Made by a program: the position numbers and the translations under genes | NCBI GenBank assembly: GCA_044229845.1 | Contig: JBGASG010000006.1 | Location: 192,001-256,000, forward strand | Direction of reading: 5' to 3' | Origin: Candidatus Obscuribacteraceae bacterium | Lineage (GTDB): Bacteria > Cyanobacteriota > Vampirovibrionia > Obscuribacterales > Obscuribacteraceae | Length of the DNA stretch: 64,000 nucleotides | Notes under the pieces: model-generated | Database searches by the model: none | Told to the model about the DNA's origin: nothing | Seen by the model: only the letters and a program-made list of their open reading frames with translations | Shown here: piece after piece, positions 1 to 64,000 of the stretch | Position numbering within the stretch: position 1 is the first letter of the stretch | Layout: every line of letters starts with the position of its first letter

Positions 1-132
1 CAGAACATCGACTCTCAAGTCTGCCGCGAGCCTGGCATAAGCAATATTGTTCTCGAAGCTCATTCCGGCGCCCGGGCACTGCTGCCCATCGCGCAATGTG
101 GTATCGAAAATTCTGACTTGACCGTCTCGCAT
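1..132 (-). CDS. leuA: 2-isopropylmalate synthase, 5' end (runs off window)
   Basis: Manual translation MRDGQVRIFDTTLRDGQQCPGAGMS... carries the DTTLRDG motif of LeuA/DRE-TIM; preceded by a Leu-rich leader. Confidence 0.85.
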   Translation of the reverse strand, partial: MRDGQVRIFDTTLRDGQQCPGAGMSFENNIAYARLAADLRVDVL

Positions 133-177
133 TATTGGATGTCCTTATCTCAGTTTTGGGATTTGTGGATAACAACT

Positions 178-207
178 AAAAAGGGCTCTGTTCTATAAAC
201 AGAGCCC
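178..207 (-). terminator. Attenuator (intrinsic terminator) in leuA leader
   Basis: Minus-strand GGGCTCTGTT-TATAG-AACAGAGCCC hairpin followed by TTTTT, between leader peptide and leuA. Confidence 0.85.
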
Positions 208-235
208 CAAGGAGGATTGCTAAATGACTCTGTTT

Positions 236-325
236 CTAATTCTCCAGGCTAAGCAGAAGCGCCCCGCCGTTAAGCAGGAGGCTAAGCGCGCCGAGGAGAA
301 GTTGAAACTGTGTCATTGATTGCAT
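236..325 (-). CDS. leuL: Leucine-rich attenuator leader peptide (29 aa)
   Basis: MQSMTQFQLLLGALSLLLNGGALLLSLEN*; 11 Leu in 29 aa including three LLL runs; directly upstream of the terminator and leuA. Confidence 0.85.
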   Translation of the reverse strand: MQSMTQFQLLLGALSLLLNGGALLLSLEN

Positions 326-331
326 GCCACC

Positions 332-361
332 GTTTTAGTCGACGTTCAACCGATCTGTCAA
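332..361 (-). promoter_or_regulatory. Putative sigma70 promoter for leu leader
   Basis: TTGACA-N18-TAAAAC on minus strand, -10 ending 6 nt before the leader ATG. Confidence 0.55.
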
Positions 362-411
362 CAGAAATTTTTCGCCGTGTAAACATTCGCCCCGACCAGA
401 CATTCGGGGCG

Positions 412-427
412 GCACCATATATGGTGT
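412..427. promoter_or_regulatory. NrdR-box-like palindrome
   Basis: gCACCATATATGGTGt, 14-bp perfect palindrome resembling the NrdR consensus acaCwAtATaTwGtgt. Confidence 0.4.
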
Positions 428-504
428 CATCTCGCATCGCGATATGACGGATCTCATCCGCATCACGGCATCTGCCACCGCACCTGCCATTCCCGCATCG
501 GACT

Positions 505-580
505 TCGCATCCCCCATCGCACCTGCCGTCGCATCCCCCATCGCATCCCCCGTCGCATCCCCCATCGCATCCCCCATCGC
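505..580. repeat. 12-bp tandem repeat, about 6 copies
   Basis: Unit TCGCATCCCCCA with variants; intergenic. Confidence 0.85.
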
Positions 581-722
581 TCCATGTTTCCGCCAGCATC
601 AAACACTCCAGCACTGAGACCATCAATAGTTCGCGGCTAAGCCCACGTGCGAGCGCGCGACTTAGTCGTCGCGGTCGGGTATAAGATCTACGTACAATCC
701 AGTTCACCCTAAGGAATCCGCT

Positions 723-1808
723 GTGGGACAACGTGATATCGAAAAAGAATCACCAGCAGCGAAGGTCGTGCAGCAAGCCACGGACGGCAAGGACATCTCC
801 GAGGCATACAACGCACTACCGCCAGAGGACAAGCGTGCGGTATTTGCCGCATTACGCAACGGGCAAAAATCCGACCAGCCCGGGTTGAATAGCCTCGTGG
901 TCACGGGCCTGGATATTGATGGCGACGGCAAGGAAGACGTTTTAGCAGACGTGTACAACAGCAAAACAGGGGCGGACCTCTATAACCGCCCCGGTGAAGC
1001 TGGCAACAGTCCCGAAGCGCGGGCGGCGAGGGAGCGCGCGCTTATGTCCCGCGCCACTCAGATGGACGTAACCAACCCGTCCGGGCTGGACAATGCAACG
1101 GTCTCCAGCGCTCGGGAATACTGGGAAAAGGCGAATCAAAACGCAGACTCAGCCACTAAAGCGGTTCTTTCGGCAATCGCGCATGACGTATTAATGCCGA
1201 TGGCCGCAATGGACTATTTGGCAAACGTAGATCCGAAGCTGGTCGCCGAAGGACGTAAGCAGGCAAAATTTTCCGAGTCCGGACAACTACAGATTCAAGG
1301 CGGCGTTCTGCGCCCAGATAGCCCCCAGGAAGTGGAAAAGTTTCGCACCTGGCTCGATTCCAAAATCCCGCGCGATGGACAGGAGTCTACCGACGATAAG
1401 CGGACAGCACTGATACTGAAACTGGCACTGGCGGATGCCAGCCTGGAAACCGCCAACCCCCATGAGCAGTGCTCAAGGGCTTACTCAACTCTCTTGCAGA
1501 TGCGGGTTGCCATGAACAGCTTCGCTCCCGGCAAGAACAATGGCAATGCCTCCGACATCGCCAACGCCGAACATTTTCTGGAAACGTCGTTTCGGGTCTC
1601 TGCACCCATAACAGAAAGCAACGATGGCGATGCAGGCATCGGACACGGTCCGCTTTCTGCCCCCGCCTGGGCCGTCATCGCTCCCACCTACGGGGTGCTC
1701 AAGAAGCTCGGTTTCTTCGAGGGCTCAAAAGCCGGCACCCAGCAAACAGGCTGGGAACTTGCCGGCATCGGTCACGGATTGCGCGTTTACGCCCGCACAA
1801 ATCGGTAG
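723..1808 (+). CDS. Hypothetical protein (361 aa) with DxDxDG Ca-binding-like motif
   Basis: Long ORF with GTG start after AAGGA; motif LDIDGDGKEDV; no family recognised. Confidence 0.7.
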   Translation: MGQRDIEKESPAAKVVQQATDGKDISEAYNALPPEDKRAVFAALRNGQKSDQPGLNSLVVTGLDIDGDGKEDVLADVYNSKTGADLYNRPGEAGNSPEARAARERALMSRATQMDVTNPSGLDNATVSSAREYWEKANQNADSATKAVLSAIAHDVLMPMAAMDYLANVDPKLVAEGRKQAKFSESGQLQIQGGVLRPDSPQEVEKFRTWLDSKIPRDGQESTDDKRTALILKLALADASLETANPHEQCSRAYSTLLQMRVAMNSFAPGKNNGNASDIANAEHFLETSFRVSAPITESNDGDAGIGHGPLSAPAWAVIAPTYGVLKKLGFFEGSKAGTQQTGWELAGIGHGLRVYARTNR

Positions 1809-1822
1809 CCCTCGTACAGGAG

Positions 1823-1906
1823 AGCTAAAGCGATATCGCTTTAGCTTCTCCGAACTGGAGCGATATCGCTTTAGCTTCTCCGAACTGGAGCGATATCGCT
1901 TTAGCT
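1823..1906. repeat. GCGATATCGC palindromic repeat array, 3 units, 30-bp period
   Basis: Cores at 1830, 1860, 1890; first unit is the perfect 24-bp palindrome AGCTAAAGCGATATCGCTTTAGCT; between convergent genes. Confidence 0.95.
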
Positions 1907-1933
1907 TTGAGGGAGGGGGCTGGAGCTTGACAG

Positions 1934-3220
1934 CTAGCGGACGATACGGCTTTCGTAGAGGGCGGCTTCTTGCGGTTTTTTGTCGCGGCGATAGGCATCC
2001 TGGATGGCATCGACAGATGCGCGCAGCATCTTGGAGTACTTGCGGTCGCCTTGCGCCAAAATCGACTCGCGTAACACCATTTCCGCATCGGAGTAATTTC
2101 CGGCGTTAGTGTACATCTTGCCCAGTTCCAGGGAGCTACTCCAGAACATGGGGTCTACGTTGTAGCCGCGCTGGACATCCCATGCGGCACGGAGATTCGT
2201 GATGGCTTCTTTTTGTAATTTGGGATCATTGCGCTGAATCATAGCAATGTGAAACTTTGCCACAGCCATTTCCTCCTCTTCCTTGAGGGCGGTGGCAATC
2301 TCCAGAGCCTCTTGAGCCGAGGCCAGCGAATCTTTGGTCTGATTCATTTCGCGTTGACAGCCCGCTTGCAGGTTGAGGAGCATGACTCGGTAGTGGCGAT
2401 CTGTGATTTGCGGGTCCTGCAGATACTTCTGAATTAGGGGCATCGCTTGCGTGTATTTTTCTTCGCGGACGTAGTGCTGAATCAAATTGGTGGCGGCGGT
2501 CAACGCTTCGGCGCTGTTGGCACCATATTTGGTGCAGCTTTTTTCGTAGAGAAGAGCGTGCTGCTTCTCGCGCTCTTCAAACGTAATCCGTTTCTCGCCG
2601 GGCTTGGGCTCGCTGCTCTGCAGTTGTTCCACCATGGCGCCCGCGGTGGTGCGACGCAGTTTCTCTGCCTCCGCAGTCTGTCCAGTGGCAGCCAGAACGC
2701 GTGCCAGCGCTTCTGTCGCTTCATCCCAAACGCGCGTTCCAGCAGAAGAGCGCCAGGACAATTTGCGCGCCTTGGTGAACAGTTCCCTTGCTTGCGGCAG
2801 CTCTCCTTGTTTCTCCAGAATGTAGCCGTATCCAAGGTACGCTACCGCCATCGGCTTGCCGACGCGCAGAAGAGCTTCTTCGGACTTGACGGTACCGCTC
2901 CATCTCTCGTATGAGCTGATGCCTTCTTCGAAGAGTTTGGCGGCTTCTTCCTCTTTGCCTTGTTTTCTCAAAACTTCGGCGAGGGAAACCACGGTTGTGG
3001 TCCGCCGTGGGTCGCTTTTCTGGAAGTGGTCGGCCAGGTCGATCGCCTGCTCATACTTCGCTTGCGCTACATCGAGTTTCTGGCGGCGTTCGGCCGAGAC
3101 GGCCTCAGCGGTGTATTGCTCCCAGAGGTCGTTGCGTTTCTGGCTCTCTACGCCCGCAAACGAACACCCCGACGCGCTTAGGGTCAGGGTGCCAGCGATA
3201 ATGATTAGTAGGAAACGCAT
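1934..3220 (-). CDS. TPR-repeat putative lipoprotein
   Basis: Signal peptide with lipobox (SASGC); multiple TPR-like helical repeats. Confidence 0.8.
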   Translation of the reverse strand: MRFLLIIIAGTLTLSASGCSFAGVESQKRNDLWEQYTAEAVSAERRQKLDVAQAKYEQAIDLADHFQKSDPRRTTTVVSLAEVLRKQGKEEEAAKLFEEGISSYERWSGTVKSEEALLRVGKPMAVAYLGYGYILEKQGELPQARELFTKARKLSWRSSAGTRVWDEATEALARVLAATGQTAEAEKLRRTTAGAMVEQLQSSEPKPGEKRITFEEREKQHALLYEKSCTKYGANSAEALTAATNLIQHYVREEKYTQAMPLIQKYLQDPQITDRHYRVMLLNLQAGCQREMNQTKDSLASAQEALEIATALKEEEEMAVAKFHIAMIQRNDPKLQKEAITNLRAAWDVQRGYNVDPMFWSSSLELGKMYTNAGNYSDAEMVLRESILAQGDRKYSKMLRASVDAIQDAYRRDKKPQEAALYESRIVR

Positions 3221-3330
3221 GAACGACGTCCGAGCGGCGCGGCTCTATAGCTCAATTCTACCGGACGGGTCCGCCATGGGCGAATCCGTCTTAGATTACG
3301 ACGTGCTTGGTTCTCTGTGGTCGGCGTTTC

Positions 3331-3579
3331 CTAGCGGCGTGGCTTGCTCACCTGTTGGTCGCCGAGCAGGGGCGACAACACCATGCGATTGCCTTGCACA
3401 GAAACGAACTGCGCGAGCACTTCCTCGCCCTCACGAAATTTCATCGGGGTGACCAGATACCCCGGTTGATTGCTCGTGGTTTTGACCGCGTATCCACCCA
3501 CAGTCGCTGCTTCGATGCGGCAGACGACGTTCTGTCCGGCTTTGAGGCCGGAACCTTTGTTCCAATGATTCAGCGTCAT
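3331..3579 (-). CDS. Small protein, S1/OB-fold-like
   Basis: 82 aa, beta-rich pattern GQNVVCRIEA..GGYAV..GEEVLAQFV. Confidence 0.55.
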   Translation of the reverse strand: MTLNHWNKGSGLKAGQNVVCRIEAATVGGYAVKTTSNQPGYLVTPMKFREGEEVLAQFVSVQGNRMVLSPLLGDQQVSKPRR

Positions 3580-3697
3580 GTCTTGGGATTCCTAAAAAAA
3601 GACCAGCGGCAACCCAGCTTGCCACTTGTCTTATACCCAAAATCGCCTCGCTTCAACCGCCAAGACCCGCATGTAAAGCTAAACTTTGGCGATTAGC

Positions 3698-4183
3698 TTA
3701 CTCATCCGTAGTCTCACGTTTTGCATCCGATTGTTGATTGCGCGAAGTCTCCGATGATTTTGCCTGAAATCCGAATTCTTTGAACCGCAGTTGGCTTTTC
3801 ACTTCGCTGACGCCCAGGACATCACGCGCGATCTCCTCCGCAAGCCGTTTCTCATATTTGTTTGCCGCATAACCGCGCAACGAAACAATGCCATCCAGCA
3901 CGCCAATCTCCATGTCACCGGCATCCAGATCCGGATGGTGCGTGAGCCGCTTGTAGAGCTCGTCCTCGATAGATTGATCCGAGCGTACGTAGTCCTTCGG
4001 ACCGCGCCCCGCAAACTGCCCCGGCGTCCAGTTGGCCGGCATGACGCCTTCGTCGGCTTCGTCGTCGTAGGGTTCGAGGACGCGTCCGTTTCGAGAAACC
4101 CAGCCGCGCTTGCGCCCGTAGGCAATCCATCGCTGGAAGTCGCCGCCCTCAATGTCGTCTATCATGCCGAGATCCGCTCCCAC
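3698..4183 (-). CDS. BON-domain protein
   Basis: GRGPKDYVRSDQSI...GIVSLRG...AEEIARDVLGVSEV, typical BON; start uncertain. Confidence 0.85.
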   Translation of the reverse strand: MGADLGMIDDIEGGDFQRWIAYGRKRGWVSRNGRVLEPYDDEADEGVMPANWTPGQFAGRGPKDYVRSDQSIEDELYKRLTHHPDLDAGDMEIGVLDGIVSLRGYAANKYEKRLAEEIARDVLGVSEVKSQLRFKEFGFQAKSSETSRNQQSDAKRETTDE

Positions 4184-4361
4184 AGCTAGTTACGAGTACA
4201 AGTTACTGGATGGTAACTGCTTTGAATGTGACTGATCGACAGTCTACGAGCGGAATTGTTACGACTTTGGAACCTTAGTGGCGGTAATCACCAATAAAGC
4301 CAGCCTGGTCAAAGCAGATGCCCCTAATATATGAATGTCGTTAGCGAGCAAAGAGGAACTT

Positions 4362-4595
4362 ATGAGAAACCTGCTTTCCCTTTTGACCATAGCCGCCCTC
4401 TCGTGCGCGGCAGCCTACGCAAACTGCGGCGATGAAGACTGCGGCAAAGGCGACTGCAGCAAATCCAAAGCCGGCTGCAACAAGAAATCGAAGAAAACCA
4501 GCAAGAAAGCTGCTGAATCGGCGAAAAAAGCAGATGCCAGCGCCGCCGATGCGTCCGCTACTGAAAAGCCCGCAGAAACGCCTGCTGCGCAATAA
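4362..4595 (+). CDS. Small secreted Cys/Lys-rich protein
   Basis: AGAGGA RBS, signal peptide, NCGDEDCGKGDC...C followed by a Lys/Ala-rich tail. Confidence 0.65.
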   Translation: MRNLLSLLTIAALSCAAAYANCGDEDCGKGDCSKSKAGCNKKSKKTSKKAAESAKKADASAADASATEKPAETPAAQ

Positions 4596-4602
4596 GCCAG
4601 CT

Positions 4603-5988
4603 TTAGTTGTTCAATTTTCGCTGTAGCAGGGAATCGCGATTCTCTTGCAGCCAGCGTATGTTGGCAAAACTTGTGCCCCCGAGAATGCCTGTAATCGGCA
4701 GATTCGGGGTCATTTTTTCCATGGTCATTTTGAGCCCGACGGGCAGGTCAGTGGGGACGACTTCCTGACCGCCGCCCGGCAGAAATGGAGCCTGTCCGAA
4801 CTTGAGCGGAGCACTCACCGGTTTGCTCATGTCCAGAATCAATCCGTTGGTCTGCACGGCTCCGGCCGGAGCCGCGAAGGTGATGTCGGTGCCCGTGAGG
4901 CGGAATCCAGGTACGGTGCCCTCTCCGGCAAGGTTTCTAAACGGATTGGCGACGACGCCAAAGACACCGTCAGCAGGTTTTGCCAGCGAATGGTTGGCTG
5001 AAAACGGGTCGGGGGTCCCATCCGGTCTTTGTGAACGCAGCTGCACTGCTGCGCTCATGAAGTCGGGGCTGAACTCGCCGGGTCCATTGTTGCCTGCGGC
5101 GTGGACGACGGTGATTCCTTTATCTTGAAGCCGCTGAATCGCCGCATTGGTGTCAACGATGCGAGAGGCAATCTTGCGTTCTTCGGGCGTGCTGGCGGGA
5201 TTGTTGACGATCGCTTGCATGCCCTGGAGAATTCTGTCTTTGTTGGCTGCCAAATTCTCGGGAGTAACGTTGAGATCCGGCATCCCGCCTTTAGTTTGCA
5301 ACATGGAAGAAACTTTGGTGAACGACAGGTCGGGGTTGTTTCCCAAACTGATGTTGATGACATCGCCCTTTCCGAGCGGCAGTTCGCCGCTGTTGATCTT
5401 TTGCTCGATGCCCATGAGCGGCATGGCGAAATTGGCTCCGGTACCGTCCCACGGCGCCGTCGTGTTGTCCTGAACGCGAACGACGTTGAATCCGTTCTGC
5501 CGAGCCGCCTGGGCGGTCGGTTCGCCGTGCGGCAATCCGTTGCCCTGCGAATCCAGAGGTTCGGTGTTGCGAATGGTGTTTCTGAAATCGTCGAGAACCA
5601 CCACAGTCGGCTTGGACGGGTCGAGGTTCTGGGCGCTGTCCAACATGGTGATCGATTTGCGGGGGTCGATGCTGGCAGGGCGCTCAGGCGGCAGCGGAAC
5701 GCCGCGATCGCCCTTTTTCGATTTGAGGGCGCGGGTCAGGTCATCACCAAAACTGTCGGCTCCAGTAAACGCGTTATCGAACACCAGGTCGTTGCCGCCT
5801 TGGCTGTTCGGCTGCAGGACGCTGTCTCTCTGGTTGAAGGTGCCGCTGCCCTGATTACCGCTGCTCTGATTGCCGACGACGCTATCGAACTGCGCCAGCA
5901 ATTGTGGTGAGTCAAAGTTAGGCTGTTGAACCGCATCCCTGACGGGCGGTCTAACTGGGGCATCGCTGCCCGCGATTTCATCGGCCAT
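4603..5988 (-). CDS. Divergent S8 (subtilisin-like) serine peptidase
   Basis: Catalytic motifs in order: VVVLDD, HGEPTA, AAGNNG, GGTSFA; low-complexity N-terminus, no signal peptide. Confidence 0.7.
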   Translation of the reverse strand: MADEIAGSDAPVRPPVRDAVQQPNFDSPQLLAQFDSVVGNQSSGNQGSGTFNQRDSVLQPNSQGGNDLVFDNAFTGADSFGDDLTRALKSKKGDRGVPLPPERPASIDPRKSITMLDSAQNLDPSKPTVVVLDDFRNTIRNTEPLDSQGNGLPHGEPTAQAARQNGFNVVRVQDNTTAPWDGTGANFAMPLMGIEQKINSGELPLGKGDVINISLGNNPDLSFTKVSSMLQTKGGMPDLNVTPENLAANKDRILQGMQAIVNNPASTPEERKIASRIVDTNAAIQRLQDKGITVVHAAGNNGPGEFSPDFMSAAVQLRSQRPDGTPDPFSANHSLAKPADGVFGVVANPFRNLAGEGTVPGFRLTGTDITFAAPAGAVQTNGLILDMSKPVSAPLKFGQAPFLPGGGQEVVPTDLPVGLKMTMEKMTPNLPITGILGGTSFANIRWLQENRDSLLQRKLNN

Positions 5989-6133
5989 GCAATAGTAAGG
6001 TGAGCGAGGTGGGGGTCTGCCGTGATACTAGCAAAACGGGCGTGCAGTCCTCGTGAAAGCCGGCAGGACGGCAAGATCCCCTCGGAGGAGCGCTCACTTA
6101 CTTTGGCCGTCCGGATCCCCGGAGAAACGCTCC

Positions 6134-6928
6134 CTAGGCGGTGCGAGCGATTTCGGCGTCGGCGCAAATTAGAGTTCCCGGGTGTCCGGGATTGAACGTG
6201 TTGCGCACGCGAATCTGGACACCGTGCTGCTTAGCCAGCGTCACGGAGCGATCATGAATTACCTGCGCGCCCGCGCGGGCCATTTCGAAGCAGTGGTCGT
6301 AGCCTATCTCGGGAATCAAGACGGCGCCGGCAACTTTGTTGGGGTCGGCGGTAAAAACTCCGTCGACATCGGTAAAGATGTGGCAGACGCCCGCGCCGAC
6401 CGCGGCGGCCAGCGCCACGGCGGACGTGTCCGACCCGCCGCGCCCCAGGGTCGTGATGTCACCGTCGACGGTGCTGCCCTGGAATCCGGCGACGACGATC
6501 ACGTCATTGTCTTGCAGTTCTTCCAGGATGTGCGGAGCATCGACGGTGAGGATGCGGGCACAGCCGTGTTCGGCTTCAGTGAGCACACCAATCTGCTGAC
6601 CGGTAAATGATTTGGCGCGCACGCCGCAGGACTTGAGAATCATGGTCAAAAGCGCGATCGAGACTTGCTCTCCGGTGGACAACAGAACATCCAGCTCGCG
6701 CTTATCCGGCTGCTCCGCACAGCGCAGCGCCAACTGATACAGATGATCCGTGGTATCACCCATCGCCGACACGACGACGATGGTTTTCTGTTGCTTCGAG
6801 AACGATTGCACGATCTGGGCAACGTTCTGCATTCTGCCGATGCCGCGCACCGACGTGCCTCCAAATTTGAGCACGGCGATGCTTTGAATATTGGTCTGAT
6901 TGTTTACCCGCAGGTTAACAGCGCACAT
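6134..6928 (-). CDS. lysC: Aspartate kinase, catalytic domain only (no ACT domains)
   Basis: KFGGTSV, VVSAMGDTT, TLGRGGSDTSA, TDVDGVFTADP; ends just after the kinase domain; GGAGGA RBS before ATG 6928. Confidence 0.9.
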   Translation of the reverse strand: MCAVNLRVNNQTNIQSIAVLKFGGTSVRGIGRMQNVAQIVQSFSKQQKTIVVVSAMGDTTDHLYQLALRCAEQPDKRELDVLLSTGEQVSIALLTMILKSCGVRAKSFTGQQIGVLTEAEHGCARILTVDAPHILEELQDNDVIVVAGFQGSTVDGDITTLGRGGSDTSAVALAAAVGAGVCHIFTDVDGVFTADPNKVAGAVLIPEIGYDHCFEMARAGAQVIHDRSVTLAKQHGVQIRVRNTFNPGHPGTLICADAEIARTA

Positions 6929-6973
6929 ATTTCCTCCAATCAAGGTATTGCTTAATCTCGTGTCGATCCAAAT

Positions 6974-8275
6974 CTATTTGGCGGGCGATGCCGCCAGTTC
7001 TCTTTGTTGTTCTTGTTGTTCTTGCTGCTTTTGCTGCCGCTCCTTGCCGCCGGAGACAGTGCCGGCAGCCACAGCCGGTAGGGCTTGCGCCAGGTCAGCG
7101 ATCAAGTCACGCGCGTCTTCGATGCCGCAGGACAATCTGATCAAACCATCGGTGATACCACACTGTTCCTGCACGTCTTTCGGTATCGGCTTGTGCGTCA
7201 TCGTGGAGGGATGACAAATCAACGACTTGACGCCACCGAGGGATTCGGCGAGCTGGAACAAACGAGTCGACCGCACCAGATGCTTAGCATTGTCCAGTCC
7301 GCCTTTGACGACAAAAGAAACCATGCCGCCGAAACCAGTCATCTGGCGCTTGGCCAGTTCGTATTGCGGGAACGAGGGGAGTCCCGGGTAGAAAACCTGT
7401 TCTACTGCCGGATGTTGTTCGAGAAAGTTGGCGACTTCCGTGGCGTTGCGCTCGTGTTCTCTCATGCGCAGGGAGAGGGTCTTCACGCCGCGCAAAGTCA
7501 GGTAGCAGTCGAATGGACCGGGAACGCAACCGGATGCATTCGTGTAAAACTGCAATTGCTCGTAGAGATCCTCGCGATCCGTGATCACGGCACCGCCGAT
7601 GACATCGGCGTGTCCGCTCAGATATTTGGTTGTACTGTGAACTATGACGTCGGCGCCGAACTCCAGTGGACGCTGGAAATATGGTGTCGCAAAAGTGTTA
7701 TCGACGCAGTAGATCAAATTGTGGCGCTTGGCGATTTTGCCGATTTCGCGCAAATCCGCAAGCCGGAGCAGGGGATTCGTCGGCGTCTCCAACCAGATCA
7801 ACTTGGTCTGGCTACACACCGCGTTTTCAATCTGTTGAACATCGCGGGCGTTTACATACGAAAAACTGAGATTGTAGCGTTTGAGGACCTTTTCGAAGAG
7901 GCGGTAGACGCCGCCATATACGTCTTCGCCGACAACCACGTGATCGCCTGCATTGAGCAGGCTGGCAACCACTGTCACAGCCGCTAAGCCGGAGGCGGTG
8001 GCGATGCCGTAGCGAGCGCCTTCGAGCGAAGCCAGGCATTCTTCAAGCGCAGTACGCGTCGGATTGTGCGTACGGGCATATTGGTACCCTTTGTTGACGC
8101 CCAGCTCATCGAGCGCGAATGTCGAAGTCTGGTATATCGGAGTAGTGAGGGCGCCGGTGGCGGGGTCTGGTTCCTGCCCGTGATGTACGGCTCTGGTGGC
8201 GAATGCCAGGGTCGAGGTGAACTCGCGTTGCGCTTTGGTCTTCTCGCAGCCGTTGTGAGTGGGATGTACGGTCAT
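6974..8275 (-). CDS. metB: Cystathionine gamma-synthase/lyase (PLP trans-sulfuration family)
   Basis: PIYQTSTF, YARTHNPT, ETPTNP, DNTF, HSTTKYLSGH (PLP Lys), AESLGG; AAAGGAG RBS before ATG 8275. Exact reaction specificity uncertain. Confidence 0.85.
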   Translation of the reverse strand: MTVHPTHNGCEKTKAQREFTSTLAFATRAVHHGQEPDPATGALTTPIYQTSTFALDELGVNKGYQYARTHNPTRTALEECLASLEGARYGIATASGLAAVTVVASLLNAGDHVVVGEDVYGGVYRLFEKVLKRYNLSFSYVNARDVQQIENAVCSQTKLIWLETPTNPLLRLADLREIGKIAKRHNLIYCVDNTFATPYFQRPLEFGADVIVHSTTKYLSGHADVIGGAVITDREDLYEQLQFYTNASGCVPGPFDCYLTLRGVKTLSLRMREHERNATEVANFLEQHPAVEQVFYPGLPSFPQYELAKRQMTGFGGMVSFVVKGGLDNAKHLVRSTRLFQLAESLGGVKSLICHPSTMTHKPIPKDVQEQCGITDGLIRLSCGIEDARDLIADLAQALPAVAAGTVSGGKERQQKQQEQQEQQRELAASPAK

Positions 8276-8303
8276 GGTGATGTTTCTCCTTTCAATAATT
8301 GCC

Positions 8304-8342
8304 AAAAGAAAACTCCCCTTCTCTGCCGCGAGAAGGGGAGTT
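8304..8342 (-). terminator. Attenuator (intrinsic terminator) in metB leader
   Basis: 13-bp stem AACTCCCCTTCTC/GAGAAGGGGAGTT, 6-nt loop, then TTCTTTT on minus strand. Confidence 0.85.
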
Positions 8343-8367
8343 AATTGCACTTTCTAAGCTTGCTGAG

Positions 8368-8463
8368 TTAATCGAGCCAGACGATGTGCAAACACCCTAC
8401 TTCCCCGGCGGGGTAGTAGCGCATGTTCATGCTCATCATCATAGTTGTGGCGCGATTCGACAT
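8368..8463 (-). CDS. Methionine-rich attenuator leader peptide (31 aa)
   Basis: MSNRATTMMMSMNMRYYPAGEVGCLHIVWLD*; 5 internal Met codons within 7 codons; upstream of the terminator and Met-pathway genes. Confidence 0.8.
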   Translation of the reverse strand: MSNRATTMMMSMNMRYYPAGEVGCLHIVWLD

Positions 8464-8470
8464 GTGCCCC

Positions 8471-8498
8471 ATGATAGCGGCAAAAATTGCGCTGTCAA
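8471..8498 (-). promoter_or_regulatory. Putative sigma70 promoter for met leader
   Basis: TTGACA-N16-TATCAT; -10 lies 7 nt before leader ATG 8463. Confidence 0.65.
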
Positions 8499-8639
8499 TC
8501 CTTGCGCCGCGCTCTGTAAAGTTGCGCCACGCGAGCCTCTATAGAACTAGATTACATAGATCAATATGTGAACGCGCGCCAGCGTTCTTCTGAGATCCGA
8601 TTCAGAATCTGATCTGCCGATGCGCTTGTGCCGGGCAAT

Positions 8640-9800
8640 TCAAACCAGCTTGATCAGCGGTGGCGAAACATAATTCCGGATGTCGTCCTTTGATATCGCA
8701 TCCGCTGCGACGCACATCGCAAGGAAAGCTCCCTGCGGCCACCGCACCAGATCTGCCAGATGGGAAAACACACAGACATACTGTTGCAAATACTTTCTGC
8801 TCACCCCTTGAAACACATCGATGATGAACGCAGCGACTTGTTGAACTTTCTCGCTCAAGACATCCGACGAGGTTCCGCGGACGGCATCCGCAGCGCGGAC
8901 CGAACCGGTATCAGCGCCGTCGACGTCACGTTCCCCGGTTCGATTTGCCAACACGAAGCGCTCTCCCGGAAGTCTCAACGCAAGTCCATTCAACTCAAGC
9001 ATCACCAAACTCGACGTCAACTCTCCGAATTCCAAACCAGTCTGCTCTCGCAGCAAGTCAATGAAGATCGGCTGCTCACCCAAATGTTGAAGCACTTGGT
9101 GCTCGACCTCGTCGAGGTGCGCTCCGTCAACGCCCGCATCTCGAGTAGTTGCCTCCCCCTGAGCGGTCCCCTCATCTCGAGTAGTTGCCTCCCTTTGAGC
9201 GGTCACCTCATCTCGAGTGGTTGCCTCCCCTTGAGCGGTCCCCTCATCCCGAGTAGTCGCTTCTCTCCAATCAACATTGTGTTCCTCAGAAGCAGGACTC
9301 TGGCGGGCCTCCGTTTCTCGGCTGCGTCGAGTGACGACTTTCATCCACCTGGATGAAGGGACTTCATCCCCAGCGTCAGTTTCGGAAACCGAATTCGTGA
9401 GCACCATCGCGAGCTTCAGAAACATCGTCCATGCAGTCGAATAGGCGACTCCCGTAACCTTAGAGAATCTGCTCGGATTAACCTCAATTCGATGGTCAAT
9501 CAGCCAAACGGCAAACAGCCATTCGCGCACGAGCCTGATGTTCTCAAAGAACGTGCCCGAAGTCAGGTGCATCTTCTCATTGCATTCGGAGCATTGAACG
9601 GTTCGATCATTCACGCGAATCCAATTGCTGTTAGGACATCCCTTTCTGCAAGTGCGATTGGAGCTCGATGTCGCGCAAAGCGCATCTACACAATCAGCAT
9701 CGGTCGGAAACTCAGCATTGAATTGTTCCATTTCATGGAACAGCGGATCTGTGTCATTTTCAGAGGGTCGTCGATCTGGGTTCTTAGCTTGATTTTTCAT
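8640..9800 (-). CDS. IS1595-transposase-derived protein with DprA-like winged helix, apparently lacking the DDE core
   Basis: N-terminal FPT..C, CRKGC/CSEC Zn ribbon, GTFF, YSTAW; C-terminal FQGVSRKYLQQY; central wHTH ...SLVMLELNGLALRLPGERF; GGAGG RBS. Confidence 0.7.
   Translation of the reverse strand: MKNQAKNPDRRPSENDTDPLFHEMEQFNAEFPTDADCVDALCATSSSNRTCRKGCPNSNWIRVNDRTVQCSECNEKMHLTSGTFFENIRLVREWLFAVWLIDHRIEVNPSRFSKVTGVAYSTAWTMFLKLAMVLTNSVSETDAGDEVPSSRWMKVVTRRSRETEARQSPASEEHNVDWREATTRDEGTAQGEATTRDEVTAQREATTRDEGTAQGEATTRDAGVDGAHLDEVEHQVLQHLGEQPIFIDLLREQTGLEFGELTSSLVMLELNGLALRLPGERFVLANRTGERDVDGADTGSVRAADAVRGTSSDVLSEKVQQVAAFIIDVFQGVSRKYLQQYVCVFSHLADLVRWPQGAFLAMCVAADAISKDDIRNYVSPPLIKLV
9137..9262. 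repeat. 36-bp in-frame tandem repeat, about 3.5 copies
   Basis: Encodes EATTRDE(G/V)TAQ(G/R) inside the IS1595-derived gene. Confidence 0.9.
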
Positions 9801-9887
9801 GGCAGAAACCTCCATTACGATCAACGTCGCTCGCACCCAAAAAGTTCAATTCGCCAGATAAAACTGACAACCCCCCCTCTCAAGCTG

Positions 9888-10000
9888 AACTGAAGCGATA
9901 TCGCTTTAGCTTCTCTGAGCTGAGGCGATATCGCTTTAGTTTTGGTGAGTTGGAGCGATATCGCTTCAACCTGGATGAGCTGGAGCGATATCGCTTTAGT
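9888..10000. repeat. GCGATATCGC palindromic repeat array, 4 units, 30-bp period
   Basis: Cores at 9895, 9925, 9955, 9985. Confidence 0.95.
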
Positions 10001-10012
10001 TTGGGTGGAGGG

Positions 10013-10654
10013 TCAGGGAGCCTCGGCTAGTCCCCACCGCTTGAGGACCGCGTAAGCGGCTGGTAGTGAAGCGCCGAATGACAGGATGCCGTCTTCGTGC
10101 CCGGCCATAACAAGGATGCATTGGTGTGACAGGTCGGCTTGGCGGGCAAGCCGTTGCACCTCCGCCGCCATCTCGGGAGTTCCATAGGGGACATGCGGGG
10201 CGGTCGTCGGAACCCTTCCTAAAAGGCGCTGCCAGTGGGTGTTGCTGTGTACATGGATCACCGCACTGCTCTGCGGAAACGTTTCATATATGATTGCGTG
10301 CGTCATGGATTCAGATGAAGCCTTCATCGGTCCGAAACAGCTGATAGAGTTTCTTTGCAGATCGAATGAGGTGACGAGGGCGAAGTGCTGTTCGTCCGCG
10401 CTAGAGATATGTCCCGTTTGGCTAGCTGAAATCAAGAACTGCGGCTGGCTTTGGGGTGGCTGGACCTGGGGTGTCCGAGAATCAGCCACTCGGACGCTGA
10501 TGTTTCCGAAACCGATGCCATCCGGATAGACTCCGATCAACCCGTCGCGATAGAGCTGGTTACGAAAGTCGAAGAGATCGGACGATTTCGCGTACTCGGG
10601 CAACGGGCCTGGTGTCCAAGCACATTCGAACTTGATTACGCCTTCGTCTCTCAT
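10013..10654 (-). CDS. Class II aldolase/adducin-family protein (MtnB-like)
   Basis: GNISVR, ASSESMTH, VIHVH, MAGHEDG; near mtnA. Confidence 0.8.
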   Translation of the reverse strand: MRDEGVIKFECAWTPGPLPEYAKSSDLFDFRNQLYRDGLIGVYPDGIGFGNISVRVADSRTPQVQPPQSQPQFLISASQTGHISSADEQHFALVTSFDLQRNSISCFGPMKASSESMTHAIIYETFPQSSAVIHVHSNTHWQRLLGRVPTTAPHVPYGTPEMAAEVQRLARQADLSHQCILVMAGHEDGILSFGASLPAAYAVLKRWGLAEAP

Positions 10655-10719
10655 CAGCAGTCAGTTGCGTTTTTACCGGGGATAGTATCAAGATAGATTC
10701 AGGTCTTCTGGACTATCTG

Positions 10720-12552
10720 ATGCTGGTGGTTGAGACACTAACTTTAGCAGCAACGGTTGGCGCTTTGATAGGCGCCGGATGTTACTGCTTTCGCCGTTGT
10801 CCTCCCGACAGAGTTCTGGTAGTGCGAAGTCGCACGAAGGCTGGAGCAGCCGGTGCCGCAAAAAATACCGGCAGTTTCAGAGTTACGCGTGGAGAGATCT
10901 GGATTAACCCGCTCACCGAGGCGGTGCAGGAAGTCAATCTGTCCCCGCTGGAGATCTACGTCGCGGTATCGCTGCCCTCGTCTGCCATCAATGTAGAACG
11001 CCTCTATATTCATTTGAAGGTAGTTACGGCGCCCAGCCCGGACGACGACTCGCTCGCTCGGGCGGCGGGGCACATAGGCGGCCTGGATGTACACCGTGCA
11101 TCTCGCAAGTTAGAGGAGTTGATTGCGGCGAAAAATCCGGAACTGCCACTGTCACTGGTGCCGCAATCGGCTGTGGATCTACAGAGTTTGAGTTTGCGCG
11201 GACGTCCGGAATGGAACGAATGGCTGCTGTCGCTCCTCAAACCCTACGGGATGGAATTGAAATCCTACAGTCTGCTGGAAGTATCTCGACGCACTGAGTT
11301 GCAACCGACTCCGCGGTCCCAGGAACCGGACGTTTCGCGCGCCTGCCGCCTTTTGGAATTCGACCCCGTATGCGAGGAGGTGCAGGTCGAGATTGCAGCC
11401 AGCCAGACTCAATTGGGTGCAGTCGGTATCACGTGGCTTTTGATGTTCAACGTGGAACCACAATTCGACCTATACCGGGTGGCGTGTGAAAACTATCTGG
11501 ACAAGCCGGCGCCGGAGGTTAACTCTCATTTGAGCGGCATCGTGTCCCAGGCAATGCATCGCGCACTCTCGACCTGCAATGGCTACACGATGATCGATCA
11601 GCTCTGCGAATCATATAAGAAGTATGGTGGTGACTCGGGCAAAAGCTCCGGTAAAGAGTTGGCTATCTATATGTTGAACGCTGTTTCCGACGCGGTCAGC
11701 ACCTGGCGCGGCAAATTGATGATGATGCGAGCCTGGTTCACGTCAGCGAATACAGCTCAGAAGTTCTTCACGACTCTTGTGCAATCGTTAGAGGTTGAAC
11801 TCAGTCGGTCTGGTTTGAAGTTCGGTGGGTTGCTTTTCAAAGATGTCGACCTGCAGACATCGACAATTCAATTGCCCACAAAGTGGAACTACACATCCTC
11901 GTTTGTGCCGACCGACGTCATTCAGTTTTCGGGACGAACTCCAATCGTCTTCGAGGGGCGACCACTGACTGCCGTAATCTGGGCGCGCGTGGAAATGCCC
12001 AGGCTGAAAGCCATCGGCGTTGCATCGGGCGGTGCTGCATCGGGCGGTGCTGCATCGGGCGGTGCTGCATCGGACGGTGCTGCATCGGACGGTGCTGCAT
12101 CGGACGGCGTTGCATTGGAGGGTGCCAGCGTTTCGGAGACGACGGTATCTGGTGCCCTTTCCCATCAACTGACGAAGGCACTGGCGACTCCCAAGGTCCA
12201 GAAGTTGGTGATCGCCGCCGAGCGACTTTGGGCAGAACTGAAACGCGACATGGACGAGCTACGCGGCGTCGACGGCACACTGGAAGATCCGGTCACCAGA
12301 CTGATCATCGAACGCGCGGCGCTGCGTTTAGTTCTGCCGGCAGCCAAAGTGGTGCTGGCACTACTGGATGCCTACGCCGAGGTGCGCCGCGAGTTTATCA
12401 AAAACTGCTCGCGAGCAGTGAACGAAACCGGCGGCGTCGGTGAGAACTTCGCTCTGCGCGACTTCGACATTGTCGACCACAAAGGCAATACGATACTTAC
12501 AGCGCCAGAGCAGTCCGTTCAGGAAACAGCTGCAATAGCCCTTCCTCGTTAG
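10720..12552 (+). CDS. Divergent SPFH/flotillin-like membrane protein
   Basis: N-terminal TM followed by FRRCPPDRVLVV, resembling flotillin N-termini; remainder divergent. Confidence 0.55.
   Translation: MLVVETLTLAATVGALIGAGCYCFRRCPPDRVLVVRSRTKAGAAGAAKNTGSFRVTRGEIWINPLTEAVQEVNLSPLEIYVAVSLPSSAINVERLYIHLKVVTAPSPDDDSLARAAGHIGGLDVHRASRKLEELIAAKNPELPLSLVPQSAVDLQSLSLRGRPEWNEWLLSLLKPYGMELKSYSLLEVSRRTELQPTPRSQEPDVSRACRLLEFDPVCEEVQVEIAASQTQLGAVGITWLLMFNVEPQFDLYRVACENYLDKPAPEVNSHLSGIVSQAMHRALSTCNGYTMIDQLCESYKKYGGDSGKSSGKELAIYMLNAVSDAVSTWRGKLMMMRAWFTSANTAQKFFTTLVQSLEVELSRSGLKFGGLLFKDVDLQTSTIQLPTKWNYTSSFVPTDVIQFSGRTPIVFEGRPLTAVIWARVEMPRLKAIGVASGGAASGGAASGGAASDGAASDGAASDGVALEGASVSETTVSGALSHQLTKALATPKVQKLVIAAERLWAELKRDMDELRGVDGTLEDPVTRLIIERAALRLVLPAAKVVLALLDAYAEVRREFIKNCSRAVNETGGVGENFALRDFDIVDHKGNTILTAPEQSVQETAAIALPR
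12016..12120. repeat. 15-bp in-frame tandem repeat, 7 units
   Basis: GGTGCTGCATCGG(G/A)C encoding GAASG/GAASD. Confidence 0.9.
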
Positions 12553-13615
12553 CCGCGCAAATGCCGCGCTCGGTGATCAGCGCCGTAACCAGATGGCGCG
12601 GAGTGACATCAAATCCGAAGTTGGCGGCGGGAGCACTTTCAGGAGAGACCAGCACGGACTTTGTTTTACCGTCAGCGGCATCCAGTCCGGCAACATATTT
12701 GACTTCGTGAGCGCTGCGCTCCTCAATTGGAATCTCTCGACCGTCCACTATGTCCCAGTCGATGCTCGAAGACGGCAGTGCAACAAAGAACGGTATACCG
12801 TTTGCGTCAGCAGCCAGCGCCTTCAGATAAGTGCCGATTTTGTTGGCGACATCGCCACCGCGCGTAGTGCGATCGGTTCCGACAATTACCATGTCTACCA
12901 TGCCGTTTTGCATGAGATGACCGCCGGCATTGTCCGTGATCAGTGTATAGGGAACGCCGTGTTGCCCCAATTCCCAGGCGGTCAGTGCGGCTCCCTGATT
13001 GCGCGGACGCGTTTCATCCACCCAGACGTGAATTGGAATCCCAGCATCGAAGGCTTGATAAATCACCGAGGTGGCGGTGCCCCAGTCGGTGGTAGCCAGC
13101 CACCCGGCATTGCAATGCGTAAGCACTTGCACGGGCTTGCCCTGTTTCTGCTGCGCCAGATCGCGCACCAGCTGCAGCCCGTGCACACCGATCATGCGGC
13201 AGATTTCCACGTCGGCGGCAGCCAGTTGCTGCGCGTTTTCCAGCAAGAGCTGAACGGCATGCTGTTTCGATCTTGCCGCTTCCAGTTGTTTGATTTGCTC
13301 GTCAACCGCCCAGGCTAGATTGACAGCGGTCGGCCGAGCATTCCGCAACTCGGCAGCCGCAGATTGCAAGTAGCTCTTGAAGTTATCCTCGGGCGACTGA
13401 TGTGCGGCGAGATACATACCGAAAGCCGCGCACACGCCAATCAAGGGCGCACCGCGAACGGCCATGTCTGCGATGGCGTCGCGCATTTCTTCATAGCCGG
13501 CCAGCGCCAGCACTTTGAATTCGTGCGGCAACACGCGCTGATCGATGACGCAGACCTGACTGGCGTCCGACTCATTCAACCAGACCGATTGATAGCGCTT
13601 GCCTTCTACTTTCAT
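12497..13615 (-). CDS. mtnA: S-methyl-5-thioribose-1-phosphate isomerase
   Basis: MAVRGAPLIG, RPTAVNL, THCNAG, DETRPRNQG, GDVANKIGTY, NFGFDVTP. Confidence 0.95.
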   Translation of the reverse strand: MKVEGKRYQSVWLNESDASQVCVIDQRVLPHEFKVLALAGYEEMRDAIADMAVRGAPLIGVCAAFGMYLAAHQSPEDNFKSYLQSAAAELRNARPTAVNLAWAVDEQIKQLEAARSKQHAVQLLLENAQQLAAADVEICRMIGVHGLQLVRDLAQQKQGKPVQVLTHCNAGWLATTDWGTATSVIYQAFDAGIPIHVWVDETRPRNQGAALTAWELGQHGVPYTLITDNAGGHLMQNGMVDMVIVGTDRTTRGGDVANKIGTYLKALAADANGIPFFVALPSSSIDWDIVDGREIPIEERSAHEVKYVAGLDAADGKTKSVLVSPESAPAANFGFDVTPRHLVTALITERGICAANEEGLLQLFPERTALAL

Positions 13616-13770
13616 GCGGCACCTCGGCCTCAAGTGTAGCAGCACAAGTCAGGCAGGAACCGCGTTCACCGCACGCATTTGATTAGCGATGTTAATGAAT
13701 TATGTAATTCGGTCGCATTTTGGAACGAGCAGTCCAGAATATTGATTCGAATCAGTGTAGGGAAACCAAA

Positions 13771-14109
13771 ATGTTCTTTCTTCTCTATGTTCCTATTGTA
13801 AGCAACCTGCTACCGCCCGAAGCCATCGATGAAATGGCAGCTCACGTGGCGGACAAGATCCTGCAAATTGGATCGAACAACAACGAAGAAGCATCGCCTG
13901 AACAACGCCAGGAGTTGCAGACACAGCTGGCTGAAATGATGCGAGCAGCTCAGCAACAGCGCCAGGGGGCGCTGGAGATGGTCGACGACGGAGTCGAAAA
14001 TCTCGAGGGCGCGGAATCGGAAACGCCGCCCGCAGACGGCAGCGAAGCTTTCATTCGTTTGGCTCCGGCTCGCGACTTTCTGGAGCGCTGCCTGAAGAAG
14101 TCAGCCTGA
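13771..14109 (+). CDS. Hypothetical protein
   Basis: ORF with purine-rich upstream region; acidic and helical; no family recognised. Confidence 0.6.
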   Translation: MFFLLYVPIVSNLLPPEAIDEMAAHVADKILQIGSNNNEEASPEQRQELQTQLAEMMRAAQQQRQGALEMVDDGVENLEGAESETPPADGSEAFIRLAPARDFLERCLKKSA

Positions 14110-14184
14110 AGTGCGATCGCAAACGAATCCAGTTTGCTTTAATGGCAACGTTGGAAAAACTTGCCAAGCGCAACTGGAGAACAA

Positions 14185-15420
14185 ATGGTGAAGTCAACGA
14201 CGCTCAGCGATCCGATTCTGTCGCCGTCGGCGGAGTTTCTCGCGAACCCCTATCCGACTTTAGCCAGACTACGACAGGAAGCGCCCGTCTACTGGAGCGA
14301 GAAGGGCAATTACTGGTTGTTGACTCGCTATGGCGACGTGCATGAGGTCGTCTCGGACAGACAGTTCGAGAAAGGCGTCATGAAGTTCAAGAACACCGAT
14401 CTTTTTGTCAAGCTATTTCCAGTCGGCGATCTGCTCGAGTTTCGCGAACACTCCATGCTGCTGCAAAACCCGCCGGATCACACACGGCTGCGCGGTCTTG
14501 TGAACAAAGCCTTCACACCGTCTATGGTGGCAGGGCTGAAGCCGCGTATCGAAGCCATCACCAGCGAGTTGCTCGAAGGCATCCTCGCCAAGTCGGCCAA
14601 ATCCAAGGAATTCGATTTGATCGCCGAAATGGCATATCCCTTGCCGGCTACAGTAATCGCCGAAATGCTCGGCATTCCCACCAGCGACCGTGAGAAGTTC
14701 AAAGTCTGGTCGCACAACATTACAGCGGCGCTCGATCCCAATCCCCAGCCTAATCTTTTAAACATCGCCAAGGTAGCAGGGTCCTACAAAGACTTGATTG
14801 CCTACTTGCGTCCACTGGTTGCAGAGCGACGCAAAGAACGCAAGAACGATCTGATCAGCGCCCTGGTGGCAGCCGAGGAAGACGGCAATCATCTCTCCGA
14901 AACTGAGCTTCTGGCGAACATCGTTTTGCTGTTGATTGCCGGGCACGAAACGACCACCAACTTGATCGGGAACGGCATGCTGGCGCTTTTGCGCAATCCA
15001 GACCAGCTGGAACTGCTCAAGTCGAAACCGGATCTGCTGCCAACCGCCGTCGATGAGTTTCTGCGTTACGACAGCCCGGTGCAGATGGTGCGCCGGATCG
15101 CCGCCGACGATTTTCAAATCGGCGACACAACGATCAAATCAGGACAGCACGTTGTGCCGTTGATTGGTGCGGCTAATCACGATCCGGACCAATTCAAAGA
15201 TCCGGAAACGCTGGACATCACTCGCCAGGACAACAAACACATCTCATTCGGTCATGGCATTCACCATTGCCTGGGCTGGTCGCTTGCCGGTGCGGAAGGA
15301 CAGATCGCGATTTCGGCATTGTTGAAGACCTTCCCGAACATCAAGATGAAGACACAAAAAATTGAGGTGAAGCTGCCTTTTTCGTTGCGCGGCGTCAAAC
15401 AGCTGCACGTGACGTACTGA
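14185..15420 (+). CDS. Cytochrome P450
   Basis: PPDHTRLR, AGHETT, ExLR, heme motif FGHGIHHCLG; GGAGA RBS. Confidence 0.95.
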   Translation: MVKSTTLSDPILSPSAEFLANPYPTLARLRQEAPVYWSEKGNYWLLTRYGDVHEVVSDRQFEKGVMKFKNTDLFVKLFPVGDLLEFREHSMLLQNPPDHTRLRGLVNKAFTPSMVAGLKPRIEAITSELLEGILAKSAKSKEFDLIAEMAYPLPATVIAEMLGIPTSDREKFKVWSHNITAALDPNPQPNLLNIAKVAGSYKDLIAYLRPLVAERRKERKNDLISALVAAEEDGNHLSETELLANIVLLLIAGHETTTNLIGNGMLALLRNPDQLELLKSKPDLLPTAVDEFLRYDSPVQMVRRIAADDFQIGDTTIKSGQHVVPLIGAANHDPDQFKDPETLDITRQDNKHISFGHGIHHCLGWSLAGAEGQIAISALLKTFPNIKMKTQKIEVKLPFSLRGVKQLHVTY

Positions 15421-15450
15421 TTTAGCGCACGCACGTACTGGTCCGACGCT

Positions 15451-16548
15451 TCAGTGGGACTGACTGGTGCCACTAGATGCGGTGGCGTTGTAACGAGCCA
15501 ACCGGCGGCGCAGCTCGGGCAGCATTTTGCGGGCCGCAACCTCACCGCTCTTGATGGCGGCCGCCATATCTTCAGGATCAAACGAGCGCGTCTCAACATC
15601 ACCGAGGTCAGGCTCGATGAGCAAATCTGCGTTCTCCATGCCTTTGCGTTCCAGCTCAGCCATGACCATCGTCAGTACGCGATCGCTGTAATCGAGCCAG
15701 TTGCGAACGCGTTTTTTGTTGATCTCCGGCAATTTAGAATGCACTCGCACGCCAATTACAAATGGAGAGCAAGATGCCGCAGCCACTTCAGTGGGCAACT
15801 GGGAGCGCAGACCGCCATCGACCAAAAGCGCGTTATTGAGCTCGACCGGCTGGTATACAAAGGGAATCGCCGTGCTGGCAGCCACCGCATCGGTGATCTT
15901 GCCCTTGCGGATCCAGACCGGGCTTGTGTCCAAAAGATTGGTCGCAATCACGGCAACCGGAATTTTGAGTTGGTCCAGCTGCGTAACACCAGGTTTCAGC
16001 TCTTTGCTTACAAACTTCGCCATAGTCTTGCTTTTATACATGCCGATTGGCGGATGCATTCCGATCATGCGCTTTAGCGCGTATCCAGGGGTCGACTTGA
16101 TGGCCTGCCACTTCAATCCGCTGGGCAACAACCCTTTCCTCAATTCTCCGCTCAGACACATCTGCTCAAGTTCTTGCGGCGTGCGCCCCGAAGCATAGAG
16201 AACTCCGATCAAGGCACCGATACTGCTGCCGGCGATAAAGTCAGGTTTGATTCCTTCTTCTTCCAGCACCTTCAACACGCCGATGTGCGCGACACCGCGC
16301 CCGCCACCACCAGACAGCGTCAACGCGACATGTGGACGCCCGTCGCACTTAAATCCGTCCAGGTCGCCGTCCGGCGCCGCCGGTTGCTGCACGGAAACAC
16401 CCGGTTGCACCGGGGACACCTTCCCTTCCAGTGAGCTGCCAACGTCCTCGGCTTGTGCCCAACCAGACACCATCAAAGCGGTTAGGGAACTCAGTGCGAT
16501 ACTCAGTGCGGATCTCAGTGCGGACTTCCGGATCCTTTTCATGTTCAT
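15451..16548 (-). CDS. Patatin-like phospholipase, with signal peptide
   Basis: LSGGGGRG, GSSIG nucleophile motif, DGG; start uncertain. Confidence 0.9.
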   Translation of the reverse strand: MNMKRIRKSALRSALSIALSSLTALMVSGWAQAEDVGSSLEGKVSPVQPGVSVQQPAAPDGDLDGFKCDGRPHVALTLSGGGGRGVAHIGVLKVLEEEGIKPDFIAGSSIGALIGVLYASGRTPQELEQMCLSGELRKGLLPSGLKWQAIKSTPGYALKRMIGMHPPIGMYKSKTMAKFVSKELKPGVTQLDQLKIPVAVIATNLLDTSPVWIRKGKITDAVAASTAIPFVYQPVELNNALLVDGGLRSQLPTEVAAASCSPFVIGVRVHSKLPEINKKRVRNWLDYSDRVLTMVMAELERKGMENADLLIEPDLGDVETRSFDPEDMAAAIKSGEVAARKMLPELRRRLARYNATASSGTSQSH

Positions 16549-16613
16549 GTTCACGCGGTCACCTGGAAAGCGGGACAACAAAATCACTGACTGATCAATC
16601 TGGAAGAAAGTGC

Positions 16614-16651
16614 CAGACGGCTGCCGTTCGCGATGAACAGGCAGCCGTCTG
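16614..16651 (-). terminator. Hairpin downstream of osmC
   Basis: CAGACGGCTGCC...GGCAGCCGTCTG 12-bp stem. Confidence 0.6.
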
Positions 16652-16697
16652 TGGTTATTCAGAGTTGAATGATTTGAAAAGGCGTCTTCGCTGTTAA

Positions 16698-17135
16698 CTA
16701 GCGCGCGGCGGCTTTCAGATTTGCTTTCAATTCAATCTTGGTGCCGGCCAGTGCCTTCGAAACCGGGCAGCCTTTTTTGGCATTCTCGGCTTCCTTCTGG
16801 AAAGTGGCATCATCGATGTTCGGCACGTCGCCTTCTGTTTCCAGAACGATGCGTGTAATCTCGAAACCTTCGCCAACCTTCTCCAGATGGACGTGAGCAG
16901 TGGTCTGAATGCTGGTCGGTGTGAATCCAGCCTTGCCAAGACCGGCTGAGAAAGCCATCGAGAAGCAACCAGCGTGAGCAGCGGCAATCAGTTCTTCGGG
17001 ATTTGTGCCTTTGCCGCTTTCGAAGCGCGACGGGAACGAGTACTGTCCTTCGAAGGCTCCACTGCCGAGCTTGACTGTGCCCTGGCCTTCCTTCAGATTG
17101 CCCTTCCATTCAGCCTTAGCGGTACGTTCTGTCAT
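16698..17135 (-). CDS. osmC: OsmC peroxiredoxin
   Basis: GTNPEELIAAAHAGCFSMA and CPVSKAL. Confidence 0.95.
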   Translation of the reverse strand: MTERTAKAEWKGNLKEGQGTVKLGSGAFEGQYSFPSRFESGKGTNPEELIAAAHAGCFSMAFSAGLGKAGFTPTSIQTTAHVHLEKVGEGFEITRIVLETEGDVPNIDDATFQKEAENAKKGCPVSKALAGTKIELKANLKAAAR

Positions 17136-17247
17136 ATGTCCTCCAGAAATTTTTGACCGGGGGCATGAATTTATCACATTGCGTCGGCAATTGATCGTCT
17201 CCAGGCGGCGGCCTCGCTATCTGCCACCACTTGCGGTACCAAATCGG

Positions 17248-18618
17248 TCACAACATTTTTGTCAAACGAGCGTTGAGAAACATGACCGCAGCGAAAATCG
17301 CCATTGCCAGGCGCGATACGAAAATTGCCAACCAGATGCCGACGAAACCCATGCCAAATGTAACGCTAAATACGTACGCCATCGGGATGCGCAGGGCGAT
17401 GTACCCAACGAATTGAGCAGCGCACGGCAATGCTGTTCTGCCGGCGCCCTCCAGGCAGGCAAAGAGAATGAAAGCGAATGCAATCACCGGCAGCGCGATC
17501 ATGGCACCATTAGTACCAACGCAGACACAATCTACTAATGCTTCGCTATTCGAAAACAAGCGAGCCAGGCTCTCTCCTCCCAATTGAATCAGTCCACCGC
17601 CCACCAACATGAGCCCGGCGGTGGCGCAGGCCAGCTGCCATCCAAGCGCACGCGCTTGCTCGCTGAACCCGGCACCAACGTGACGCCCGACCATAGCGGC
17701 GCTCACCGACGACATAGCGACAAGCGGCAATATGCCGAATGTTTCTTCAATCTTCAAAACCACTGAGTATGCGGCTTGCAGGGTTTCGCTCTGCGGGTGC
17801 TTACCGAGAATTGCATAAAGCGCGTACAGCGAAACGATGTAGCAGCCTTCAGAAACCAGAACAGGAATGCCAACTTGTGCAAATGACAATAATCGTTCCC
17901 TGGCTGGTGGAAGAAACGCGACTGTCGGCGCGCGCCAGGCATCGCAGCCCGACAGGAACGACCGCAGTAAGAAACTGCCGTACAGCGCTCCCAGTAATGC
18001 GCCGGCGTCCCAGGCTGCTGCCAGCGCCATCAAAGAATGGTGCAATGGTGACTGTTCCAGAAAATAAATCGGGATGACGCCGCCAATACTCACAACTGCG
18101 ATCAGTGACCAAATCCGCAAGCAATCAGCAGTTCCATTATTCGCACGAAATATTGAGGCTTGCACCAGCACCAACATGAAAGGCAAATTGCCCAATGCGC
18201 ACATCTGCAAGTAAGGCACTCCGAGAACTCTCACTGGTTGGGTGCAGCCCACCATCTCCATTGCCGGCTGTGCGCCAACATATAAAAGGAATGTCGAAAG
18301 AGCGCCGAACGCGGCCGCCAACCACAATCCATCGAGCGCATACCGCCTGGCTGCCGCACTTCTGTTGGCACCCAGGGACTGTGACACAAAGCAACTGGTA
18401 GCGGCAGCCAGTCCCGTTGCTATCAACACCATCACGAAAATCACCTGGTCCGCTACCCCGACTGCCGCTTGAGCGGCAGCGCCGTGCCATCCGGCAACCG
18501 CCATATCAACCACGCCGATCAGACAAAACACCAACGAGGTGGCTATCAGAGGCAAGGCCATACGTACCGCCGCGCCAATATTGGAGCGGCGAACATCCAG
18601 TTGTAATGAAGCTTGCAT
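17248..18618 (-). CDS. MATE-family transporter
   Basis: Many TM segments in two halves; VVDMAVAG, SQSLGA, GRHVGAG. Confidence 0.85.
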   Translation of the reverse strand: MQASLQLDVRRSNIGAAVRMALPLIATSLVFCLIGVVDMAVAGWHGAAAQAAVGVADQVIFVMVLIATGLAAATSCFVSQSLGANRSAAARRYALDGLWLAAAFGALSTFLLYVGAQPAMEMVGCTQPVRVLGVPYLQMCALGNLPFMLVLVQASIFRANNGTADCLRIWSLIAVVSIGGVIPIYFLEQSPLHHSLMALAAAWDAGALLGALYGSFLLRSFLSGCDAWRAPTVAFLPPARERLLSFAQVGIPVLVSEGCYIVSLYALYAILGKHPQSETLQAAYSVVLKIEETFGILPLVAMSSVSAAMVGRHVGAGFSEQARALGWQLACATAGLMLVGGGLIQLGGESLARLFSNSEALVDCVCVGTNGAMIALPVIAFAFILFACLEGAGRTALPCAAQFVGYIALRIPMAYVFSVTFGMGFVGIWLAIFVSRLAMAIFAAVMFLNARLTKML

Positions 18619-18658
18619 AAAATCTCCCGCGCCAAATCGGGTACGCGACGGCGAACCC

Positions 18659-18720
18659 CAACCGATATCGGTTGAGGTGGTCAAGCGAGCCCGAGCTAAA
18701 GCGATATCGCTTTAACTCGG
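18659..18720. repeat. Two GATATC-centred palindromic repeat units
   Basis: CAACCGATATCGGTTG (18659-18674) and CCGAGCTAAAGCGATATCGCTTTAACTCGG (18691-18720). Confidence 0.9.
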
Positions 18721-18749
18721 ACTGACCGAATGGCGACTTGATGTGGTAT

Positions 18750-18787
18750 AACAGTTGAACGTGGTAACGTTACCACGTTCAACTGTT
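18750..18787. other. 38-bp perfect palindrome (candidate operator/cruciform)
   Basis: AACAGTTGAACGTGGTAAC|GTTACCACGTTCAACTGTT with no spacer, overlapping TGGTATAAC extended -10. Confidence 0.9.
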
Positions 18788-18809
18788 GGCGGTCAATCGG
18801 GTCGCTGAA

Positions 18810-19508
18810 ATGTCTCCTAAAAAGTCCACAAAAGCTGCAGTGACCTGGTTTGAGGCACTTAACGAGCAATCGTTATGGACATCGGCCGCCATGCGCAACA
18901 ACTGGTTGTCCGAAGTGACGGGACGGTCGATTGCTCCAAGCCAGGCTGCGCTGGCTAAGTTCGACGATACACTGCGGCAGATCCGGCTGCATGCGGGCGC
19001 CATGCACTTTGGAAATGCCGACAACGTGGATTGGTTGAACCATGATTTGGGCAAGTGCCAGGCGGGACTGTATAAGACGACCGGCGAATCGCGCTTGCCC
19101 AGCTTCCGGGTGGAAGCGCACAGCAGTAATGATGATGAGATACTGGAGTCCCTGAGACTGACTCTGATCATGCAGTTCGCGGCATTCGTCGGTGATGTGA
19201 TGCAGAACGGTGACCAGCCGTCACGCATCGAGCGGTGCGAAGGGCTTTATCGCGACGACGACCTGCCGGCTGTAGCGAGATTTCCCAAAGACGTGGAAAC
19301 TAAATGGCGTCGTGAAATCGAGGCGCTCGATGGCAGCGCCGAGTCCGCGGACGATGTTCTGCGGTGTGGAGATTTCTTTTTGAAGTCGCCAAAGGCACGT
19401 TTCTGTTCTGACAAGTGCAGATTCACAACGTTCCAGATAGTAAAGCAATTGCAGGAACCGGATTACCTGGCAAATAAACAGAAGCGGTATCGCGAACGCA
19501 ACAAGTGA
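18810..19508 (+). CDS. CGNR-zinc-finger-like protein
   Basis: C-terminal RC...RCGDFF...ARFCSDKCR followed by a basic tail. Confidence 0.65.
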   Translation: MSPKKSTKAAVTWFEALNEQSLWTSAAMRNNWLSEVTGRSIAPSQAALAKFDDTLRQIRLHAGAMHFGNADNVDWLNHDLGKCQAGLYKTTGESRLPSFRVEAHSSNDDEILESLRLTLIMQFAAFVGDVMQNGDQPSRIERCEGLYRDDDLPAVARFPKDVETKWRREIEALDGSAESADDVLRCGDFFLKSPKARFCSDKCRFTTFQIVKQLQEPDYLANKQKRYRERNK

Positions 19509-19978
19509 ATAGTGGAACCGTGAAAGTATTTATCGACGCCGACGCTTGTCCCAACCAGATCAAAGATCTGATCGTTCGCGCAGTGCACCGCCTGCAAGTT
19601 GAGACTTTCTTTGTTGCGAACAAACAAATCTTGCTGCCGGAATCACCGTTTCTCTCCTCCGTGCAGGTCTCGCTTGGACCGGACGTCGCCGACGCCTATA
19701 TAGAGACCCACGCCCGGAGCGGAGATCTTGTCGTCACGCAGGATGTTCCTCTGGCGGGACTGTTGGTGCCACGTGGTATCACGGTGATCAGCCCGCGTGG
19801 ACATCTCTGGACGGAAGAGAACATCAACGAGGCTAAAGCAACTCGCGATCTTATGGAGACGCTGCGTGACTCAGGCACCGTATCTGGTGGTCCGCGACCG
19901 TTCGACGAGCGCCTGAAACGTGAGTTCGCCCGACACTTCGATGCAGCCCTTCAGCGGCTGCACAAACCAAAGGAATAG
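19505..19978 (+). CDS. YaiI/YqxD family protein
   Basis: VFIDADACP, DVADAYI, VVTQDVPLA, PRG. Confidence 0.9.
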   Translation: MNSGTVKVFIDADACPNQIKDLIVRAVHRLQVETFFVANKQILLPESPFLSSVQVSLGPDVADAYIETHARSGDLVVTQDVPLAGLLVPRGITVISPRGHLWTEENINEAKATRDLMETLRDSGTVSGGPRPFDERLKREFARHFDAALQRLHKPKE

Positions 19979-20012
19979 TGGTCGCAGCCTGAGTTGGGCG
20001 CACTGCACTGTA

Positions 20013-22499
20013 CTAAGAGCTGGATTTGCCTTCGCTCGGGGCGGGCGCTGCCTCGGTTTCGATGACGATTTCGTCGTCCTTCGCCAGCACTTTCACCGAG
20101 CCGCCGTGTTCCAATTTGCCGAAGAGAATTTCTTCGGAGAGCGGCTCTTTTAGTTTTTGCTGAACCACTCGGCCCATTGGGCGAGCCCCGAACAAGCGAT
20201 CGAATCCCTGAGTGGCCAGCACCTCGCGAGCTTCCTCTGTCAAGTCTAAAGTGACCTGCTTCTCCTTCAGTTGCGCGCGCAGCTCCTCGACGAACTTATC
20301 GACGACGCGTTTGACATCGTCCCGCGTCAATTGGTTGAAGTGCACTATGCCGTCCAGGCGGTTTCGAAATTCCGGAGTGAATTCGCGCTCGATCGCCGTT
20401 TTCGCCTTGCCGGAAGCCATGGCGCTCTGCGCGAAGTCCTTCCCTTCAACAGCGCGGAAACCAATATCTTCGCTGGCCATTTCGCGCGCCCCGGCGTTGG
20501 TGGTCATGATCAGGATTACCTGGCGAAAGTCGGCTTTCTTGCCGTTGTTGTCGGTGAGACTGGCGTGGTCCATAACCTGCAACAGTATGTTGAACAGATC
20601 CGGGTGCGCCTTTTCAATTTCATCCAGAACCAGCACCGAATGCGGTGACTTGTTGATGGCGTCGGTCAGCAAGCCGCCCTGGTCGAAACCGACGTATCCA
20701 GGCGGCGCGCCGATCAGGCGCGACACGGTGTGTTTCTCCATGTATTCGCTCATGTCGAAACGGAGGAACTGCACTCCCATAACGCGAGCAATCTGTTTGG
20801 CGAGCTCGGTTTTGCCAACTCCGGTCGGTCCGGCGAAAAGGAACGAGCCGACCGGTTTCAATGCATTGCCCAATCCGGATCGCGACAACTTGATGGAACG
20901 CACCACTTGATCGATGGCGTGATCCTGTCCATATATCACCGACTTCAGTTCGCGATCCAGTGCCAGGAGCCGTTCCTTGTCCGAACCAGACACCGACTTC
21001 GCCGGCACCTTGGCGATGCTCGCGACCACCTGTTCGACATCGTTAACAGTAACTTCAGGGCGCGGCTTGTCGTCGGCATTGGAAGCAGCGTCGGCATTGG
21101 AAGCAGCGGCGGCATCAGAAGCAGCGGCGGCATCGGAAGCGCCAGCTGTGCGGTCGGCGCCGGTACCGCGCGCTGCAACTGCGGCGCCACTGCCGGACGG
21201 CGCGGTCGACGCACCAGAAGCGGCGGCTTCGGCGACAGGCGCGTCTTCCGTGCAATGAACCAGACGCACAATGGCACCAGCCTCGTCGAGAATATCAATT
21301 GCCTTGTCGGGCAAGAAACGATCGTTTATGTGCTTGGCGGACAGCTCGGCAGCCGCAGTCAATGCCTCTTCCTGATACGTGACCTTGTGGTGATCCTCGT
21401 ACTGCTTTTTCAATCCTTGCAGGATCTTGATCGTGTCCTCAATTGAAGGTTCGGCAATCTCAATCTTCTGGAAGCGGCGAGCCAGCGCCTTATCTTTTTC
21501 AAAAGACGCCTTGTACTCCGGATAGGTCGTTGATCCTATACAGCGCAGCTCGCCCGCGTGCAGCGCCGGTTTAAGAATATTGGAGGCATCCATGGCGCCG
21601 CCTTCCACAGCACCGGCACGGACAATCGTGTGAATCTCGTCGATCACCAGAATGCATCCCGGCTTTTGCTGCAACGCCTTGATCACATCTTTGAGTCGCT
21701 GCTCGAACTGACCGCGAAACTTGGTTCCCGCGATCAAAGAACCCATATCGAGCTGGTAGATCTCGACGTTACGCAGAGGCGGAGGCACGTTGCCGTTGAA
21801 AATGTTGAGCGCCAGCCCCTCGGCAATGGCCGTCTTCCCGACACCCGGATCTCCGACATAAATAGGATTGTTCTTCCGGCGCCGGCAAAGCACCTGCACG
21901 GTGCGCTTAAGTTCCGCTTCCCGACCAATCAGAGGATCGATTTTGCCCTCTCTGGCACGCTCGATCAGATTGACCGTGTATGCCTCCAGGGGATCCTTTT
22001 GTTGCGGCGCGTCGCCTTCGCTACTATCGCCATCCGGAACCGCCCCATCATCACCGGGACGTCCACCCACCTTGGAAATGCCATGCGAAATGTAATTGAG
22101 CACATCGAGACGGGAGATGCCCTGTTTCTCCAGAAGATACACCGCGTGTGAACGCCGCTCCTGGAACATGGCAGCCAGAACATTGCCACCATCTACGGTG
22201 CTCTGCATCGAAGAGCGTGCTTGCTGAATCGCCCGATCCATGACTCGCTGGAATGCCGCCGTAGCTTCCGGATTTTTCTGCGTTTCCGGTGGCAGCTGCT
22301 CCATGTTTTTTTCGATAAACTCGTCTACTTCCTTTTTTAGCGCACCGACGTTACCGCCGCAATTGCGCACGATGTCGGCGGTCGTCTTTTCATCGAGCAG
22401 ACAGAACAACAGGTGCTCGAGCGTCACATATTCATGGCGCCGGCTGAAGCAGTCGTCGACAGTGTGTTGCAGGGTTTTTTGCAGTTCTGGTGTTAGCAT
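20013..22499 (-). CDS. clpA: ATP-dependent Clp protease ATP-binding subunit ClpA
   Basis: Clp-N ([12 protein letters not shown]), [19 protein letters not shown] loop; downstream of clpS. Confidence 0.95.
21072..21143. repeat. 18-bp in-frame tandem repeat, 4 units, inside clpA
   Basis: G(T/G)CGGCAT(T/C)(G/A)GAAGC(A/G)(G/C)C encoding [12 protein letters not shown]. Confidence 0.85.
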
Positions 22500-22512
22500 C
22501 GGAGTTCGCCAA

Positions 22513-22854
22513 TTACTCTTCTTCTATGGTACACAGGAGCGGAAAATCTTGCTCCTGTGCCAGGGCAATCACCTTATTTACTTTTGCCTCTGCAATCTCA
22601 TAGGTAAACACTCCCGCCACGCCCACTCCCGCATAATGGACAGCCAGCATGATGTTCTCCGCCTCCATCATGCCTTTGTTGAAAACGTTAACGAGGATGT
22701 AGACGACGAAATCCATACTGGTAAAGTCGTCGTTGTGCAGCAGAACTTTATACAAGGGCGGCTTTTCGACCTTGGGCCGCGTTTCGGTAGCAAGGCCGGT
22801 TCCACCCTTGCCCTCGCCATCACCATCATCGTCGTCGTCTTCCCACTCGGGCAT
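22513..22854 (-). CDS. clpS: Clp adaptor ClpS
   Basis: PPLYKVLLHNDDFTSMDFV, IMLAVH, FPLLCTIE. Confidence 0.97.
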   Translation of the reverse strand: MPEWEDDDDDGDGEGKGGTGLATETRPKVEKPPLYKVLLHNDDFTSMDFVVYILVNVFNKGMMEAENIMLAVHYAGVGVAGVFTYEIAEAKVNKVIALAQEQDFPLLCTIEEE

Positions 22855-22974
22855 TTTGGTCGGCTCTCTGCGCTGTTCCGGGGCTCCGCTATTGTACAGC
22901 CGGATTTATTCCTCACAAAACCCCTCTTGGCAATTGTCGCAAAACACCCTCTTTTGTCGCAAAGGTGAGACACT

Positions 22975-23006
22975 CCGGAGCTAAAGCGATATCGCTTTAG
23001 ATTCGG
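22975..23006. repeat. Single GCGATATCGC palindromic repeat unit
   Basis: CCGGAGCTAAAGCGATATCGCTTTAGATTCGG between divergent genes. Confidence 0.9.
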
Positions 23007-23068
23007 GGCAATGGCTCAAACCTGGCGGGCGCTTAAAATAGCACTGTAGCCGACGGAGAGTCGCAGTT

Positions 23069-23842
23069 GTGGCAGACCTGGCCAATTGGGTGCTTGATTA
23101 TTTCGGTCGGGCGAGTTTGACCGACGCGGCTTTCTGGCTGTTTATGCAAAACGTTTTGCAGTTTGTCATGTGCCTGGCTGCCGGGCAGGTTCTCGTCGGG
23201 TTGTTTGCTAACCGGCGGGTAATCGAGGCACCTTTGCCGCTTGAGAAACGCGAAGTGCTGCTGGCATTGTCAGTTGTGTTTTTGAACACGATGGTGGCGG
23301 TGGCCGGGTGGTACTTGTGGCGCCTTGGAATTATCAAGATTAACCGCGATCTGGGCTTGTGGACATTGATAGATGTGGTATTGCTCCTGGTGGCGATGGA
23401 CTTTCTCATGTATGTTACGCACCGTATGTGCCACCATCCCAGGTTGTTTCCCATCGTGCACCAGACTCACCACATTTATGACAAGCCTCGCCCACTGTCG
23501 CTGTTCGTTCTGAATCCAGTGGAGGTCTTCGGATTTGGCTCGCTCTGGCTGCTCGTGCTCGCCGCCCATTCGTGGTCGTGGATGGCGATTTGCATTTACC
23601 TTATGCTCAATGCCACATTCGGAACCCTGGGGCATCTGGGTGTCGAGCCGTTCCCCGATATCTGGACGAGGCTACCTGTAATCGGGCGGCTGACCACCAG
23701 CACCTTCCACGGGCAGCACCATCAGGACAAGGATTTCAATTTCGGATTCTACACCGACATTTGGGACCGGATGTTTCGCACTCTGCACAAAGCCTACGGA
23801 CAGGTATGCGCGCCGGTATCTGAGCCATCGCGAGATCAGTAG
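23069..23842 (+). CDS. Sterol desaturase/fatty acid hydroxylase family
   Basis: His boxes HRMCHH, HQTHH, HGQHH; NFGFYTDIWDRMF; TM segments. Confidence 0.9.
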   Translation: MADLANWVLDYFGRASLTDAAFWLFMQNVLQFVMCLAAGQVLVGLFANRRVIEAPLPLEKREVLLALSVVFLNTMVAVAGWYLWRLGIIKINRDLGLWTLIDVVLLLVAMDFLMYVTHRMCHHPRLFPIVHQTHHIYDKPRPLSLFVLNPVEVFGFGSLWLLVLAAHSWSWMAICIYLMLNATFGTLGHLGVEPFPDIWTRLPVIGRLTTSTFHGQHHQDKDFNFGFYTDIWDRMFRTLHKAYGQVCAPVSEPSRDQ

Positions 23843-23905
23843 GCGGCTGCAAATGTCGTAGACAGCGGATTTGGCAGTGCGGCTTAGGCAGTGTGATACG
23901 TGGCG

Positions 23906-25147
23906 TTACTGCGTGCGCACAAGTCCAATTGGCAGCGGCTTGAAGCCTGGAAATACTTCCGAGACATTCGGGGTTCCCATCAGACTGATCAGGATCTCCG
24001 AGAGCACATTGCGGTAGTCGAGGTTAATTGACAATCCGCCGGGTCCGAGCAGGAACGCATCGCGTTCGTCGAGTCCCGGATACTTTCCGTGAATGGTACC
24101 GCCGGCGATGCGATTCCCAAGCGCCAGCACCGCGAAACCCCGTCCGTGATCGGTGCCCAGCGAGCCGTTTTCATAGATGCGCCGGCCAAACTCAGTCATC
24201 ACCAGAACAGTGACCCGATCGCGGAAGTGAACAATGTCCCGGTCGAACGCGGCCAGCCCCCGCGCCAATATGTCGATGGACGCCGCCTGCAATCCTTCGC
24301 CGGCGCCCTGAATGAAATGGGTGTCCCAACCGTCCAGATCGACGCACGCAACCTCGACACCGACGTTTCCCTTGATCAGACGCGCAATCTCGCGCAGCCC
24401 TGTGCCGAAATCGTGTTCCGGATAGGTGATGCCCGACTCCGGCTTGTACTCATGTTCGCGAATCGCCTGCACTCTCGTCAAAAGTTTCAATGTCGCCGCA
24501 CCGGATGAGCTGAGCAGCCCGACCTCGGCTCCATACATTTTGGAGAGCGCATCGCAAAGCGGGGCAGCAAGCGGGGCGGCGACATCGAGCTTCACCTCGT
24601 CGACGGAAGCAAGAGCGGTCGCCACAGGCGCGCCGCGCAAAGATTCCGGAATGCTTGCCCCGATTGCCACCGCTCGCAGTGGCGTTGACGTGCCGGCGCC
24701 GGCGGCGATCTCACCGGTCGCCCGCGCGGCTAAGAACCGTCCCAGCCAGCCGCCGCCGATGGTCTTCTTGTAGGCTTCGCCGTGCTCCATTTGATCCTGC
24801 GTATCGAAATGCGATCCGCTTGGGTTGTCGGTTCCGACAGCCTGCACGATACCGAGGCGATGATCGCGAAACGCGTCCAGCAGAGGTTTCATCTTGGGAT
24901 GAAACCCGTAAAAATCATTCAGCCGCAAGGCCGAGGCGCCGGTGACGGACGCCACTCCGGGTCTGGGGATGGCGATCGTGGGGCGCGCCTTGTAGTAGTC
25001 ATCGTCGGCGTGAGGCACAACGATGTTCAACATATCGGCGCCCCCGCGCAAAAACACGCAAACGAGCGTATGGCGGCTGCGGGCATCCGCCTGGGAATTG
25101 TCGGCTACAAGAAGTTTCTTCAAAAATGTGCGGCGAGAAACTGGCAT
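23906..25147 (-). CDS. DUF1501 family protein
   Basis: FLRGGAD, SHFDTQD, GWDTH, TEFGRR, GTDHG; Tat-like SRRTFLK. Confidence 0.9.
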   Translation of the reverse strand: MPVSRRTFLKKLLVADNSQADARSRHTLVCVFLRGGADMLNIVVPHADDDYYKARPTIAIPRPGVASVTGASALRLNDFYGFHPKMKPLLDAFRDHRLGIVQAVGTDNPSGSHFDTQDQMEHGEAYKKTIGGGWLGRFLAARATGEIAAGAGTSTPLRAVAIGASIPESLRGAPVATALASVDEVKLDVAAPLAAPLCDALSKMYGAEVGLLSSSGAATLKLLTRVQAIREHEYKPESGITYPEHDFGTGLREIARLIKGNVGVEVACVDLDGWDTHFIQGAGEGLQAASIDILARGLAAFDRDIVHFRDRVTVLVMTEFGRRIYENGSLGTDHGRGFAVLALGNRIAGGTIHGKYPGLDERDAFLLGPGGLSINLDYRNVLSEILISLMGTPNVSEVFPGFKPLPIGLVRTQ

Positions 25148-25170
25148 GGCGGGCGGCAATCAACCTCGAG

Positions 25171-26670
25171 TCAATACTTCTGAAACGCCGGGCAAGCCAG
25201 CATCAGTCCGAGCACCGGCAGCTGCACCAGTTCGGATGAAGGCGGCAGTTGAGCCGAGACAAACTGCCCGACGACCTCACCTTCCTCCGGTGTGGGCAGG
25301 CGACCGAGCAGGTGAGCCAAGAGCGGCGTCACCGAGTTGCCGGTAATGGACAGGGCTTGCGCCAGACGATTGCCGTCGATATGTACGTTGGGCACCTGAT
25401 TGGCAGCCAGCGTCATGGCGAAATTCCATCGCCACAAAAGCGTCCCCACCCAATGTGCGGGACTCTCAGGATAGCCGTCCGGCGTCGGGAATTGAAACAG
25501 CGGCTGTCCCATCCGCGACAGGTACTCGACCAGTTCCGGGCGGGCATGCGTGTCGGCTCCGGTCGCCCGCAAACAGCTGACGATGTAATGAAACGGACGC
25601 TTGATCTTAGTGCCTCGCTGCTTCGCGAAATCTTCGCTTCTCAGAATCTGGCGCAGCAGCGATTTGATGTCGCCACCACTGGCGGTGAAGGATGCTGCCA
25701 CCTGATTGACCAGAGCCGCGGGCGGATCATCGGCTACGAACTTTCGCACCAGCTTGGTGGCGATGTGCCGGGCTGTTGCCGGATGACTGCAGCAAATGTC
25801 GACCAACCGGTCCAGATCCGCCGCGCCCCCACCGGCGGCAATTGTCTGACCGAGCACATGTTTCTCGCCGTCGTCGTGGAACGCCGGTTCGAAAAATGCC
25901 GTGCCTTTGTGCATACGATCGTGAATGCGCCAGCCCGTCAAACAACGCGCCGCCTCGAAGACATCTTTTTGCGTATAGCCACCATCGACGCCCAGCGTGT
26001 GCAACTCCAGAAGTTCGCGCCCGTAGTTTTCATTCGGAATGTCTTTGGGTGCGGATTTCTTGTTTTCCTTCCCGTCCAGGTAGACCAGCATGGCGGGCGA
26101 CGTTGCAGAAGCTCGGATCAGGTCGCGAAACTTGCCGAAGGCATGCGCCCGCACCACTTGCTTGTCATCGGTCGGTTTCAAATAAACGCAATCACCTTTG
26201 TCGATGTTGATATTCAGGTGATCCGTCCAGAACGACACCATCACTTCAAACAATTGTTTCTTGCTGTAGGCGGCTCGCAAAAGCGTGTGGCGCACGATGT
26301 CTTTGCGCAGCGCCTCGCGACGAAACTCGTAACACATGCCCGGGTCCATAGCCAGCGTTTCGAAACGGCGAGCCCGCATCTCGCAAAGCGCATCATCGAT
26401 TTTTTCCGGGGCGAGTTGTTGTTCGATGTATGCAGCACCGCCCATGGAGGCAATGCGTTCCAGATCACCGGGCCAGACGCCGAAACTGGTGCGCTGCAAA
26501 ATGTGGAAGAGCGGATCGATATCATCACTGGTGGCGGCCGTTACATGATCGGGAATCGCCTGCCCCAGATCCTGCGTGACGCGGCTGAGAATGCCCTCGC
26601 AAGATGTGAGCGGCACACTGCCGGCCAAAGCGGCTCCGGCCAGCAAAAATTTGCGTCGACTCGACTTCAT
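25171..26670 (-). CDS. DUF1800 family protein
   Basis: FWTDH, AMLVYLD, PNENYGRELLELHTLG; Tat-like SRRKFL; paired with DUF1501. Confidence 0.9.
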   Translation of the reverse strand: MKSSRRKFLLAGAALAGSVPLTSCEGILSRVTQDLGQAIPDHVTAATSDDIDPLFHILQRTSFGVWPGDLERIASMGGAAYIEQQLAPEKIDDALCEMRARRFETLAMDPGMCYEFRREALRKDIVRHTLLRAAYSKKQLFEVMVSFWTDHLNINIDKGDCVYLKPTDDKQVVRAHAFGKFRDLIRASATSPAMLVYLDGKENKKSAPKDIPNENYGRELLELHTLGVDGGYTQKDVFEAARCLTGWRIHDRMHKGTAFFEPAFHDDGEKHVLGQTIAAGGGAADLDRLVDICCSHPATARHIATKLVRKFVADDPPAALVNQVAASFTASGGDIKSLLRQILRSEDFAKQRGTKIKRPFHYIVSCLRATGADTHARPELVEYLSRMGQPLFQFPTPDGYPESPAHWVGTLLWRWNFAMTLAANQVPNVHIDGNRLAQALSITGNSVTPLLAHLLGRLPTPEEGEVVGQFVSAQLPPSSELVQLPVLGLMLACPAFQKY

Positions 26671-26680
26671 GGCGGCAGCC

Positions 26681-27289
26681 TCAAACCGGCGTCGCCGCTT
26701 CATCTTCCGCAGACATCGCCATCGGCTCTGCGGTCAAGCCTAACTCGCCCGCGCCGGCAGTTTCATCGCCAACCGCAATGGGCGGCAGAGGCGGTGGTGC
26801 CTTGGGCACTCTTTTTCGCGTCAGCAAAACGCGCGTCAAAGTGCCGAAGCCGACTATCAAAGAAACCGGCAGCAGGAGAAACCAGCCCAGAATCGGAAAC
26901 AGAAACGACAGAACCAGCACCACGCCGCCGCGCAAAGTGCGCTTCCAGGGGCGGGTTTCATCAGCAGGTGAAGGCAGCCGACCGCCCAGCATTGTCGCGA
27001 TGCCAGCCACACCGACACTGGCATACAGGAAAAAGAAACTCAATTCGAAAAGCGGAGACAGCTGACCGACCGGTCCGGGCAACTTGCCGGAGATGCCCAT
27101 GGCGAAAATCAGCATGACCAGAAACGGCAATCCGACAAAAAACGACTTCAGCATGCCGTGGCGGTTGCGGTCGGCGCAGGCGGTGACGGCATCGGTCCAC
27201 ATGCCCCGGCAAAACAGCCAGAGTGCCGGAAAGGCAATCAGAAGCCCGACGATAACCAGGAAGATTCCCACCGTATCCGCTAGCATCAT
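26681..27289 (-). CDS. Hypothetical multi-TM membrane protein
   Basis: Several hydrophobic segments; co-oriented with DUF1800. Confidence 0.7.
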   Translation of the reverse strand: MMLADTVGIFLVIVGLLIAFPALWLFCRGMWTDAVTACADRNRHGMLKSFFVGLPFLVMLIFAMGISGKLPGPVGQLSPLFELSFFFLYASVGVAGIATMLGGRLPSPADETRPWKRTLRGGVVLVLSFLFPILGWFLLLPVSLIVGFGTLTRVLLTRKRVPKAPPPLPPIAVGDETAGAGELGLTAEPMAMSAEDEAATPV

Positions 27290-27378
27290 GGCTGTTGCCC
27301 CCTAAACCGCGCAAACCGCGCTCGCCTAACCCCAAGGCAGTCTCTGAAACTAATTTACCCGGCCGGCGCCCGAAAGTT

Positions 27379-28341
27379 CTATTTGCCCGATTTGCCCAAG
27401 CTGCCCGAATTGATCGCCAGACGGATCGATGAAAGGGGAGCCCGGTCGTCGAAATAAACACGATCACCGACCTGCCGCACACCCAGCTGCTTCCAATATG
27501 ATTCCAGACTGACCCGCAGGGGTTGGCTGCGCATCTGGTCGTACAGGGGTTCGAGCACTCTCACGCCGACAGCCTGATCGCCGACGCGCAGAGCCTTGCG
27601 CGCCGACCACTCGGATTCGAAATTGCCGCCGGCGGCTGGAATCGCCGCCATCGCATCCTGCAGACCGCGCTGGTTATTGGTGCGCTTGCGAATCTCGCAG
27701 TCAGCGACCAGACAGAAAATAGCGCCGCCCCAGTAGATGCGGTCGATGCTGCGCGCCTCGCTCAGTCCGCTGTCATTGTCGGCCAGCCCGTCAGGCATAC
27801 TTTCCAGAAGATCGCCCCAGACTTTACTTGCCTGCAGGTCATTGACCTGCATCCGGGCGATCGGCTCTATATAGGTAGCCATGCCTTCTTTGAGCCAGCG
27901 GTCGTCGCCGTCAACCATCGGGAAGGCCAGATGCACCATTTCATGCGTCGCTTCCCAGCTGCGCATCAGGCGCTCTTCGGTGATGTTTCGGCCGATGGGA
28001 ATCTCGATGATCGGCCGGCCGTCTTCGAAACCGGCAGTGGAGAACGCCACCGCCCGGCCACTGGTGGAAGACAGCCTGACCAGAAGGCGCGGCACTGGAA
28101 ACTTTCCATAATATCGGCTCACCGACCGGGCGGCGGTGGAAATCCAGCGGGTGTAGGTTTCGCGCGGCAGCGGATAATCGCCGCGCATGAACTGCACATC
28201 GATGACTGAACCGCCGATGTTGAGCCGCACCATATCCGGTGCGCTGCTGCGCTGTCCGGGTACCCACCACTGGGCCATCAGCTCGGGCGGCGCCCACAAA
28301 AACGTAATCAGCAAGGTCAGAAAAACCAGAGCTCTTCTCAA
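27379..28341 (-). CDS. Secreted gluzincin (M61-like) metallopeptidase
   Basis: HEMVH plus downstream WLKEGMATY; signal peptide. Confidence 0.8.
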   Translation of the reverse strand: MRRALVFLTLLITFLWAPPELMAQWWVPGQRSSAPDMVRLNIGGSVIDVQFMRGDYPLPRETYTRWISTAARSVSRYYGKFPVPRLLVRLSSTSGRAVAFSTAGFEDGRPIIEIPIGRNITEERLMRSWEATHEMVHLAFPMVDGDDRWLKEGMATYIEPIARMQVNDLQASKVWGDLLESMPDGLADNDSGLSEARSIDRIYWGGAIFCLVADCEIRKRTNNQRGLQDAMAAIPAAGGNFESEWSARKALRVGDQAVGVRVLEPLYDQMRSQPLRVSLESYWKQLGVRQVGDRVYFDDRAPLSSIRLAINSGSLGKSGK

Positions 28342-28405
28342 TTGACAAACCCGGCTTTGCAGTAATGAAAAATTGGACCCACTTACTAGACTTTAGCAGC
28401 TTGGG

Positions 28406-29422
28406 TCAAAGGTCGCCATTTGAGAGTCCGGTCCCCGACTGGATGGCGGATCCCGCATTTTCGGGCAACCGGAGCGCGCTGGCCACAAAACTGCGGCGGG
28501 TGATTTGTTTGCTCAACCAGGCATCGACGGCGCTCATGGCGGCGACGTTCGGCTTCGCGGTTTCCAGCAAAATGTGCCCAGCCGCCGGCAGGCACACAAG
28601 ATCGGCATCGTGGCGAGCGAAGCTGATACGCAGCAGTTGCGCACCGGCAGGCTTCAGCATCTTGTCCTGCCCGCCCTGCAAAATCAATACCGGCACATGT
28701 CCCGGCACCTGTGGTGCTACTTTCAAAGTTTGCCTGACCACCTTGCAGGTGGAGAGAATCGCTTTGATACTAAATCTGGTGCGCACGGTTTGGTCGCCCA
28801 GATGCTCGGAAACTATCTCTTCGTCGTTGGAGATGTGCTTACGCAGATACGGCGCGATGTCGAGCTGGTGTTTCTGAGCGACCAGCATGTGCATCACCCC
28901 GGGGACCATATTCAGCGAAATGCAATGATGCAGTTTGACACCGGGCGCAGAGAGAATCAGTCCGTCGATCGAGTCGGGACGCTGCGCGGCCAGCTGCACA
29001 GCCATGGAGGCCCCGAGGCTCTCCCCGAGCACATAAACCGGGGCATCGGGGCTGCGGCGCTTGATCTCGTCGGTAATGCGCTTCAAGTCGGACAGGCTGC
29101 GTTTGTAGTCGACTTCGCTCGACCAGCCTCCGTAGCCGCGCAGATCAGGCGCGATGACGGTTATGCCTTGCGCCCTCAACGTCTCACCGAGGCGGTTGTA
29201 CACGTGCCCGTGCAAGCTCATGCCGTGGATGGCAATCAAGTAAACGTCTTGCCGCCCGTCGCCTGGCGCGGCGTGCCACTCCGATATCGGCAGCGAGAGC
29301 CGTTCGGAGAGCGAGGCGGTACTGTCGGCATCACTGCCGCAAGCGGGACGCACGCAAACCAGGAGCAGAGCCACCGCAGTGGCCAGAACCAAATTCGATA
29401 CCAGTATCAATAGGTGAAGCAC
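28406..29422 (-). CDS. Alpha/beta hydrolase (lysophospholipase-like)
   Basis: IHG, DLRGYG, GESLG, GGQD, AGH. Confidence 0.85.
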   Translation of the reverse strand: MLHLLILVSNLVLATAVALLLVCVRPACGSDADSTASLSERLSLPISEWHAAPGDGRQDVYLIAIHGMSLHGHVYNRLGETLRAQGITVIAPDLRGYGGWSSEVDYKRSLSDLKRITDEIKRRSPDAPVYVLGESLGASMAVQLAAQRPDSIDGLILSAPGVKLHHCISLNMVPGVMHMLVAQKHQLDIAPYLRKHISNDEEIVSEHLGDQTVRTRFSIKAILSTCKVVRQTLKVAPQVPGHVPVLILQGGQDKMLKPAGAQLLRISFARHDADLVCLPAAGHILLETAKPNVAAMSAVDAWLSKQITRRSFVASALRLPENAGSAIQSGTGLSNGDL

Positions 29423-29793
29423 TAACTACTAAGACCTGCACGATGAGCGCCCCGGGAATGGTTCATCCAGTGCGCTTAATCGACCACGATCTCAGTGGCA
29501 GTTGAAAGTGTAAGTGGAGAACCGCTTCCGACGCGGCTGCGACAAGCGCATATAACTACAATAATCCACAAATCCCGCCGCCTGTCAAGCTTTTGACGTT
29601 TAGCGCCTGGACAAAACGGCGAGATCGTCGTTTCGGAACCGGGTCTGAGACCGGCTTTTCGGTGACTGCCACTGAATTTGGTGCCGCCCCCGGCAGGAGA
29701 TTGCGGCACGCAACAAATCGGCTCAAATCAGCCCGAAGGGGCGCATTAGTGCTACCCTCTAGGTTCTGTCCCAAAAGCTGTGGAGAAACTGAG

Positions 29794-30984
29794 GTGACGA
29801 CGACGACGGATGCGGAATCCAGGCTGGTAGTCGCGCAAGCGCGGCGGGTGGTGGTTAAGCTGGGAACGGCGATTCTCGTGAAGGAAGAAGGCGGCATTGC
29901 GCTCAGCCGCTTTTATTCGTTTATCGAAGGCATCGCCGACCTGATGAAGTCGGGAAAAGAAGTCTTGCTCGTCACTTCCGGTGCCGTCGGACTGGGCGCG
30001 CAGAAACTCGGACTAGCCAAGAAGCCCAAACAGCTGCCTCTCAAACAAGCCTGCGCCGCCATCGGGCAAGGTCGTTTGATGGCGCTCTACTCTGACGCAT
30101 TTCAGGCGCTGGGCGTGGTGACGGCACAGATTCTGCTCACCGAGGAGGACTTCTCCAACCGCCAGCGCTACCTCAATTTGCGCAGCACGATTCACGAACT
30201 GCTGCAATTGCGCGTTTTGCCGATCATCAATGAGAACGACACGGTTTCCACCGCCGAACTCGAGTCGTTGCGCGCCGAGGGCCACTACAAAGTAAACTTC
30301 GGAGACAACGACAAACTGTCGGCGCTCGTAGCAAGCAAAGTGGAGGCAGATCTGCTCGTCATTCTCACGGATGTCGAGGGTCTCTACACCGATGACCCGC
30401 GCAAAGGCGGCGACGCCAAGTTGATCGCGGAGGTCAAAGCCATCACGCCCGAAATCGAAGCCCTCGCCGATGCTCCGGCAAAAACCGCCAAGCTCGGACG
30501 CGGCGGCATGAAAACTAAATTGGACGCGGCCAAGGCAGCCACGCACTCAGGCTGCTCGGTGGTGATCGCCGGCGGCAAGGTAAACAACGTGATTCCGCGG
30601 CTTTTCGCCCAGGAACCGCTGGGAACTCTCTTCCTGCCTCAGCCCGGATTGACCGGCAAAAAACGCTGGATTGCATTTGCCACGACGGTCAAGGCAGCGC
30701 TTGTCGTCAACGACGGCGCGCGACAAGCGCTTCTGGCGGGCAAAGCCAGTTTGCTGCCGGCCGGCATAGTCGCGGTGCGCGGACAGTTCGAACGCGGCGA
30801 TGTGGTCAGCATTGTTGACGGGTCGGGCAGTGAGTTCGCTCGCGGCATCGCCAACTATGACAGCGAAGAAGCAAAGGCTGTCTCGGGGCTGCATTCGGCG
30901 GCGATCGACGAAAAAATCGCCGCGCGCAACTACGATGCCATCGTCACGCGCGATAATGTAGCTCTTCTGGAAGCCGTGGGGTAG
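29794..30984 (+). CDS. proB: Glutamate 5-kinase
   Basis: VVKLGT, TSGAV, INENDTV, GDNDKLSA, C-terminal PUA; GTG start after GGAGA. Confidence 0.95.
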   Translation: MTTTTDAESRLVVAQARRVVVKLGTAILVKEEGGIALSRFYSFIEGIADLMKSGKEVLLVTSGAVGLGAQKLGLAKKPKQLPLKQACAAIGQGRLMALYSDAFQALGVVTAQILLTEEDFSNRQRYLNLRSTIHELLQLRVLPIINENDTVSTAELESLRAEGHYKVNFGDNDKLSALVASKVEADLLVILTDVEGLYTDDPRKGGDAKLIAEVKAITPEIEALADAPAKTAKLGRGGMKTKLDAAKAATHSGCSVVIAGGKVNNVIPRLFAQEPLGTLFLPQPGLTGKKRWIAFATTVKAALVVNDGARQALLAGKASLLPAGIVAVRGQFERGDVVSIVDGSGSEFARGIANYDSEEAKAVSGLHSAAIDEKIAARNYDAIVTRDNVALLEAVG

Positions 30985-30994
30985 TCAATCTGCA

Positions 30995-32377
30995 ATGCCG
31001 CTGAAACCCGACGCCGAAGTTGCCGTCGAAAGCGCCGCACAACTGGCGCAGCGCGCCCGCACGGCATCGACTCAGCTGGCGTCCCTGAGCGGAGAGCGGC
31101 GCCGCGAATTACTGGAGCAGATGGCCGTTTGTCTCGATGCATCCAGCAAATCCATTTTGTCGGCCAACTCTCAAGATGTGGAGTCGGCTGCCCAGATGGT
31201 GGCACGCGGAGAGATGTCCTCGTCCCTGGCTGACAGATTGAAACTGGACGATGCGAAATGGGCGGGTGTGCTGGCAGGCGTGAGGCAGGTGGCAGCCATG
31301 GCGGATCCGCTCGGGCGCGTGGAGCTGGCGCGCGAGCTGGACAACGGACTACGTCTATATCAAACACGCTGTCCGATTGGTGTGGTGCTGGTTATCTTCG
31401 AGTCGCGACCGGATGCGCTGGTGCAAATTGTTTCTCTTTTGATCAAGAGCGGCAACGCCGGAATTCTGAAAGGCGGGAGCGAAGCGAAACGCACCAATCA
31501 AGCCATCATGGAAGCGATACTAATTGCCATTGAGCGGTGCCGGTTTCCTCAATCGTCATACACGCTCATCTCGGGGCGTGAACAGGTCGCTGAACTGCTC
31601 AAGCAGGAGCGCCTGATCGATCTGGTGATTCCCCGCGGATCCAATCAGCTGGTGCGCGACATTCAAAACTCAACCCGTGTGCCCGTGCTCGGACACGCCG
31701 AAGGAATCTGCCATCTTTATATTCACGAAGATGCAGATCTGGACATGGCACTGAAGCTGGCCATCGATGCGAAAACCAATTATCCGGCCGCCTGCAATTC
31801 GATCGAAACACTTCTGGTCAACGAGAAAATTGCGGCTGCGTTCTTGCCTGGTTTTCTTGAGCAGGCGCGAGATAAAAAGACGACGGTGCGCATGACTGCA
31901 GCGGACGCATTACAATTTGGTATCACCACCGAATCCGGTGCGCAGCCCGCCAAAATTGAAACGCCGGACACCATTGACTGGGCAACCGAATATTCGGATC
32001 TGGTCCTGTCCCTGAAAGTTGTAGACTCCCTGCCAACGGCCGTCGAACACATAAACCACTACGGCTCGGGACACACTGATGCAATCGTGACCGCGAGCAA
32101 GGACGCGTTCGATCTCTTCTTCGCCGCAGTGAATTCCGCCGGCGTCTACTGGAACGCATCGACGCGATTTGCCGACGGCTTCCGCTACGGGTTTGGTGCC
32201 GAGGTCGGTATCAGCACCAATCGGTTGCATCCACGTGGTCCAGTGGGCGTCGATGGTATCACGACCTACAAATACAAACTCGAGGGACGCGGACACGTGG
32301 TATCGGATTACACCGGAGCGGACGCCCAAAAGTTCACGCACAAAGACTTGCCGCTCGACGGAGGACAGGTCCCATAA
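30995..32377 (+). CDS. proA: Gamma-glutamyl phosphate reductase
   Basis: IFESRP, LKGGSEA, PAACNSIET, GSGHTDAI, NASTRFADG, HPRGPVG. Confidence 0.95.
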   Translation: MPLKPDAEVAVESAAQLAQRARTASTQLASLSGERRRELLEQMAVCLDASSKSILSANSQDVESAAQMVARGEMSSSLADRLKLDDAKWAGVLAGVRQVAAMADPLGRVELARELDNGLRLYQTRCPIGVVLVIFESRPDALVQIVSLLIKSGNAGILKGGSEAKRTNQAIMEAILIAIERCRFPQSSYTLISGREQVAELLKQERLIDLVIPRGSNQLVRDIQNSTRVPVLGHAEGICHLYIHEDADLDMALKLAIDAKTNYPAACNSIETLLVNEKIAAAFLPGFLEQARDKKTTVRMTAADALQFGITTESGAQPAKIETPDTIDWATEYSDLVLSLKVVDSLPTAVEHINHYGSGHTDAIVTASKDAFDLFFAAVNSAGVYWNASTRFADGFRYGFGAEVGISTNRLHPRGPVGVDGITTYKYKLEGRGHVVSDYTGADAQKFTHKDLPLDGGQVP

Positions 32378-32513
32378 CGCAGGAACGCGGCACATAACCC
32401 AGGAACGCGGCACATGTCCACACAATCCATCCACAACCCAGGGCGCACCAGGCTGCACGCACAACTTACAACTTAGGACAACAAGCAACAGTAAGACTGA
32501 TAGGATAGGCAGG

Positions 32514-33350
32514 ATGCTAAAAAACAAGAAGGTCGCAGTAATAGGTGTCGGCAAACTCGGTGAAGCTCTCATCTCCGGTTTGCTGAAACAAGGCGATTTG
32601 AAAGCAACCGATATCACCGGCAGCGTTGCCCACGAATCATCCATCGAGCGAGTCAAGCAACGGCTCGGCATCGAGTCTTCACTGGACAACAAAGAACTGG
32701 TGCGCGGCAAAGATCTCGTTTTGATTTCCGTCAAACCGCAAAACATGGATAAGGTAATCCGCGAGATTGCCGATGTGTTGACACCGGATCAATTGATCAT
32801 TTCGGTGGCAGCCTCAGTCACCACCAAATTTATCGAAGAACGTCTGAACGGAATGCCGATTCCCGTGGTGCGCGCTATGCCCAACACGCCGGCCACCATG
32901 AACGCCGGCATGACCGGACTCTGTGTCGGCAAGCACACATCTGCGCAACACAAATCTTCCGCCGAAGCAATTTTTAAATGCGTGGGCGAAACTGTGTTTG
33001 TTGATGAGGGACTAATGGATGGCGTCACGGCACTCTCGGCTAGCGGTCCAGCCTACCTCTACGTGATCATCGAATCCCTGGCCGAAGCGGGTGTCAAACT
33101 CGGCATTCCCCGCGACATATCGACGTTGTTGGCGTCTCAAACCATGCTTGGCTCCGCCCGCATGGTGCTGGAGTCCAAAGCGCACCCGGCACTGCTCAAA
33201 GATATGGTAACCACTCCAGCCGGTTGCACAATCGATGGACTCATGGAACTGGAGGAAGGCAAACTGCGTGTCACACTGATCAAAGCCGTCGTCAAAGCCG
33301 CCGAACGAGCACGCGAACTGGTCAATACTCAGAGTTCCAGCGACAAGTAG
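32514..33350 (+). CDS. proC: Pyrroline-5-carboxylate reductase
   Basis: IGVGKLG, VKPQ, RAMPNTP, SASGPAY, VTTPAGCT. Confidence 0.95.
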   Translation: MLKNKKVAVIGVGKLGEALISGLLKQGDLKATDITGSVAHESSIERVKQRLGIESSLDNKELVRGKDLVLISVKPQNMDKVIREIADVLTPDQLIISVAASVTTKFIEERLNGMPIPVVRAMPNTPATMNAGMTGLCVGKHTSAQHKSSAEAIFKCVGETVFVDEGLMDGVTALSASGPAYLYVIIESLAEAGVKLGIPRDISTLLASQTMLGSARMVLESKAHPALLKDMVTTPAGCTIDGLMELEEGKLRVTLIKAVVKAAERARELVNTQSSSDK

Positions 33351-33375
33351 AAGCACCGCTCCAAGCACGTTTCCC

Positions 33376-34749
33376 ATGACTAGCACAAAGTACACACAAC
33401 CAATCGAGCAATCCTGTTACTGGCTGGCGACGCGGGCACCACGAGACCCAGAGCCGGCTTTGCAAGGAAACAAACAGTGCGATGTGGCAATCGTCGGCGC
33501 CGGCTTCACCGGTCTCTGGACCGCACATTTCCTGAAGCAGCTCGACCCGAAACTGGAAATCGCCATAGTCGAGCAAAACATCTGCGGGTATGGTGCCAGT
33601 GGAAGAAACGCCGGCATCATCAGCTCTTCCATAGATCACTCGCATGCTCTGGCGGTTGCTCACTTCGGTCGCGAGGACGCCGCAAAACTGGCAAGAATTG
33701 GGCACGAAAACATTCGCGAACTGGCCGAATTCGCCCATGACTGCGACGTGGAACTCAGCGGTCAACTATGCTTCGCATTGACTCCAGCACACCTGGAAGA
33801 CTGCCACCACAGTGCCGCTGTAAACGAAGAATTGGGCATCACCGGCAGCAAGGTTCTGTCCGCAGAAGAAGCACGCGCCGAGGTCAATTCTCCCATCTAT
33901 CTCGGCGCCGGTTATTCGCCAGGGGGTGGCATCATCAACCCAATCAAGCTGGTCGACAAATTGCGTAGCACCGCAACCAGTTCTGGTATCACCTTTTACG
34001 AACAGACCAAAGTCAGCAACATAAGTGGTGGCACAATAACCGCCAACGGCGGTTTCCTCAACGCCAATAAGGTGGTGCTAGCCACTGATGCATACACGCA
34101 CCACTTGTTTCCCGAACTTCTCTGGCGATTCATCCCCCTCTACGACTACGTGATCGTCAGCGAACCGCTAACCGCTGCACAACATCAGCAAATAGGCTGG
34201 AGAAACCGCCAGGGCGCTACCGACGGTCGTTCGTTCTTCAACTACTATCGCCTGACTGCCGACAATCGCATCGTCTGGGGAACCAGCGAAGCAGTCTACT
34301 ATCCGCCAAACAAAGTGGAGTTGAGCTGCGATCACTCGCAGCGTCACTACGACGAGCTGCTGGTCAGCTTCGCCCGACACTTCCCATACCTAGCCGATCT
34401 GAAGTTTCCCTATGCCTGGGGCGGTCCGATTGCATCCACCACCCGATTGACGCCATTTTTCGGCAGCATGGAAAACGGCAAGGTGATTTACGCACTCGGC
34501 TACACCGGACACGGAATCGGCACCACCCGCTTGGCAGGCAAGATACTTGCCCACATGGCTATCGCCCGAGAGACAGAACTCACCCAACTCAAAATGGTCC
34601 AGAAGAAACCATTTCCGTATCCACCCGAACCTATCCGCTCCATGGCCGTTAAAGCAGTCACGCGGTCACTGCAGCAAGTCGACGCCGGCGGACAACCAAA
34701 CTCGCTGCTAAAAGTTCTGGACGCCATGGGACTAGGTTTCTCCAGCTAG
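33376..34749 (+). CDS. FAD-dependent oxidoreductase, DAO family (PuuB/OrdL-like)
   Basis: VGAGFTGL, GASGRNAG, WGGPI, GYTGHGIG. Confidence 0.85.
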   Translation: MTSTKYTQPIEQSCYWLATRAPRDPEPALQGNKQCDVAIVGAGFTGLWTAHFLKQLDPKLEIAIVEQNICGYGASGRNAGIISSSIDHSHALAVAHFGREDAAKLARIGHENIRELAEFAHDCDVELSGQLCFALTPAHLEDCHHSAAVNEELGITGSKVLSAEEARAEVNSPIYLGAGYSPGGGIINPIKLVDKLRSTATSSGITFYEQTKVSNISGGTITANGGFLNANKVVLATDAYTHHLFPELLWRFIPLYDYVIVSEPLTAAQHQQIGWRNRQGATDGRSFFNYYRLTADNRIVWGTSEAVYYPPNKVELSCDHSQRHYDELLVSFARHFPYLADLKFPYAWGGPIASTTRLTPFFGSMENGKVIYALGYTGHGIGTTRLAGKILAHMAIARETELTQLKMVQKKPFPYPPEPIRSMAVKAVTRSLQQVDAGGQPNSLLKVLDAMGLGFSS

Positions 34750-34767
34750 TCAAGCACTCTACCTGAA

Positions 34768-35080
34768 TTGAAGCGATATCGCTTTAGCTCCCCAGCCTCG
34801 CCTGAACTGAAGCGATATCGCTTTAGCTCCCCAGCCTCGCCTGAACTGAAGCGATATCGTTTTAGCTCCCCAGCCTCGCCTGAACTGAAGCGATATCGCT
34901 TTAGCTCCCTAGCCTCCGCTCAACTGAAGCGATATCGCTTTAGGTTTGACGGCGTGGAGAAGCGGCAGCCAGGGTTTTACCCGGGTAAAACTCCGATCGT
35001 GCCGAGTTTCACCCGGGTGAAACGAGTGGCTGGGTTCCGGTTTCTTGGCAAGCCACCCGCTCAACCGATATCGCTTTAGC
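34768..35080. repeat. GCGATATCGC repeat array, 5 units at 39-bp period plus one isolated unit
   Basis: Cores at 34773, 34812, 34851, 34890, 34929 and 35065. Confidence 0.95.
34974..35023. promoter_or_regulatory. Pair of 18-bp perfect palindromes
   Basis: GTTTTACCCGGGTAAAAC (34974-34991) and GTTTCACCCGGGTGAAAC (35006-35023), 32 bp apart; function unknown. Confidence 0.6.
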
Positions 35081-35210
35081 TTTGCTGTGCTGGGACTGGC
35101 ACGCCGAGAAATTTGGGACAAAAAGGCGTATGATCCACGAGCCAAGAGGCTTGGCGCGCCGGAAGGCAGTAAGCCGCGAGGCAAGAGAAGTATCTGGAGC
35201 CGAACGAACT

Positions 35211-36587
35211 ATGCCTCAAGATTTGAAGAAGGCGCAAAACACTGCTGCCGAGGTGATGAATCTGATCAACAAGCAAAAGCTTGATGAGTCGGAGCGCAAA
35301 CGAGTCATCGAAGACTCGGTCAAGTATTGGAAAGAGCATGTCAATGAAGGGTTCCTGCAGTATCGCAAATCGGTTAGCACCGACTACACAGCGGTCGAAT
35401 GGGAAGATGAAGGCGCCGTCTTCCGAGATATCAACGGAAAAGAATTCATTGATATGCTGGGCGGCTTCGGCATCTATAGCGTAGGGCACCGGCACCCCAA
35501 AGTGCTCGCCGCCGTCGAAAATCAATTGAAGCGCCAAGGCATTCATTCGCAAGAACTGATCGATCCGCTGCGCACCTATTTGGCACACCTGGTGGCATTG
35601 ATCACGCCGGGTGAGTTGCAGTATTCGTTTTTCAGCAACTCAGGCACCGAATCGGTGGAAGCATGCCTGAAGATGGCGATGCTCACCACCGGGCGCCACC
35701 ACTTCGTCGGCGCCATCGGCGGGTTTCACGGGAAGACCCTGGGGTCCCTGGGAGGTACTTCGAAAGCGGTATTTCGCGAACCATTCCTGCCGCTTCTCAA
35801 CTGGAGCCATGTTCCGTTCGGTGACGTCGATGCACTGAAAACGTTTCTTCACAGCTGTGACTTCTCCGGCGACAAGGTAGCAGCAGTCGTGCTGGAACCG
35901 GTGCAGGGCGAAGGCGGAATCAACGTTGCGCCCCGCGGATATCTGCCGGCGGTGCGTGAGCTGTGCGACAAGTATGGCGCGATGCTGGTGCTCGACGAAA
36001 TTCAGTGCGGCATGGGACGCACGGGCAAGATGTTCTATTGCGAGCACGAAGGAGTGACTCCCGATCTGCTGGCGCTCGGGAAGGGATTCGGCGGCGGCGT
36101 CATGCCGATTGGTGCCTGCGTAGGCACACCCAAAACCTGGGAGCGGTACATCGAGAATCCGTTTTTGCACACCACTACATTTGGTGGCAACCCGCTGGCC
36201 TGCGCCTCGGCGATCGCCACCATTTCGGTCTTGCTGGAAGAGAATCTCGTCCAGCAAGCTCAGGAAAAGGGCGACTACATGTTGCCGCGGCTTAACGAGC
36301 TCGCTAAGAGTTATCCCCAGGTGATGAGCAGCGCACGCGGAGTCGGACTGATGCTGGGCATGGAGTTTGTCGATCACGATATGGGCTATGCGGTGGCAAA
36401 AAATCTGTTCCAGCGCAATATTTTGATCTCCGGAACATATATCAATGCCCGCGTGTTACGCATTGAACCACCGCTGGTGATCAGCTACGAGCAGATTGAT
36501 AAGTTTCTCAAAGCCCTCGAAGAGTCGCTTGCACAAGTCTACAAAGAGAAAGGTATTCAGACGACCGCAGCGTCTGCCTCACGCTGA
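35211..36587 (+). CDS. patA: Putrescine aminotransferase (class III)
   Basis: EHVNEGFLQYRKSV, SNSGTESVE, FHGKTLG, EPVQGEGG, DEIQCGMGRTG, HTTTFGGNP. Confidence 0.9.
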   Translation: MPQDLKKAQNTAAEVMNLINKQKLDESERKRVIEDSVKYWKEHVNEGFLQYRKSVSTDYTAVEWEDEGAVFRDINGKEFIDMLGGFGIYSVGHRHPKVLAAVENQLKRQGIHSQELIDPLRTYLAHLVALITPGELQYSFFSNSGTESVEACLKMAMLTTGRHHFVGAIGGFHGKTLGSLGGTSKAVFREPFLPLLNWSHVPFGDVDALKTFLHSCDFSGDKVAAVVLEPVQGEGGINVAPRGYLPAVRELCDKYGAMLVLDEIQCGMGRTGKMFYCEHEGVTPDLLALGKGFGGGVMPIGACVGTPKTWERYIENPFLHTTTFGGNPLACASAIATISVLLEENLVQQAQEKGDYMLPRLNELAKSYPQVMSSARGVGLMLGMEFVDHDMGYAVAKNLFQRNILISGTYINARVLRIEPPLVISYEQIDKFLKALEESLAQVYKEKGIQTTAASASR

Positions 36588-36640
36588 GCGTATGAGCCGT
36601 ATAATTTAGTGGACGGCTCAGGAAACACAGGTATCTTCAG

Positions 36641-37186
36641 ATGGCAGTAATTGCGGTGGACATGGATGACGTCGTGGCGGACGCGCTTGGCGAACATCTG
36701 CGGCGTTACAACGAAATGTTTGGAACCACGATCGAACGCACGCATCTCAACGGCAAACCGCTGCGTCATATTATTCCTGCCGAGCACCGGCAAGCCGCCC
36801 ACGATCTGTTGCACCAGCACAGTTTCTTCGAGCAGTTACATGTGCTGCCCGGGGCTCAGGAAGTATTGCACGAACTGAGCCGCACGCACGAAGTATTTTT
36901 TGCCAGCGCCGCTATGGAAGTGCCTTGCTCGTTTGCCGCCAAGTTCGATTGGTTGCACAAGCATTTCGCATTCATTCCGCCGTCCAACTGGGTATTTTGC
37001 GGCGACAAACATATCCTCGCGGCAGATTATCTGATCGACGACAACGCGCGTCACTTCCAGAAATTCAGGGGCACCGGCATTTTGTTTGATGCACCGTACA
37101 ACCAGCACGTGACGGGATACGAGCGCGTGCATAACTGGTTCGAGGTGCGCGATTACTTTGCAAAAACGAGTTGCCCGCAACCGTGA
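36641..37186 (+). CDS. 5'(3')-deoxyribonucleotidase (HAD, NT5C-like)
   Basis: AVDMDDVVAD, AKFDWL, ADYLIDD, FDAPYN. Confidence 0.9.
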   Translation: MAVIAVDMDDVVADALGEHLRRYNEMFGTTIERTHLNGKPLRHIIPAEHRQAAHDLLHQHSFFEQLHVLPGAQEVLHELSRTHEVFFASAAMEVPCSFAAKFDWLHKHFAFIPPSNWVFCGDKHILAADYLIDDNARHFQKFRGTGILFDAPYNQHVTGYERVHNWFEVRDYFAKTSCPQP

Positions 37187-37267
37187 TTGCGGACAACTCG
37201 GGCCCATCAACTAGCGCCTGCCTGGCGCCTGCCTAACGAAAACGTACTTTTTTGAGAGCTTTGAAAT

Positions 37268-38128
37268 CTAGTTAGCCTTGACTCCGAACAACTTCGGAAT
37301 CGGCACATAGTACGGAACCGGAATGTTCGTCGACACACCTGTGAGTATGTTTCGCAGCGACACATCAATTTGACCGGTCTTCGGATTTTCGATCGCCTGG
37401 AAATCGAACTGCTTCTTGAAGCCCTGGTCGCCGGGCGTATTGAGCATCTTGGTCAACCACGCCACGCCGTTCTTGCCGAACACACCCTCGCGCGCATCTT
37501 CGTACGCCTGGCGAATCTCCTCGACAGGTATGTTTCCATTCAGCAGTCCATTCATAATCGAGCCGGAAACGGCCTTCAGCTTCTGCTCCTGTTCCTGGCG
37601 CAGCTGCTCGGCGCGGTGCTGCTCTCGCTGTTCCGATTCTTGAGGAGTGAGCATTTCGGTTGTCTTGCCGCCGGTATTGGTTTTGATGATGCGGTTGCCC
37701 TGCACTACGACGGTATCGCCGGACGGCATGGTCACATACTGACGATCGCCTTCCTTGCGAATCTGGAACACACCGCCCGTGGAGCTGGTCGTGATAGTCC
37801 CGTCTGCCCCCACTTGCACCTTGGCTATCGCGTTGCCGAATTTATCGAGATTTGCCACCGCCTGCGAACCGTCGCCGTTCGTGCGGAAGATCGAGTTGCC
37901 CGGCAGTTCATTCTGCTGCGGCTTCGAACCGACAACAATCTCTGGACGAAACTTCATCTTCGCCGCCAGCAATCCCAGTCGGTCGGCGAATGAGGGCGGT
38001 TCCGCGCCTTCAAAAGCTACGTCGCCGTACAGGTTTTCCGATGTTTCGGTTTCCGATCCGGCTCCCGCCGGCGGCACCAGCTTGACCTTATTCTCAATTG
38101 GTATTGCTTGCTCTTCCATGAGTTCCAT
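37268..38128 (-). CDS. Hypothetical protein
   Basis: Long ORF with beta-hairpin-rich middle; start uncertain. Confidence 0.65.
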   Translation of the reverse strand: MELMEEQAIPIENKVKLVPPAGAGSETETSENLYGDVAFEGAEPPSFADRLGLLAAKMKFRPEIVVGSKPQQNELPGNSIFRTNGDGSQAVANLDKFGNAIAKVQVGADGTITTSSTGGVFQIRKEGDRQYVTMPSGDTVVVQGNRIIKTNTGGKTTEMLTPQESEQREQHRAEQLRQEQEQKLKAVSGSIMNGLLNGNIPVEEIRQAYEDAREGVFGKNGVAWLTKMLNTPGDQGFKKQFDFQAIENPKTGQIDVSLRNILTGVSTNIPVPYYVPIPKLFGVKAN

Positions 38129-38302
38129 CCTTTGGTAAATCCTTGCCTGCTGCGTCCAATGTACGTCCGAGCGCGGCGCGCAACAACGAACAAGAATGTG
38201 AAGACCGCTCGCAGGCAGGCACGCCGGTCGGTTGCATAATTCCACAGTTGCCCACCGGGGCGGATACAGTTGCCAAATACATAAGGCTGCTAAGATCTCC
38301 CC

Positions 38303-39148
38303 ATGGCAAATGGAATCAGAGCTTCAGTTTCACTGGCTGGCGCGTTTGCGCTGCTCGCTGTTTCGACAATTTGTTCAACGCCGACCCGAGCAGAGATTCT
38401 GTCCGAAGATAAGAGAGTCATCTCGGGCTATACGCTCGTGTTTCGCAAATTCAATTGGAACAGCCAATTCGGCACCATCCTGGAAATCAAAAAAGGCAAG
38501 CGCCGTGTGCTGCGCCGCCAGGCACACGGCTTGTGGATCTTCTCGATGGACAAACAGGCTGAGTCCTTCGACTTGAAACCGAGTGATCCGGTGCGCGTCG
38601 CCGACTTGAACGGCGACGGCGTTAAGGATGTCGTGATTCAGGAGTGGAGCGGTGGTGCTCACTGCTGTTATACCTACGACATTTACTCGCTTTTGCCCGG
38701 CGGTCTGAAAACCATCTGGCACTGCGACGGCGGCGACGGACATCTAGCAATCGAAACACCCAAGAAAGGCCCGGCGGTGCTGGTTATAGAAGATGCCAGC
38801 CTGGCGTACTGGGTAACCAGTTTTGCCGACGCACCGATTCCCAAAGTCTATCTGCGCTGGACAGACGGTGCGTTCCGCGTTGATGCAAAAAGAATGCGCA
38901 AACCAGTCGATCCCCAGAAATTCAAAGAGTGCGCCGCTGATCCAAATTCTATTGCATCGGCAAAATACTTCGTGCAACTGGTTTACGAAGGACACGCGGA
39001 CAAAGCCCTGGAAGTGCTGAGCAAGCTGTCGCCGGCGGAACGAAAAGAGTTTCTCAAAGGATTCAATGAAAACTTCAGGAAGAGTCCTCACTATTCGCAG
39101 ATAATCGCCCTCAGCGATCCGCGCGCGATCCGCCGCCTCAAAGGTTAG
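38303..39148 (+). CDS. Secreted hypothetical protein with FG-GAP-like motif
   Basis: Signal peptide; DLNGDGVKD...SGGAHCC. Confidence 0.75.
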   Translation: MANGIRASVSLAGAFALLAVSTICSTPTRAEILSEDKRVISGYTLVFRKFNWNSQFGTILEIKKGKRRVLRRQAHGLWIFSMDKQAESFDLKPSDPVRVADLNGDGVKDVVIQEWSGGAHCCYTYDIYSLLPGGLKTIWHCDGGDGHLAIETPKKGPAVLVIEDASLAYWVTSFADAPIPKVYLRWTDGAFRVDAKRMRKPVDPQKFKECAADPNSIASAKYFVQLVYEGHADKALEVLSKLSPAERKEFLKGFNENFRKSPHYSQIIALSDPRAIRRLKG

Positions 39149-39365
39149 TGGCACACGCTTTTGTAGCGCGCGCGTTGCTTCGCACAGGGCGACATTGGCT
39201 AGCATGACTCAGTCCAAGCAGCAACACGCAGCTGATTGCCGCCACCAGCATCGGCAATCCGAATGTTCGGTCGGCATGACGCCAGATCATCTCGTTGGCC
39301 CAGAAAGCGACAACGACAGAGACACCGATCAGGATTCCATAGAGAGTTGGCAGTACCGATTTCAT
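39138..39365 (-). CDS. Small 2-TM membrane protein
   Basis: GAGGAG RBS; two hydrophobic segments. Confidence 0.55.
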   Translation of the reverse strand: MKSVLPTLYGILIGVSVVVAFWANEMIWRHADRTFGLPMLVAAISCVLLLGLSHASQCRPVRSNARATKACATNL

Positions 39366-39583
39366 GCAATGCTCCTCGAAGTGGTGTCTCCATCATCACT
39401 CCCCCTCGATTTCAGGACATCGGGAGCAAGGCGGAATCTTCGTAAGTGTGGATTGAATCAGAAGGACTAATCTCGTAACCTCGGGTTCACCCCAGGTCAC
39501 CCCTACCGACCACCCCAACGCCACTTACCCATGCCAGCCGGTGAATGGCCGGACGTGTAGAATGCGAAAAGGAGCGAGATGAC

Positions 39584-40942
39584 ATGTTTCAGCGTCCGCG
39601 CAGATACGAACAAGACCGCTTGCGAGAAGCGCCGCCGCGCCCTCTCTGGCTGCGGCGTTCCGATAGCTGGCGGAGCCGGCAGTTTGAGTTCGAGTTCAAA
39701 GCGATCGAATGCGAAAGGCGCCGGGTCGCTAAAGATCTTCATGACGAAATTTTACCGTCGCTGGTGCGATTGATTCGTTCTATCCAGAAGCATGAGCGCA
39801 CCGGACCGCTACTCGATGAATTGCACAGCACGGTGGCGGCGTTCCGCGATTTGCTGGGCGAGCTGCACCCGGTCGAACTGGACGAGTTCGGACTGGTGGC
39901 AGCCCTCACCAACATCACCAGTCGCCATGCTCGATTGAGTGGACGCTTTATCGGGTTTATCGAGCGGGATGAAGAGTGCCCGCTTTCCGAGTTGCAGCAA
40001 CTCGCAGTATTCCGCGCCATGCAGTGCGTGTTGCGCATGTTCGCCAGGTCGGAAAACGACATATTGATCATTACCTACGACCGCATGGCGACGGGCTGCG
40101 CGATCGCCGTTCGCTGCGTCGACAAACGTGTCTCATCGGCGCGCTGGCTCTCAGCGGAGCAACCGGAGTTCGTCATGTTCGAGTCATGGTGCGCTCTCTC
40201 CGGCGCCAGCGCCGAGCTGGGCACCAGCCCGGCCTGCGGATTTCCGCGCGATCTGCTGCTCTCCATAAATGAACAACCTGGCGACATTTGGGGCGGTGCT
40301 TTAACCGCGGGTGAAGGTGGCGGCGACGATCAATCCTTCTTCGAAGCAATGGCGGTAGCAGCCGAGCGCAAAAGGATCTCAGCGGAAATCGACAGCTTGA
40401 TCATGCCTCATCTCGACAGGATTATCACCCTGTCCGAGCAAGCCAACGACAATCGACTGGCCATGGAGATTCGCCAGCGCATCGAAGTGATCGCAACCGG
40501 CGTTGCCGGCATCATGTCCGAGTTACACCGCCGGCTCCTGGCCGAGGCTGGATTGGTTTGTTCAATAAAGAGTCTGGTCGAACGCTTTCGGCAAGCGACG
40601 GGCATCGAAACGGCGCTGTTCACCAACATCTCGCCCGCCGAGATCAATCTCACCGCCGACTGCAACCTGGCACTATATAGAGTCACCCAGGAAGCGCTCA
40701 ACAATGTCGAGAAACATTCACACGCGTCGCGCGTGCTGGTATCACTGCACCGAACCGCTGGGCAGCTGACGGTGTCAATCGAGGACAACGGGCGCGGCAT
40801 CACAGAGAAGCAGGTAACCCAGTCGCGCGGACTGCGCAATATGAGCGAACGCGCGGACGGCATCGGCGCACAAGTTACGTTCAGCAAGTCGATCTCATTC
40901 GAGAGCGGAACTTTAGTGTCTATCAGCATTGCATTGGACTAA
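39584..40942 (+). CDS. Cytoplasmic histidine kinase, HisKA_3 type, duplicated modules
   Basis: ERRRVAKDLHDE H-box; second module with QEALNNVEKH, EDNGRG, GLRNM; AAGGAG RBS. Confidence 0.85.
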   Translation: MFQRPRRYEQDRLREAPPRPLWLRRSDSWRSRQFEFEFKAIECERRRVAKDLHDEILPSLVRLIRSIQKHERTGPLLDELHSTVAAFRDLLGELHPVELDEFGLVAALTNITSRHARLSGRFIGFIERDEECPLSELQQLAVFRAMQCVLRMFARSENDILIITYDRMATGCAIAVRCVDKRVSSARWLSAEQPEFVMFESWCALSGASAELGTSPACGFPRDLLLSINEQPGDIWGGALTAGEGGGDDQSFFEAMAVAAERKRISAEIDSLIMPHLDRIITLSEQANDNRLAMEIRQRIEVIATGVAGIMSELHRRLLAEAGLVCSIKSLVERFRQATGIETALFTNISPAEINLTADCNLALYRVTQEALNNVEKHSHASRVLVSLHRTAGQLTVSIEDNGRGITEKQVTQSRGLRNMSERADGIGAQVTFSKSISFESGTLVSISIALD

Positions 40943-41073
40943 CAGCTGCGAGAGACCCACGTTGCAGAAACAGCGATTAGGGTGATCCCCAGGTCGACAT
41001 TGAGGAGGCGCTGAGTATCAGCGCTGCCGGTGCTTGAAATAATCGACTTCAGGCTGACCTGGGGGATTGCTTT

Positions 41074-41652
41074 ATGGCATCAATCAACTTTCACACGCGC
41101 GAAATTTCCTGCAAACTCGTTTACTACGGCACTGGACTTGGTGGCAAGACCGCCAATCTGAAATATATATACAGCCAGCTGGCACCGGACACGCGCAGCG
41201 AAATAATCTGTCTGGAAACCGATACCGAGCGTACTCTGTTCTTCGATTATCTGGGACTGGATCTGGGTAAAGTGCAGGGTTTTACGACACGATTTTCACT
41301 CTACACTGTGCCGGGGCAAGTGGAATACAACGCCAGCCGCAAGCTAATCTTGAACGGAGTGGACGGCATCATCTTCGTCGCCGACTCCGACGTGTTGCGC
41401 CGCAAAGACAACATTTCTTCATTGCAGAACATGATCGAAAACCTGATGGAGTTCCGGGTTTCGCTGGACGATATTCCGTGGATATTGCAGTATAACAAGA
41501 GGGATCTCAACAACGCCATGCAAGTAAGCATGATGGAAGCAGATCTCAATCTTGGCGGAGTACCGGCGTTCGAGGCGATCGCGTCGGAGGGTTTGGGCGT
41601 ATTTGCAACACTCAAATCACTGGCGAAACAGGTCCTCAACCGCCTGGCGTAG
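41074..41652 (+). CDS. mglA: MglA-family small GTPase
   Basis: CKLVYYGTGLGGKT, ERTLFFD, YTVPGQV, NKRD; closely follows the Myxococcus MglA pattern. Confidence 0.92.
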   Translation: MASINFHTREISCKLVYYGTGLGGKTANLKYIYSQLAPDTRSEIICLETDTERTLFFDYLGLDLGKVQGFTTRFSLYTVPGQVEYNASRKLILNGVDGIIFVADSDVLRRKDNISSLQNMIENLMEFRVSLDDIPWILQYNKRDLNNAMQVSMMEADLNLGGVPAFEAIASEGLGVFATLKSLAKQVLNRLA

Positions 41653-41725
41653 TGGCACCGACTTGACGGAACGCGGTAACAGGGGATTGTGAGGAACAGA
41701 AGATGGGCACTGTGAGGAGCAGAAG

Positions 41726-42421
41726 ATGGGCGTTGTGATCGCGGACGATCAAGAGCGTGAGCGCACCTGGCTCAAGGAATTGATTGGCAATCATCTCGCC
41801 AACCTGGCACCAATTTACGAAGCTCATGACGGGCAGAGAGCCGTCGAACTGACTATCGAACACAAGCCGCCGGTGGTGTTTCTCGATATTGAGATGCCGG
41901 TCTTGTCTGGTATCAAGTCGGCGGAGCGCATTCTTGCGGAGCTGCCCCACACCGGAATCATTATTCTCTCCAATCACTCGGACGAAATATTTGTTCGCAA
42001 GCTGTGGAAGCTGGTACCATCGGATGGCGCGTTCGGCTATGTATTGAAGGACTCCACCGATCAGCAGGTGGTGGACGCGGCGCGCGCGGTGCTCGGCGGC
42101 GACTGCTGGATTCATCCGCGCATCCAGCGCATTATCCGACGCACCGAATGCGGTGCTACCGGACTGACCGACGGCGAGTTCGAAGTTCTGGTATACATCG
42201 CAATGGGGTTCACGGACAAGGCGATTGCACGCCGACTCTACATCACCGAAAAGGCTGTGCAAGCACGTTTAAAATGCCTGTACACAAAACTGGGAATTCC
42301 CATCAAGGGCGCCTCCGACGAGGATGAATACAATCACCGCTGCCGCGCTCTCAATCTCGCGTTCCGCAGGGGGTTGATCAACCGCGCCGAACTAACCGAC
42401 TGGGAAGAGCAAATCTGGTAA
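41726..42421 (+). CDS. NarL/LuxR-family response regulator
   Basis: IADD, LDIEMP, YVLK, C-terminal HTH LTDGEFEVL...IARRLYIT. Confidence 0.9.
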   Translation: MGVVIADDQERERTWLKELIGNHLANLAPIYEAHDGQRAVELTIEHKPPVVFLDIEMPVLSGIKSAERILAELPHTGIIILSNHSDEIFVRKLWKLVPSDGAFGYVLKDSTDQQVVDAARAVLGGDCWIHPRIQRIIRRTECGATGLTDGEFEVLVYIAMGFTDKAIARRLYITEKAVQARLKCLYTKLGIPIKGASDEDEYNHRCRALNLAFRRGLINRAELTDWEEQIW

Positions 42422-42426
42422 ACCTT

Positions 42427-42447
42427 CCGGCACTGCGTAAGTGCCGG
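42427..42447. terminator. Hairpin between convergent genes
   Basis: CCGGCACT-N5-AGTGCCGG. Confidence 0.5.
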
Positions 42448-42451
42448 CGGT

Positions 42452-43549
42452 CTAGAAAATCGGGACGATCTTGTCGGCGTCGAACGAAACATCCTCGCCG
42501 TCAACATCAATTTCAGGCAGCGCCGGAAACTTGACGCCATACGGCTCCACAATTGTCTTCAGGCGCACCACCGCCGTGCGCCAGTTTTCGTAGCGCTGTT
42601 CCAGGGTCAGAATTCCGAAGCCAGCCGAACGTGCCACTTCTTCTAATTGCCTCTGCGCCGGCAAGAACGTCGCCGGCAGATGCCAGAAGTCCTCCGGCGG
42701 CTCATAGAGAATGCCGGAAAGAAACACGAAGCCGGCACGAAACTGTTTCGTGATCACTTCTTTGTCCTCTTCGGACAACCTCGGCAAAATCTCTTTCAGC
42801 AGCGCCAGACAGAAACTCAAATGGCGACCTTCGTCTCGTCCGATGTTCTTGAAGGCTTCCTTGAACACCGGAATATCGGTGGTTTCGTACATGCTGTGGA
42901 ACAGCGTCGACGAAGCAACCTCTCCAAACAAGAACGAGCTAAACAAAATACCCATCGGATAATGCTCGACGGCTTTCTTGTAGCCGTTCCAGTAGCGTGC
43001 TCCGTTGTGGTAGAGCCATTCGATGTTGTTTTTGGCGAGCTTCCCGAGCGGTCCTTGCCACTCGTAGCTGTGCAGCGGACCACCGGGCGTCAATTTGCTG
43101 ATGGCACGCCCACAAACCTCTTCGTGATTCATCTCATCGCGAGTGACGGAGAAAAAACACTTGCGAACCGGGTCTTCCTCGTGCACTTCGTAGGCATGAA
43201 TCATCGCGCGGGCGAATACCGCCGGTCCGGAAGCATCGAAAACAGACAGCAACGCCCACCAGTAGGAGATTGCCTGGCGCTGGTCGATGGTCATGCTTTC
43301 GACATCAAGCGTTTCCCAAGGCAAACGGCTGGGTGACCAACCTGGGTCACGGGCGTTCTCGTAAATCTCGGCCAGGCGCGGAGTTTCTACCCGCCAGTCA
43401 AACGGAAAAAGATTGAGCTTGTCGGTAATGGCAGGCGCCGACTCGGTATCAAGAAGAATCTTCTCTGGGTCAGGCATGCGCTCGTGCTTACTGGGAGCAG
43501 CCTTGATCTGCGACTCGAGATTAGACAAGTTACTTTTCTTGGCAGGCAT
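42452..43549 (-). CDS. Ferritin-like (R2-fold) diiron protein
   Basis: Ligand pattern D...DEMNH...E...DEGRH. Confidence 0.8.
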   Translation of the reverse strand: MPAKKSNLSNLESQIKAAPSKHERMPDPEKILLDTESAPAITDKLNLFPFDWRVETPRLAEIYENARDPGWSPSRLPWETLDVESMTIDQRQAISYWWALLSVFDASGPAVFARAMIHAYEVHEEDPVRKCFFSVTRDEMNHEEVCGRAISKLTPGGPLHSYEWQGPLGKLAKNNIEWLYHNGARYWNGYKKAVEHYPMGILFSSFLFGEVASSTLFHSMYETTDIPVFKEAFKNIGRDEGRHLSFCLALLKEILPRLSEEDKEVITKQFRAGFVFLSGILYEPPEDFWHLPATFLPAQRQLEEVARSAGFGILTLEQRYENWRTAVVRLKTIVEPYGVKFPALPEIDVDGEDVSFDADKIVPIF

Positions 43550-43608
43550 GGCTCTAAGCCCTATCTCCGTATGAGCGATTGACCCTATCTAGTCTACGAT
43601 CTTTTGCC

Positions 43609-43624
43609 TCACCGCATATGGTAC
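43609..43624. promoter_or_regulatory. NrdR-box-like site
   Basis: tCACCGCATATGGTAc, about 60 bp upstream of the ferritin-like gene start. Confidence 0.35.
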
Positions 43625-43702
43625 CGCCGTTAAGCAAGGGCTTTTCGGGCAAAAATTCGGTCGTTTTTATCCCAGCCCCTCACCCCTCAACCCCTCCTGA
43701 AA

Positions 43703-43813
43703 AGCCCAAGCGATATCGGTTGAACCTCGCGGACTCAAGCGATATCGCTTGGGTTTCTCCGACCTGAAGCGATATCGGCTCAATTTCCAGAGCCAAAGCG
43801 ATATCGCTTGGGT
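43703..43813. repeat. GCGATATCG(C/G) repeat array, 4 units, 29-30-bp period
   Basis: Cores at 43710, 43739, 43769, 43798; downstream of tRNA-Leu. Confidence 0.95.
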
Positions 43814-43873
43814 TCTGGCGGACGGCGCAGAAGCCCAGCGGGCTTGGTTTATTCGTACTTGGGGAGAAAAGAT

Positions 43874-43956
43874 TGCCGGAGGTCGGACTTGAACCGACAC
43901 ACCCTTGCGGGCGGTTGATTTTGAGTCAACTGCGTCTGCCATTTCGCCACTCCGGC
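43874..43956 (-). tRNA. tRNA-Leu(CAA)
   Basis: GCCGGAG acceptor stem, anticodon arm GTTGA-CTCAAAA-TCAAC, long variable arm, GGTTCAAGTCC T-arm; CCA not encoded. Confidence 0.97.
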
Positions 43957-44016
43957 ACGGAATGGGATTTTCCATTTTACTATAAGGGAATCAGGGGATC
44001 GCGCAGGGGCAAGCTG

Positions 44017-44862
44017 TTGGCAACAAAGGTTGCAATCATTGCTGGATTCGAACCGTTTGCGGAGTTTGACAAGAACCCGAGCGGAGACGCGGTAGCGTTC
44101 ATTCAGCAGTACTGTCAGGGCTTTGCGGCACAATCTCTTGTCTTGCCAGTATGCTGCCAATCGAGCTGGACTTTTGTGAAGCAGGCGGTAGACAAGCTAC
44201 CGCCAGATGCAGAGTTTGCTCTTGTGATGGCCGGAATGGCAGACAAACGAGAAGCAATCGAAATTGAGCGGTTCGCTCTCAACTGCAAGGACTACCGCAT
44301 TCCAGACAACGAAAAACATCAGTGGACCGGCGAAGAGATCGTCGAAGGCGCCGACACGGCGATTCGCAGTCGGCCAGTCGACAAGCAGTTGCTTGACGAT
44401 TTGCTCGCGAAAGGCTTCAACTGCCGCATCTCAAGCCATGCCGGGACTTTTGTGTGCAACGAGGTCTACTTCAGGGCTCTGCTCGATTGGCAGAACGACC
44501 CGCGCTGCGCGGGCGTCGTTTTCGTGCATGTGCCGCCACCCGCCAATTACCGGGAGCCCAACGCAGTCGGCAAAGCCGTTTCTCGCGCATTCCGCAATCT
44601 CGGGTCTGGTGCTTCTGCGCATGCTGGCGCCCGTCCGATTGCAGGAAAGAAGGGTTCTGGCGGGGGTTCCGGGGCCGGTAAGAACAAAAAGGTGAATTCG
44701 GCGGGCCCGGACGAGCCAGATGACGTATATCCTATATACAGATACGCGGAAGCTCTGTCTCTGATTGCCCGTTACCTTCTCAACTCGCCGAAAGGGTTGC
44801 CCAGTGGAGCAGACGTCGCTAGAAATACTCCGAGTCGACGATCGCATACGTCCAAAAGATGA
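44017..44862 (+). CDS. pcp: Pyroglutamyl-peptidase I (C15)
   Basis: GFEPF..NPS, IERFALN, AGTFVCN, FVHVP; TTG start inferred. Confidence 0.9.
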   Translation: MATKVAIIAGFEPFAEFDKNPSGDAVAFIQQYCQGFAAQSLVLPVCCQSSWTFVKQAVDKLPPDAEFALVMAGMADKREAIEIERFALNCKDYRIPDNEKHQWTGEEIVEGADTAIRSRPVDKQLLDDLLAKGFNCRISSHAGTFVCNEVYFRALLDWQNDPRCAGVVFVHVPPPANYREPNAVGKAVSRAFRNLGSGASAHAGARPIAGKKGSGGGSGAGKNKKVNSAGPDEPDDVYPIYRYAEALSLIARYLLNSPKGLPSGADVARNTPSRRSHTSKR

Positions 44863-45382
44863 GGACGACGGCATCCGGCGTGCTCTGTTTCTTTGCCACA
44901 GCATGCAGCCCTATTGCGCCAAGCAAGTGCGGGTGTTCGTGAAACGCTGCCGCGACGGCGAATTTGGTCCAGACGTCGAGGAATCGGTGAGAGGCGATGT
45001 TCCAGACTGGCAGATTGCTGAAGCAACGAAAGAGCTGCTGACGCTCAGCCTGCACATGACAGGCATAGATCAAGGCGCGCTGAATGCGCCGGTCTGGCTG
45101 ATCGAGTTTCTGATCGAAAGCTTGAAGGAATCGGATGTGATCTTCCCGGACCCTGGTGTTGAGTCGATTATCGCTGCCTACGGCGAGATCGATGATACTG
45201 ACCTGAAGGATGCGTTGGCTGGAAAGTTGCGCGCCGTGCTGGGCATTCCACCTGATGAAAACGCTCACAACGCCTGGTTGGAAATCTTGGAAACGATGCG
45301 TCCCATGCGCAACGAACTGCTCTTGTTCTCGCTGACGCAGCCTCCCGACACGCTCAGACAGCATCTGCAATCGAACGCCTGA
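44804..45382 (+). CDS. Hypothetical protein
   Basis: Helical acidic ORF; start uncertain (GTG 44804 or ATG 44903). Confidence 0.6.
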   Translation: MEQTSLEILRVDDRIRPKDEDDGIRRALFLCHSMQPYCAKQVRVFVKRCRDGEFGPDVEESVRGDVPDWQIAEATKELLTLSLHMTGIDQGALNAPVWLIEFLIESLKESDVIFPDPGVESIIAAYGEIDDTDLKDALAGKLRAVLGIPPDENAHNAWLEILETMRPMRNELLLFSLTQPPDTLRQHLQSNA

Positions 45383-45496
45383 CCGAGGCGGCAACGCCAA
45401 GACATGACATACGAACGGCTGACAGGGCGGCGCGCGTTCCTGCTAACATATGCCCCGAACAGCTGGCAGCAAGCATAATGCAGCGGGGGCAGGCGA

Positions 45497-47005
45497 ATGA
45501 GCCGATACATTCTCAGCGTTGATTCGGGCACCACTAGTTGTCGCGCGATTGTTTTCGACAGTCAGGGAAAAACAATCGGCGTCGGACAACATGAATTCAC
45601 GCAGTTTTTCCCAAAACCAGGTTGGGTCGAACATGATGCGGAAGAGGTTCTCAAAGTCCAACTCCAGTGCATCAGCGACGCGATCGCGGCGGCGAAAATC
45701 AAAGGCGAAGAGATTGCCGCCGTCGGCATCACAAACCAGCGTGAAACAACCGTCGTCTGGGATCGCAAAACGGGAAAACCCGTGCATAAGGCAATCGTCT
45801 GGCAGGACCGCCGCACGCAGGATGTGGCGGATGCATTGAAGCGCGAGTCAAATGTGTTTCGCGAAAAGACGGGTTTGGTACCGGATGCGTACTTCTCCGG
45901 ACCAAAGATTCAGTGGATACTCAAGAACGTCAAAGACGGCGAGAAACGCGCGCGCGCCGGCGAACTGGCTTTCGGAACTATTGATACCTGGCTGATCTAT
46001 AACCTCACCGGCGGCACGGTGCACGCCACGGAATCGAGCAACGCCTCGCGCACCATGCTCTACAACATGCATACGATGGATTGGGACGACGAGCTGTTGG
46101 CGCGGTTGTCGGTACCGCGCGCCATGATGCCGCAGGTTCTCGACTCCAACGGTGACTTCGGCACCACCAGAAAAGAGGTGGTCGGCTTCGAAGCTCCGAT
46201 TGCCGGCGTACTGGGAGACCAGCAAGCGGCACTGTTCGGTCAGACGTGTTTCGAAACCGGCAGCGCAAAATGCACATATGGAACCGGTGCGTTTCTGCTC
46301 ATTAATATCGGGCATGCACCGCATCTGGTGCCCGGGCTTTTAACTACGTTGGGCTGGAAGCTGGCAGGAGAGAAACCCACTTATGCGCTGGAAGGCGCCA
46401 TATTCATTGCCGGTGCGGCAGTGCAATGGCTGCGCGATGGACTCGGAATTATTGCGTCCAGCGAAGAAACGGAAGCGCTGGCGAAATCAATCGACAGCAA
46501 CGAAGGCGTGTATTTCGTGCCGGCCTTGGTAGGACTCGGTTCGCCGTGGTGGAACTCCGATGTGCGCGGCACCATTACCGGCATCACTCGCGGCACGGGT
46601 CGCGCGCACTTCGTGCGGGCGGCGCTGGAGTCGATGACTTACGGAGTTGCCGATGTGGTGATGCGCATGCGGGAATACGATCTGCCGGTCGTCGATCTGC
46701 GTGTCGACGGGGGCGCCACCAAGAACAACTTCCTGCTGCAGTTCCAGGCTGATGTTCTGCGCTTGCCGGTCGTGCGTTCCTCGCAAGTGGAATCGACGGC
46801 ATGGGGAGTAGCGGCGCTGGCCGGCTTGAAGGTCGGACTGATCAAGAGCAAGAAAGAACTTGAAGAAGCGTGGCAGAAGGGACAAAAGTTCGAAGTGAAA
46901 AATGACCGCGGCGCCGACTATTCAGGCTGGCAAGCGGCATTGCGAGCCACCTTCGCTCAGGCTGGTCAGTTTCTTCCCGTCGAACCGCCGGCAGTGAAAG
47001 TGTAG
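45497..47005 (+). CDS. glpK: Glycerol kinase
   Basis: DSGTTSCR, ITNQRETT, WQDRRT, GDQQAALFG, KCTYGTG, VDGG. Confidence 0.97.
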   Translation: MSRYILSVDSGTTSCRAIVFDSQGKTIGVGQHEFTQFFPKPGWVEHDAEEVLKVQLQCISDAIAAAKIKGEEIAAVGITNQRETTVVWDRKTGKPVHKAIVWQDRRTQDVADALKRESNVFREKTGLVPDAYFSGPKIQWILKNVKDGEKRARAGELAFGTIDTWLIYNLTGGTVHATESSNASRTMLYNMHTMDWDDELLARLSVPRAMMPQVLDSNGDFGTTRKEVVGFEAPIAGVLGDQQAALFGQTCFETGSAKCTYGTGAFLLINIGHAPHLVPGLLTTLGWKLAGEKPTYALEGAIFIAGAAVQWLRDGLGIIASSEETEALAKSIDSNEGVYFVPALVGLGSPWWNSDVRGTITGITRGTGRAHFVRAALESMTYGVADVVMRMREYDLPVVDLRVDGGATKNNFLLQFQADVLRLPVVRSSQVESTAWGVAALAGLKVGLIKSKKELEEAWQKGQKFEVKNDRGADYSGWQAALRATFAQAGQFLPVEPPAVKV

Positions 47006-47006
47006 T

Positions 47007-48026
47007 GTGAAACGCCGTCTGAGCAGATTTTTCAGATTGGTACGCGTGCTCGTCAATGAGTTTCGCGTCTTCTTCACTTGCGTGCTCATCGCCTTCGTCG
47101 GGTCGACGCTGCTCCTGTACTACGTGTATCCAAAGCAGGATCTGCCGCAGCACCATGCAACATTGCTGGGCGCCGCCTATGACACGCTGCAGATGATCTT
47201 CTTCGAATCCCCGATACCGTTTGAAGATGATTGGCGACTGATACCTCTGTTTTTTGGGCTGCCGTTGCTCGGTCTTCTGGTAGTCGCCGAAGGTGTGGTG
47301 CACCTGGGCAACCTTCTATTTCAAAGCAATCTCTACACGAGGGAGTGGCAAAAAATGCTGGCGGCAACATATGAGAATCACATAGTTGTGTGCGGACTGG
47401 GCAACGTCGGTATGCGCGTTGTGCAACATCTGCGAGCAATGGACCAAGACGTTGTTTGCATTGAGAAACAGCCGGATGCGCCGTTTCTTGCCGAGATGGA
47501 AGAGCTGGGTGTGCCCTGCATCGTCGCCAACATTCGCAACACCCAGGCGCTGGAAGACGCGAACGTGCGCAAGGCGAAAGCCCTGATAGCGGTAACCGAT
47601 GATGACCTGGCCAACATGGAAACTTGCCTGAATGCCCGCGAGCTTGTCCCGGGAATCAAAGTTGTGATGCGCATGTTCGATCAGAAACTGGCGGAGAAGT
47701 TCGAGCGCTCCTTCGGCATTCCATCGTTCAGCGCCTCCGCATTGTCGGCACCGGTGTTCGCACTGGCAGCGATGAGCGGAAACATCCTGTCGTCGTTCGA
47801 GTTTGGCGGCCAGATTATCAACGCGATCCAGATTCCCATTGAGGATGGAAGCATCCTGCACGGATTAACCGTCGATGATGTCAGACAGCGTTATGGAGTG
47901 ACCGTGCTGCTGCATGAGCATGGCGGGCAGAACGATTGGAATCCCGCCGCCCAGACAGTGTTGCAGTCGGGCACCAAGCTTTTGGCGATCACGGATTCAC
48001 GCAATGTCCATCGCGTGCTGGGTTAG
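47007..48026 (+). CDS. TrkA-N/C (RCK) potassium channel-like protein
   Basis: N-terminal TMs, HIVVCGLGNVG, TDDDLAN. Confidence 0.85.
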   Translation: MKRRLSRFFRLVRVLVNEFRVFFTCVLIAFVGSTLLLYYVYPKQDLPQHHATLLGAAYDTLQMIFFESPIPFEDDWRLIPLFFGLPLLGLLVVAEGVVHLGNLLFQSNLYTREWQKMLAATYENHIVVCGLGNVGMRVVQHLRAMDQDVVCIEKQPDAPFLAEMEELGVPCIVANIRNTQALEDANVRKAKALIAVTDDDLANMETCLNARELVPGIKVVMRMFDQKLAEKFERSFGIPSFSASALSAPVFALAAMSGNILSSFEFGGQIINAIQIPIEDGSILHGLTVDDVRQRYGVTVLLHEHGGQNDWNPAAQTVLQSGTKLLAITDSRNVHRVLG

Positions 48027-48034
48027 GTGTTGGG

Positions 48035-48322
48035 TTAGGCGCTGTCTTCCAGTTCGTCCTGGCACTGCTCGCACTTGCTGACCAGGCGGGAAAGGCGCAT
48101 CTTCATGCCCTGGGCGATGCTGGCCACAGAACCGATACTTGGATTGCGTTTTCCAGTTTCTACATTACTTAGAAAAGCGCGATCCACTCCGGAGTCCGCT
48201 GCCAGTTCTTCCTGGGACAAGCCGAGCTTTTTCCGACGCTCACTGATCACCTTGCCGAGGCAAACATATAGATGTTCGTGCTTCTTTGTGGTTTTCGCAG
48301 CTTTCGTGGTTTTCTTAGGCAT
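48035..48322 (-). CDS. XRE-family HTH regulator
   Basis: RKKLGLSQEELA..SGVDRAFLSNVETGKRNPS. Confidence 0.9.
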   Translation of the reverse strand: MPKKTTKAAKTTKKHEHLYVCLGKVISERRKKLGLSQEELAADSGVDRAFLSNVETGKRNPSIGSVASIAQGMKMRLSRLVSKCEQCQDELEDSA

Positions 48323-48580
48323 AGGTAAAAATCTCGCAATTCCTGTCTCACGTCTGACGATAGACGTAGAAGTTGGCCGTGAGTTGCATCTTTTTCTTGT
48401 GGTATTTCAGCCACAAGAAACGGCACAAGTCCGGAGAGATCATTCTTCTGTCCATCGGGTTCTTGCGGAAAATACGGTCGAAAAAAAGTTGGAACTTTTC
48501 CGAAAAGCACTCCGTCTCAGCTGCCGGAAACCCGGAAACCAATATTCTGACTATTTACAGTTTTAGAGGCACTAGCTCAC

Positions 48581-48832
48581 ATGTCTGGACAAGAACACGA
48601 GCACCAAGACGCAAATCAGGCCGGACGCGCCAACCACGGCACACCGTTCCGCGGCGAGTCCCTGGCGGATGCCATGGATCGCAGTGCTCATGAATTACAG
48701 CTGCTGGCGAATTTCTACCACCAGCATGGTTACCTGGACAGGGCTCAGGAGATCTATCAGACCATCTTGCGGATTCGCGGGGAACGGGACGCCCGCAATG
48801 GTGTTAATGACGCTGACGTCAAAGAAGCATAG
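48581..48832 (+). CDS. Small TPR-like protein
   Basis: LANFYHQHGYLDRAQEIYQTIL; AGAGG RBS. Confidence 0.65.
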   Translation: MSGQEHEHQDANQAGRANHGTPFRGESLADAMDRSAHELQLLANFYHQHGYLDRAQEIYQTILRIRGERDARNGVNDADVKEA

Positions 48833-48903
48833 GCGTACAAGCCACTCCAAGCCCACCCAAATCGCTCAAGGCGCGGTCACAAAACAAAGACATATGAATT
48901 GAG

Positions 48904-48928
48904 AAGCTCAACGGTTTTCGTTGAGCTT
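48904..48928. terminator. Hairpin between convergent genes
   Basis: AAGCTCAACG-GTTTT-CGTTGAGCTT. Confidence 0.7.
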
Positions 48929-48951
48929 TGTCATTTTCAGAGCGCCGTAGA

Positions 48952-49401
48952 TTAGCGCTTACCGTCACCATCGCCGCCGCAGTCTGAACTCAGCCAGAAT
49001 GTCAGCTTCTGATGCAGCTGGTCGTAAGTGAACGGCATGGCGAGGTAGTCATCCATACCGGCACTCAGGCAGTTATCGAGTGTGGCTTTGACGTGCCCGG
49101 TAATACCGATTACCGGAGTGCGCTTGCCGGAGGTCTTCTCCCTCTCGCGAATTTTTCCGGTGCAAATGCGCCCGTCGATTTCGGGCATCTGCCAGTCCAT
49201 TACGACGATGTCGAACTGCGCTTCATCAAGGGCTCGCAGACCCTCGGCGCAGCCGCGAACCACCTTGAATCTGATCTGAAGTTTGCTCGCTAATAATTCA
49301 AAAATTCGCGGATAGTCGGGCGAATCGCCGATGAGCAGAACGACAGGTTGAACCTTTTGCCCGGCACTAATCGAATTAGGTCCGTCTTCCTTGTTCGTCA
49401 T
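48952..49401 (-). CDS. Single-domain receiver protein (atypical)
   Basis: MDWQMPEIDG, IGITG, AGMDDYLAMPF (conserved KP Lys replaced by Met). Confidence 0.8.
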   Translation of the reverse strand: MTNKEDGPNSISAGQKVQPVVLLIGDSPDYPRIFELLASKLQIRFKVVRGCAEGLRALDEAQFDIVVMDWQMPEIDGRICTGKIREREKTSGKRTPVIGITGHVKATLDNCLSAGMDDYLAMPFTYDQLHQKLTFWLSSDCGGDGDGKR

Positions 49402-49568
49402 GTCACACCCATGTTTGCACAAAACATGACTTACCCAAGGAAATAAAGTTTCCACGGCTGTGGTTGATCGGCAACAAACAGCTGAGCCGTAAGGCGCCAC
49501 CGATAACGGTGGCTGTCCGGCAAGCGCATGGACAGCCGCTTTTGAAGAAAATACCCATTCGGGCACAC

Positions 49569-49604
49569 AAGAAGAAAGCCCTGGCCGAAGCCAGAGCTTT
49601 CTTC
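49569..49604 (-). terminator. nrdB terminator
   Basis: GAAGAAAGCTCTGGC-TTCG-GCCAGGGCTTTCTTC-TT. Confidence 0.75.
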
Positions 49605-49701
49605 CTGTCCCAGTCAAAACCAGTGCCCGACGGCGTACCTTCATCCACTGCCGGGCTCACCCCTGCGCGCAGCCATCACGACTGCATCGCAGAGAGTGCG
49701 A

Positions 49702-51066
49702 TTAATCCCAGCTGAGTGCACCGCCTGTTTGATAGTCGATGACACGCGTCTCGAAGAAGTTTTTCTCTTTTTTGAGATCGAGCATTTCGCTCATCCAGGG
49801 GAAGGGATTCTTCGCGCCTGGATATTGCTCAGTCAAACCAATCTGTTTGCAGCGACGGTTTGCCACAAATTGCAGGTATTCGGCGAACATTTGCACGTTC
49901 AGTCCGAGAACTCCGCGCGGCATCGTGTCGACCGCATATTGATATTCTAGATCGACTCCTTCACGAATCAACTTAATGATTTCTTGTTGAAGGGCGGTCG
50001 TCCAGAGATGCGGATTTTCGATCTTGATCTGGTTGATCAGATCTACACCGTAGTTGAGGTGCATCGATTCATCGCGCAAGATGTACTGGAATTCTTCGGA
50101 TGCACCAGTCATCTTGTTCTGCCGTCCGAAGCTGAGCATTTGCACAAATCCGACGTAGAAGAAGATGCCTTCCATGATGATGTAATAGCCGATCAAGTTG
50201 CGCAGAAGGCGCTGATCTGTGGCATCGGTGCCGGTGTGGAAATTAGGATCGGCCAGTTCTTCAGTGAACTGCAGTTGGAATGCATCCTTCGCGTGAATGG
50301 ACGGAATCTCGCGATACATGTTGAAAATTTCGCCTTCATCGAGTCCGAGACTTTCCACCACATATTGATAGGCGTGCGTGTGCAGAGCTTCTTCGAAAGA
50401 TTGACGAAGCAGGTACTGACGGCACTCAGGATTGGTGATGTGACGATAGATCGCCAGCACCAGGTTGTTAGCTACGAGTGAATCAGCTGTCGAGAAGAAA
50501 CCGAGGTTGCGTTTGATGATTTGACGTTCGTCATCGGTCAGACCGTTGGGATCTTTCCAGAGCGCGATGTCGCGGCTCATGCTGATCTCTTGCGGCATCC
50601 AGTGGTTGGCGCAAGCATCGAGATACTTCTGCCAGGCCCAGTCATATTTGAATGGCACTAGCTGGTTGAGGTCGGCGCGGCAGTTGATGATGCGTTTTTC
50701 GTCGACGCGAATGCGGCGTGCGTTGAACTCGATGTTTTCCAAACCTGTAACACCACCTACGGTGCTGGCTGCTTCAGCACCTTTGTTGGTTGATTCGGTT
50801 GGAACCGACGGAGCCATTGTCACTGAGCTAATCCCCTGTGTTGTAGTTCCAGTAGGAGCGGCTGGCGGCGTGCAGTCGATTGCGGCTTCAACTCCGACAG
50901 CGTTGGTAGGTTCAGCTGTTGGAACAACAACAGCATGTCCGAGCGGCGGTGGCGGATTTATTGGTGATTCGATACTCGGTCCGGTGCCGAAAATGCCCCG
51001 GTTGGTCAACTCTGTGCTCTGCCATGGACGAACGGAATTAGAACCGCTGCCACTATTTGAATTCAT
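49702..51066 (-). CDS. nrdB: Ribonucleotide reductase class Ia beta subunit
   Basis: [16 protein letters not shown] (radical Tyr), [21 protein letters not shown]. Confidence 0.95.
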
Positions 51067-51087
51067 CCCTGTCCCCTTTCTAACCAT

Positions 51088-51116
51088 ACCATACATCTGT
51101 ATGATGCGCCTGTCAA
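51088..51116 (-). promoter_or_regulatory. Putative sigma70 promoter of nrdB
   Basis: TTGACA-N17-TATGGT, -10 about 21 nt upstream of ATG 51066. Confidence 0.65.
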
Positions 51117-51306
51117 GTCTTTTCGCTGCGCCGGATATTCGTTCAATCACCTGCGAATATCACTGCAGCTGTCGTTCTGGTTGTTTCGTCTCCGATCTAG
51201 TTTGATGCTTTCGTGAGATTGAACTGCTCGGTCCGTTCCACGTTCCCCCAATCAGCCGCACGACCAACACGGCCCAGTGAATTGGTCGTGGGCTTATCGG
51301 AGTGAT

Positions 51307-54147
51307 TTACTGGCAAGCTTCGCAGTCAGGATCGGTAATGGAGCATGCCTTAGGAGAGGCTGACATGTCTTCCATCATTACCACTGATACTGTCAGCGGC
51401 ACCTCACTGGAAACCTTGTTGAGCGCACCGGTGGTGACGGTGGATTTCTCTGCGTAGGTTGCACCGATTGTCCGCAGGTAATAGGTTGTTTTGAGACCAC
51501 GTTGCCATGCCAGCTTGTAAGTCTCATCCAACTTCTTACCGTTGGGTTGAGCGATATACACGTTGAGGCTTTGTGCTTGATCGATCCATTTTTGCCGGCG
51601 CGAGCCCGCTTCGATGAGCCACTTCGGATCAACTTCGAAAGCGGTTGCATAAAGCTGCTTCAATTCGGCGGGAATGCGCTCGATCGGCATCACGGAGCCG
51701 TCAAAGTATTTGAGGTCGTGCACCATGACTTCATCCCACAGTCCAAGCGCCTTCAGGTCTTCGACCAGGTAGGTATTGAGCACGGTGAAATCGCCTGAGA
51801 GATTGGACTTCACATAGAGATTCTGGAAGGTCGGCTCGATACAAGGGCTGACGCCGATGATATTGCTGATGGTGGCAGTCGGTGCAATCGCCAGCACGTT
51901 GCTGTTGCGCATACCGAACTTGGCGATGTGTTCGCGGACCGGTGTCCAGTCAAGACGCACGGTGCGATCTTGTTCGAGCACTCCGCCGCGAGCGGCTTCG
52001 ACTAATTTGATGCTGTCGATGGGTAGAATGCCTTGATCCCACAGAGAGCCTTTGTAAGTCGCGTAGGTGCCGCGCTCTTTAGCCAGTTCGCTGCTGGCGT
52101 ACAAGGCGTAGAAGCTGATTGCTTCCATGCTGTAGTCGGCGAACTCGACGGCTTCTTGCGAAGCATAAGGAATACGCAATTTGAGCAAAGCATCCTGGAA
52201 GCCCATGAAACCAAGTCCGATCGGGCGATGTTTCAAGTTGGAGTTGCGAGCTTTCGGCACGCTGTAATAGTTGATATCGATAACGTTATCGAGCATGCGC
52301 ACTGCAGTTTTGCAGGTGCGTTGCAGTTTTTCCAGGTCCAGTCCGTTTTCAGTGACGTGAGCAATCAGGTTGATGGAACCGAGGTTGCAGACTGCAGTTT
52401 CTTTATCAGAGGTATTGAGCGTGATCTCGGTGCAAAGGTTGGAGGAGTGCACGACGCCGACATGTTGTTGCGGGCTGCGCAGGTTGCAGACATCTTTGAA
52501 GGTGATCCATGGATGTCCGGTTTCGAAGAGCATGGAGAGCATCTTGCGCCATAGGTCGAGCGCTTGCACTTTCTTGAACTGTTTGATTTTGCCCATCGCG
52601 GCCATGCTTTCATACTTTTCGTACGTCTGGCGGAAGGCGGCACCGAACTTGTCGTGCAGATCCGGCACTTCATCTGGTGAGAAGAGTGTCCACTCTTGAT
52701 CGGCGTGCATGCGTTCCATGAACAGATCAGGCACCCAGTTGGCGGTGTTCATGTCATGCGTGCGGCGGCGGTCGTCGCCGGTGTTTTTGCGCAACTCTAG
52801 GAATTCTTCGATGTCGAGGTGCCAAGTCTCCAGGTACGCACAGACCGCACCTTTTCGCTTGCCGCCTTGATTGACGGCGACAGCGGTATCGTTGACGACC
52901 TTGAGGAACGGCACAACGCCCTGGCTCTTGCCATTGGTGCCTTTAATATGAGCACCAAGGGCCCGGATGGGCGTCCAGTCATTCCCAAGTCCGCCACTGA
53001 ACTTAGAAAGAAGGGCATTTTCTTTCATAGCATCGTAGATACTTTCGAGATCATCCTGGACGGTGGTCAGGAAGCACGAAGATAGCTGCGGTCTGTGTGT
53101 CCCAGAGTTAAACAGAGTAGGAGTGGAGGAGATAAAGTCAAACGAGGACAGGAGTTCGTAGAACTCGATTGCGCGCGCTTCCCGATCAACTTCGTTGAGC
53201 GAGAGTCCCATCGCAATGCGCATCCAGAAAGCTTGCGGCAACTCGAAGCGGCGACCATTCGTGTGAAGGAAATACCGATCGTAGAGGGTCTGCAGTCCCA
53301 GATATTGGAATTGCAGATCGCGATCGGCCTTGATCGCTGCTCCCAGTTCCGCAAGGTTGAACTGGGATATGCGCGGATCGATAAGACCGGCTTCCAAGCC
53401 ACGCTTGACGTACTCAGGAAAGTACTCGGCGTAGCGAACTTTCATTTGGGCGTGTGTTTGCGGCTCGCCGATCACTTCGTGACGGATCTGGTCGAGCAGG
53501 AGGCGCGACGTGGCGAACGCATAGCCCGGATCGCGTTCGATGAGAGTGCGCGCACTCATGATGGCGGACTTATATATGTCGTCTTGCGGAACGCCGTCGT
53601 ACAAATTGACGATCGTGCCATTGTAGATTTCTTGTACAGAAACTTGATCGCCTAGTCCGGCGCAAGCTTCTTCGATGACTGTGCGCAAGCGCTGGTAGTC
53701 GATGGCAGTGGTGGTGCCGTTAGCCAACGTCATTTTCAGTTCGGCGGTGGGAACTCCCAGTTCTTCCTGGGCTTTCGCTCTCTCTTGCGCGCGCGCTTCT
53801 CTATATAGAACATAACGACGTGCCACTTCGTGTTCACCCGAACGCATGAGCGCCAGTTCGACCTGGTCCTGGATGAACTCGATGTGCACGGTGCCGCCCT
53901 GCGGCTGCTGGCGCATCAATTTGTCCACAACTTGCTGAGTCAGCTTCTGGACGATGTCGCGAACGCGCGAACTGGTCGCTTCGTTGTCCGCACCGCCGCC
54001 AGCGATGAACGCTTTGTGCAGAGCGATTTGAATTTTGCTCGGATCAAATCCGGCCACTTTTCCGTCACGACGAATGACTTTGTAGTTGGCATATTTGGTC
54101 GATTCTTCAGTGACCGGTTGAGATAACATCGCCTGTATCTGCGTCAT
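51307..54147 (-). CDS. nrdA: Ribonucleotide reductase class Ia alpha subunit, ATP-cone N-terminus
   Basis: VIRRDG ATP cone plus a second cone-like domain, QLSSCFL, SNLCTEI, AIAPTAT, KTTYY, C-terminal CEACQ. Confidence 0.97.
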   Translation of the reverse strand: MTQIQAMLSQPVTEESTKYANYKVIRRDGKVAGFDPSKIQIALHKAFIAGGGADNEATSSRVRDIVQKLTQQVVDKLMRQQPQGGTVHIEFIQDQVELALMRSGEHEVARRYVLYREARAQERAKAQEELGVPTAELKMTLANGTTTAIDYQRLRTVIEEACAGLGDQVSVQEIYNGTIVNLYDGVPQDDIYKSAIMSARTLIERDPGYAFATSRLLLDQIRHEVIGEPQTHAQMKVRYAEYFPEYVKRGLEAGLIDPRISQFNLAELGAAIKADRDLQFQYLGLQTLYDRYFLHTNGRRFELPQAFWMRIAMGLSLNEVDREARAIEFYELLSSFDFISSTPTLFNSGTHRPQLSSCFLTTVQDDLESIYDAMKENALLSKFSGGLGNDWTPIRALGAHIKGTNGKSQGVVPFLKVVNDTAVAVNQGGKRKGAVCAYLETWHLDIEEFLELRKNTGDDRRRTHDMNTANWVPDLFMERMHADQEWTLFSPDEVPDLHDKFGAAFRQTYEKYESMAAMGKIKQFKKVQALDLWRKMLSMLFETGHPWITFKDVCNLRSPQQHVGVVHSSNLCTEITLNTSDKETAVCNLGSINLIAHVTENGLDLEKLQRTCKTAVRMLDNVIDINYYSVPKARNSNLKHRPIGLGFMGFQDALLKLRIPYASQEAVEFADYSMEAISFYALYASSELAKERGTYATYKGSLWDQGILPIDSIKLVEAARGGVLEQDRTVRLDWTPVREHIAKFGMRNSNVLAIAPTATISNIIGVSPCIEPTFQNLYVKSNLSGDFTVLNTYLVEDLKALGLWDEVMVHDLKYFDGSVMPIERIPAELKQLYATAFEVDPKWLIEAGSRRQKWIDQAQSLNVYIAQPNGKKLDETYKLAWQRGLKTTYYLRTIGATYAEKSTVTTGALNKVSSEVPLTVSVVMMEDMSASPKACSITDPDCEACQ

Positions 54148-54454
54148 TTCTTTGCCTTTCCTCTGGGCGCAAGTTGTTTCCGTGGAGGGCAAACCAAAAC
54201 CATATCTATCGATATACCATACATAGGCATGGTAACATACGTGCAAGCAGTCTAGCCACTTGCAATTGGTTTTCAGATTTGCCCTAGAACGCGAGAGCAA
54301 TTAGATACGTCGCAGATATCAATCAGCGATGTATCATCACAAGTTTTTCCGGGTTGCCTTCTCTGATTCAGACTTTATCTGCACCTAATGAAACTTAGGT
54401 TTTATCGGTCTTTCTGAAGAGGGGCGACACCCGTAGTGGTTGTGATGAAGAGTA

Positions 54455-54470
54455 ACACCGCATGTGGTGT
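54455..54470. promoter_or_regulatory. NrdR-box-like site upstream of nrdA
   Basis: ACACCGCATGTGGTGT, near-palindromic 16-mer in the nrdA upstream region. Confidence 0.6.
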
Positions 54471-54860
54471 TTGTATAGGAATTTGTTGGACTACCGCTGT
54501 ATATCCAACGCCCCGAAGCTGGCAGCCACGACTGTTTCAGGCTAGATTAAAGATGCCGCTTTAGATCCCTGATTTTATCGGCGGCGCCTGAAATATATGC
54601 GCAAAAGATCTGGTGGTGGCAGATGCGATACCAGACCAGATCTTTAGCCGAGATCTGATGCCATCAAATTTGGTGCCCTGAGATCGATCATATCGGACGT
54701 TTTGTCAACGGCGCAGAAAGCCCATTTCCGTTGAGTGTCTTAAAAAGCAGTTCAGCCGATTCCGCCTATTGGAAATCACGTTAGCTGCAGATCATTCACC
54801 GTGCATTCAGTTACGCAGCAACGGGTCGACGTTCGTTCCAATTGCGGCGCGGACCTTCGT

Positions 54861-55637
54861 TCACGTGCCGGCACGCAGCTGCTCAACCAGCATGGGCAGC
54901 AGATTTCCAGAGGGTCCGGCAAGAAACAGATCAGCCACTTCTGTGATCGGCGTTTCATCTGGATTGACTTCGACCACAAAAGCATCAGCATCCTTCGCAG
55001 TATAAGGAAGCGATGCCGCCGGATAGACGATGCCCGAAGTGCCGACCACCAGCACCACATCGGCGGCGCGCACCAGACGAGACGCGCGTTCCATCGCGCC
55101 GGGCGGCAACATCTCGTTGAACCAGACAACGCCCGGACGCATCAGCGATCCGCACTCGGTGCAGAGCGGCGGTTCCTTTAGATCAAAGGCGATTTCCGCC
55201 GGCGCCGGATGGCGCTGCTCGAAACAGAAGAAGTCCAAGATGTTGCCGTGCAACTCGACAATGTCGGTCGAACCGGCGCGCTTGTGCAAGCCGTCCACGT
55301 TCTGGGTGACTACCACCACCTCCGGTATCAACGACTCCAACCCGGCAATCGCATGATGTCCCGGATTCGGCTGCACCTCCAGCACCTTCTTGCGGCGGAA
55401 GTCATACCACTGCCAGACCAGCGGCGGATCCGAAAGAAATCCTTGCGGCGTCGCCAACTTCTCCGGCTCATAGGTTGCCCACAGTCCGGTGAGTGCATCG
55501 CGAAACGTCGGTATGCCGCTCTCCTTGGAGACACCCGCTCCCGTCAGCACCACCACTTTTTTAGCCGCTCTTAATTTAGCGGCGGCCGTTTTTATATCTT
55601 TTTGGAGATCAGCAGGGGGCACCATCGGCAACACCAC
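54861..55637 (-). CDS. cobB: NAD-dependent protein deacylase (class III sirtuin)
   Basis: GAGVSKESGIPTFR, WY..RR, TQNVDGLH, LHG, RPGVVWFNE, GTS. Confidence 0.95.
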   Translation of the reverse strand: MVLPMVPPADLQKDIKTAAAKLRAAKKVVVLTGAGVSKESGIPTFRDALTGLWATYEPEKLATPQGFLSDPPLVWQWYDFRRKKVLEVQPNPGHHAIAGLESLIPEVVVVTQNVDGLHKRAGSTDIVELHGNILDFFCFEQRHPAPAEIAFDLKEPPLCTECGSLMRPGVVWFNEMLPPGAMERASRLVRAADVVLVVGTSGIVYPAASLPYTAKDADAFVVEVNPDETPITEVADLFLAGPSGNLLPMLVEQLRAGT

Positions 55638-56198
55638 TCATGGCGACTTCCGCCGCGCATCCCATTCTTCCCGGAGCATCGCGAAGAGCAAAGTATCGCG
55701 CCAGTGACCCTTGATGTTTTTGTCTTTGATGAAGTGCCCTTCCTGACGCATGCCGCACTTGCGCAGCACGCGCGCGGACCCGACGTTTTCGGCGTCGCAT
55801 GTCGCCCATGCACGATGCAGTTTCAACTTGTCAAAACCAAAATCGATAAGCGCCTGCGCCGCCTCGGATCCAAAGCCGAGCCCCCAATAACTGCGATTGA
55901 AGCAATAACCGAGATCCGCCTGCCTGGGATCGAATTGCGCCACCCGTATGCCGCAGGCACCAATCAGTCTTTCCTCTTCTCTATGAATGACCGCAAATTC
56001 AAAAATCGTCCGCGGATTCGCTCGCTGCGCCAGAAGCACCCGGTCGATGAAGGCGAGCGTCTGTTCAGTGGTATTCGGTCCCCACTCCATATACTTCACG
56101 ACTTCCGGGTCGACGGAATACTTATGGACTTCTTTCCAGTCCGTTTGCTTGAAGTCGCGCAATTGCAGGTTGGCTGTTTCGATCAGCACGTCTCTCAT
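55638..56198 (-). CDS. RimJ/RimL-type GNAT N-acetyltransferase
   Basis: ETANLQLR, DLGY..YWGLGFGSE, ENVGSARVLRKCGM..EG. Confidence 0.9.
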   Translation of the reverse strand: MRDVLIETANLQLRDFKQTDWKEVHKYSVDPEVVKYMEWGPNTTEQTLAFIDRVLLAQRANPRTIFEFAVIHREEERLIGACGIRVAQFDPRQADLGYCFNRSYWGLGFGSEAAQALIDFGFDKLKLHRAWATCDAENVGSARVLRKCGMRQEGHFIKDKNIKGHWRDTLLFAMLREEWDARRKSP

Positions 56199-56336
56199 GA
56201 CATCCTTGTCGTGTTGTGCCTGTTCATCTACATCAAAAGGATCTCTTAAATGAACGGGTCTAGCAACGCTTCTATTGTTAGGATTGCGTTTTCGAAGAGT
56301 AGCTAAATTGATATTTGCCCCCTGGAGGTAAGCGCC

Positions 56337-56753
56337 ATGCCGGAAGTGACAGTCGTCGCCAAACCGCAAGGTCTGCAGCATGAAATCAAGACCGCCCATC
56401 ACACCCTGCTGGCGGACGCAGGCAAAGACATCGGCGGCACCGAAACCGGACCCGATCCACACGAACTGATGCTGGCGTCGCTCGGTGCCTGCACCTCCAT
56501 GACTCTGCAGCTGTTCGCCAAAAAACGCGAATGGAATTTGACCAGCGTCAATGTCAAGCTGCGCGAAGAACGCGTCGACGATCCACAAAATCCCGGCAAG
56601 CAAATGTCCAAGATCACCCGCGAGGTTCATCTCGAAGGCGACCTCACCCTTGAGCAACTAGAAACCCTGAAGGGCATCGCCAACAAATGCCCCATCCATA
56701 AATTGCTCACCGAATCCAACAAACAGATCGAAACCTCTGTCGCCAAAGGCTGA
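56337..56753 (+). CDS. OsmC-family protein (YhfA-like)
   Basis: GPDPHELMLASLGACT, KCPIHKLL; GGAGG RBS. Confidence 0.9.
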   Translation: MPEVTVVAKPQGLQHEIKTAHHTLLADAGKDIGGTETGPDPHELMLASLGACTSMTLQLFAKKREWNLTSVNVKLREERVDDPQNPGKQMSKITREVHLEGDLTLEQLETLKGIANKCPIHKLLTESNKQIETSVAKG

Positions 56754-56760
56754 CAGCCGA

Positions 56761-56841
56761 AGCCCAAGCGATATCGCTTCAGTTCAAAGAGCCCAAGCGA
56801 TATCGCTTCAGTTCAAAGAGCCCAAGCGATATCGCTTTAAC
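56761..56841. repeat. GCGATATCGC repeat array, 3 units, 29-bp period
   Basis: AGCCCAAGCGATATCGCTTCAGTTCAAAG units; cores at 56768, 56797, 56826. Confidence 0.95.
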
Positions 56842-56869
56842 TCTAAGTCTCCACGTACGGGGAATTTTT

Positions 56870-57271
56870 GTGCAGGAAGAGCTTCCCAATCTCAAAGTAA
56901 TTCTCAAGAGGTTCGAAGAAGCCGACGAGCTTCGTACATTCGAAAAGGGGAAGTTCGAAATCGTACATTTGGGTGGCATGACCATCGGTCGCGCCACCTA
57001 CGAGCCGGGTTGGAAATGGTCTGAACATGTCGGGCTGGCAGCCAACACTCCGTACTGTGAAGTCGAACACGTCGGGATGGTGATCTCCGGCACGGCCACT
57101 GCCGCTATGGTCAACGGCGACATCATCGAGTTGAAGCCGGGCAATCTGTTTCACATTCCGAAGGTCGCGCACGACAGCTGGGTCGTTGGCGATGAACCGT
57201 ACGTTTCTCTACATTTCCTCGGCGCCGACCACTACGCAAAGCCCGAGGAAGAAACAGCTCCAGACGCCTGA
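56870..57271 (+). CDS. Cupin-domain protein
   Basis: EPGWKWSEH, CEVEH, HDSWVVG. Confidence 0.85.
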   Translation: MQEELPNLKVILKRFEEADELRTFEKGKFEIVHLGGMTIGRATYEPGWKWSEHVGLAANTPYCEVEHVGMVISGTATAAMVNGDIIELKPGNLFHIPKVAHDSWVVGDEPYVSLHFLGADHYAKPEEETAPDA

Positions 57272-57277
57272 TCGTCG

Positions 57278-58108
57278 ATGCTTGATCTTCCACAGTTCGA
57301 AACGCATTTGAAGACTCGAGTCTTAGGGCGCTCTGCTTGCGCCAATGAGCTGTGGGACGAAATCGATTCCACCAATAGCCGCGCCGCTCAACTGGCAGCA
57401 AGCGGCGCGCCGGAAGGCGTAGTGGTAATGGCCCGCTTGCAAACCGCGGGACGGGGTCGTCAGGGCCGTACCTGGGTTTCGCCGCCCAACTCCGGAATCT
57501 ACATTAGTTTCCTCCTGCGCCCGACACTGCCACCGCAGGCGGTGCCGCTCATGAGCCTGGCAACCGGCGTAGCAGTTGTGGAAGCAGTCGCCAACGTGAC
57601 AGGATTGGCAGTCGGTTTGAAATGGGTCAACGACATCGTCGCCGACGGCAAGAAAGTCGGCGGCATCCTCGCCGAAATGACAACCAGCACAGATCCCGCC
57701 AACCCCGGCGCCGGCAGCAATCGATCGCTGGTCGTCGGCGTCGGTCTGAACATCCATCTTGAAGAAACCGACCTGGACGACGAACTGCGACAACGCGTGC
57801 AGTGGCTTGAGGGACTTGCAGGGCAGGCAATTGATTACAATCTGTTGGCGGCGGAACTTTGCCTTTGCCTCGAAGAGCGCTATTTCGATCTGCGCAACGG
57901 CGACCGCGGGAAAATCGTCGATATGTGGAAGAAACGGTCCGTAACCCTGGGCAAGGAGATTCGCGCCACTTCAGGAAACACCATTGTCGAGGGCGAAGCC
58001 GTTGACATCGATGAAAACGGAGCGCTTGTTCTCAGCACCGCCGATGGTAATATCAAGCTGCACGCCGGAGAGATATCGATCCGCAACCTCGATGGTTCAT
58101 ACTGCTGA
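57278..58108 (+). CDS. birA: Biotin protein ligase (no N-terminal HTH)
   Basis: DSTN, QTAGRGRQGRTW, KWVND, KVGGIL, GVGLN. Confidence 0.95.
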   Translation: MLDLPQFETHLKTRVLGRSACANELWDEIDSTNSRAAQLAASGAPEGVVVMARLQTAGRGRQGRTWVSPPNSGIYISFLLRPTLPPQAVPLMSLATGVAVVEAVANVTGLAVGLKWVNDIVADGKKVGGILAEMTTSTDPANPGAGSNRSLVVGVGLNIHLEETDLDDELRQRVQWLEGLAGQAIDYNLLAAELCLCLEERYFDLRNGDRGKIVDMWKKRSVTLGKEIRATSGNTIVEGEAVDIDENGALVLSTADGNIKLHAGEISIRNLDGSYC

Positions 58109-58117
58109 GACGCGCCG

Positions 58118-58759
58118 ATGCAACTGGATCCTAACGAAATCAAAGCCGAGTCGGAGCAATTGATCCTGACGGCAGGCGGAAAAATAAATGACGAACTGCC
58201 GCCGCTGGCGCGCACGAAAATGCGTTCGCGCGAACAGATTGTCGCGCGGGCGCTGGTAATGAACGCGATGATGCAGATTTACTTTGATGCGCCGATAGAA
58301 ATAATCGACGGCTGGATTTACGACAACGGACTGACCGAGCATGTGTCGCCCGCCGAAAGTGAACTTCTCTCGAAACGCACCGAAGACCTTGCGCACAAAG
58401 AGAAGATAGACCTCTACTGGTACATCGAAGGTGTCTGGACACTCATGTGGGTAGGGCATCTCATAGATTCGCTGCCTTTTGATCGAGGCGTCGAAAATTT
58501 TCTCGCCGCCCTCGCCCCCGATCTGCAAAATAACGAGGACGGCACAAAGTTTCAATCGACGATGCGCATTCGCCCCTTCCCCGACTTGTTCAAAATGCTC
58601 GACCTGTACTACAGACTGCACTGGTACACGCGAGACGGTTTACTGCACGAATACGACACGGGCAACTTCAACCATGACCGCATAATGGAACGACGCCGCG
58701 CGCTGGAATGGGTGATGCAGCCCTCGGTCGGTTGGGACGATGCACGGTTGCTGGCATGA
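58118..58759 (+). CDS. DUF4272-like protein
   Basis: LYWYIEGVWTLMW, LDLYYRLHW, ERRRALEW. Confidence 0.75.
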   Translation: MQLDPNEIKAESEQLILTAGGKINDELPPLARTKMRSREQIVARALVMNAMMQIYFDAPIEIIDGWIYDNGLTEHVSPAESELLSKRTEDLAHKEKIDLYWYIEGVWTLMWVGHLIDSLPFDRGVENFLAALAPDLQNNEDGTKFQSTMRIRPFPDLFKMLDLYYRLHWYTRDGLLHEYDTGNFNHDRIMERRRALEWVMQPSVGWDDARLLA

Positions 58760-59424
58760 AACAATACAAGTTTCTCGGCTGGATCACTGTCTTCTACGTC
58801 ACCATGCAACTCGTCTGCGATGTCACCGCCGGCAAGATCGTTCAGCTCTTCGTATTTCCGGTTTCAGTAACAGTCCTCTACTTCCCAATCACATTCATCT
58901 TTGCCGACGTGCTCACCGAGGTGTACGGCTATGCAGTGGCGCGCAAGACACTGTGGACGGTGATGGCCTGTTCCATTACCGCAGGACTCATCTACCAGCT
59001 GGTCGTCTTTCTTCCACCCGCCCCAGGCTTCGCGGGCAACGAAGCTTATACACGCGTGCTCGGACAGGTGCCGCGCATTTTGCTGGGTGCCTGGATCGCA
59101 GTTTTTGCCGGTGAAATTCTCAACGACTTCGTCCTCGCGAAAATGAAAATCTGGACCGACGGCAAACATCTCTGGTCGCGCCTGGTCGGTTCCACACTCG
59201 TGGGACAGTTCGTCAACACCATCCTCTTCTACACAATCGCTCTGGGCGGCATACTCCCCACCGCACTATTGATCGAATCGATCCTCTCCGGCTGGCTGCT
59301 GAAAGTCGTCGTCGAAATCGTCATGATCCCGGCAACATATGTGATCGTCAACAAACTGAAAGCAATCGAACAAGTCGATTTCTTCGACCGCGACACTAAC
59401 TTCAATCCGTTCAGCGCGCACTGA
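58756..59424 (+). CDS. yhhQ: Queuosine precursor transporter (VUT family)
   Basis: FPITFIFADVLTEVYG, PRI, STLVGQ, DRDTNFNPF; ATGA overlap with upstream gene. Confidence 0.9.
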   Translation: MKQYKFLGWITVFYVTMQLVCDVTAGKIVQLFVFPVSVTVLYFPITFIFADVLTEVYGYAVARKTLWTVMACSITAGLIYQLVVFLPPAPGFAGNEAYTRVLGQVPRILLGAWIAVFAGEILNDFVLAKMKIWTDGKHLWSRLVGSTLVGQFVNTILFYTIALGGILPTALLIESILSGWLLKVVVEIVMIPATYVIVNKLKAIEQVDFFDRDTNFNPFSAH

Positions 59425-59453
59425 CTGGCGCGCACTAAATGCGGTGGCACGCG

Positions 59454-60197
59454 TCAGGCAGCCTTACCCATTTTCGCGGCCGCTTCATGCACCGCTTTGT
59501 CGAGCCTTTCGATTTCGTCGCCGCAGCCGCATTTCGTCAGCGACTCAAGAGGCTTTCCTTCAGATAGAGCAACGATATTGCGCCGCACTACGTGATAGCG
59601 CTTATGGCACGAGCCGCCCATAAAGATAATCATCAAGAGCCAGGTCAGACCGCCGAATACCGCAACAAATACGCCGCCGGTGGAGATGGCCCGCACAAGA
59701 GCCATGAACATGCCGAGCACAGTTTGCCCTTTCATCTCATCGACAGTTCCGGAAAGGTTTCGGCTTGCGTTCGACCACTCATCAACTGATGCTGAAAGTT
59801 TGTCGGCACTCGGCTTGCCGGCATCGCACTGCTCTTTGTATTGCTTGAAAGCGGCCAGCAGTTTGGTCGAATCGCTTTTCAGATCTGCATCCTGGTTGGG
59901 GCGACCGTCTTCAATCGCTAATTTACCCACAGCGGCTGCCGCCGCCGGAATCTCGGCCGCTGCTCTCTCGTGCTGCTGCAGGACACTCTTGTCCCTGGTG
60001 GCTCCATAGACAATCAGAGCATTGGATGCACGATCGACAGCCGAAGAGAGCCCATCGCCAGCCTTCCGCAGCGCATCGCCGCGGTGAGAGGCTCTGTCAA
60101 TCTCGGCTTCCACGGCTTTCGGATCGCCGACGATCCAGCCCGCCGCACCAGCAACAATGAGCGGAACCAGTCCGGACAACAAGATTTTTAGCCACAT
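59454..60197 (-). CDS. 2-TM protein with four-helix sensor-like domain and HAMP-like tail
   Basis: TM-helical domain-TM, then ...GDEIERLDKAVHEAA; no output domain. Confidence 0.65.
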   Translation of the reverse strand: MWLKILLSGLVPLIVAGAAGWIVGDPKAVEAEIDRASHRGDALRKAGDGLSSAVDRASNALIVYGATRDKSVLQQHERAAAEIPAAAAAVGKLAIEDGRPNQDADLKSDSTKLLAAFKQYKEQCDAGKPSADKLSASVDEWSNASRNLSGTVDEMKGQTVLGMFMALVRAISTGGVFVAVFGGLTWLLMIIFMGGSCHKRYHVVRRNIVALSEGKPLESLTKCGCGDEIERLDKAVHEAAAKMGKAA

Positions 60198-60261
60198 AAT
60201 GACAGCCTCGGCTTTTAAACGTCAGCCCAGTCTATCAACAATAGGCATAGGTGTATTGGAT

Positions 60262-60819
60262 CTATTCGTACTCGATGATGGCGAAAACGTCTGTGCCGGT
60301 AGGCAGCTTCGAGCGGCCTTTCAAGAAACCCAGCTCGACTACAAACCCAACACCGACCACTTCGCTCTTCAGCGTTTTCATCAATCGGCACGCTGCGGCA
60401 GCAGTGCCACCAGTGGCCAACAGGTCGTCAATGATGACCACACGCTGTCCCGGCTCGGTCGCATCCATATGGATTTCCAGACTGTCCGTGCCGTACTCCA
60501 GTTCATAAGATTCACGTTGTACTTTGTGCGGCAGCTTGCCCGGCTTGCGAATCGGAATGAAACCGATACCAATGCGGTGAGCAATCGCCGGTCCGAGAAT
60601 GAAACCGCGAGCTTCGATGCCGGCGATATAGTCCAGCTTCATCGGGGCGTATTTCTCGGCGAATACGTCAATCACATAGCCGAATGCTGTCGGATCCTTG
60701 AGGAGCGTTGTCAAATCCTTGAAAACGATACCCGGTTTTGGGAAGTCAGGAATGTCACGAATGGTGCTCTTCAGCCAGTCAGCCTTCTCGCGGGTGACGG
60801 GCAGCATTTGCTCTTTCAT
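60262..60819 (-). CDS. apt: Adenine phosphoribosyltransferase
   Basis: DFPKPGIVFKD, IEARGF, RKPGKLP, IIDDLLATGGT. Confidence 0.97.
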   Translation of the reverse strand: MKEQMLPVTREKADWLKSTIRDIPDFPKPGIVFKDLTTLLKDPTAFGYVIDVFAEKYAPMKLDYIAGIEARGFILGPAIAHRIGIGFIPIRKPGKLPHKVQRESYELEYGTDSLEIHMDATEPGQRVVIIDDLLATGGTAAAACRLMKTLKSEVVGVGFVVELGFLKGRSKLPTGTDVFAIIEYE

Positions 60820-63524
60820 ACTTCGGATTCAACCTTCATGGCGCTCGGCTGGACGGGCGATGGATCTGACGGCGCGGTAGCCGCAGGCGCTTGCAACTCG
60901 AGTGCATTGGGGACGACTGCTAATTGTATCTCGGAGAGCTCGGTCTGCGCGCACCAGAGCCGAAATTCGGCGATTTGCGCCAAACTACTTGATAATTGAC
61001 GAAACTCCGGAAGCTCTTCGGGCTTGCCCGCAGGCTGGTCCACCAGGTCAACAAAGAGCATGCCGTCCTCGGCAAACCAATCGATGACGTGGATCTTCTT
61101 CAAGATGGAGAGTGCCAACGCCACACTCATCTTATCCACCGAAAGCGCAGCAGCCAGACGATCAGGATCGGCCTGGCCTTCTTTATGATTGACCGCATAC
61201 TTCACCAGCGCATACAGCTTGCGCAACATGGTGGTGGCATCAGGCGCCTCCGACTGCAATGCGCCGATCAAGTACACATGCTGCGCGGCGCTCTTGCGCA
61301 CCAGAGCACGAAAGACTTGAAGCGACGGCGGATATTGCCAGAGCACCAGGTGGGTCTGGTCGGTGACATCGCAGCGGCCGACGAGAGTGTGCCCGGGCAG
61401 TTTCTCGCTGGTCTCAGCAAAGAGAGCAACTTTGTCGCCAAGCTTACGAACAGCTGCGTCCAGAAGACTGCGCGCATCAGAGTGCTCGCGCAAATCCTTC
61501 CAGGAAATCGGTCGGCTGGCGAAACGAGCATTTGCCTGCGCGGCACCGGCGGCTGCATCAGGCACCGCGGTTTCGCGCGCGCCATCAGCGGCCGCCGCCG
61601 GCACGACCGGCAAATCCATGGTATCGGAGAGTTTCGTCGATTGCGCGTTGGCAGCCAGAGTTTCAGCGCGCGCGAGATCCGCGGGAGCCACTTCCACCGC
61701 CATCCCCGGAGCCGCTGCCGGCGGTGTCATATCCATTTCGGCTTCCACTTCGACCACGTCACGCAAAGCAGCATCGCGCCAGTCACAAAGCACCAGCTGC
61801 AGTCGGTCGACACCATTGTATGTGTTGATCTCGGGGGAAAAGGCAATATCGACTTGATCGCCGATTTGCGGAATGCGCCCGCGCGAGTTCCACATTACAC
61901 ATTCGAATTCATCGGCACCGCCCGACACGGTGATGCGATGGTGCTTGCCTTCCTTGCCCAGAACACGGGTCGCGACGCATTCCAATCCTTCGCTGACGAA
62001 GACCGGCTTGCGATTACCCATCCCGAAGGGTGCCAGGCGAGACAAGCTGCGCGCCAGAGGCTGCGTCAGATCGCGCGGCTCCAAAATGCAATCAATTTCC
62101 AGCTGCGATTTGCGCGCTTGACCCTGCAAAAGACGCGTGCAGGTATCGACAACGGCGCGGCAGAATAATTCGGCTTTATCCAGTTCGACGGTGAATCCGG
62201 CCGCCGCTTTGTGGCCGCCCCACTTCTGCGCCAGTTGCTCGTTGAGCTTCAACGCCTGATGCAGATCGATGGACGGGACGCCGCGCGCCGATCCTTTGAT
62301 GACTTTCTCGCCTTCATCCATCTCGGCAATGAAAACAGGAACTGAGTATTTCTCGACCAGTCGCGCCGCCACAATGCCGACAACGCCGTGGTGCCAGCCC
62401 TCGCCGTAGATGGCAATGGCGCGATCTATAGATAGGTTGCAGGTCTGCTGAACTTTCTTGTCCGCCTCGAAGAAAACTTGCTCGCACAAATCCTGGCGGC
62501 GAGTGTTCTCCATTTCCAGCGAGCGCGCAATTTCCTGCGCACGAGTTTCGTCGCTGGTGGTCAAAAGCTCAACGGCAGTGGTGGCATCGGACAGACGGCC
62601 GGCTGCATTCAGGCGGGGCGCCAGTCCAAACCCGACCAGATCCGTTCCTTCCTTATGTCCAGCCAGCTCCAACAAGGCTTTGATGCCCGGTCGCTGCGAA
62701 TTGATCAGCTTCGGCATACCCACCTGGACGAGATAGCGATTCTCTCTCACCAGGGGCACCATGTCGGCGATCAAGCCCAAAGTGACCAGGTCGAGCAGAT
62801 CGTCGATCATCTCCGGCTTGCCGCTATCGATCAAGAGCGCCTCGGCAAGCTTGTAGGCAACGCCGACTCCGGAAAGATCAAAGAGCGGGTGGTCGTCGGA
62901 GAGATGCTTGGGATGCATGATTGCCACCGCCGGCGGCGCCATATCGGGCAGCGCGTGGTGATCTAATATGATCGTCTCCACACCCAGCGATTTGGCGAAA
63001 TTGATTTCGGCAAAATTGGAAATTCCGCAATCGCAAGTGATGATCAGCTTGCTGCGATGCTTGCTGGCCAGCACGCTGACTGCTTTGAGGTTCAGTCCGT
63101 AACCTTCGGACGCACGGTTAGGAATGTAGAAATCGACCCGCGCCCCCAGTTCACGCAAGACCGTCAGCATCACGCAGGTGGCGGTGATACCATCGACGTC
63201 GTAGTCGCCATACACGGTGATCTGCTCATTCTGCTCGATCGCCTGTTTGATGCGTGCTACCGCCCGCGGTGTGTCGGCGAAGGACAGCGGGCTGGAAGTC
63301 TGGCACTTGTCCGGTTGCAGATAAGCCTCGGCTTCGACTGCCGTCCGCACGCCGCGATTTAACAAGAGCCGAGCCAGCAGTGCCGAATTATCGGCTGCTG
63401 CAATCAGCTCAGCCGTCGGCTGTTCGTCAGTTGGCATCACCCAATGCCGGGACGGCAAGCCCCGACGCGAACTTTCCATAGCTATCGACATGCCTTCCCT
63501 CGCTGAAGTCGATACGCCGGACAT
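60816..63524 (-). CDS. recJ: ssDNA exonuclease RecJ with C-terminal extension
   Basis: GDYDVDG, DHH, APRLNAAGR, GSAR, GGHKAAAG, PFGMGN; exact start uncertain. Confidence 0.95.
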   Translation of the reverse strand: MSGVSTSAREGMSIAMESSRRGLPSRHWVMPTDEQPTAELIAAADNSALLARLLLNRGVRTAVEAEAYLQPDKCQTSSPLSFADTPRAVARIKQAIEQNEQITVYGDYDVDGITATCVMLTVLRELGARVDFYIPNRASEGYGLNLKAVSVLASKHRSKLIITCDCGISNFAEINFAKSLGVETIILDHHALPDMAPPAVAIMHPKHLSDDHPLFDLSGVGVAYKLAEALLIDSGKPEMIDDLLDLVTLGLIADMVPLVRENRYLVQVGMPKLINSQRPGIKALLELAGHKEGTDLVGFGLAPRLNAAGRLSDATTAVELLTTSDETRAQEIARSLEMENTRRQDLCEQVFFEADKKVQQTCNLSIDRAIAIYGEGWHHGVVGIVAARLVEKYSVPVFIAEMDEGEKVIKGSARGVPSIDLHQALKLNEQLAQKWGGHKAAAGFTVELDKAELFCRAVVDTCTRLLQGQARKSQLEIDCILEPRDLTQPLARSLSRLAPFGMGNRKPVFVSEGLECVATRVLGKEGKHHRITVSGGADEFECVMWNSRGRIPQIGDQVDIAFSPEINTYNGVDRLQLVLCDWRDAALRDVVEVEAEMDMTPPAAAPGMAVEVAPADLARAETLAANAQSTKLSDTMDLPVVPAAAADGARETAVPDAAAGAAQANARFASRPISWKDLREHSDARSLLDAAVRKLGDKVALFAETSEKLPGHTLVGRCDVTDQTHLVLWQYPPSLQVFRALVRKSAAQHVYLIGALQSEAPDATTMLRKLYALVKYAVNHKEGQADPDRLAAALSVDKMSVALALSILKKIHVIDWFAEDGMLFVDLVDQPAGKPEELPEFRQLSSSLAQIAEFRLWCAQTELSEIQLAVVPNALELQAPAATAPSDPSPVQPSAMKVESEV

Positions 63525-63558
63525 ATCCGATCAACAATCTGCGAATATATTTTTGGCG

Positions 63559-63574
63559 CCACCATATGTGGTGC
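63559..63574. promoter_or_regulatory. NrdR-box-like site upstream of recJ-apt
   Basis: cCACCATATGTGGTGc. Confidence 0.4.
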
Positions 63575-63659
63575 CGTCCCGCGTGCCCAAAGCATACTCG
63601 ATCGCCCGGGACGACGCGGATTAAATCCAGGTTGGATCCGGCAACAGCGGACTTAGAGA

Positions 63660-63989
63660 TCAGTGGCGACGGGCCTTCTTGAGAGCGCTGGTATAAATCT
63701 CTTCAATACGCTCAGGGCGCGCATCATCAGGCCAGTTTTCCAGGTTGATCTCAATCACCGTCGTATAAGACGGACCGTGCGGCCAGGGCAGAGCCCAGCC
63801 CGCAAACCAGATCACCGGAAACAGCAGAACGTGAAATGTCACGGCAACACAAAAAGCTTCACCCAGGGGCACCTGTTCTTTGAACCATTCGGCACATCTG
63901 CGATATAACCGAGTCTTGAGAGGCTCGGATTTATAGGCGAACGCTTCCGGCACGTCAGGGTTAGGAGATGCTTGTTTTTTCCAGACCAC
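63660..63989 (-). CDS. Hypothetical single-TM protein
   Basis: Hydrophobic segment VAVTFHVLLFPVIW; GTG start with AGGAG RBS at the window edge. Confidence 0.6.
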   Translation of the reverse strand: MVWKKQASPNPDVPEAFAYKSEPLKTRLYRRCAEWFKEQVPLGEAFCVAVTFHVLLFPVIWFAGWALPWPHGPSYTTVIEINLENWPDDARPERIEEIYTSALKKARRH

Positions 63990-64000
63990 GCGCTCCTGAT

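Follow-up and report, generated by a model that had tools for sequence, protein, structure and literature searches.

A probable Met-codon transcription attenuator ahead of a metB-like/aspartokinase operon in Obscuribacteraceae

The Met pathway is controlled by SAM-I, SAM-II and SAM-IV riboswitches, Met T-boxes and the regulators MetJ and MetR, and, to our knowledge, Met forms a conspicuous gap among the amino acids read by classical attenuators, a gap that is plausibly explained by the Met cost of starting the leader itself. The attenuator of Pasteurellales thrA was reportedly predicted by Vitreschak et al. in 2004 to read Thr, Ile and Met. There, as in the leader described below, control of an aspartokinase gene is said to have been ascribed to Met codons; however, Met is said to be an addition to a thr leader in that case, whereas here it alone is invariant and a metB-like gene comes first.

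Streptomyces lividans metL, located ahead of metNIQ, is presented in the accessible part of its description as a candidate leaderless leader peptide that is assigned to Met and untested [PMC8079986]. It resembles our leader in being leaderless and Met-assigned, with no sequence likeness claimed, but differs, as far as that part of the source goes, in having two internal Met residues among Cys, in being without a typical intrinsic terminator or comparative support and in preceding a transporter. The available portion of another study summarises the classical attenuator (Yanofsky) model and describes leaderless poly-Cys sORFs of mycobacteria as translational attenuators acting by SD occlusion [10.1101/834739]. 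As portrayed there, these sORFs are likewise leaderless and sense a sulfur amino acid via its charged tRNA; in contrast to their occlusion of the SD, the output proposed here is an intrinsic terminator, of whose stem the SD is not a part. Actinobacterial Met operons are reported, in the portion of the survey at hand, to have no conserved upstream structure, with Met assigned to S-boxes [PMC1262725]; Met leaders do not appear in the accessible parts of two further papers [PMC2965389, PMC3082878], and attenuation in cyanobacteria is said to be without reliable data in the accessible part of a third [PMC4833913].

The leader described here shares with trpL, hisL, leuL, thrL, pheL and ilvL a short ORF carrying codons of the pathway product, 1:2, 2:3 and 3:4 hairpins, a U-tailed terminator and a biosynthetic operon behind it. 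Unlike those attenuators, it has Met control codons in an alternating M-x-M-x-M order, its ORF is likely leaderless, extends across the whole of segment 2 and has its stop codon in the antiterminator loop, and its host is a non-photosynthetic relative of cyanobacteria; judged from the sequence, the Met-specific control codons and the likely leaderless ORF that spans segment 2 would be what is new. No experimentally tested Met attenuator was found in a full-text literature search, outside whose scope lie subscription papers and survey supplements that may hold predicted Met leaders. Within the literature covered, the view of an earlier note on this DNA that such control is uncharacterised for Met holds, the precedents being the weak predictions for Streptomyces metL and, reportedly, Pasteurellales thrA.

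The locus lies in a stretch of 64,000 nt from a Candidatus Obscuribacteraceae bacterium, hereafter the window. We read it, with a probability of about 0.85, as a ribosome-mediated transcription attenuator, a Met-specific variant of classical attenuation that would allow read-through into metB-lysC only when elongator Met-tRNA is short. The features on which this reading draws are as follows.

8493 to 8498, minus strand: -35 hexamer TTGACA (11/12 consensus; most orthologues have a TTGAC-type hexamer at a spacing of 16 nt ahead of the -10 box)
8471 to 8476, minus strand: -10 hexamer TATCAT, with the start ATG 7 nt downstream in the window copy
8463, minus strand: predicted transcription start, at or adjoining the A of the leader ATG, from promoter spacing
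8368 to 8463, minus strand: leader ORF of 31 codons, MSNRATTMMMSMNMRYYPAGEVGCLHIVWLD*, from the sequence and the ORF list
8422 to 8442, minus strand: control codons ATG ATG ATG AGC ATG AAC ATG (M8-M14), which also form the outer 5' strand of the 1:2 hairpin
8410 to 8421, minus strand: inner strand of segment 1, CG CUACUACCCC, from the fold (inner-stem covariation not significant)
8386 to 8409, minus strand: segment 2, a purine tract plus GUGUUUGCAC, with segment 1 or 3 as alternative partners (outer 2:3 pairs covary)
8325 to 8350, minus strand: segment 3, GUGCAA through the terminator 5' arm and loop, the antiterminator partner, from fold and covariation
8304 to 8342, minus strand: intrinsic terminator of 13 bp (stem 8342-8311) with the U tail UUCUUUU (8310-8304), from fold and covariation
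8286 to 8291, minus strand: SD AAGGAG of the metB-like gene, not within the terminator stem
6974 to 8275, minus strand: metB-like gene of the cystathionine gamma-synthase family (NCBIfam NF005871, 517.6 bits against a cut-off of 513; PF01053)
6134 to 6928, minus strand: aspartate kinase (lysC-like), kinase domain alone (TIGR00657 passes; PF00696 only)

The earlier note had claimed a minus-strand sORF of 31 codons at 8463-8368 with a Met run, and the sequence and the ORF list agree with its coordinates. The promoter TTGACA-16-TATCAT spans 8498-8471 on the same strand, and a second ATG, upstream at 8472, falls within the -10 box. The complementarity of segments 1 and 2 that had been noticed is real, CUACUACCCC (8419-8410) forming 9/10 pairs with GGGGAAGUAG (8406-8397) around a single A-A mismatch, but the 1:2 stem, which had been placed after the Met run, is longer and takes in the Met codons (8444-8377; -29.6 kcal/mol, z -3.9). 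For 2:3, the proposed pairing of UUGCAC (8391-8386) with GUGCAA (8350-8345) stands, whereas the best computed register is GGGAAG/CUUCUC plus GGGU/ACUC and not GGGG/CCCC; this fold reaches -30.6 kcal/mol (z -2.0; 8/200 shuffles equally good), and either register blocks the terminator 5' arm. The 13-bp terminator with its U-tract was likewise recovered as claimed (3:4 fold, -24.3 kcal/mol, z -5.4). The ORF reads through segment 2 and does not end ahead of it, and its probable leaderless state had been overlooked.

A covariance model trained on 20 orthologous leaders was used to search 104 genomes of the family and matched 62 of them at E <= 0.05. Strong copies (E <= 1.5e-5) occur at 61 places in 60/104 genomes, each with a Met-containing leader ORF, and an in-frame Met run, whose loss in orthologues would have spoken against the element, is kept in all 61. 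Five weaker matches were excluded from these counts. Four of them (G125:C11, G124:C12, G003:C23 and G066:C7) were rejected as leaders, being without promoter or terminator. The fifth, G013:C10 (L171:310-440), resembles a genuine leader, with a leaderless Met-containing ORF, MRNLMCNLLMSMSLRRGAASLRA*, and a strong terminator, but stands ahead of unrelated genes, one haem-oxygenase-like and one U32-like.

Several features suggest that the leader is read by ribosomes. In 61/61 leaders, 6 or 7 nt separate the -10 box from the ATG that follows it, and an SD-like motif ahead of this ATG was seen in 0/61, for which reasons the ORF is likely leaderless. Codon statistics were drawn from 34 non-redundant leaders (< 90% alike), and these counts serve as descriptions and not as p-values, because relatives are not independent samples and some of these leaders had served to train the model. 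Each of the 130 ATGs in nt 4-54 keeps the frame of the start, and Met makes up 23.9% of codons 2-17 compared with 2.1% in the genome background of long ORFs, the fewest internal Met being one in a single leader and two in another. The leader frame stays open for 22-34 codons in 34/34 leaders, and the remaining frames close at varying, often very early points. Relative to an invariant ATG, which lies 27, 30, 33, 36, 39 or 42 nt from the start, each distance a multiple of 3, Met is found at offsets -4, -2, 0 and +2 in 19, 30, 34 and 24 of the 34 leaders, giving the M-x-M-x-M pattern; the codon just before the invariant ATG takes 14 forms among the 34.

Such conservation could also reflect a nascent peptide that responds to SAM or Met by arresting the ribosome, with the hairpins merely relaying the signal. 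The MTO1 region of plant CGS1 places the same enzyme family under nascent-peptide arrest control, and the orthologous leaders are partly alike, with N-R near the start and P-S-G-G after the Met block. However, invariance is limited to the Met positions, while peptide length (22-34 codons) and the C-terminal residues vary freely; the P-S-G-G residues are imposed by the hairpin, and arrest at high SAM would turn the operon on amid ample product. We hold this explanation to be very improbable, and equally so that the RNA is an undescribed metabolite-binding riboswitch, for instance for SAM, on which the ORF is incidental. Terminator/antiterminator logic suits a riboswitch platform and SAM control is common for Met genes, according to the accessible part of [PMC1262725], but the only invariant letters are the in-frame ATGs, indels preserve the frame and conserved aptamer-type loops are absent. 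Rfam, in which a SAM or T-box match could have explained the region, gave nothing above the gathering score at the locus, only a distant tRNA in the window, and no SAM or T-box match in 20 related loci. SAM-I was found in 1/104 family genomes, at a contig end, and neither a T-box nor MetJ was found in the window's genome (G000, 88% complete). A PyrG-leader match at the terminator (Rfam, E up to 10) was rejected, with 24.8 bits against 65.

The Met-codon attenuator further predicts helices that exclude one another, and RNAalifold returned the 2:3 helix when given a first alignment and 1:2 together with 3:4 when given a second. Column covariation was assessed on a 34-row MAFFT alignment with 500 shuffles, the 1:2 and 2:3 columns being picked by eye from the same alignment. 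Double changes number 39 in the terminator pairs and 27 in the outer 2:3 pairs, and in each case 0/500 shuffles match in cells paired, double changes or score. Support is weaker for the outer 1:2 pairs (12 double changes, 2/500 shuffles; score 12/500), and the inner 1:2 stem does not rise above the shuffles in this alignment (score 56/500), so that the expectation of covarying helices is borne out for the terminator and the outer antiterminator and not for inner 1:2. When segments were swapped between genomes, the native ones bound better in 30/30 leaders for each of 1:2, 2:3 and 3:4, compared with 17/30 and 15/30 for the control pairs 1:4 and 1:3; this test and the footprint model below used n = 30, leaving out the 4/34 leaders in which the 1:2 loop could not be placed. 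By script count, 29/34 orthologues have at least five T in the 8 nt past the stem, and four of the five below that count have U runs that the script scored into the stem. Taken with the conserved Met run and the negative Rfam result, the covariation of terminator and antiterminator supports the attenuator reading that had been proposed. In one relative, L123 (G026:C192), the U tail of the terminator is poor (UUAUCACUU) and its extended stem adjoins the SD; output there may have moved toward translation.

Two models were used to place the ribosome. In the barrier model, transcripts were cut at the terminator loop and all RNA behind the ribosome was masked (n = 35, including G013:C10); the terminator arm was captured in 34/35 leaders with the ribosome at the last Met and in 0/35 with the ribosome at the stop. 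In the footprint model, 27 nt alone were masked and pairing across the ribosome was allowed (n = 30); capture was 30/30 at the last Met and 0/30 with the ribosome on segment 2, and with the ribosome at the stop 2:3 still formed in 24/30 leaders, including the window copy (0.75). The stop codon lies 22-54 nt beyond the 1:2 loop and within the 2:3 loop, and the OFF state is therefore assumed to need either a ribosome on segment 2 or steric exclusion of the helix. In the window copy, the distal Met codons M12 and M14 best mask segment 1, and a stall at M8 is marginal, as the inner 1:2 stem can persist.

Unlike the textbook default, naked RNA favours 2:3 over 1:2 in 25/30 leaders, whereas that of the window copy keeps 1:2 (arm capture 0.0, against 0.71-0.76 when stalled). 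The leaders of G123, G008 and G098:C151 likewise favour 1:2, while 2:3 dominates in those of G035 and G015. At full length, the terminator of the window copy is favoured at equilibrium by 12-21 kcal/mol in every ribosome state, and the switch must therefore be kinetic. Kinetic switching is also a property of other attenuators. The same equilibrium dominance would suit a constitutive or vestigial 5' terminator with Met codons arisen by chance, a reading we regard as scarcely credible, given that a constitutive terminator would shut the operon off and that the element is conserved, with covariation, across 60 genomes. Moreover, at least four Met in eight codons occur in just 16 of the 37,716 ATG-started ORF tails of 15-45 codons in the whole genome, and the window leader is the sole one of these with a terminator-like hairpin below -12 kcal/mol behind it.

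Under Met-codon attenuation, events might proceed as follows. Transcription would begin at the leader AUG, as the promoter spacing suggests, and a 70S ribosome would initiate without an SD. The 1:2 hairpin would form first and may pause the polymerase. With ample Met, the ribosome would pass M-x-M-x-M and cross segment 2 to the stop in the 2:3 loop, leaving segment 3 to pair with segment 4, and the U-tailed terminator would end the transcript near 8304. With Met short, it would wait at the Met codons, masking segment 1 and freeing segment 2, and 2:3 would capture the terminator 5' arm. We hypothesize that failed initiation would also turn the operon on, since the ORF must cross segment 2 for termination and naked RNA often prefers the antiterminator, which would ease the initiator-Met difficulty, though not for the window's own copy. 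RNA contigs from 8 metatranscriptomes comprise metB pieces at a depth of 2-5, none containing the Met block, and one contig of 164 nt (8222-8385) spans the terminator.

The genes behind the leader bear out the metB-like/aspartokinase operon that the sequence had suggested, NF005871 lying over its cut-off and TIGR00657 passing. The enzyme direction, gamma-synthase, would follow from the family score and the lysC/hom linkage, with the caveat that the metB-like gene nests among cbs-linked paralogues in the tree described below. The enzyme may use O-phosphohomoserine, as neither MetX (TIGR01392) nor MetA (PF04204) was found in this genome (G000, 88% complete) though metH is present. The window aspartokinase is likely feedback-insensitive and left to transcriptional control, since the ACT regulatory domains are absent; the kinase is likewise short in G011 and G025 (276 aa), and most orthologues have 414-468 aa. 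Upstream of the operon, at 2-5 kb, lie mtnA for Met salvage (13645-12497, minus strand, over cut-off) and a class II aldolase-like gene (10654-10013, minus strand).

For 57/61 leaders, an aspartokinase gene is present in the 2.3 kb that follow, two of the others having too little sequence and two being without one; the leader stands directly ahead of the kinase in two cases (G098:C151 and G008:C214), and at least two operons continue with hom. These neighbours would also fit an attenuator of the same build that reads Met and Thr jointly, or a general shortage of the aspartate family. Such joint reading is known, as thrL reads Thr and Ile, and Thr is modestly elevated in the leaders, at 9.9% of codons 2-17 against 5.5% in the background, often as T-T-T or T-M-T-M right before the Met block. 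We nevertheless consider it unlikely: Met is present in codons 2-17 of all 34 leaders but Thr is missing from 7, the Thr codons precede the block through which segment 1 is masked, and a separate hom-thrC-thrB-lysC cluster exists on contig C19 of this genome (names from sequence, PF00742).

The preferred reading, an attenuator specific to Met, can also be set against the paralogues of the first gene. Among 30 metB-family loci, 14 have the promoter, Met-rich ORF and terminator, and the other 16, each immediately preceded by a cbs-like gene, have none of these features (cbs identity in this genome, TIGR01137). The leader is present at 56/60 best metB-family matches in the family, the other four being cbs-linked paralogues. 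A quick tree of 58 proteins unites the 27 genes with a leader in a single branch (SH-aLRT 99) that falls among the cbs-linked genes, which suggests that the leader-bearing metB-like gene is a duplicate re-tasked for synthesis. A phylum-wide search with the model matched 12/151 genomes at E <= 0.05, and none of the six matches outside the class combined a Met-rich ORF, a terminator and a Met gene. Of the 80 loci, mostly from unrelated taxa, that were listed by a search with the aspartokinase as query, 10 contain the metB gene. No Met-rich leader was seen within 330 nt upstream of metH, the homocysteine methyltransferase/MTHFR-like gene, cbs, hom or the third lysC of this genome (G000).

Met-rich leaders also stand ahead of other genes in the lineage. 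Met/Cys-rich leaders (MMMCMMMPMP...) with terminators precede metY in three genomes of another family, f5 (L192:1508-1612, L196:3816-3899 and L197:426-509). A tandem pair of Met-rich leaders is found in family f3 (L194:157-399 and L191:720-972), with a terminator-like hairpin behind each leader in L194; the gene that follows encodes a ThiS/Urm1-like protein of 109 aa with a C-terminal GG and, in one case, a weak PF09138 match. It possibly belongs to a sulfur-carrier route to homocysteine, a route known from Wolinella. In L193, L195, L222 and L229, leaders such as MTNNNTMMMQMMMQNLTRGGRCCANRMC* and a terminator precede a protein of 432-440 aa, which matched nothing in Pfam or NCBIfam and, with the 440-aa protein as query, only Melainabacteria hypothetical clusters in Atlas. 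As no metB-family match was found in the four sampled genomes of that family, one might guess that the protein serves Met uptake.

At rather less than even odds, we would extend the proposal to Vampirovibrionia as a whole: Met control there may rest mainly on Met-codon attenuators and not on SAM riboswitches, the design may escape the initiator-Met paradox, and the leader may tag unannotated genes as Met-linked (the 432-440-aa Melainabacteria-only protein, the ThiS/Urm1-like carrier and the haem-oxygenase-like operon). The family of leaders would be a case of control by coupled transcription and translation in the lineage that is sister to oxygenic cyanobacteria. Its 61 natural variants could serve to test whether the charging of elongator Met-tRNA is sensed apart from initiation, and the leader could be used as a 160-nt Met sensor for reporters and as an aid to gene annotation in an uncultured lineage.

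Leader-peptide attenuation is likely used generally in this lineage, because Leu-rich and Asn/Asp-rich leaders occur in the same genome. The former, MQSMTQFQLLLGALSLLLNGGALLLSLEN* (324-235, minus strand), has a TTGACA promoter, a terminator at about 208-180 and a leuA-like gene starting at 132, the protein of which scores below the LeuA cut-offs; Leu-rich leaders whose promoter spacing is the same are found at 17/21 family loci of this gene, making the element a candidate leaderless Leu attenuator. The latter, MQALATVKANNARSASFGSFAAANANNNDADNNDRSRSYCLHR*, is located with a terminator ahead of an aspartate-tRNA(Asn) ligase gene (L219; G000:C1, gene start 1013026, minus strand; NF003483 over cut-off) and is a candidate Asn/Asp attenuator.

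Follow-up and report, generated by a model that had tools for sequence, protein, structure and literature searches.

The 64,000-nt stretch of Candidatus Obscuribacteraceae DNA analysed here (termed the window) carries a gene that combines the two ends of an IS1595-type transposase with a segment resembling the winged helix of DprA, and an array of palindromes lies just upstream of it. This arrangement raises the question of what such a protein does, and whether the palindromes are its partners or chance neighbours. The reading that we favour, which falls slightly short of an even chance when taken as a whole, is that the encoded protein (termed P0001) is a dead IS1595 derivative fitted with a DprA winged helix, that it probably binds the surrounding AAGCGATATCGCTT palindromes and that it would act as a site-specific tether for the transformation helicase ComM.

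The coding sequence of P0001 occupies positions 8640..9800 on the reverse strand and specifies 386 amino acids (open reading frame 8643-9800, ATG at 9800, stop codon at 8640-8642). The frame is intact and has a good ribosome-binding site (GGAGG at 9809-9813), as an earlier note on this DNA had stated. Examined alone against NCBIfam, P0001 gives a weak IS1595 match (E 0.002). When a profile of its family was aligned with 35 true IS1595 transposases, hhalign returned a probability of 99.9% (E 4e-32) over 285 columns, which bears out the IS1595 pattern that the note had recognized at both ends. The covered parts of P0001 are residues 22-140 and 311-377. The first is the N-terminal head (9381..9737, reverse strand), a Cys4 zinc ribbon and helical HTH region that correspond by homology to the part of IS1595 (ISXO2-like) transposases that binds the element's ends; the Pfam domains of these transposases are PF12760 and PF12762. 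This head aligns with a single IS1595 transposase at an hhalign probability of 99.0%, and its zinc-ribbon residues C51, C55, C70 and C73 are invariant across 93 family members. PF12760 has no match in P0001 itself and matches 12 of the 93 relatives. The second part falls in the C-terminal helical region (residues 311-386; 8643..8870, reverse strand), a homolog of the C-terminal helices of the IS1595 DDE domain. It includes the GVSRKYLQQY stretch, which is present as reported and lies at nt 8778-8807, about 6 nt from the 8784-8813 given for it earlier. Structure models agree with these alignments. Specifically, helices and ribbon follow the same order in the head of P0001 as in the model of a true IS1595 transposase, and the P0001 helices at residues 312-376 correspond to helices 238-294 of that transposase.

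Between the two ends, the catalytic core of the transposase is gone. PF12762 (DDE_Tnp_IS1595) has no Pfam match in P0001 and a weak match in one of the 93 family members. The first catalytic Asp of the insertion sequence aligns with P148, in a column that holds P, S, A, H or R in the family. Moreover, the five-stranded sheet seen at residues 137-223 of the true IS1595 transposase model is absent from the AlphaFold model of P0001. These results uphold the observation that no catalytic motifs lie between the ends. The 36-bp tandem repeat noticed earlier is also present (3.5 copies; 9133..9257, reverse strand). It codes for an acidic linker that is modelled with low confidence (pLDDT below 50 at residues 206-219) and that shows indel differences from the ortholog in the sister genome G054. 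The domain parse that the note had proposed, carried out with hhalign and AlphaFold, yields an IS1595 head and tail with a winged helix between them and no five-stranded sheet. In P0001, therefore, two ends with IS1595 homology enclose a repeat linker and a DprA winged helix that stand in place of the catalytic sheet. Foldseek against the PDB and a wide VIA-align search matched the winged helix alone and gave no information on how the shell of head and tail folds.

The gene also lacks the setting of an insertion sequence. Terminal inverted repeats were looked for in the sequences flanking the gene and none were found, in agreement with the earlier inspection. In contrast, a true IS1595 element in genome G048 has 23-bp terminal repeats, 8-bp target duplications and multiple near-identical copies. 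The copies of the P0001 gene are instead five diverged paralogs in this genome (28-50% identity). The gene is syntenic in G054, with which the whole 64-kb window is collinear at 90-97% identity. A dN/dS of 0.21 was obtained against the G054 ortholog (22 synonymous and 16 non-synonymous changes in 373 codons), so this check, also proposed in the note, indicates purifying selection. Among 57 genomes sampled from the bacterial family, 50 have strong matches to the P0001 family, at 1 to 22 matches per genome. The gene is thus fixed, present as a single copy per paralog and maintained by purifying selection, and the view of it as a domesticated transposase holds. An ordinary or decaying IS1595 copy placed by chance beside an abundant repeat is a reading with next to no probability: the weak NCBIfam match and the repeat density of the region would fit, but the DDE domain and terminal repeats are both missing, the intact frame is under purifying selection, the architecture is common to all 93 relatives and palindromes precede five of five paralogs against 1.9% of genes.

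The inserted module is clearly of DprA type. PF17782 matches residues 227-279 (E 6e-12, 45.9 bits against a cut-off of 22.9), and the domain extends over residues 227-284 when the wing strands of the AlphaFold model are included. The corresponding nucleotides (8949..9122, reverse strand) nearly coincide with the 8950-9116 for which a DprA-like winged helix had been suggested. PF17782 is found in 93 of the 93 members of the family alignment. The winged helix of P0001 is 40% identical to the C terminus of the genome's own DprA and superposes on DprA structure 3maj with an rmsd of 0.9-1.3 Å (0.9 Å over 52 residues). Between 85 and 91 of the 93 members share residues L265, L268, E269 and G279. The third helix (LVMLEL, of the LxxLEL form shared with DprA) is hydrophobic and acidic, and it is conserved in the manner of the protein-binding face of DprA. 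P0001 differs from DprA in that this hook is joined to a putative sequence-specific dsDNA-binding head and in that the Rossmann-like domain DNA_processg_A is absent, since Pfam gives only the winged helix. Therefore, single-stranded DNA binding and RecA loading are not expected of P0001.

The likely partner of this hook is suggested by structure prediction. A complex model of the winged helix with ComM scores 0.72 (runs of 0.71, 0.72 and 0.72) against 0.00 for the best control, a result that may reflect DprA likeness only. Of 157 solved complexes, 116 attain the mark applied to this score, as do 2 of 215 mismatched pairs. The runs share at least 90% of their contacts, and the pLDDT of the partner is 76. 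In the model, residues 258-270 of the winged helix would contact residues 463-510 of ComM, in its C-terminal Mg-chelatase domain. These are the same regions to which mutagenesis mapped the DprA-ComM contact (PMC12012524). The winged helix of P0001 is therefore predicted to dock on ComM.

The palindromes upstream of the gene are part of a larger pattern. The array noted earlier consists of four units of GC type with a 30-bp period (3.9 copies; 9884..9999, given without strand, as are all palindrome loci here), with GCGATATCGC cores at 9895-9904, 9925-9934, 9955-9964 and 9985-9994. The centre of the unit nearest P0001 lies 100 nt from the ATG, and G054 retains the four units with a single substitution. 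Genome-wide, GCGATATCGC occurs 54 times where about 5.8 occurrences are expected. Six further loci are found in the window. An array of 2.6 units of the same GC-type palindrome (1829..1907) and a 29-bp-period array of 2.7 units (56761..56837) each have three units in the window and two in G054. A CC-type and a GC-type palindrome stand side by side at 18660..18712, a 39-bp-period array of 4.7 units is accompanied by a hybrid site at 35063 (34762..35076) and four GC/GG-type units form an array at 43708..43814; these are kept in G054. Finally, a single GC-type palindrome (22984..22997) has one substitution in the G054 copy. All seven window loci are thus at the same positions in G054, with slippage-type changes in unit number and no gains or losses.

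The earlier note had treated the link between array and gene as possibly a matter of chance. An AA-NN-GATATC-NN-TT palindrome is found 80-123 nt upstream of all five paralogs, compared with 86 of 4504 genes overall (1.9%), which answers the paralogue count and co-location test that it had put forward. The genome contains 95 GATATC-centred palindromes of at least 14 bp, 80 of which fall into four families by their NN dinucleotide (GC 30, CC 26, GT 15 and TT 9) while 15 are singletons. Loci of each family gather around a cognate paralog, with 11 of 17 GC, 15 of 20 CC, 6 of 9 TT and 4 of 13 GT loci within 100 kb (binomial P 8e-4 to 2e-20). The other nine GT loci are on contig C8, where the fifth paralog sits within a mixed GT/GC field; eight are within 105 kb and one is 129 kb from that paralog. 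Fields measure about 35 to 220 kb and lie within about 100 kb either side of the gene. The GC-type field around P0001 covers 141-283 kb of contig C3, and the TT field is limited to 35 kb of the 49-kb contig C10. The GC content of the field (55.0%) matches the rest of the contig (54.1% and 55.9%) and gives no sign of a foreign island. The palindromes are not simple terminators either, as intergenic length accounts for their distribution among convergent, tandem and divergent gene pairs. Most of the symmetry beyond the 14-mer is accounted for by base conservation (CT..AG and A..T at positions 9, 10 and 12). At least three further complementary positions are present at 32 sites, whereas shuffling gives 18 on average and 30 at most; repeated array units inflate the observed count, and we treat it as a weak sign of hairpins.

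The association recurs in other genera. A palindrome is located upstream of homologs in 30 of 40 other genomes, compared with 5 of 40 for a downstream control, and all 13 homologs in genomes G016 and G048 have an upstream palindrome or array. The flank of the site is the same for orthologs across genomes and differs among paralogs within one genome. In G048, a 16-mer occurs seven times, each time within 52 kb of a paralog whose flank matches. Not every genome shows such territories, as several G013 paralogs have a 16-mer in common and most sites there lie only near promoters (8 of 11 are within 150 nt upstream of a paralog). Together, the upstream sites, the clustering of variants and this recurrence strongly support a palindrome-gene link in the present genome that is not due to chance.

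Co-regulation offers a further clue to function. An ECF-sigma-like promoter box (TTGAAC-N17-CGT; 9824..9849, reverse strand) lies upstream of the P0001 gene. Neither this shared box nor the ComM link had been anticipated in the note. The same box precedes an ECF sigma gene, comM, comEC, yraN, priA, dnaB, dnaE and sbcC, and it also precedes DUF1800 and LTXXQ genes, which makes the regulon wider than DNA uptake. The box is found upstream of comM in 24 of 28 genera and upstream of family homologs in 35 of 40 genomes. No box is present within 250 nt upstream of the dprA gene of this genome (contig C1). Given this boxless dprA and the inclusion of dnaE, dnaB, priA, DUF1800 and LTXXQ genes, ‘competence’ is only one reading of the regulon.

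If P0001 is a ComM tether, its action could be pictured as follows. The retained zinc-ribbon and HTH head, whose counterpart in transposases reads element ends, would bind the palindrome as a dimer, and the NN dinucleotide would set the specificity of each paralog. P0001 would be made when the DNA-transaction or competence regulon is switched on, and its winged helix would dock on the C-terminal domain of ComM as that of DprA does. In this way the palindrome field would gather ComM or serve as its loading point and alter branch migration locally, which might promote, block or direct the integration of incoming DNA around the gene. A broader proposal, possible though on balance doubtful, is that Obscuribacterales-type bacteria carry transposase-derived ‘address tags’ with private palindromes, by which ComM would be hooked locally and the recombination of incoming DNA biased nearby.

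The most serious alternative, unlikely as we judge it, is that P0001 is a transcription factor or nucleoid-domain protein that regulates itself and its neighbours or folds a domain, with a winged helix that makes some other contact and no part for ComM. The sole universal feature of the system is a site located 26-83 nt upstream of the gene's own promoter box, as autoregulation predicts, and most G013 sites have just this placement. In addition, five natural family members in G048 have no winged helix, so part of the role of the family needs no ComM. The presence of ComM in four genomes that lack the family (G007, G009, G012 and G040) also weighs against a tether. However, site-to-box distance varies from 5 to 83 nt in 37 cases with no fixed helical phasing, and only 6 of 79 palindrome loci are within 200 nt of a box, five of these being the paralogs themselves. 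The DprA-like conservation of the LVMLEL helix and a ComM complex model that passes its controls also speak against regulation alone. ParB/parS, RacA/ram and MatP/matS are systems in which a protein has its palindromic sites grouped within a single chromosomal domain. The clustered fields of the P0001 family resemble these layouts, an analogy that could favour a nucleoid role. The family differs from them in having many paralogs, each with a private gene-centred field and a predicted helicase-docking domain, and in lacking homology to these proteins; P0001 has no Pfam or NCBIfam match to the ParB-like N-terminal domain and HTH.

A second alternative keeps ComM as the partner and reverses the benefit. 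P0001 might be a decoy whose DprA-like hook competes with DprA for ComM during competence, damps transformation generally or around the field and so shields a once-selfish gene from deletion by incoming DNA. The winged-helix and co-regulation evidence serves this reading as well as it serves a tether. Interference of mobile elements with transformation is documented, for example by islands that disrupt comM (PMC11441513) and by a model of conflict (PMC4774983). We consider the decoy distinctly unlikely, because a pure decoy requires neither sequence-specific sites nor paralog-specific fields, and the spread of the family through most sampled genomes, at 1 to 22 matches each, points to retention at the level of the host.

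A third and still less probable alternative makes the palindromes themselves the mobile units. Specifically, they would be REP- or MITE-like repeats spread locally by P0001 with a nuclease acting in trans, an IS1595 counterpart of the RAYT/REP (REPIN) system. Each paralog has its own repeat variant, tandem arrays vary in unit number and the gene-centred fields resemble the outcome of local hopping. Furthermore, the terminal repeat of the true IS1595 element in G048 contains GATAT..GGTTGA, whose loose likeness to the palindrome half-site is only suggestive. Against such mobility, P0001 has neither catalytic residues nor a catalytic fold, the seven window loci have not moved relative to G054 and no target-site duplications are seen at the palindromes. 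RAYTs are HUH enzymes with their catalytic residues intact, and REPs occur in hundreds of copies across the genome. The P0001 system shares with them a domesticated transposase beside cognate palindromes and several paralog-repeat pairs per genome. It differs in its dead enzyme and in the 9-30 perfect copies per variant, which lie in a field rather than genome-wide. No Pfam match to Y1_Tnp or another HUH family is present in P0001, and its homology is to IS1595.

A literature search found no paper that describes a system of this type. Both the fusion of a dead IS1595 shell to a host domain and the paralog-specific palindrome fields appear to be undescribed in the literature searched, and both novelties stand even if the ComM part fails. 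If P0001 does tether ComM, natural transformation of this lineage would vary along the chromosome, under the local control of sequence-specific adaptors for a branch-migration helicase. This would bear on how ComM is targeted and on how genes and former mobile elements fight or exploit transformation, and it would define a new class of recombination-steering, possibly self-protecting, systems that arose when a dead insertion sequence took over a domain of DprA. In addition, natural paralogs that probably differ in DNA specificity at two base pairs would provide a system in which to study how the end-binding domain of a transposase is re-used and re-tuned.

One part of P0001 stands out for its conservation. 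Residues 147-173 (9282..9362, reverse strand) comprise the remnant of the first catalytic strand together with (K/R)RSRETPARxHPxAEQ, the most conserved motif in the alignment of 93 members. Within it, R159, T163, P169 and E172 are each kept in 92 of 93 members and S160 in 90 of 93. A point against the favoured reading is that P0001 itself departs from the consensus at two near-invariant residues of this motif, E164 and S168.

The gene for P0001 (386 amino acids) lies on the minus strand of the window, from an ATG at 9800 to a stop at 8640-8642, and is preceded by GGAGG at 9809-9813. This agrees with the intact open reading frame and good ribosome binding site described in the earlier note. Likewise, no terminal inverted repeats were found flanking the gene, and both repeats reported there were recovered by Tandem Repeats Finder: a 36-bp tandem repeat within the gene (9133-9257, 3.5 copies) and a four-unit array upstream of it (9884-9999, 30-bp period). 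The DprA C-terminal winged helix, previously proposed from resemblance, is the sole Pfam match of the protein (PF17782, residues 227-279, E = 6e-12, 45.9 bits, cut-off 22.9), and an NCBIfam IS1595 match to residues 92-142 is weak. An exhaustive phmmer search against 1.84 billion representatives returned 1144 relatives at E ≤ 1e-3, of which 152, mostly full length, reach E ≤ 1e-30. Among 93 of these relatives that were aligned (A1), PF17782 is universal, the IS1595 zinc ribbon is recognised in 12 and DDE_Tnp_IS1595 gives a weak match in one. The most conserved family motif is (K/R)RSRETPARxHPxAEQ, from which P0001 departs at two residues.

Comparison of A1 by hhalign with A3, a profile of 35 true IS1595 transposases of the type found in genome G048, gave a probability of 99.9 (E = 4e-32) over 285 columns, covering P0001 residues 22-140 and 311-377. 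The first catalytic Asp of the transposases corresponds to P148 of P0001, in a column that the family fills with P, S, A, H or R. In an AlphaFold model of a true IS1595 transposase (pLDDT 87), head and tail are separated by strands at 137-145, 161-170, 173-182, 203-206 and 221-223. The P0001 model (pLDDT 85.5, pTM 0.70) has head and tail as in the transposase model and, between them, a four-residue strand, a long helix, the disordered repeat linker and the winged helix, and nothing else. Fold searches matched the winged helix alone (DprA 3maj, rmsd 0.9 Å over 52 residues). Column, domain content and model all bear out the claim that no DDE core lies between the IS1595-like ends, and the P0001 family descends from an IS1595 transposase whose catalytic core was lost.

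The palindromes near these genes form regional fields. GCGATATCGC occurs 54 times in the source genome, with ~5.8 occurrences expected. Its 1419 GATATC sites include 95 that extend to a palindrome of at least 14 bp, and 80 of these belong to four AA-NN-GATATC-NN-TT families named by the NN dinucleotide (GC, 30; CC, 26; GT, 15; TT, 9), the other 15 being singletons. GC palindromes surround the P0001 gene (C3, 141-283 kb), CC palindromes surround the C6 paralog (C6, 178-283 kb), TT palindromes adjoin the C10 paralog on its contig, and GT palindromes lie near the paralogs of C18 and C8, the latter contig also carrying hybrid sites. When each array is counted as one locus, no more than 100 kb separates 11/17 GC, 15/20 CC, 6/9 TT and 4/13 GT loci from the cognate paralog; the other nine GT loci are all on C8, eight within 105 kb of its paralog and one 129 kb off. 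Binomial P values for this clustering range from 8e-4 to 2e-20. A palindrome is located 80-123 nt upstream of the start of 5/5 paralogs versus 86/4504 roughly called genes. The earlier note had offered the partnership between protein and repeats as a candidate to be checked by co-location, and on this evidence the palindromes belong to the P0001 family genes. Conserved bases stretch the site to ~26 bp. The sites lie between genes, without orientation bias relative to the flanking genes in the source genome, and GC content is unremarkable in the field around the P0001 gene. At 18660-18712, inside the GC field, a palindrome of CC type, as found around the C6 paralog, lies 25 nt from a GC-type one, and both are kept in the congeneric genome G054.

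The link extends to other genomes. Judged by eye, 13 of 13 homologs in two complete genomes of other genera have, in the 350 nt upstream, a palindrome or tandem array with CGATATCG or GTTAAC at its core, five of which were flagged by a strict perfect-arm test. In G048, 7/7 matches to a 16-mer lie no farther than 52 kb from a paralog whose flank agrees, and its control has none; in G016, CCGATATCGG occurs 69 times versus 3 for its control, and 14 of the 50 sites listed fall within 41 kb of one paralog. Taking the best match per genome only, an 18-bp palindrome (at most one mismatch) is present upstream in 30/40 further genomes versus 5/40 in the downstream control flank. Three genomes count against a universal field: G013, where 8/11 sites are merely promoter-proximal and one 16-mer is common to several paralogs, G044 (three sites, two on the paralog's contig) and G023 (seven sites, five on the paralog's contig). 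In a quick tree, four paralogs of the source genome form one clade, so the site dinucleotides would have diverged after lineage-specific duplication, and in genus g10 orthologs from different genomes share the same flank; this pattern is only suggestive, as related sequences share labels.

Several loci in these genomes have features of their own. The upstream regions of homologs in other genera (L054-L066) carry perfect palindromes of 44-64 nt, a length unusual for stable duplex DNA, with locus-specific arms and CGATATCG, GTTAAC or GAATTC centres. Five natural family members in G048 (L047-L051, ~280 amino acids) have no winged helix, and each is preceded by a tandem array, 6-11 units long, whose asymmetric units are CGATATCG-like. 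G048 also holds an active-looking true IS1595 element of 1007 bp in three copies ~99% identical (L052, L094, L095). It has both PF12760 and PF12762, terminal repeats of 23 bp and target duplications of 8 bp, and the GATAT..GGTTGA within its left end is loosely like a palindrome half-site.

ECF-sigma promoters carry 'AAC' at -35 and 'CGT' at -10, and a box at 9824-9849 (TTGAAC-N17-CGT), 24 nt upstream of the P0001 ATG, resembles them in sequence. Its core occurs 33 times in the source genome, upstream of genes for an ECF sigma factor (C4:10450-11076), comM, comEC, yraN (UPF0102), priA, dnaB, dnaE and sbcC, as well as XRE/PLD proteins, DUF1800, DUF6088, LTXXQ proteins and a tnpB. A box of this ECF type, TTGAACTTTTT-N12-CGT, would define a regulon of ~30 genes in which transformation (the com genes and yraN) is joined with replication and repair (priA, dnaB, dnaE and sbcC) and with the ECF sigma gene. 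Its dnaB has an intein, and its tnpB (C14:120018-121293) encodes OrfB_IS605 and a Cas12f-like TNB domain. The box is absent upstream of dprA in the source genome; it precedes comM in 24/28 genera and the P0001-family gene in 35/40 genomes. P0001 might be a plain regulator or domain organiser, a reading that we consider unlikely while granting it a real share. Six of 79 palindrome loci lie near a box and five of these are the paralogs themselves, so the field sites are not promoter elements. Apart from the paralogs, a relaxed promoter box is found no more than 200 nt from one palindrome locus only, C3:179254-179378, which lies outside the window.

In a 2025 study (PMC12012524), the winged helix of DprA was shown to recruit ComM, via the ComM C-terminal Mg-chelatase domain, rather than to bind duplex DNA; the residues mapped in Vibrio were DprA L350/E353/L354 and ComM L455/R497. 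The winged helices of P0001 and host DprA are 40% identical, and P0001 keeps L265, L268, E269 and G279, each present in 85-91 of the 93 A1 members. A complex model of P0001 residues 218-292 with ComM of the source genome scored 0.72 (runs 0.71, 0.72 and 0.72; best control 0.00), a value reached by 116/157 solved complexes and 2/215 mismatched pairs. The runs share at least 90% of contacts (partner pLDDT 76), which join ComM 463-510 to winged-helix residues 258-270. The model supports, as a prediction, binding of ComM by the P0001 winged helix, with a score that may reflect likeness to DprA. We tentatively favour, at somewhat below an even chance, a reading in which P0001 is a site-specific tether for ComM: the old transposase end-binding head would read the private palindrome, the borrowed DprA hook would hold ComM there, and expression of the protein would accompany that of comM. 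That P0001 is instead a ComM decoy, a reading that invokes the same partner, seems improbable. The comM gene (C6:216173-217684) lies within the CC field, with a CC palindrome ~0.9 kb downstream (C6:218560), a position that may be coincidental.

Palindromes and P0001 could also make up a REP-like mobile repeat system, to which we give a small chance. G054 is collinear with the entire window (90-97% identity), and 7/7 palindrome loci of the window occupy the same positions there with unit number alone differing, which argues against recent mobility. Over 373 codons, the P0001 gene and its G054 ortholog differ by 22 synonymous and 16 non-synonymous changes. The resulting dN/dS, the check that the earlier note had proposed, is 0.21, and indels occur in the repeat linker only. 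The five paralogs of the source genome share 28-50% mutual identity and are not identical copies; a true dprA is present besides, and a search of this genome (88% complete) for PF12762 gave no match. Of 57 genomes sampled from the GTDB family of the source genome, 50 contain strong matches (E ≤ 1e-50), at 1-22 per genome, and the remaining seven together with 3/3 sister-family genomes have weak matches only. The lineage is assigned to Candidatus Obscuribacterales/Melainabacteria by the ESM Atlas and by the source names of ComM homologs. The P0001 gene is a fixed host gene, and a decaying IS can practically be dismissed.

Full-text literature searches gave no description of the P0001 architecture or of these palindrome fields, and the DprA-ComM study was the sole paper found there to name PF17782. 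The genes beside P0001 are ordinary metabolic ones, encoding a Cys/Met PLP enzyme and a class II aldolase. On the plus strand, 10720-12552 encodes a 610-amino-acid product without a Pfam family, in which a 15-bp × 7 tandem repeat (12021-12125) specifies GGAAS/DGAAS units.
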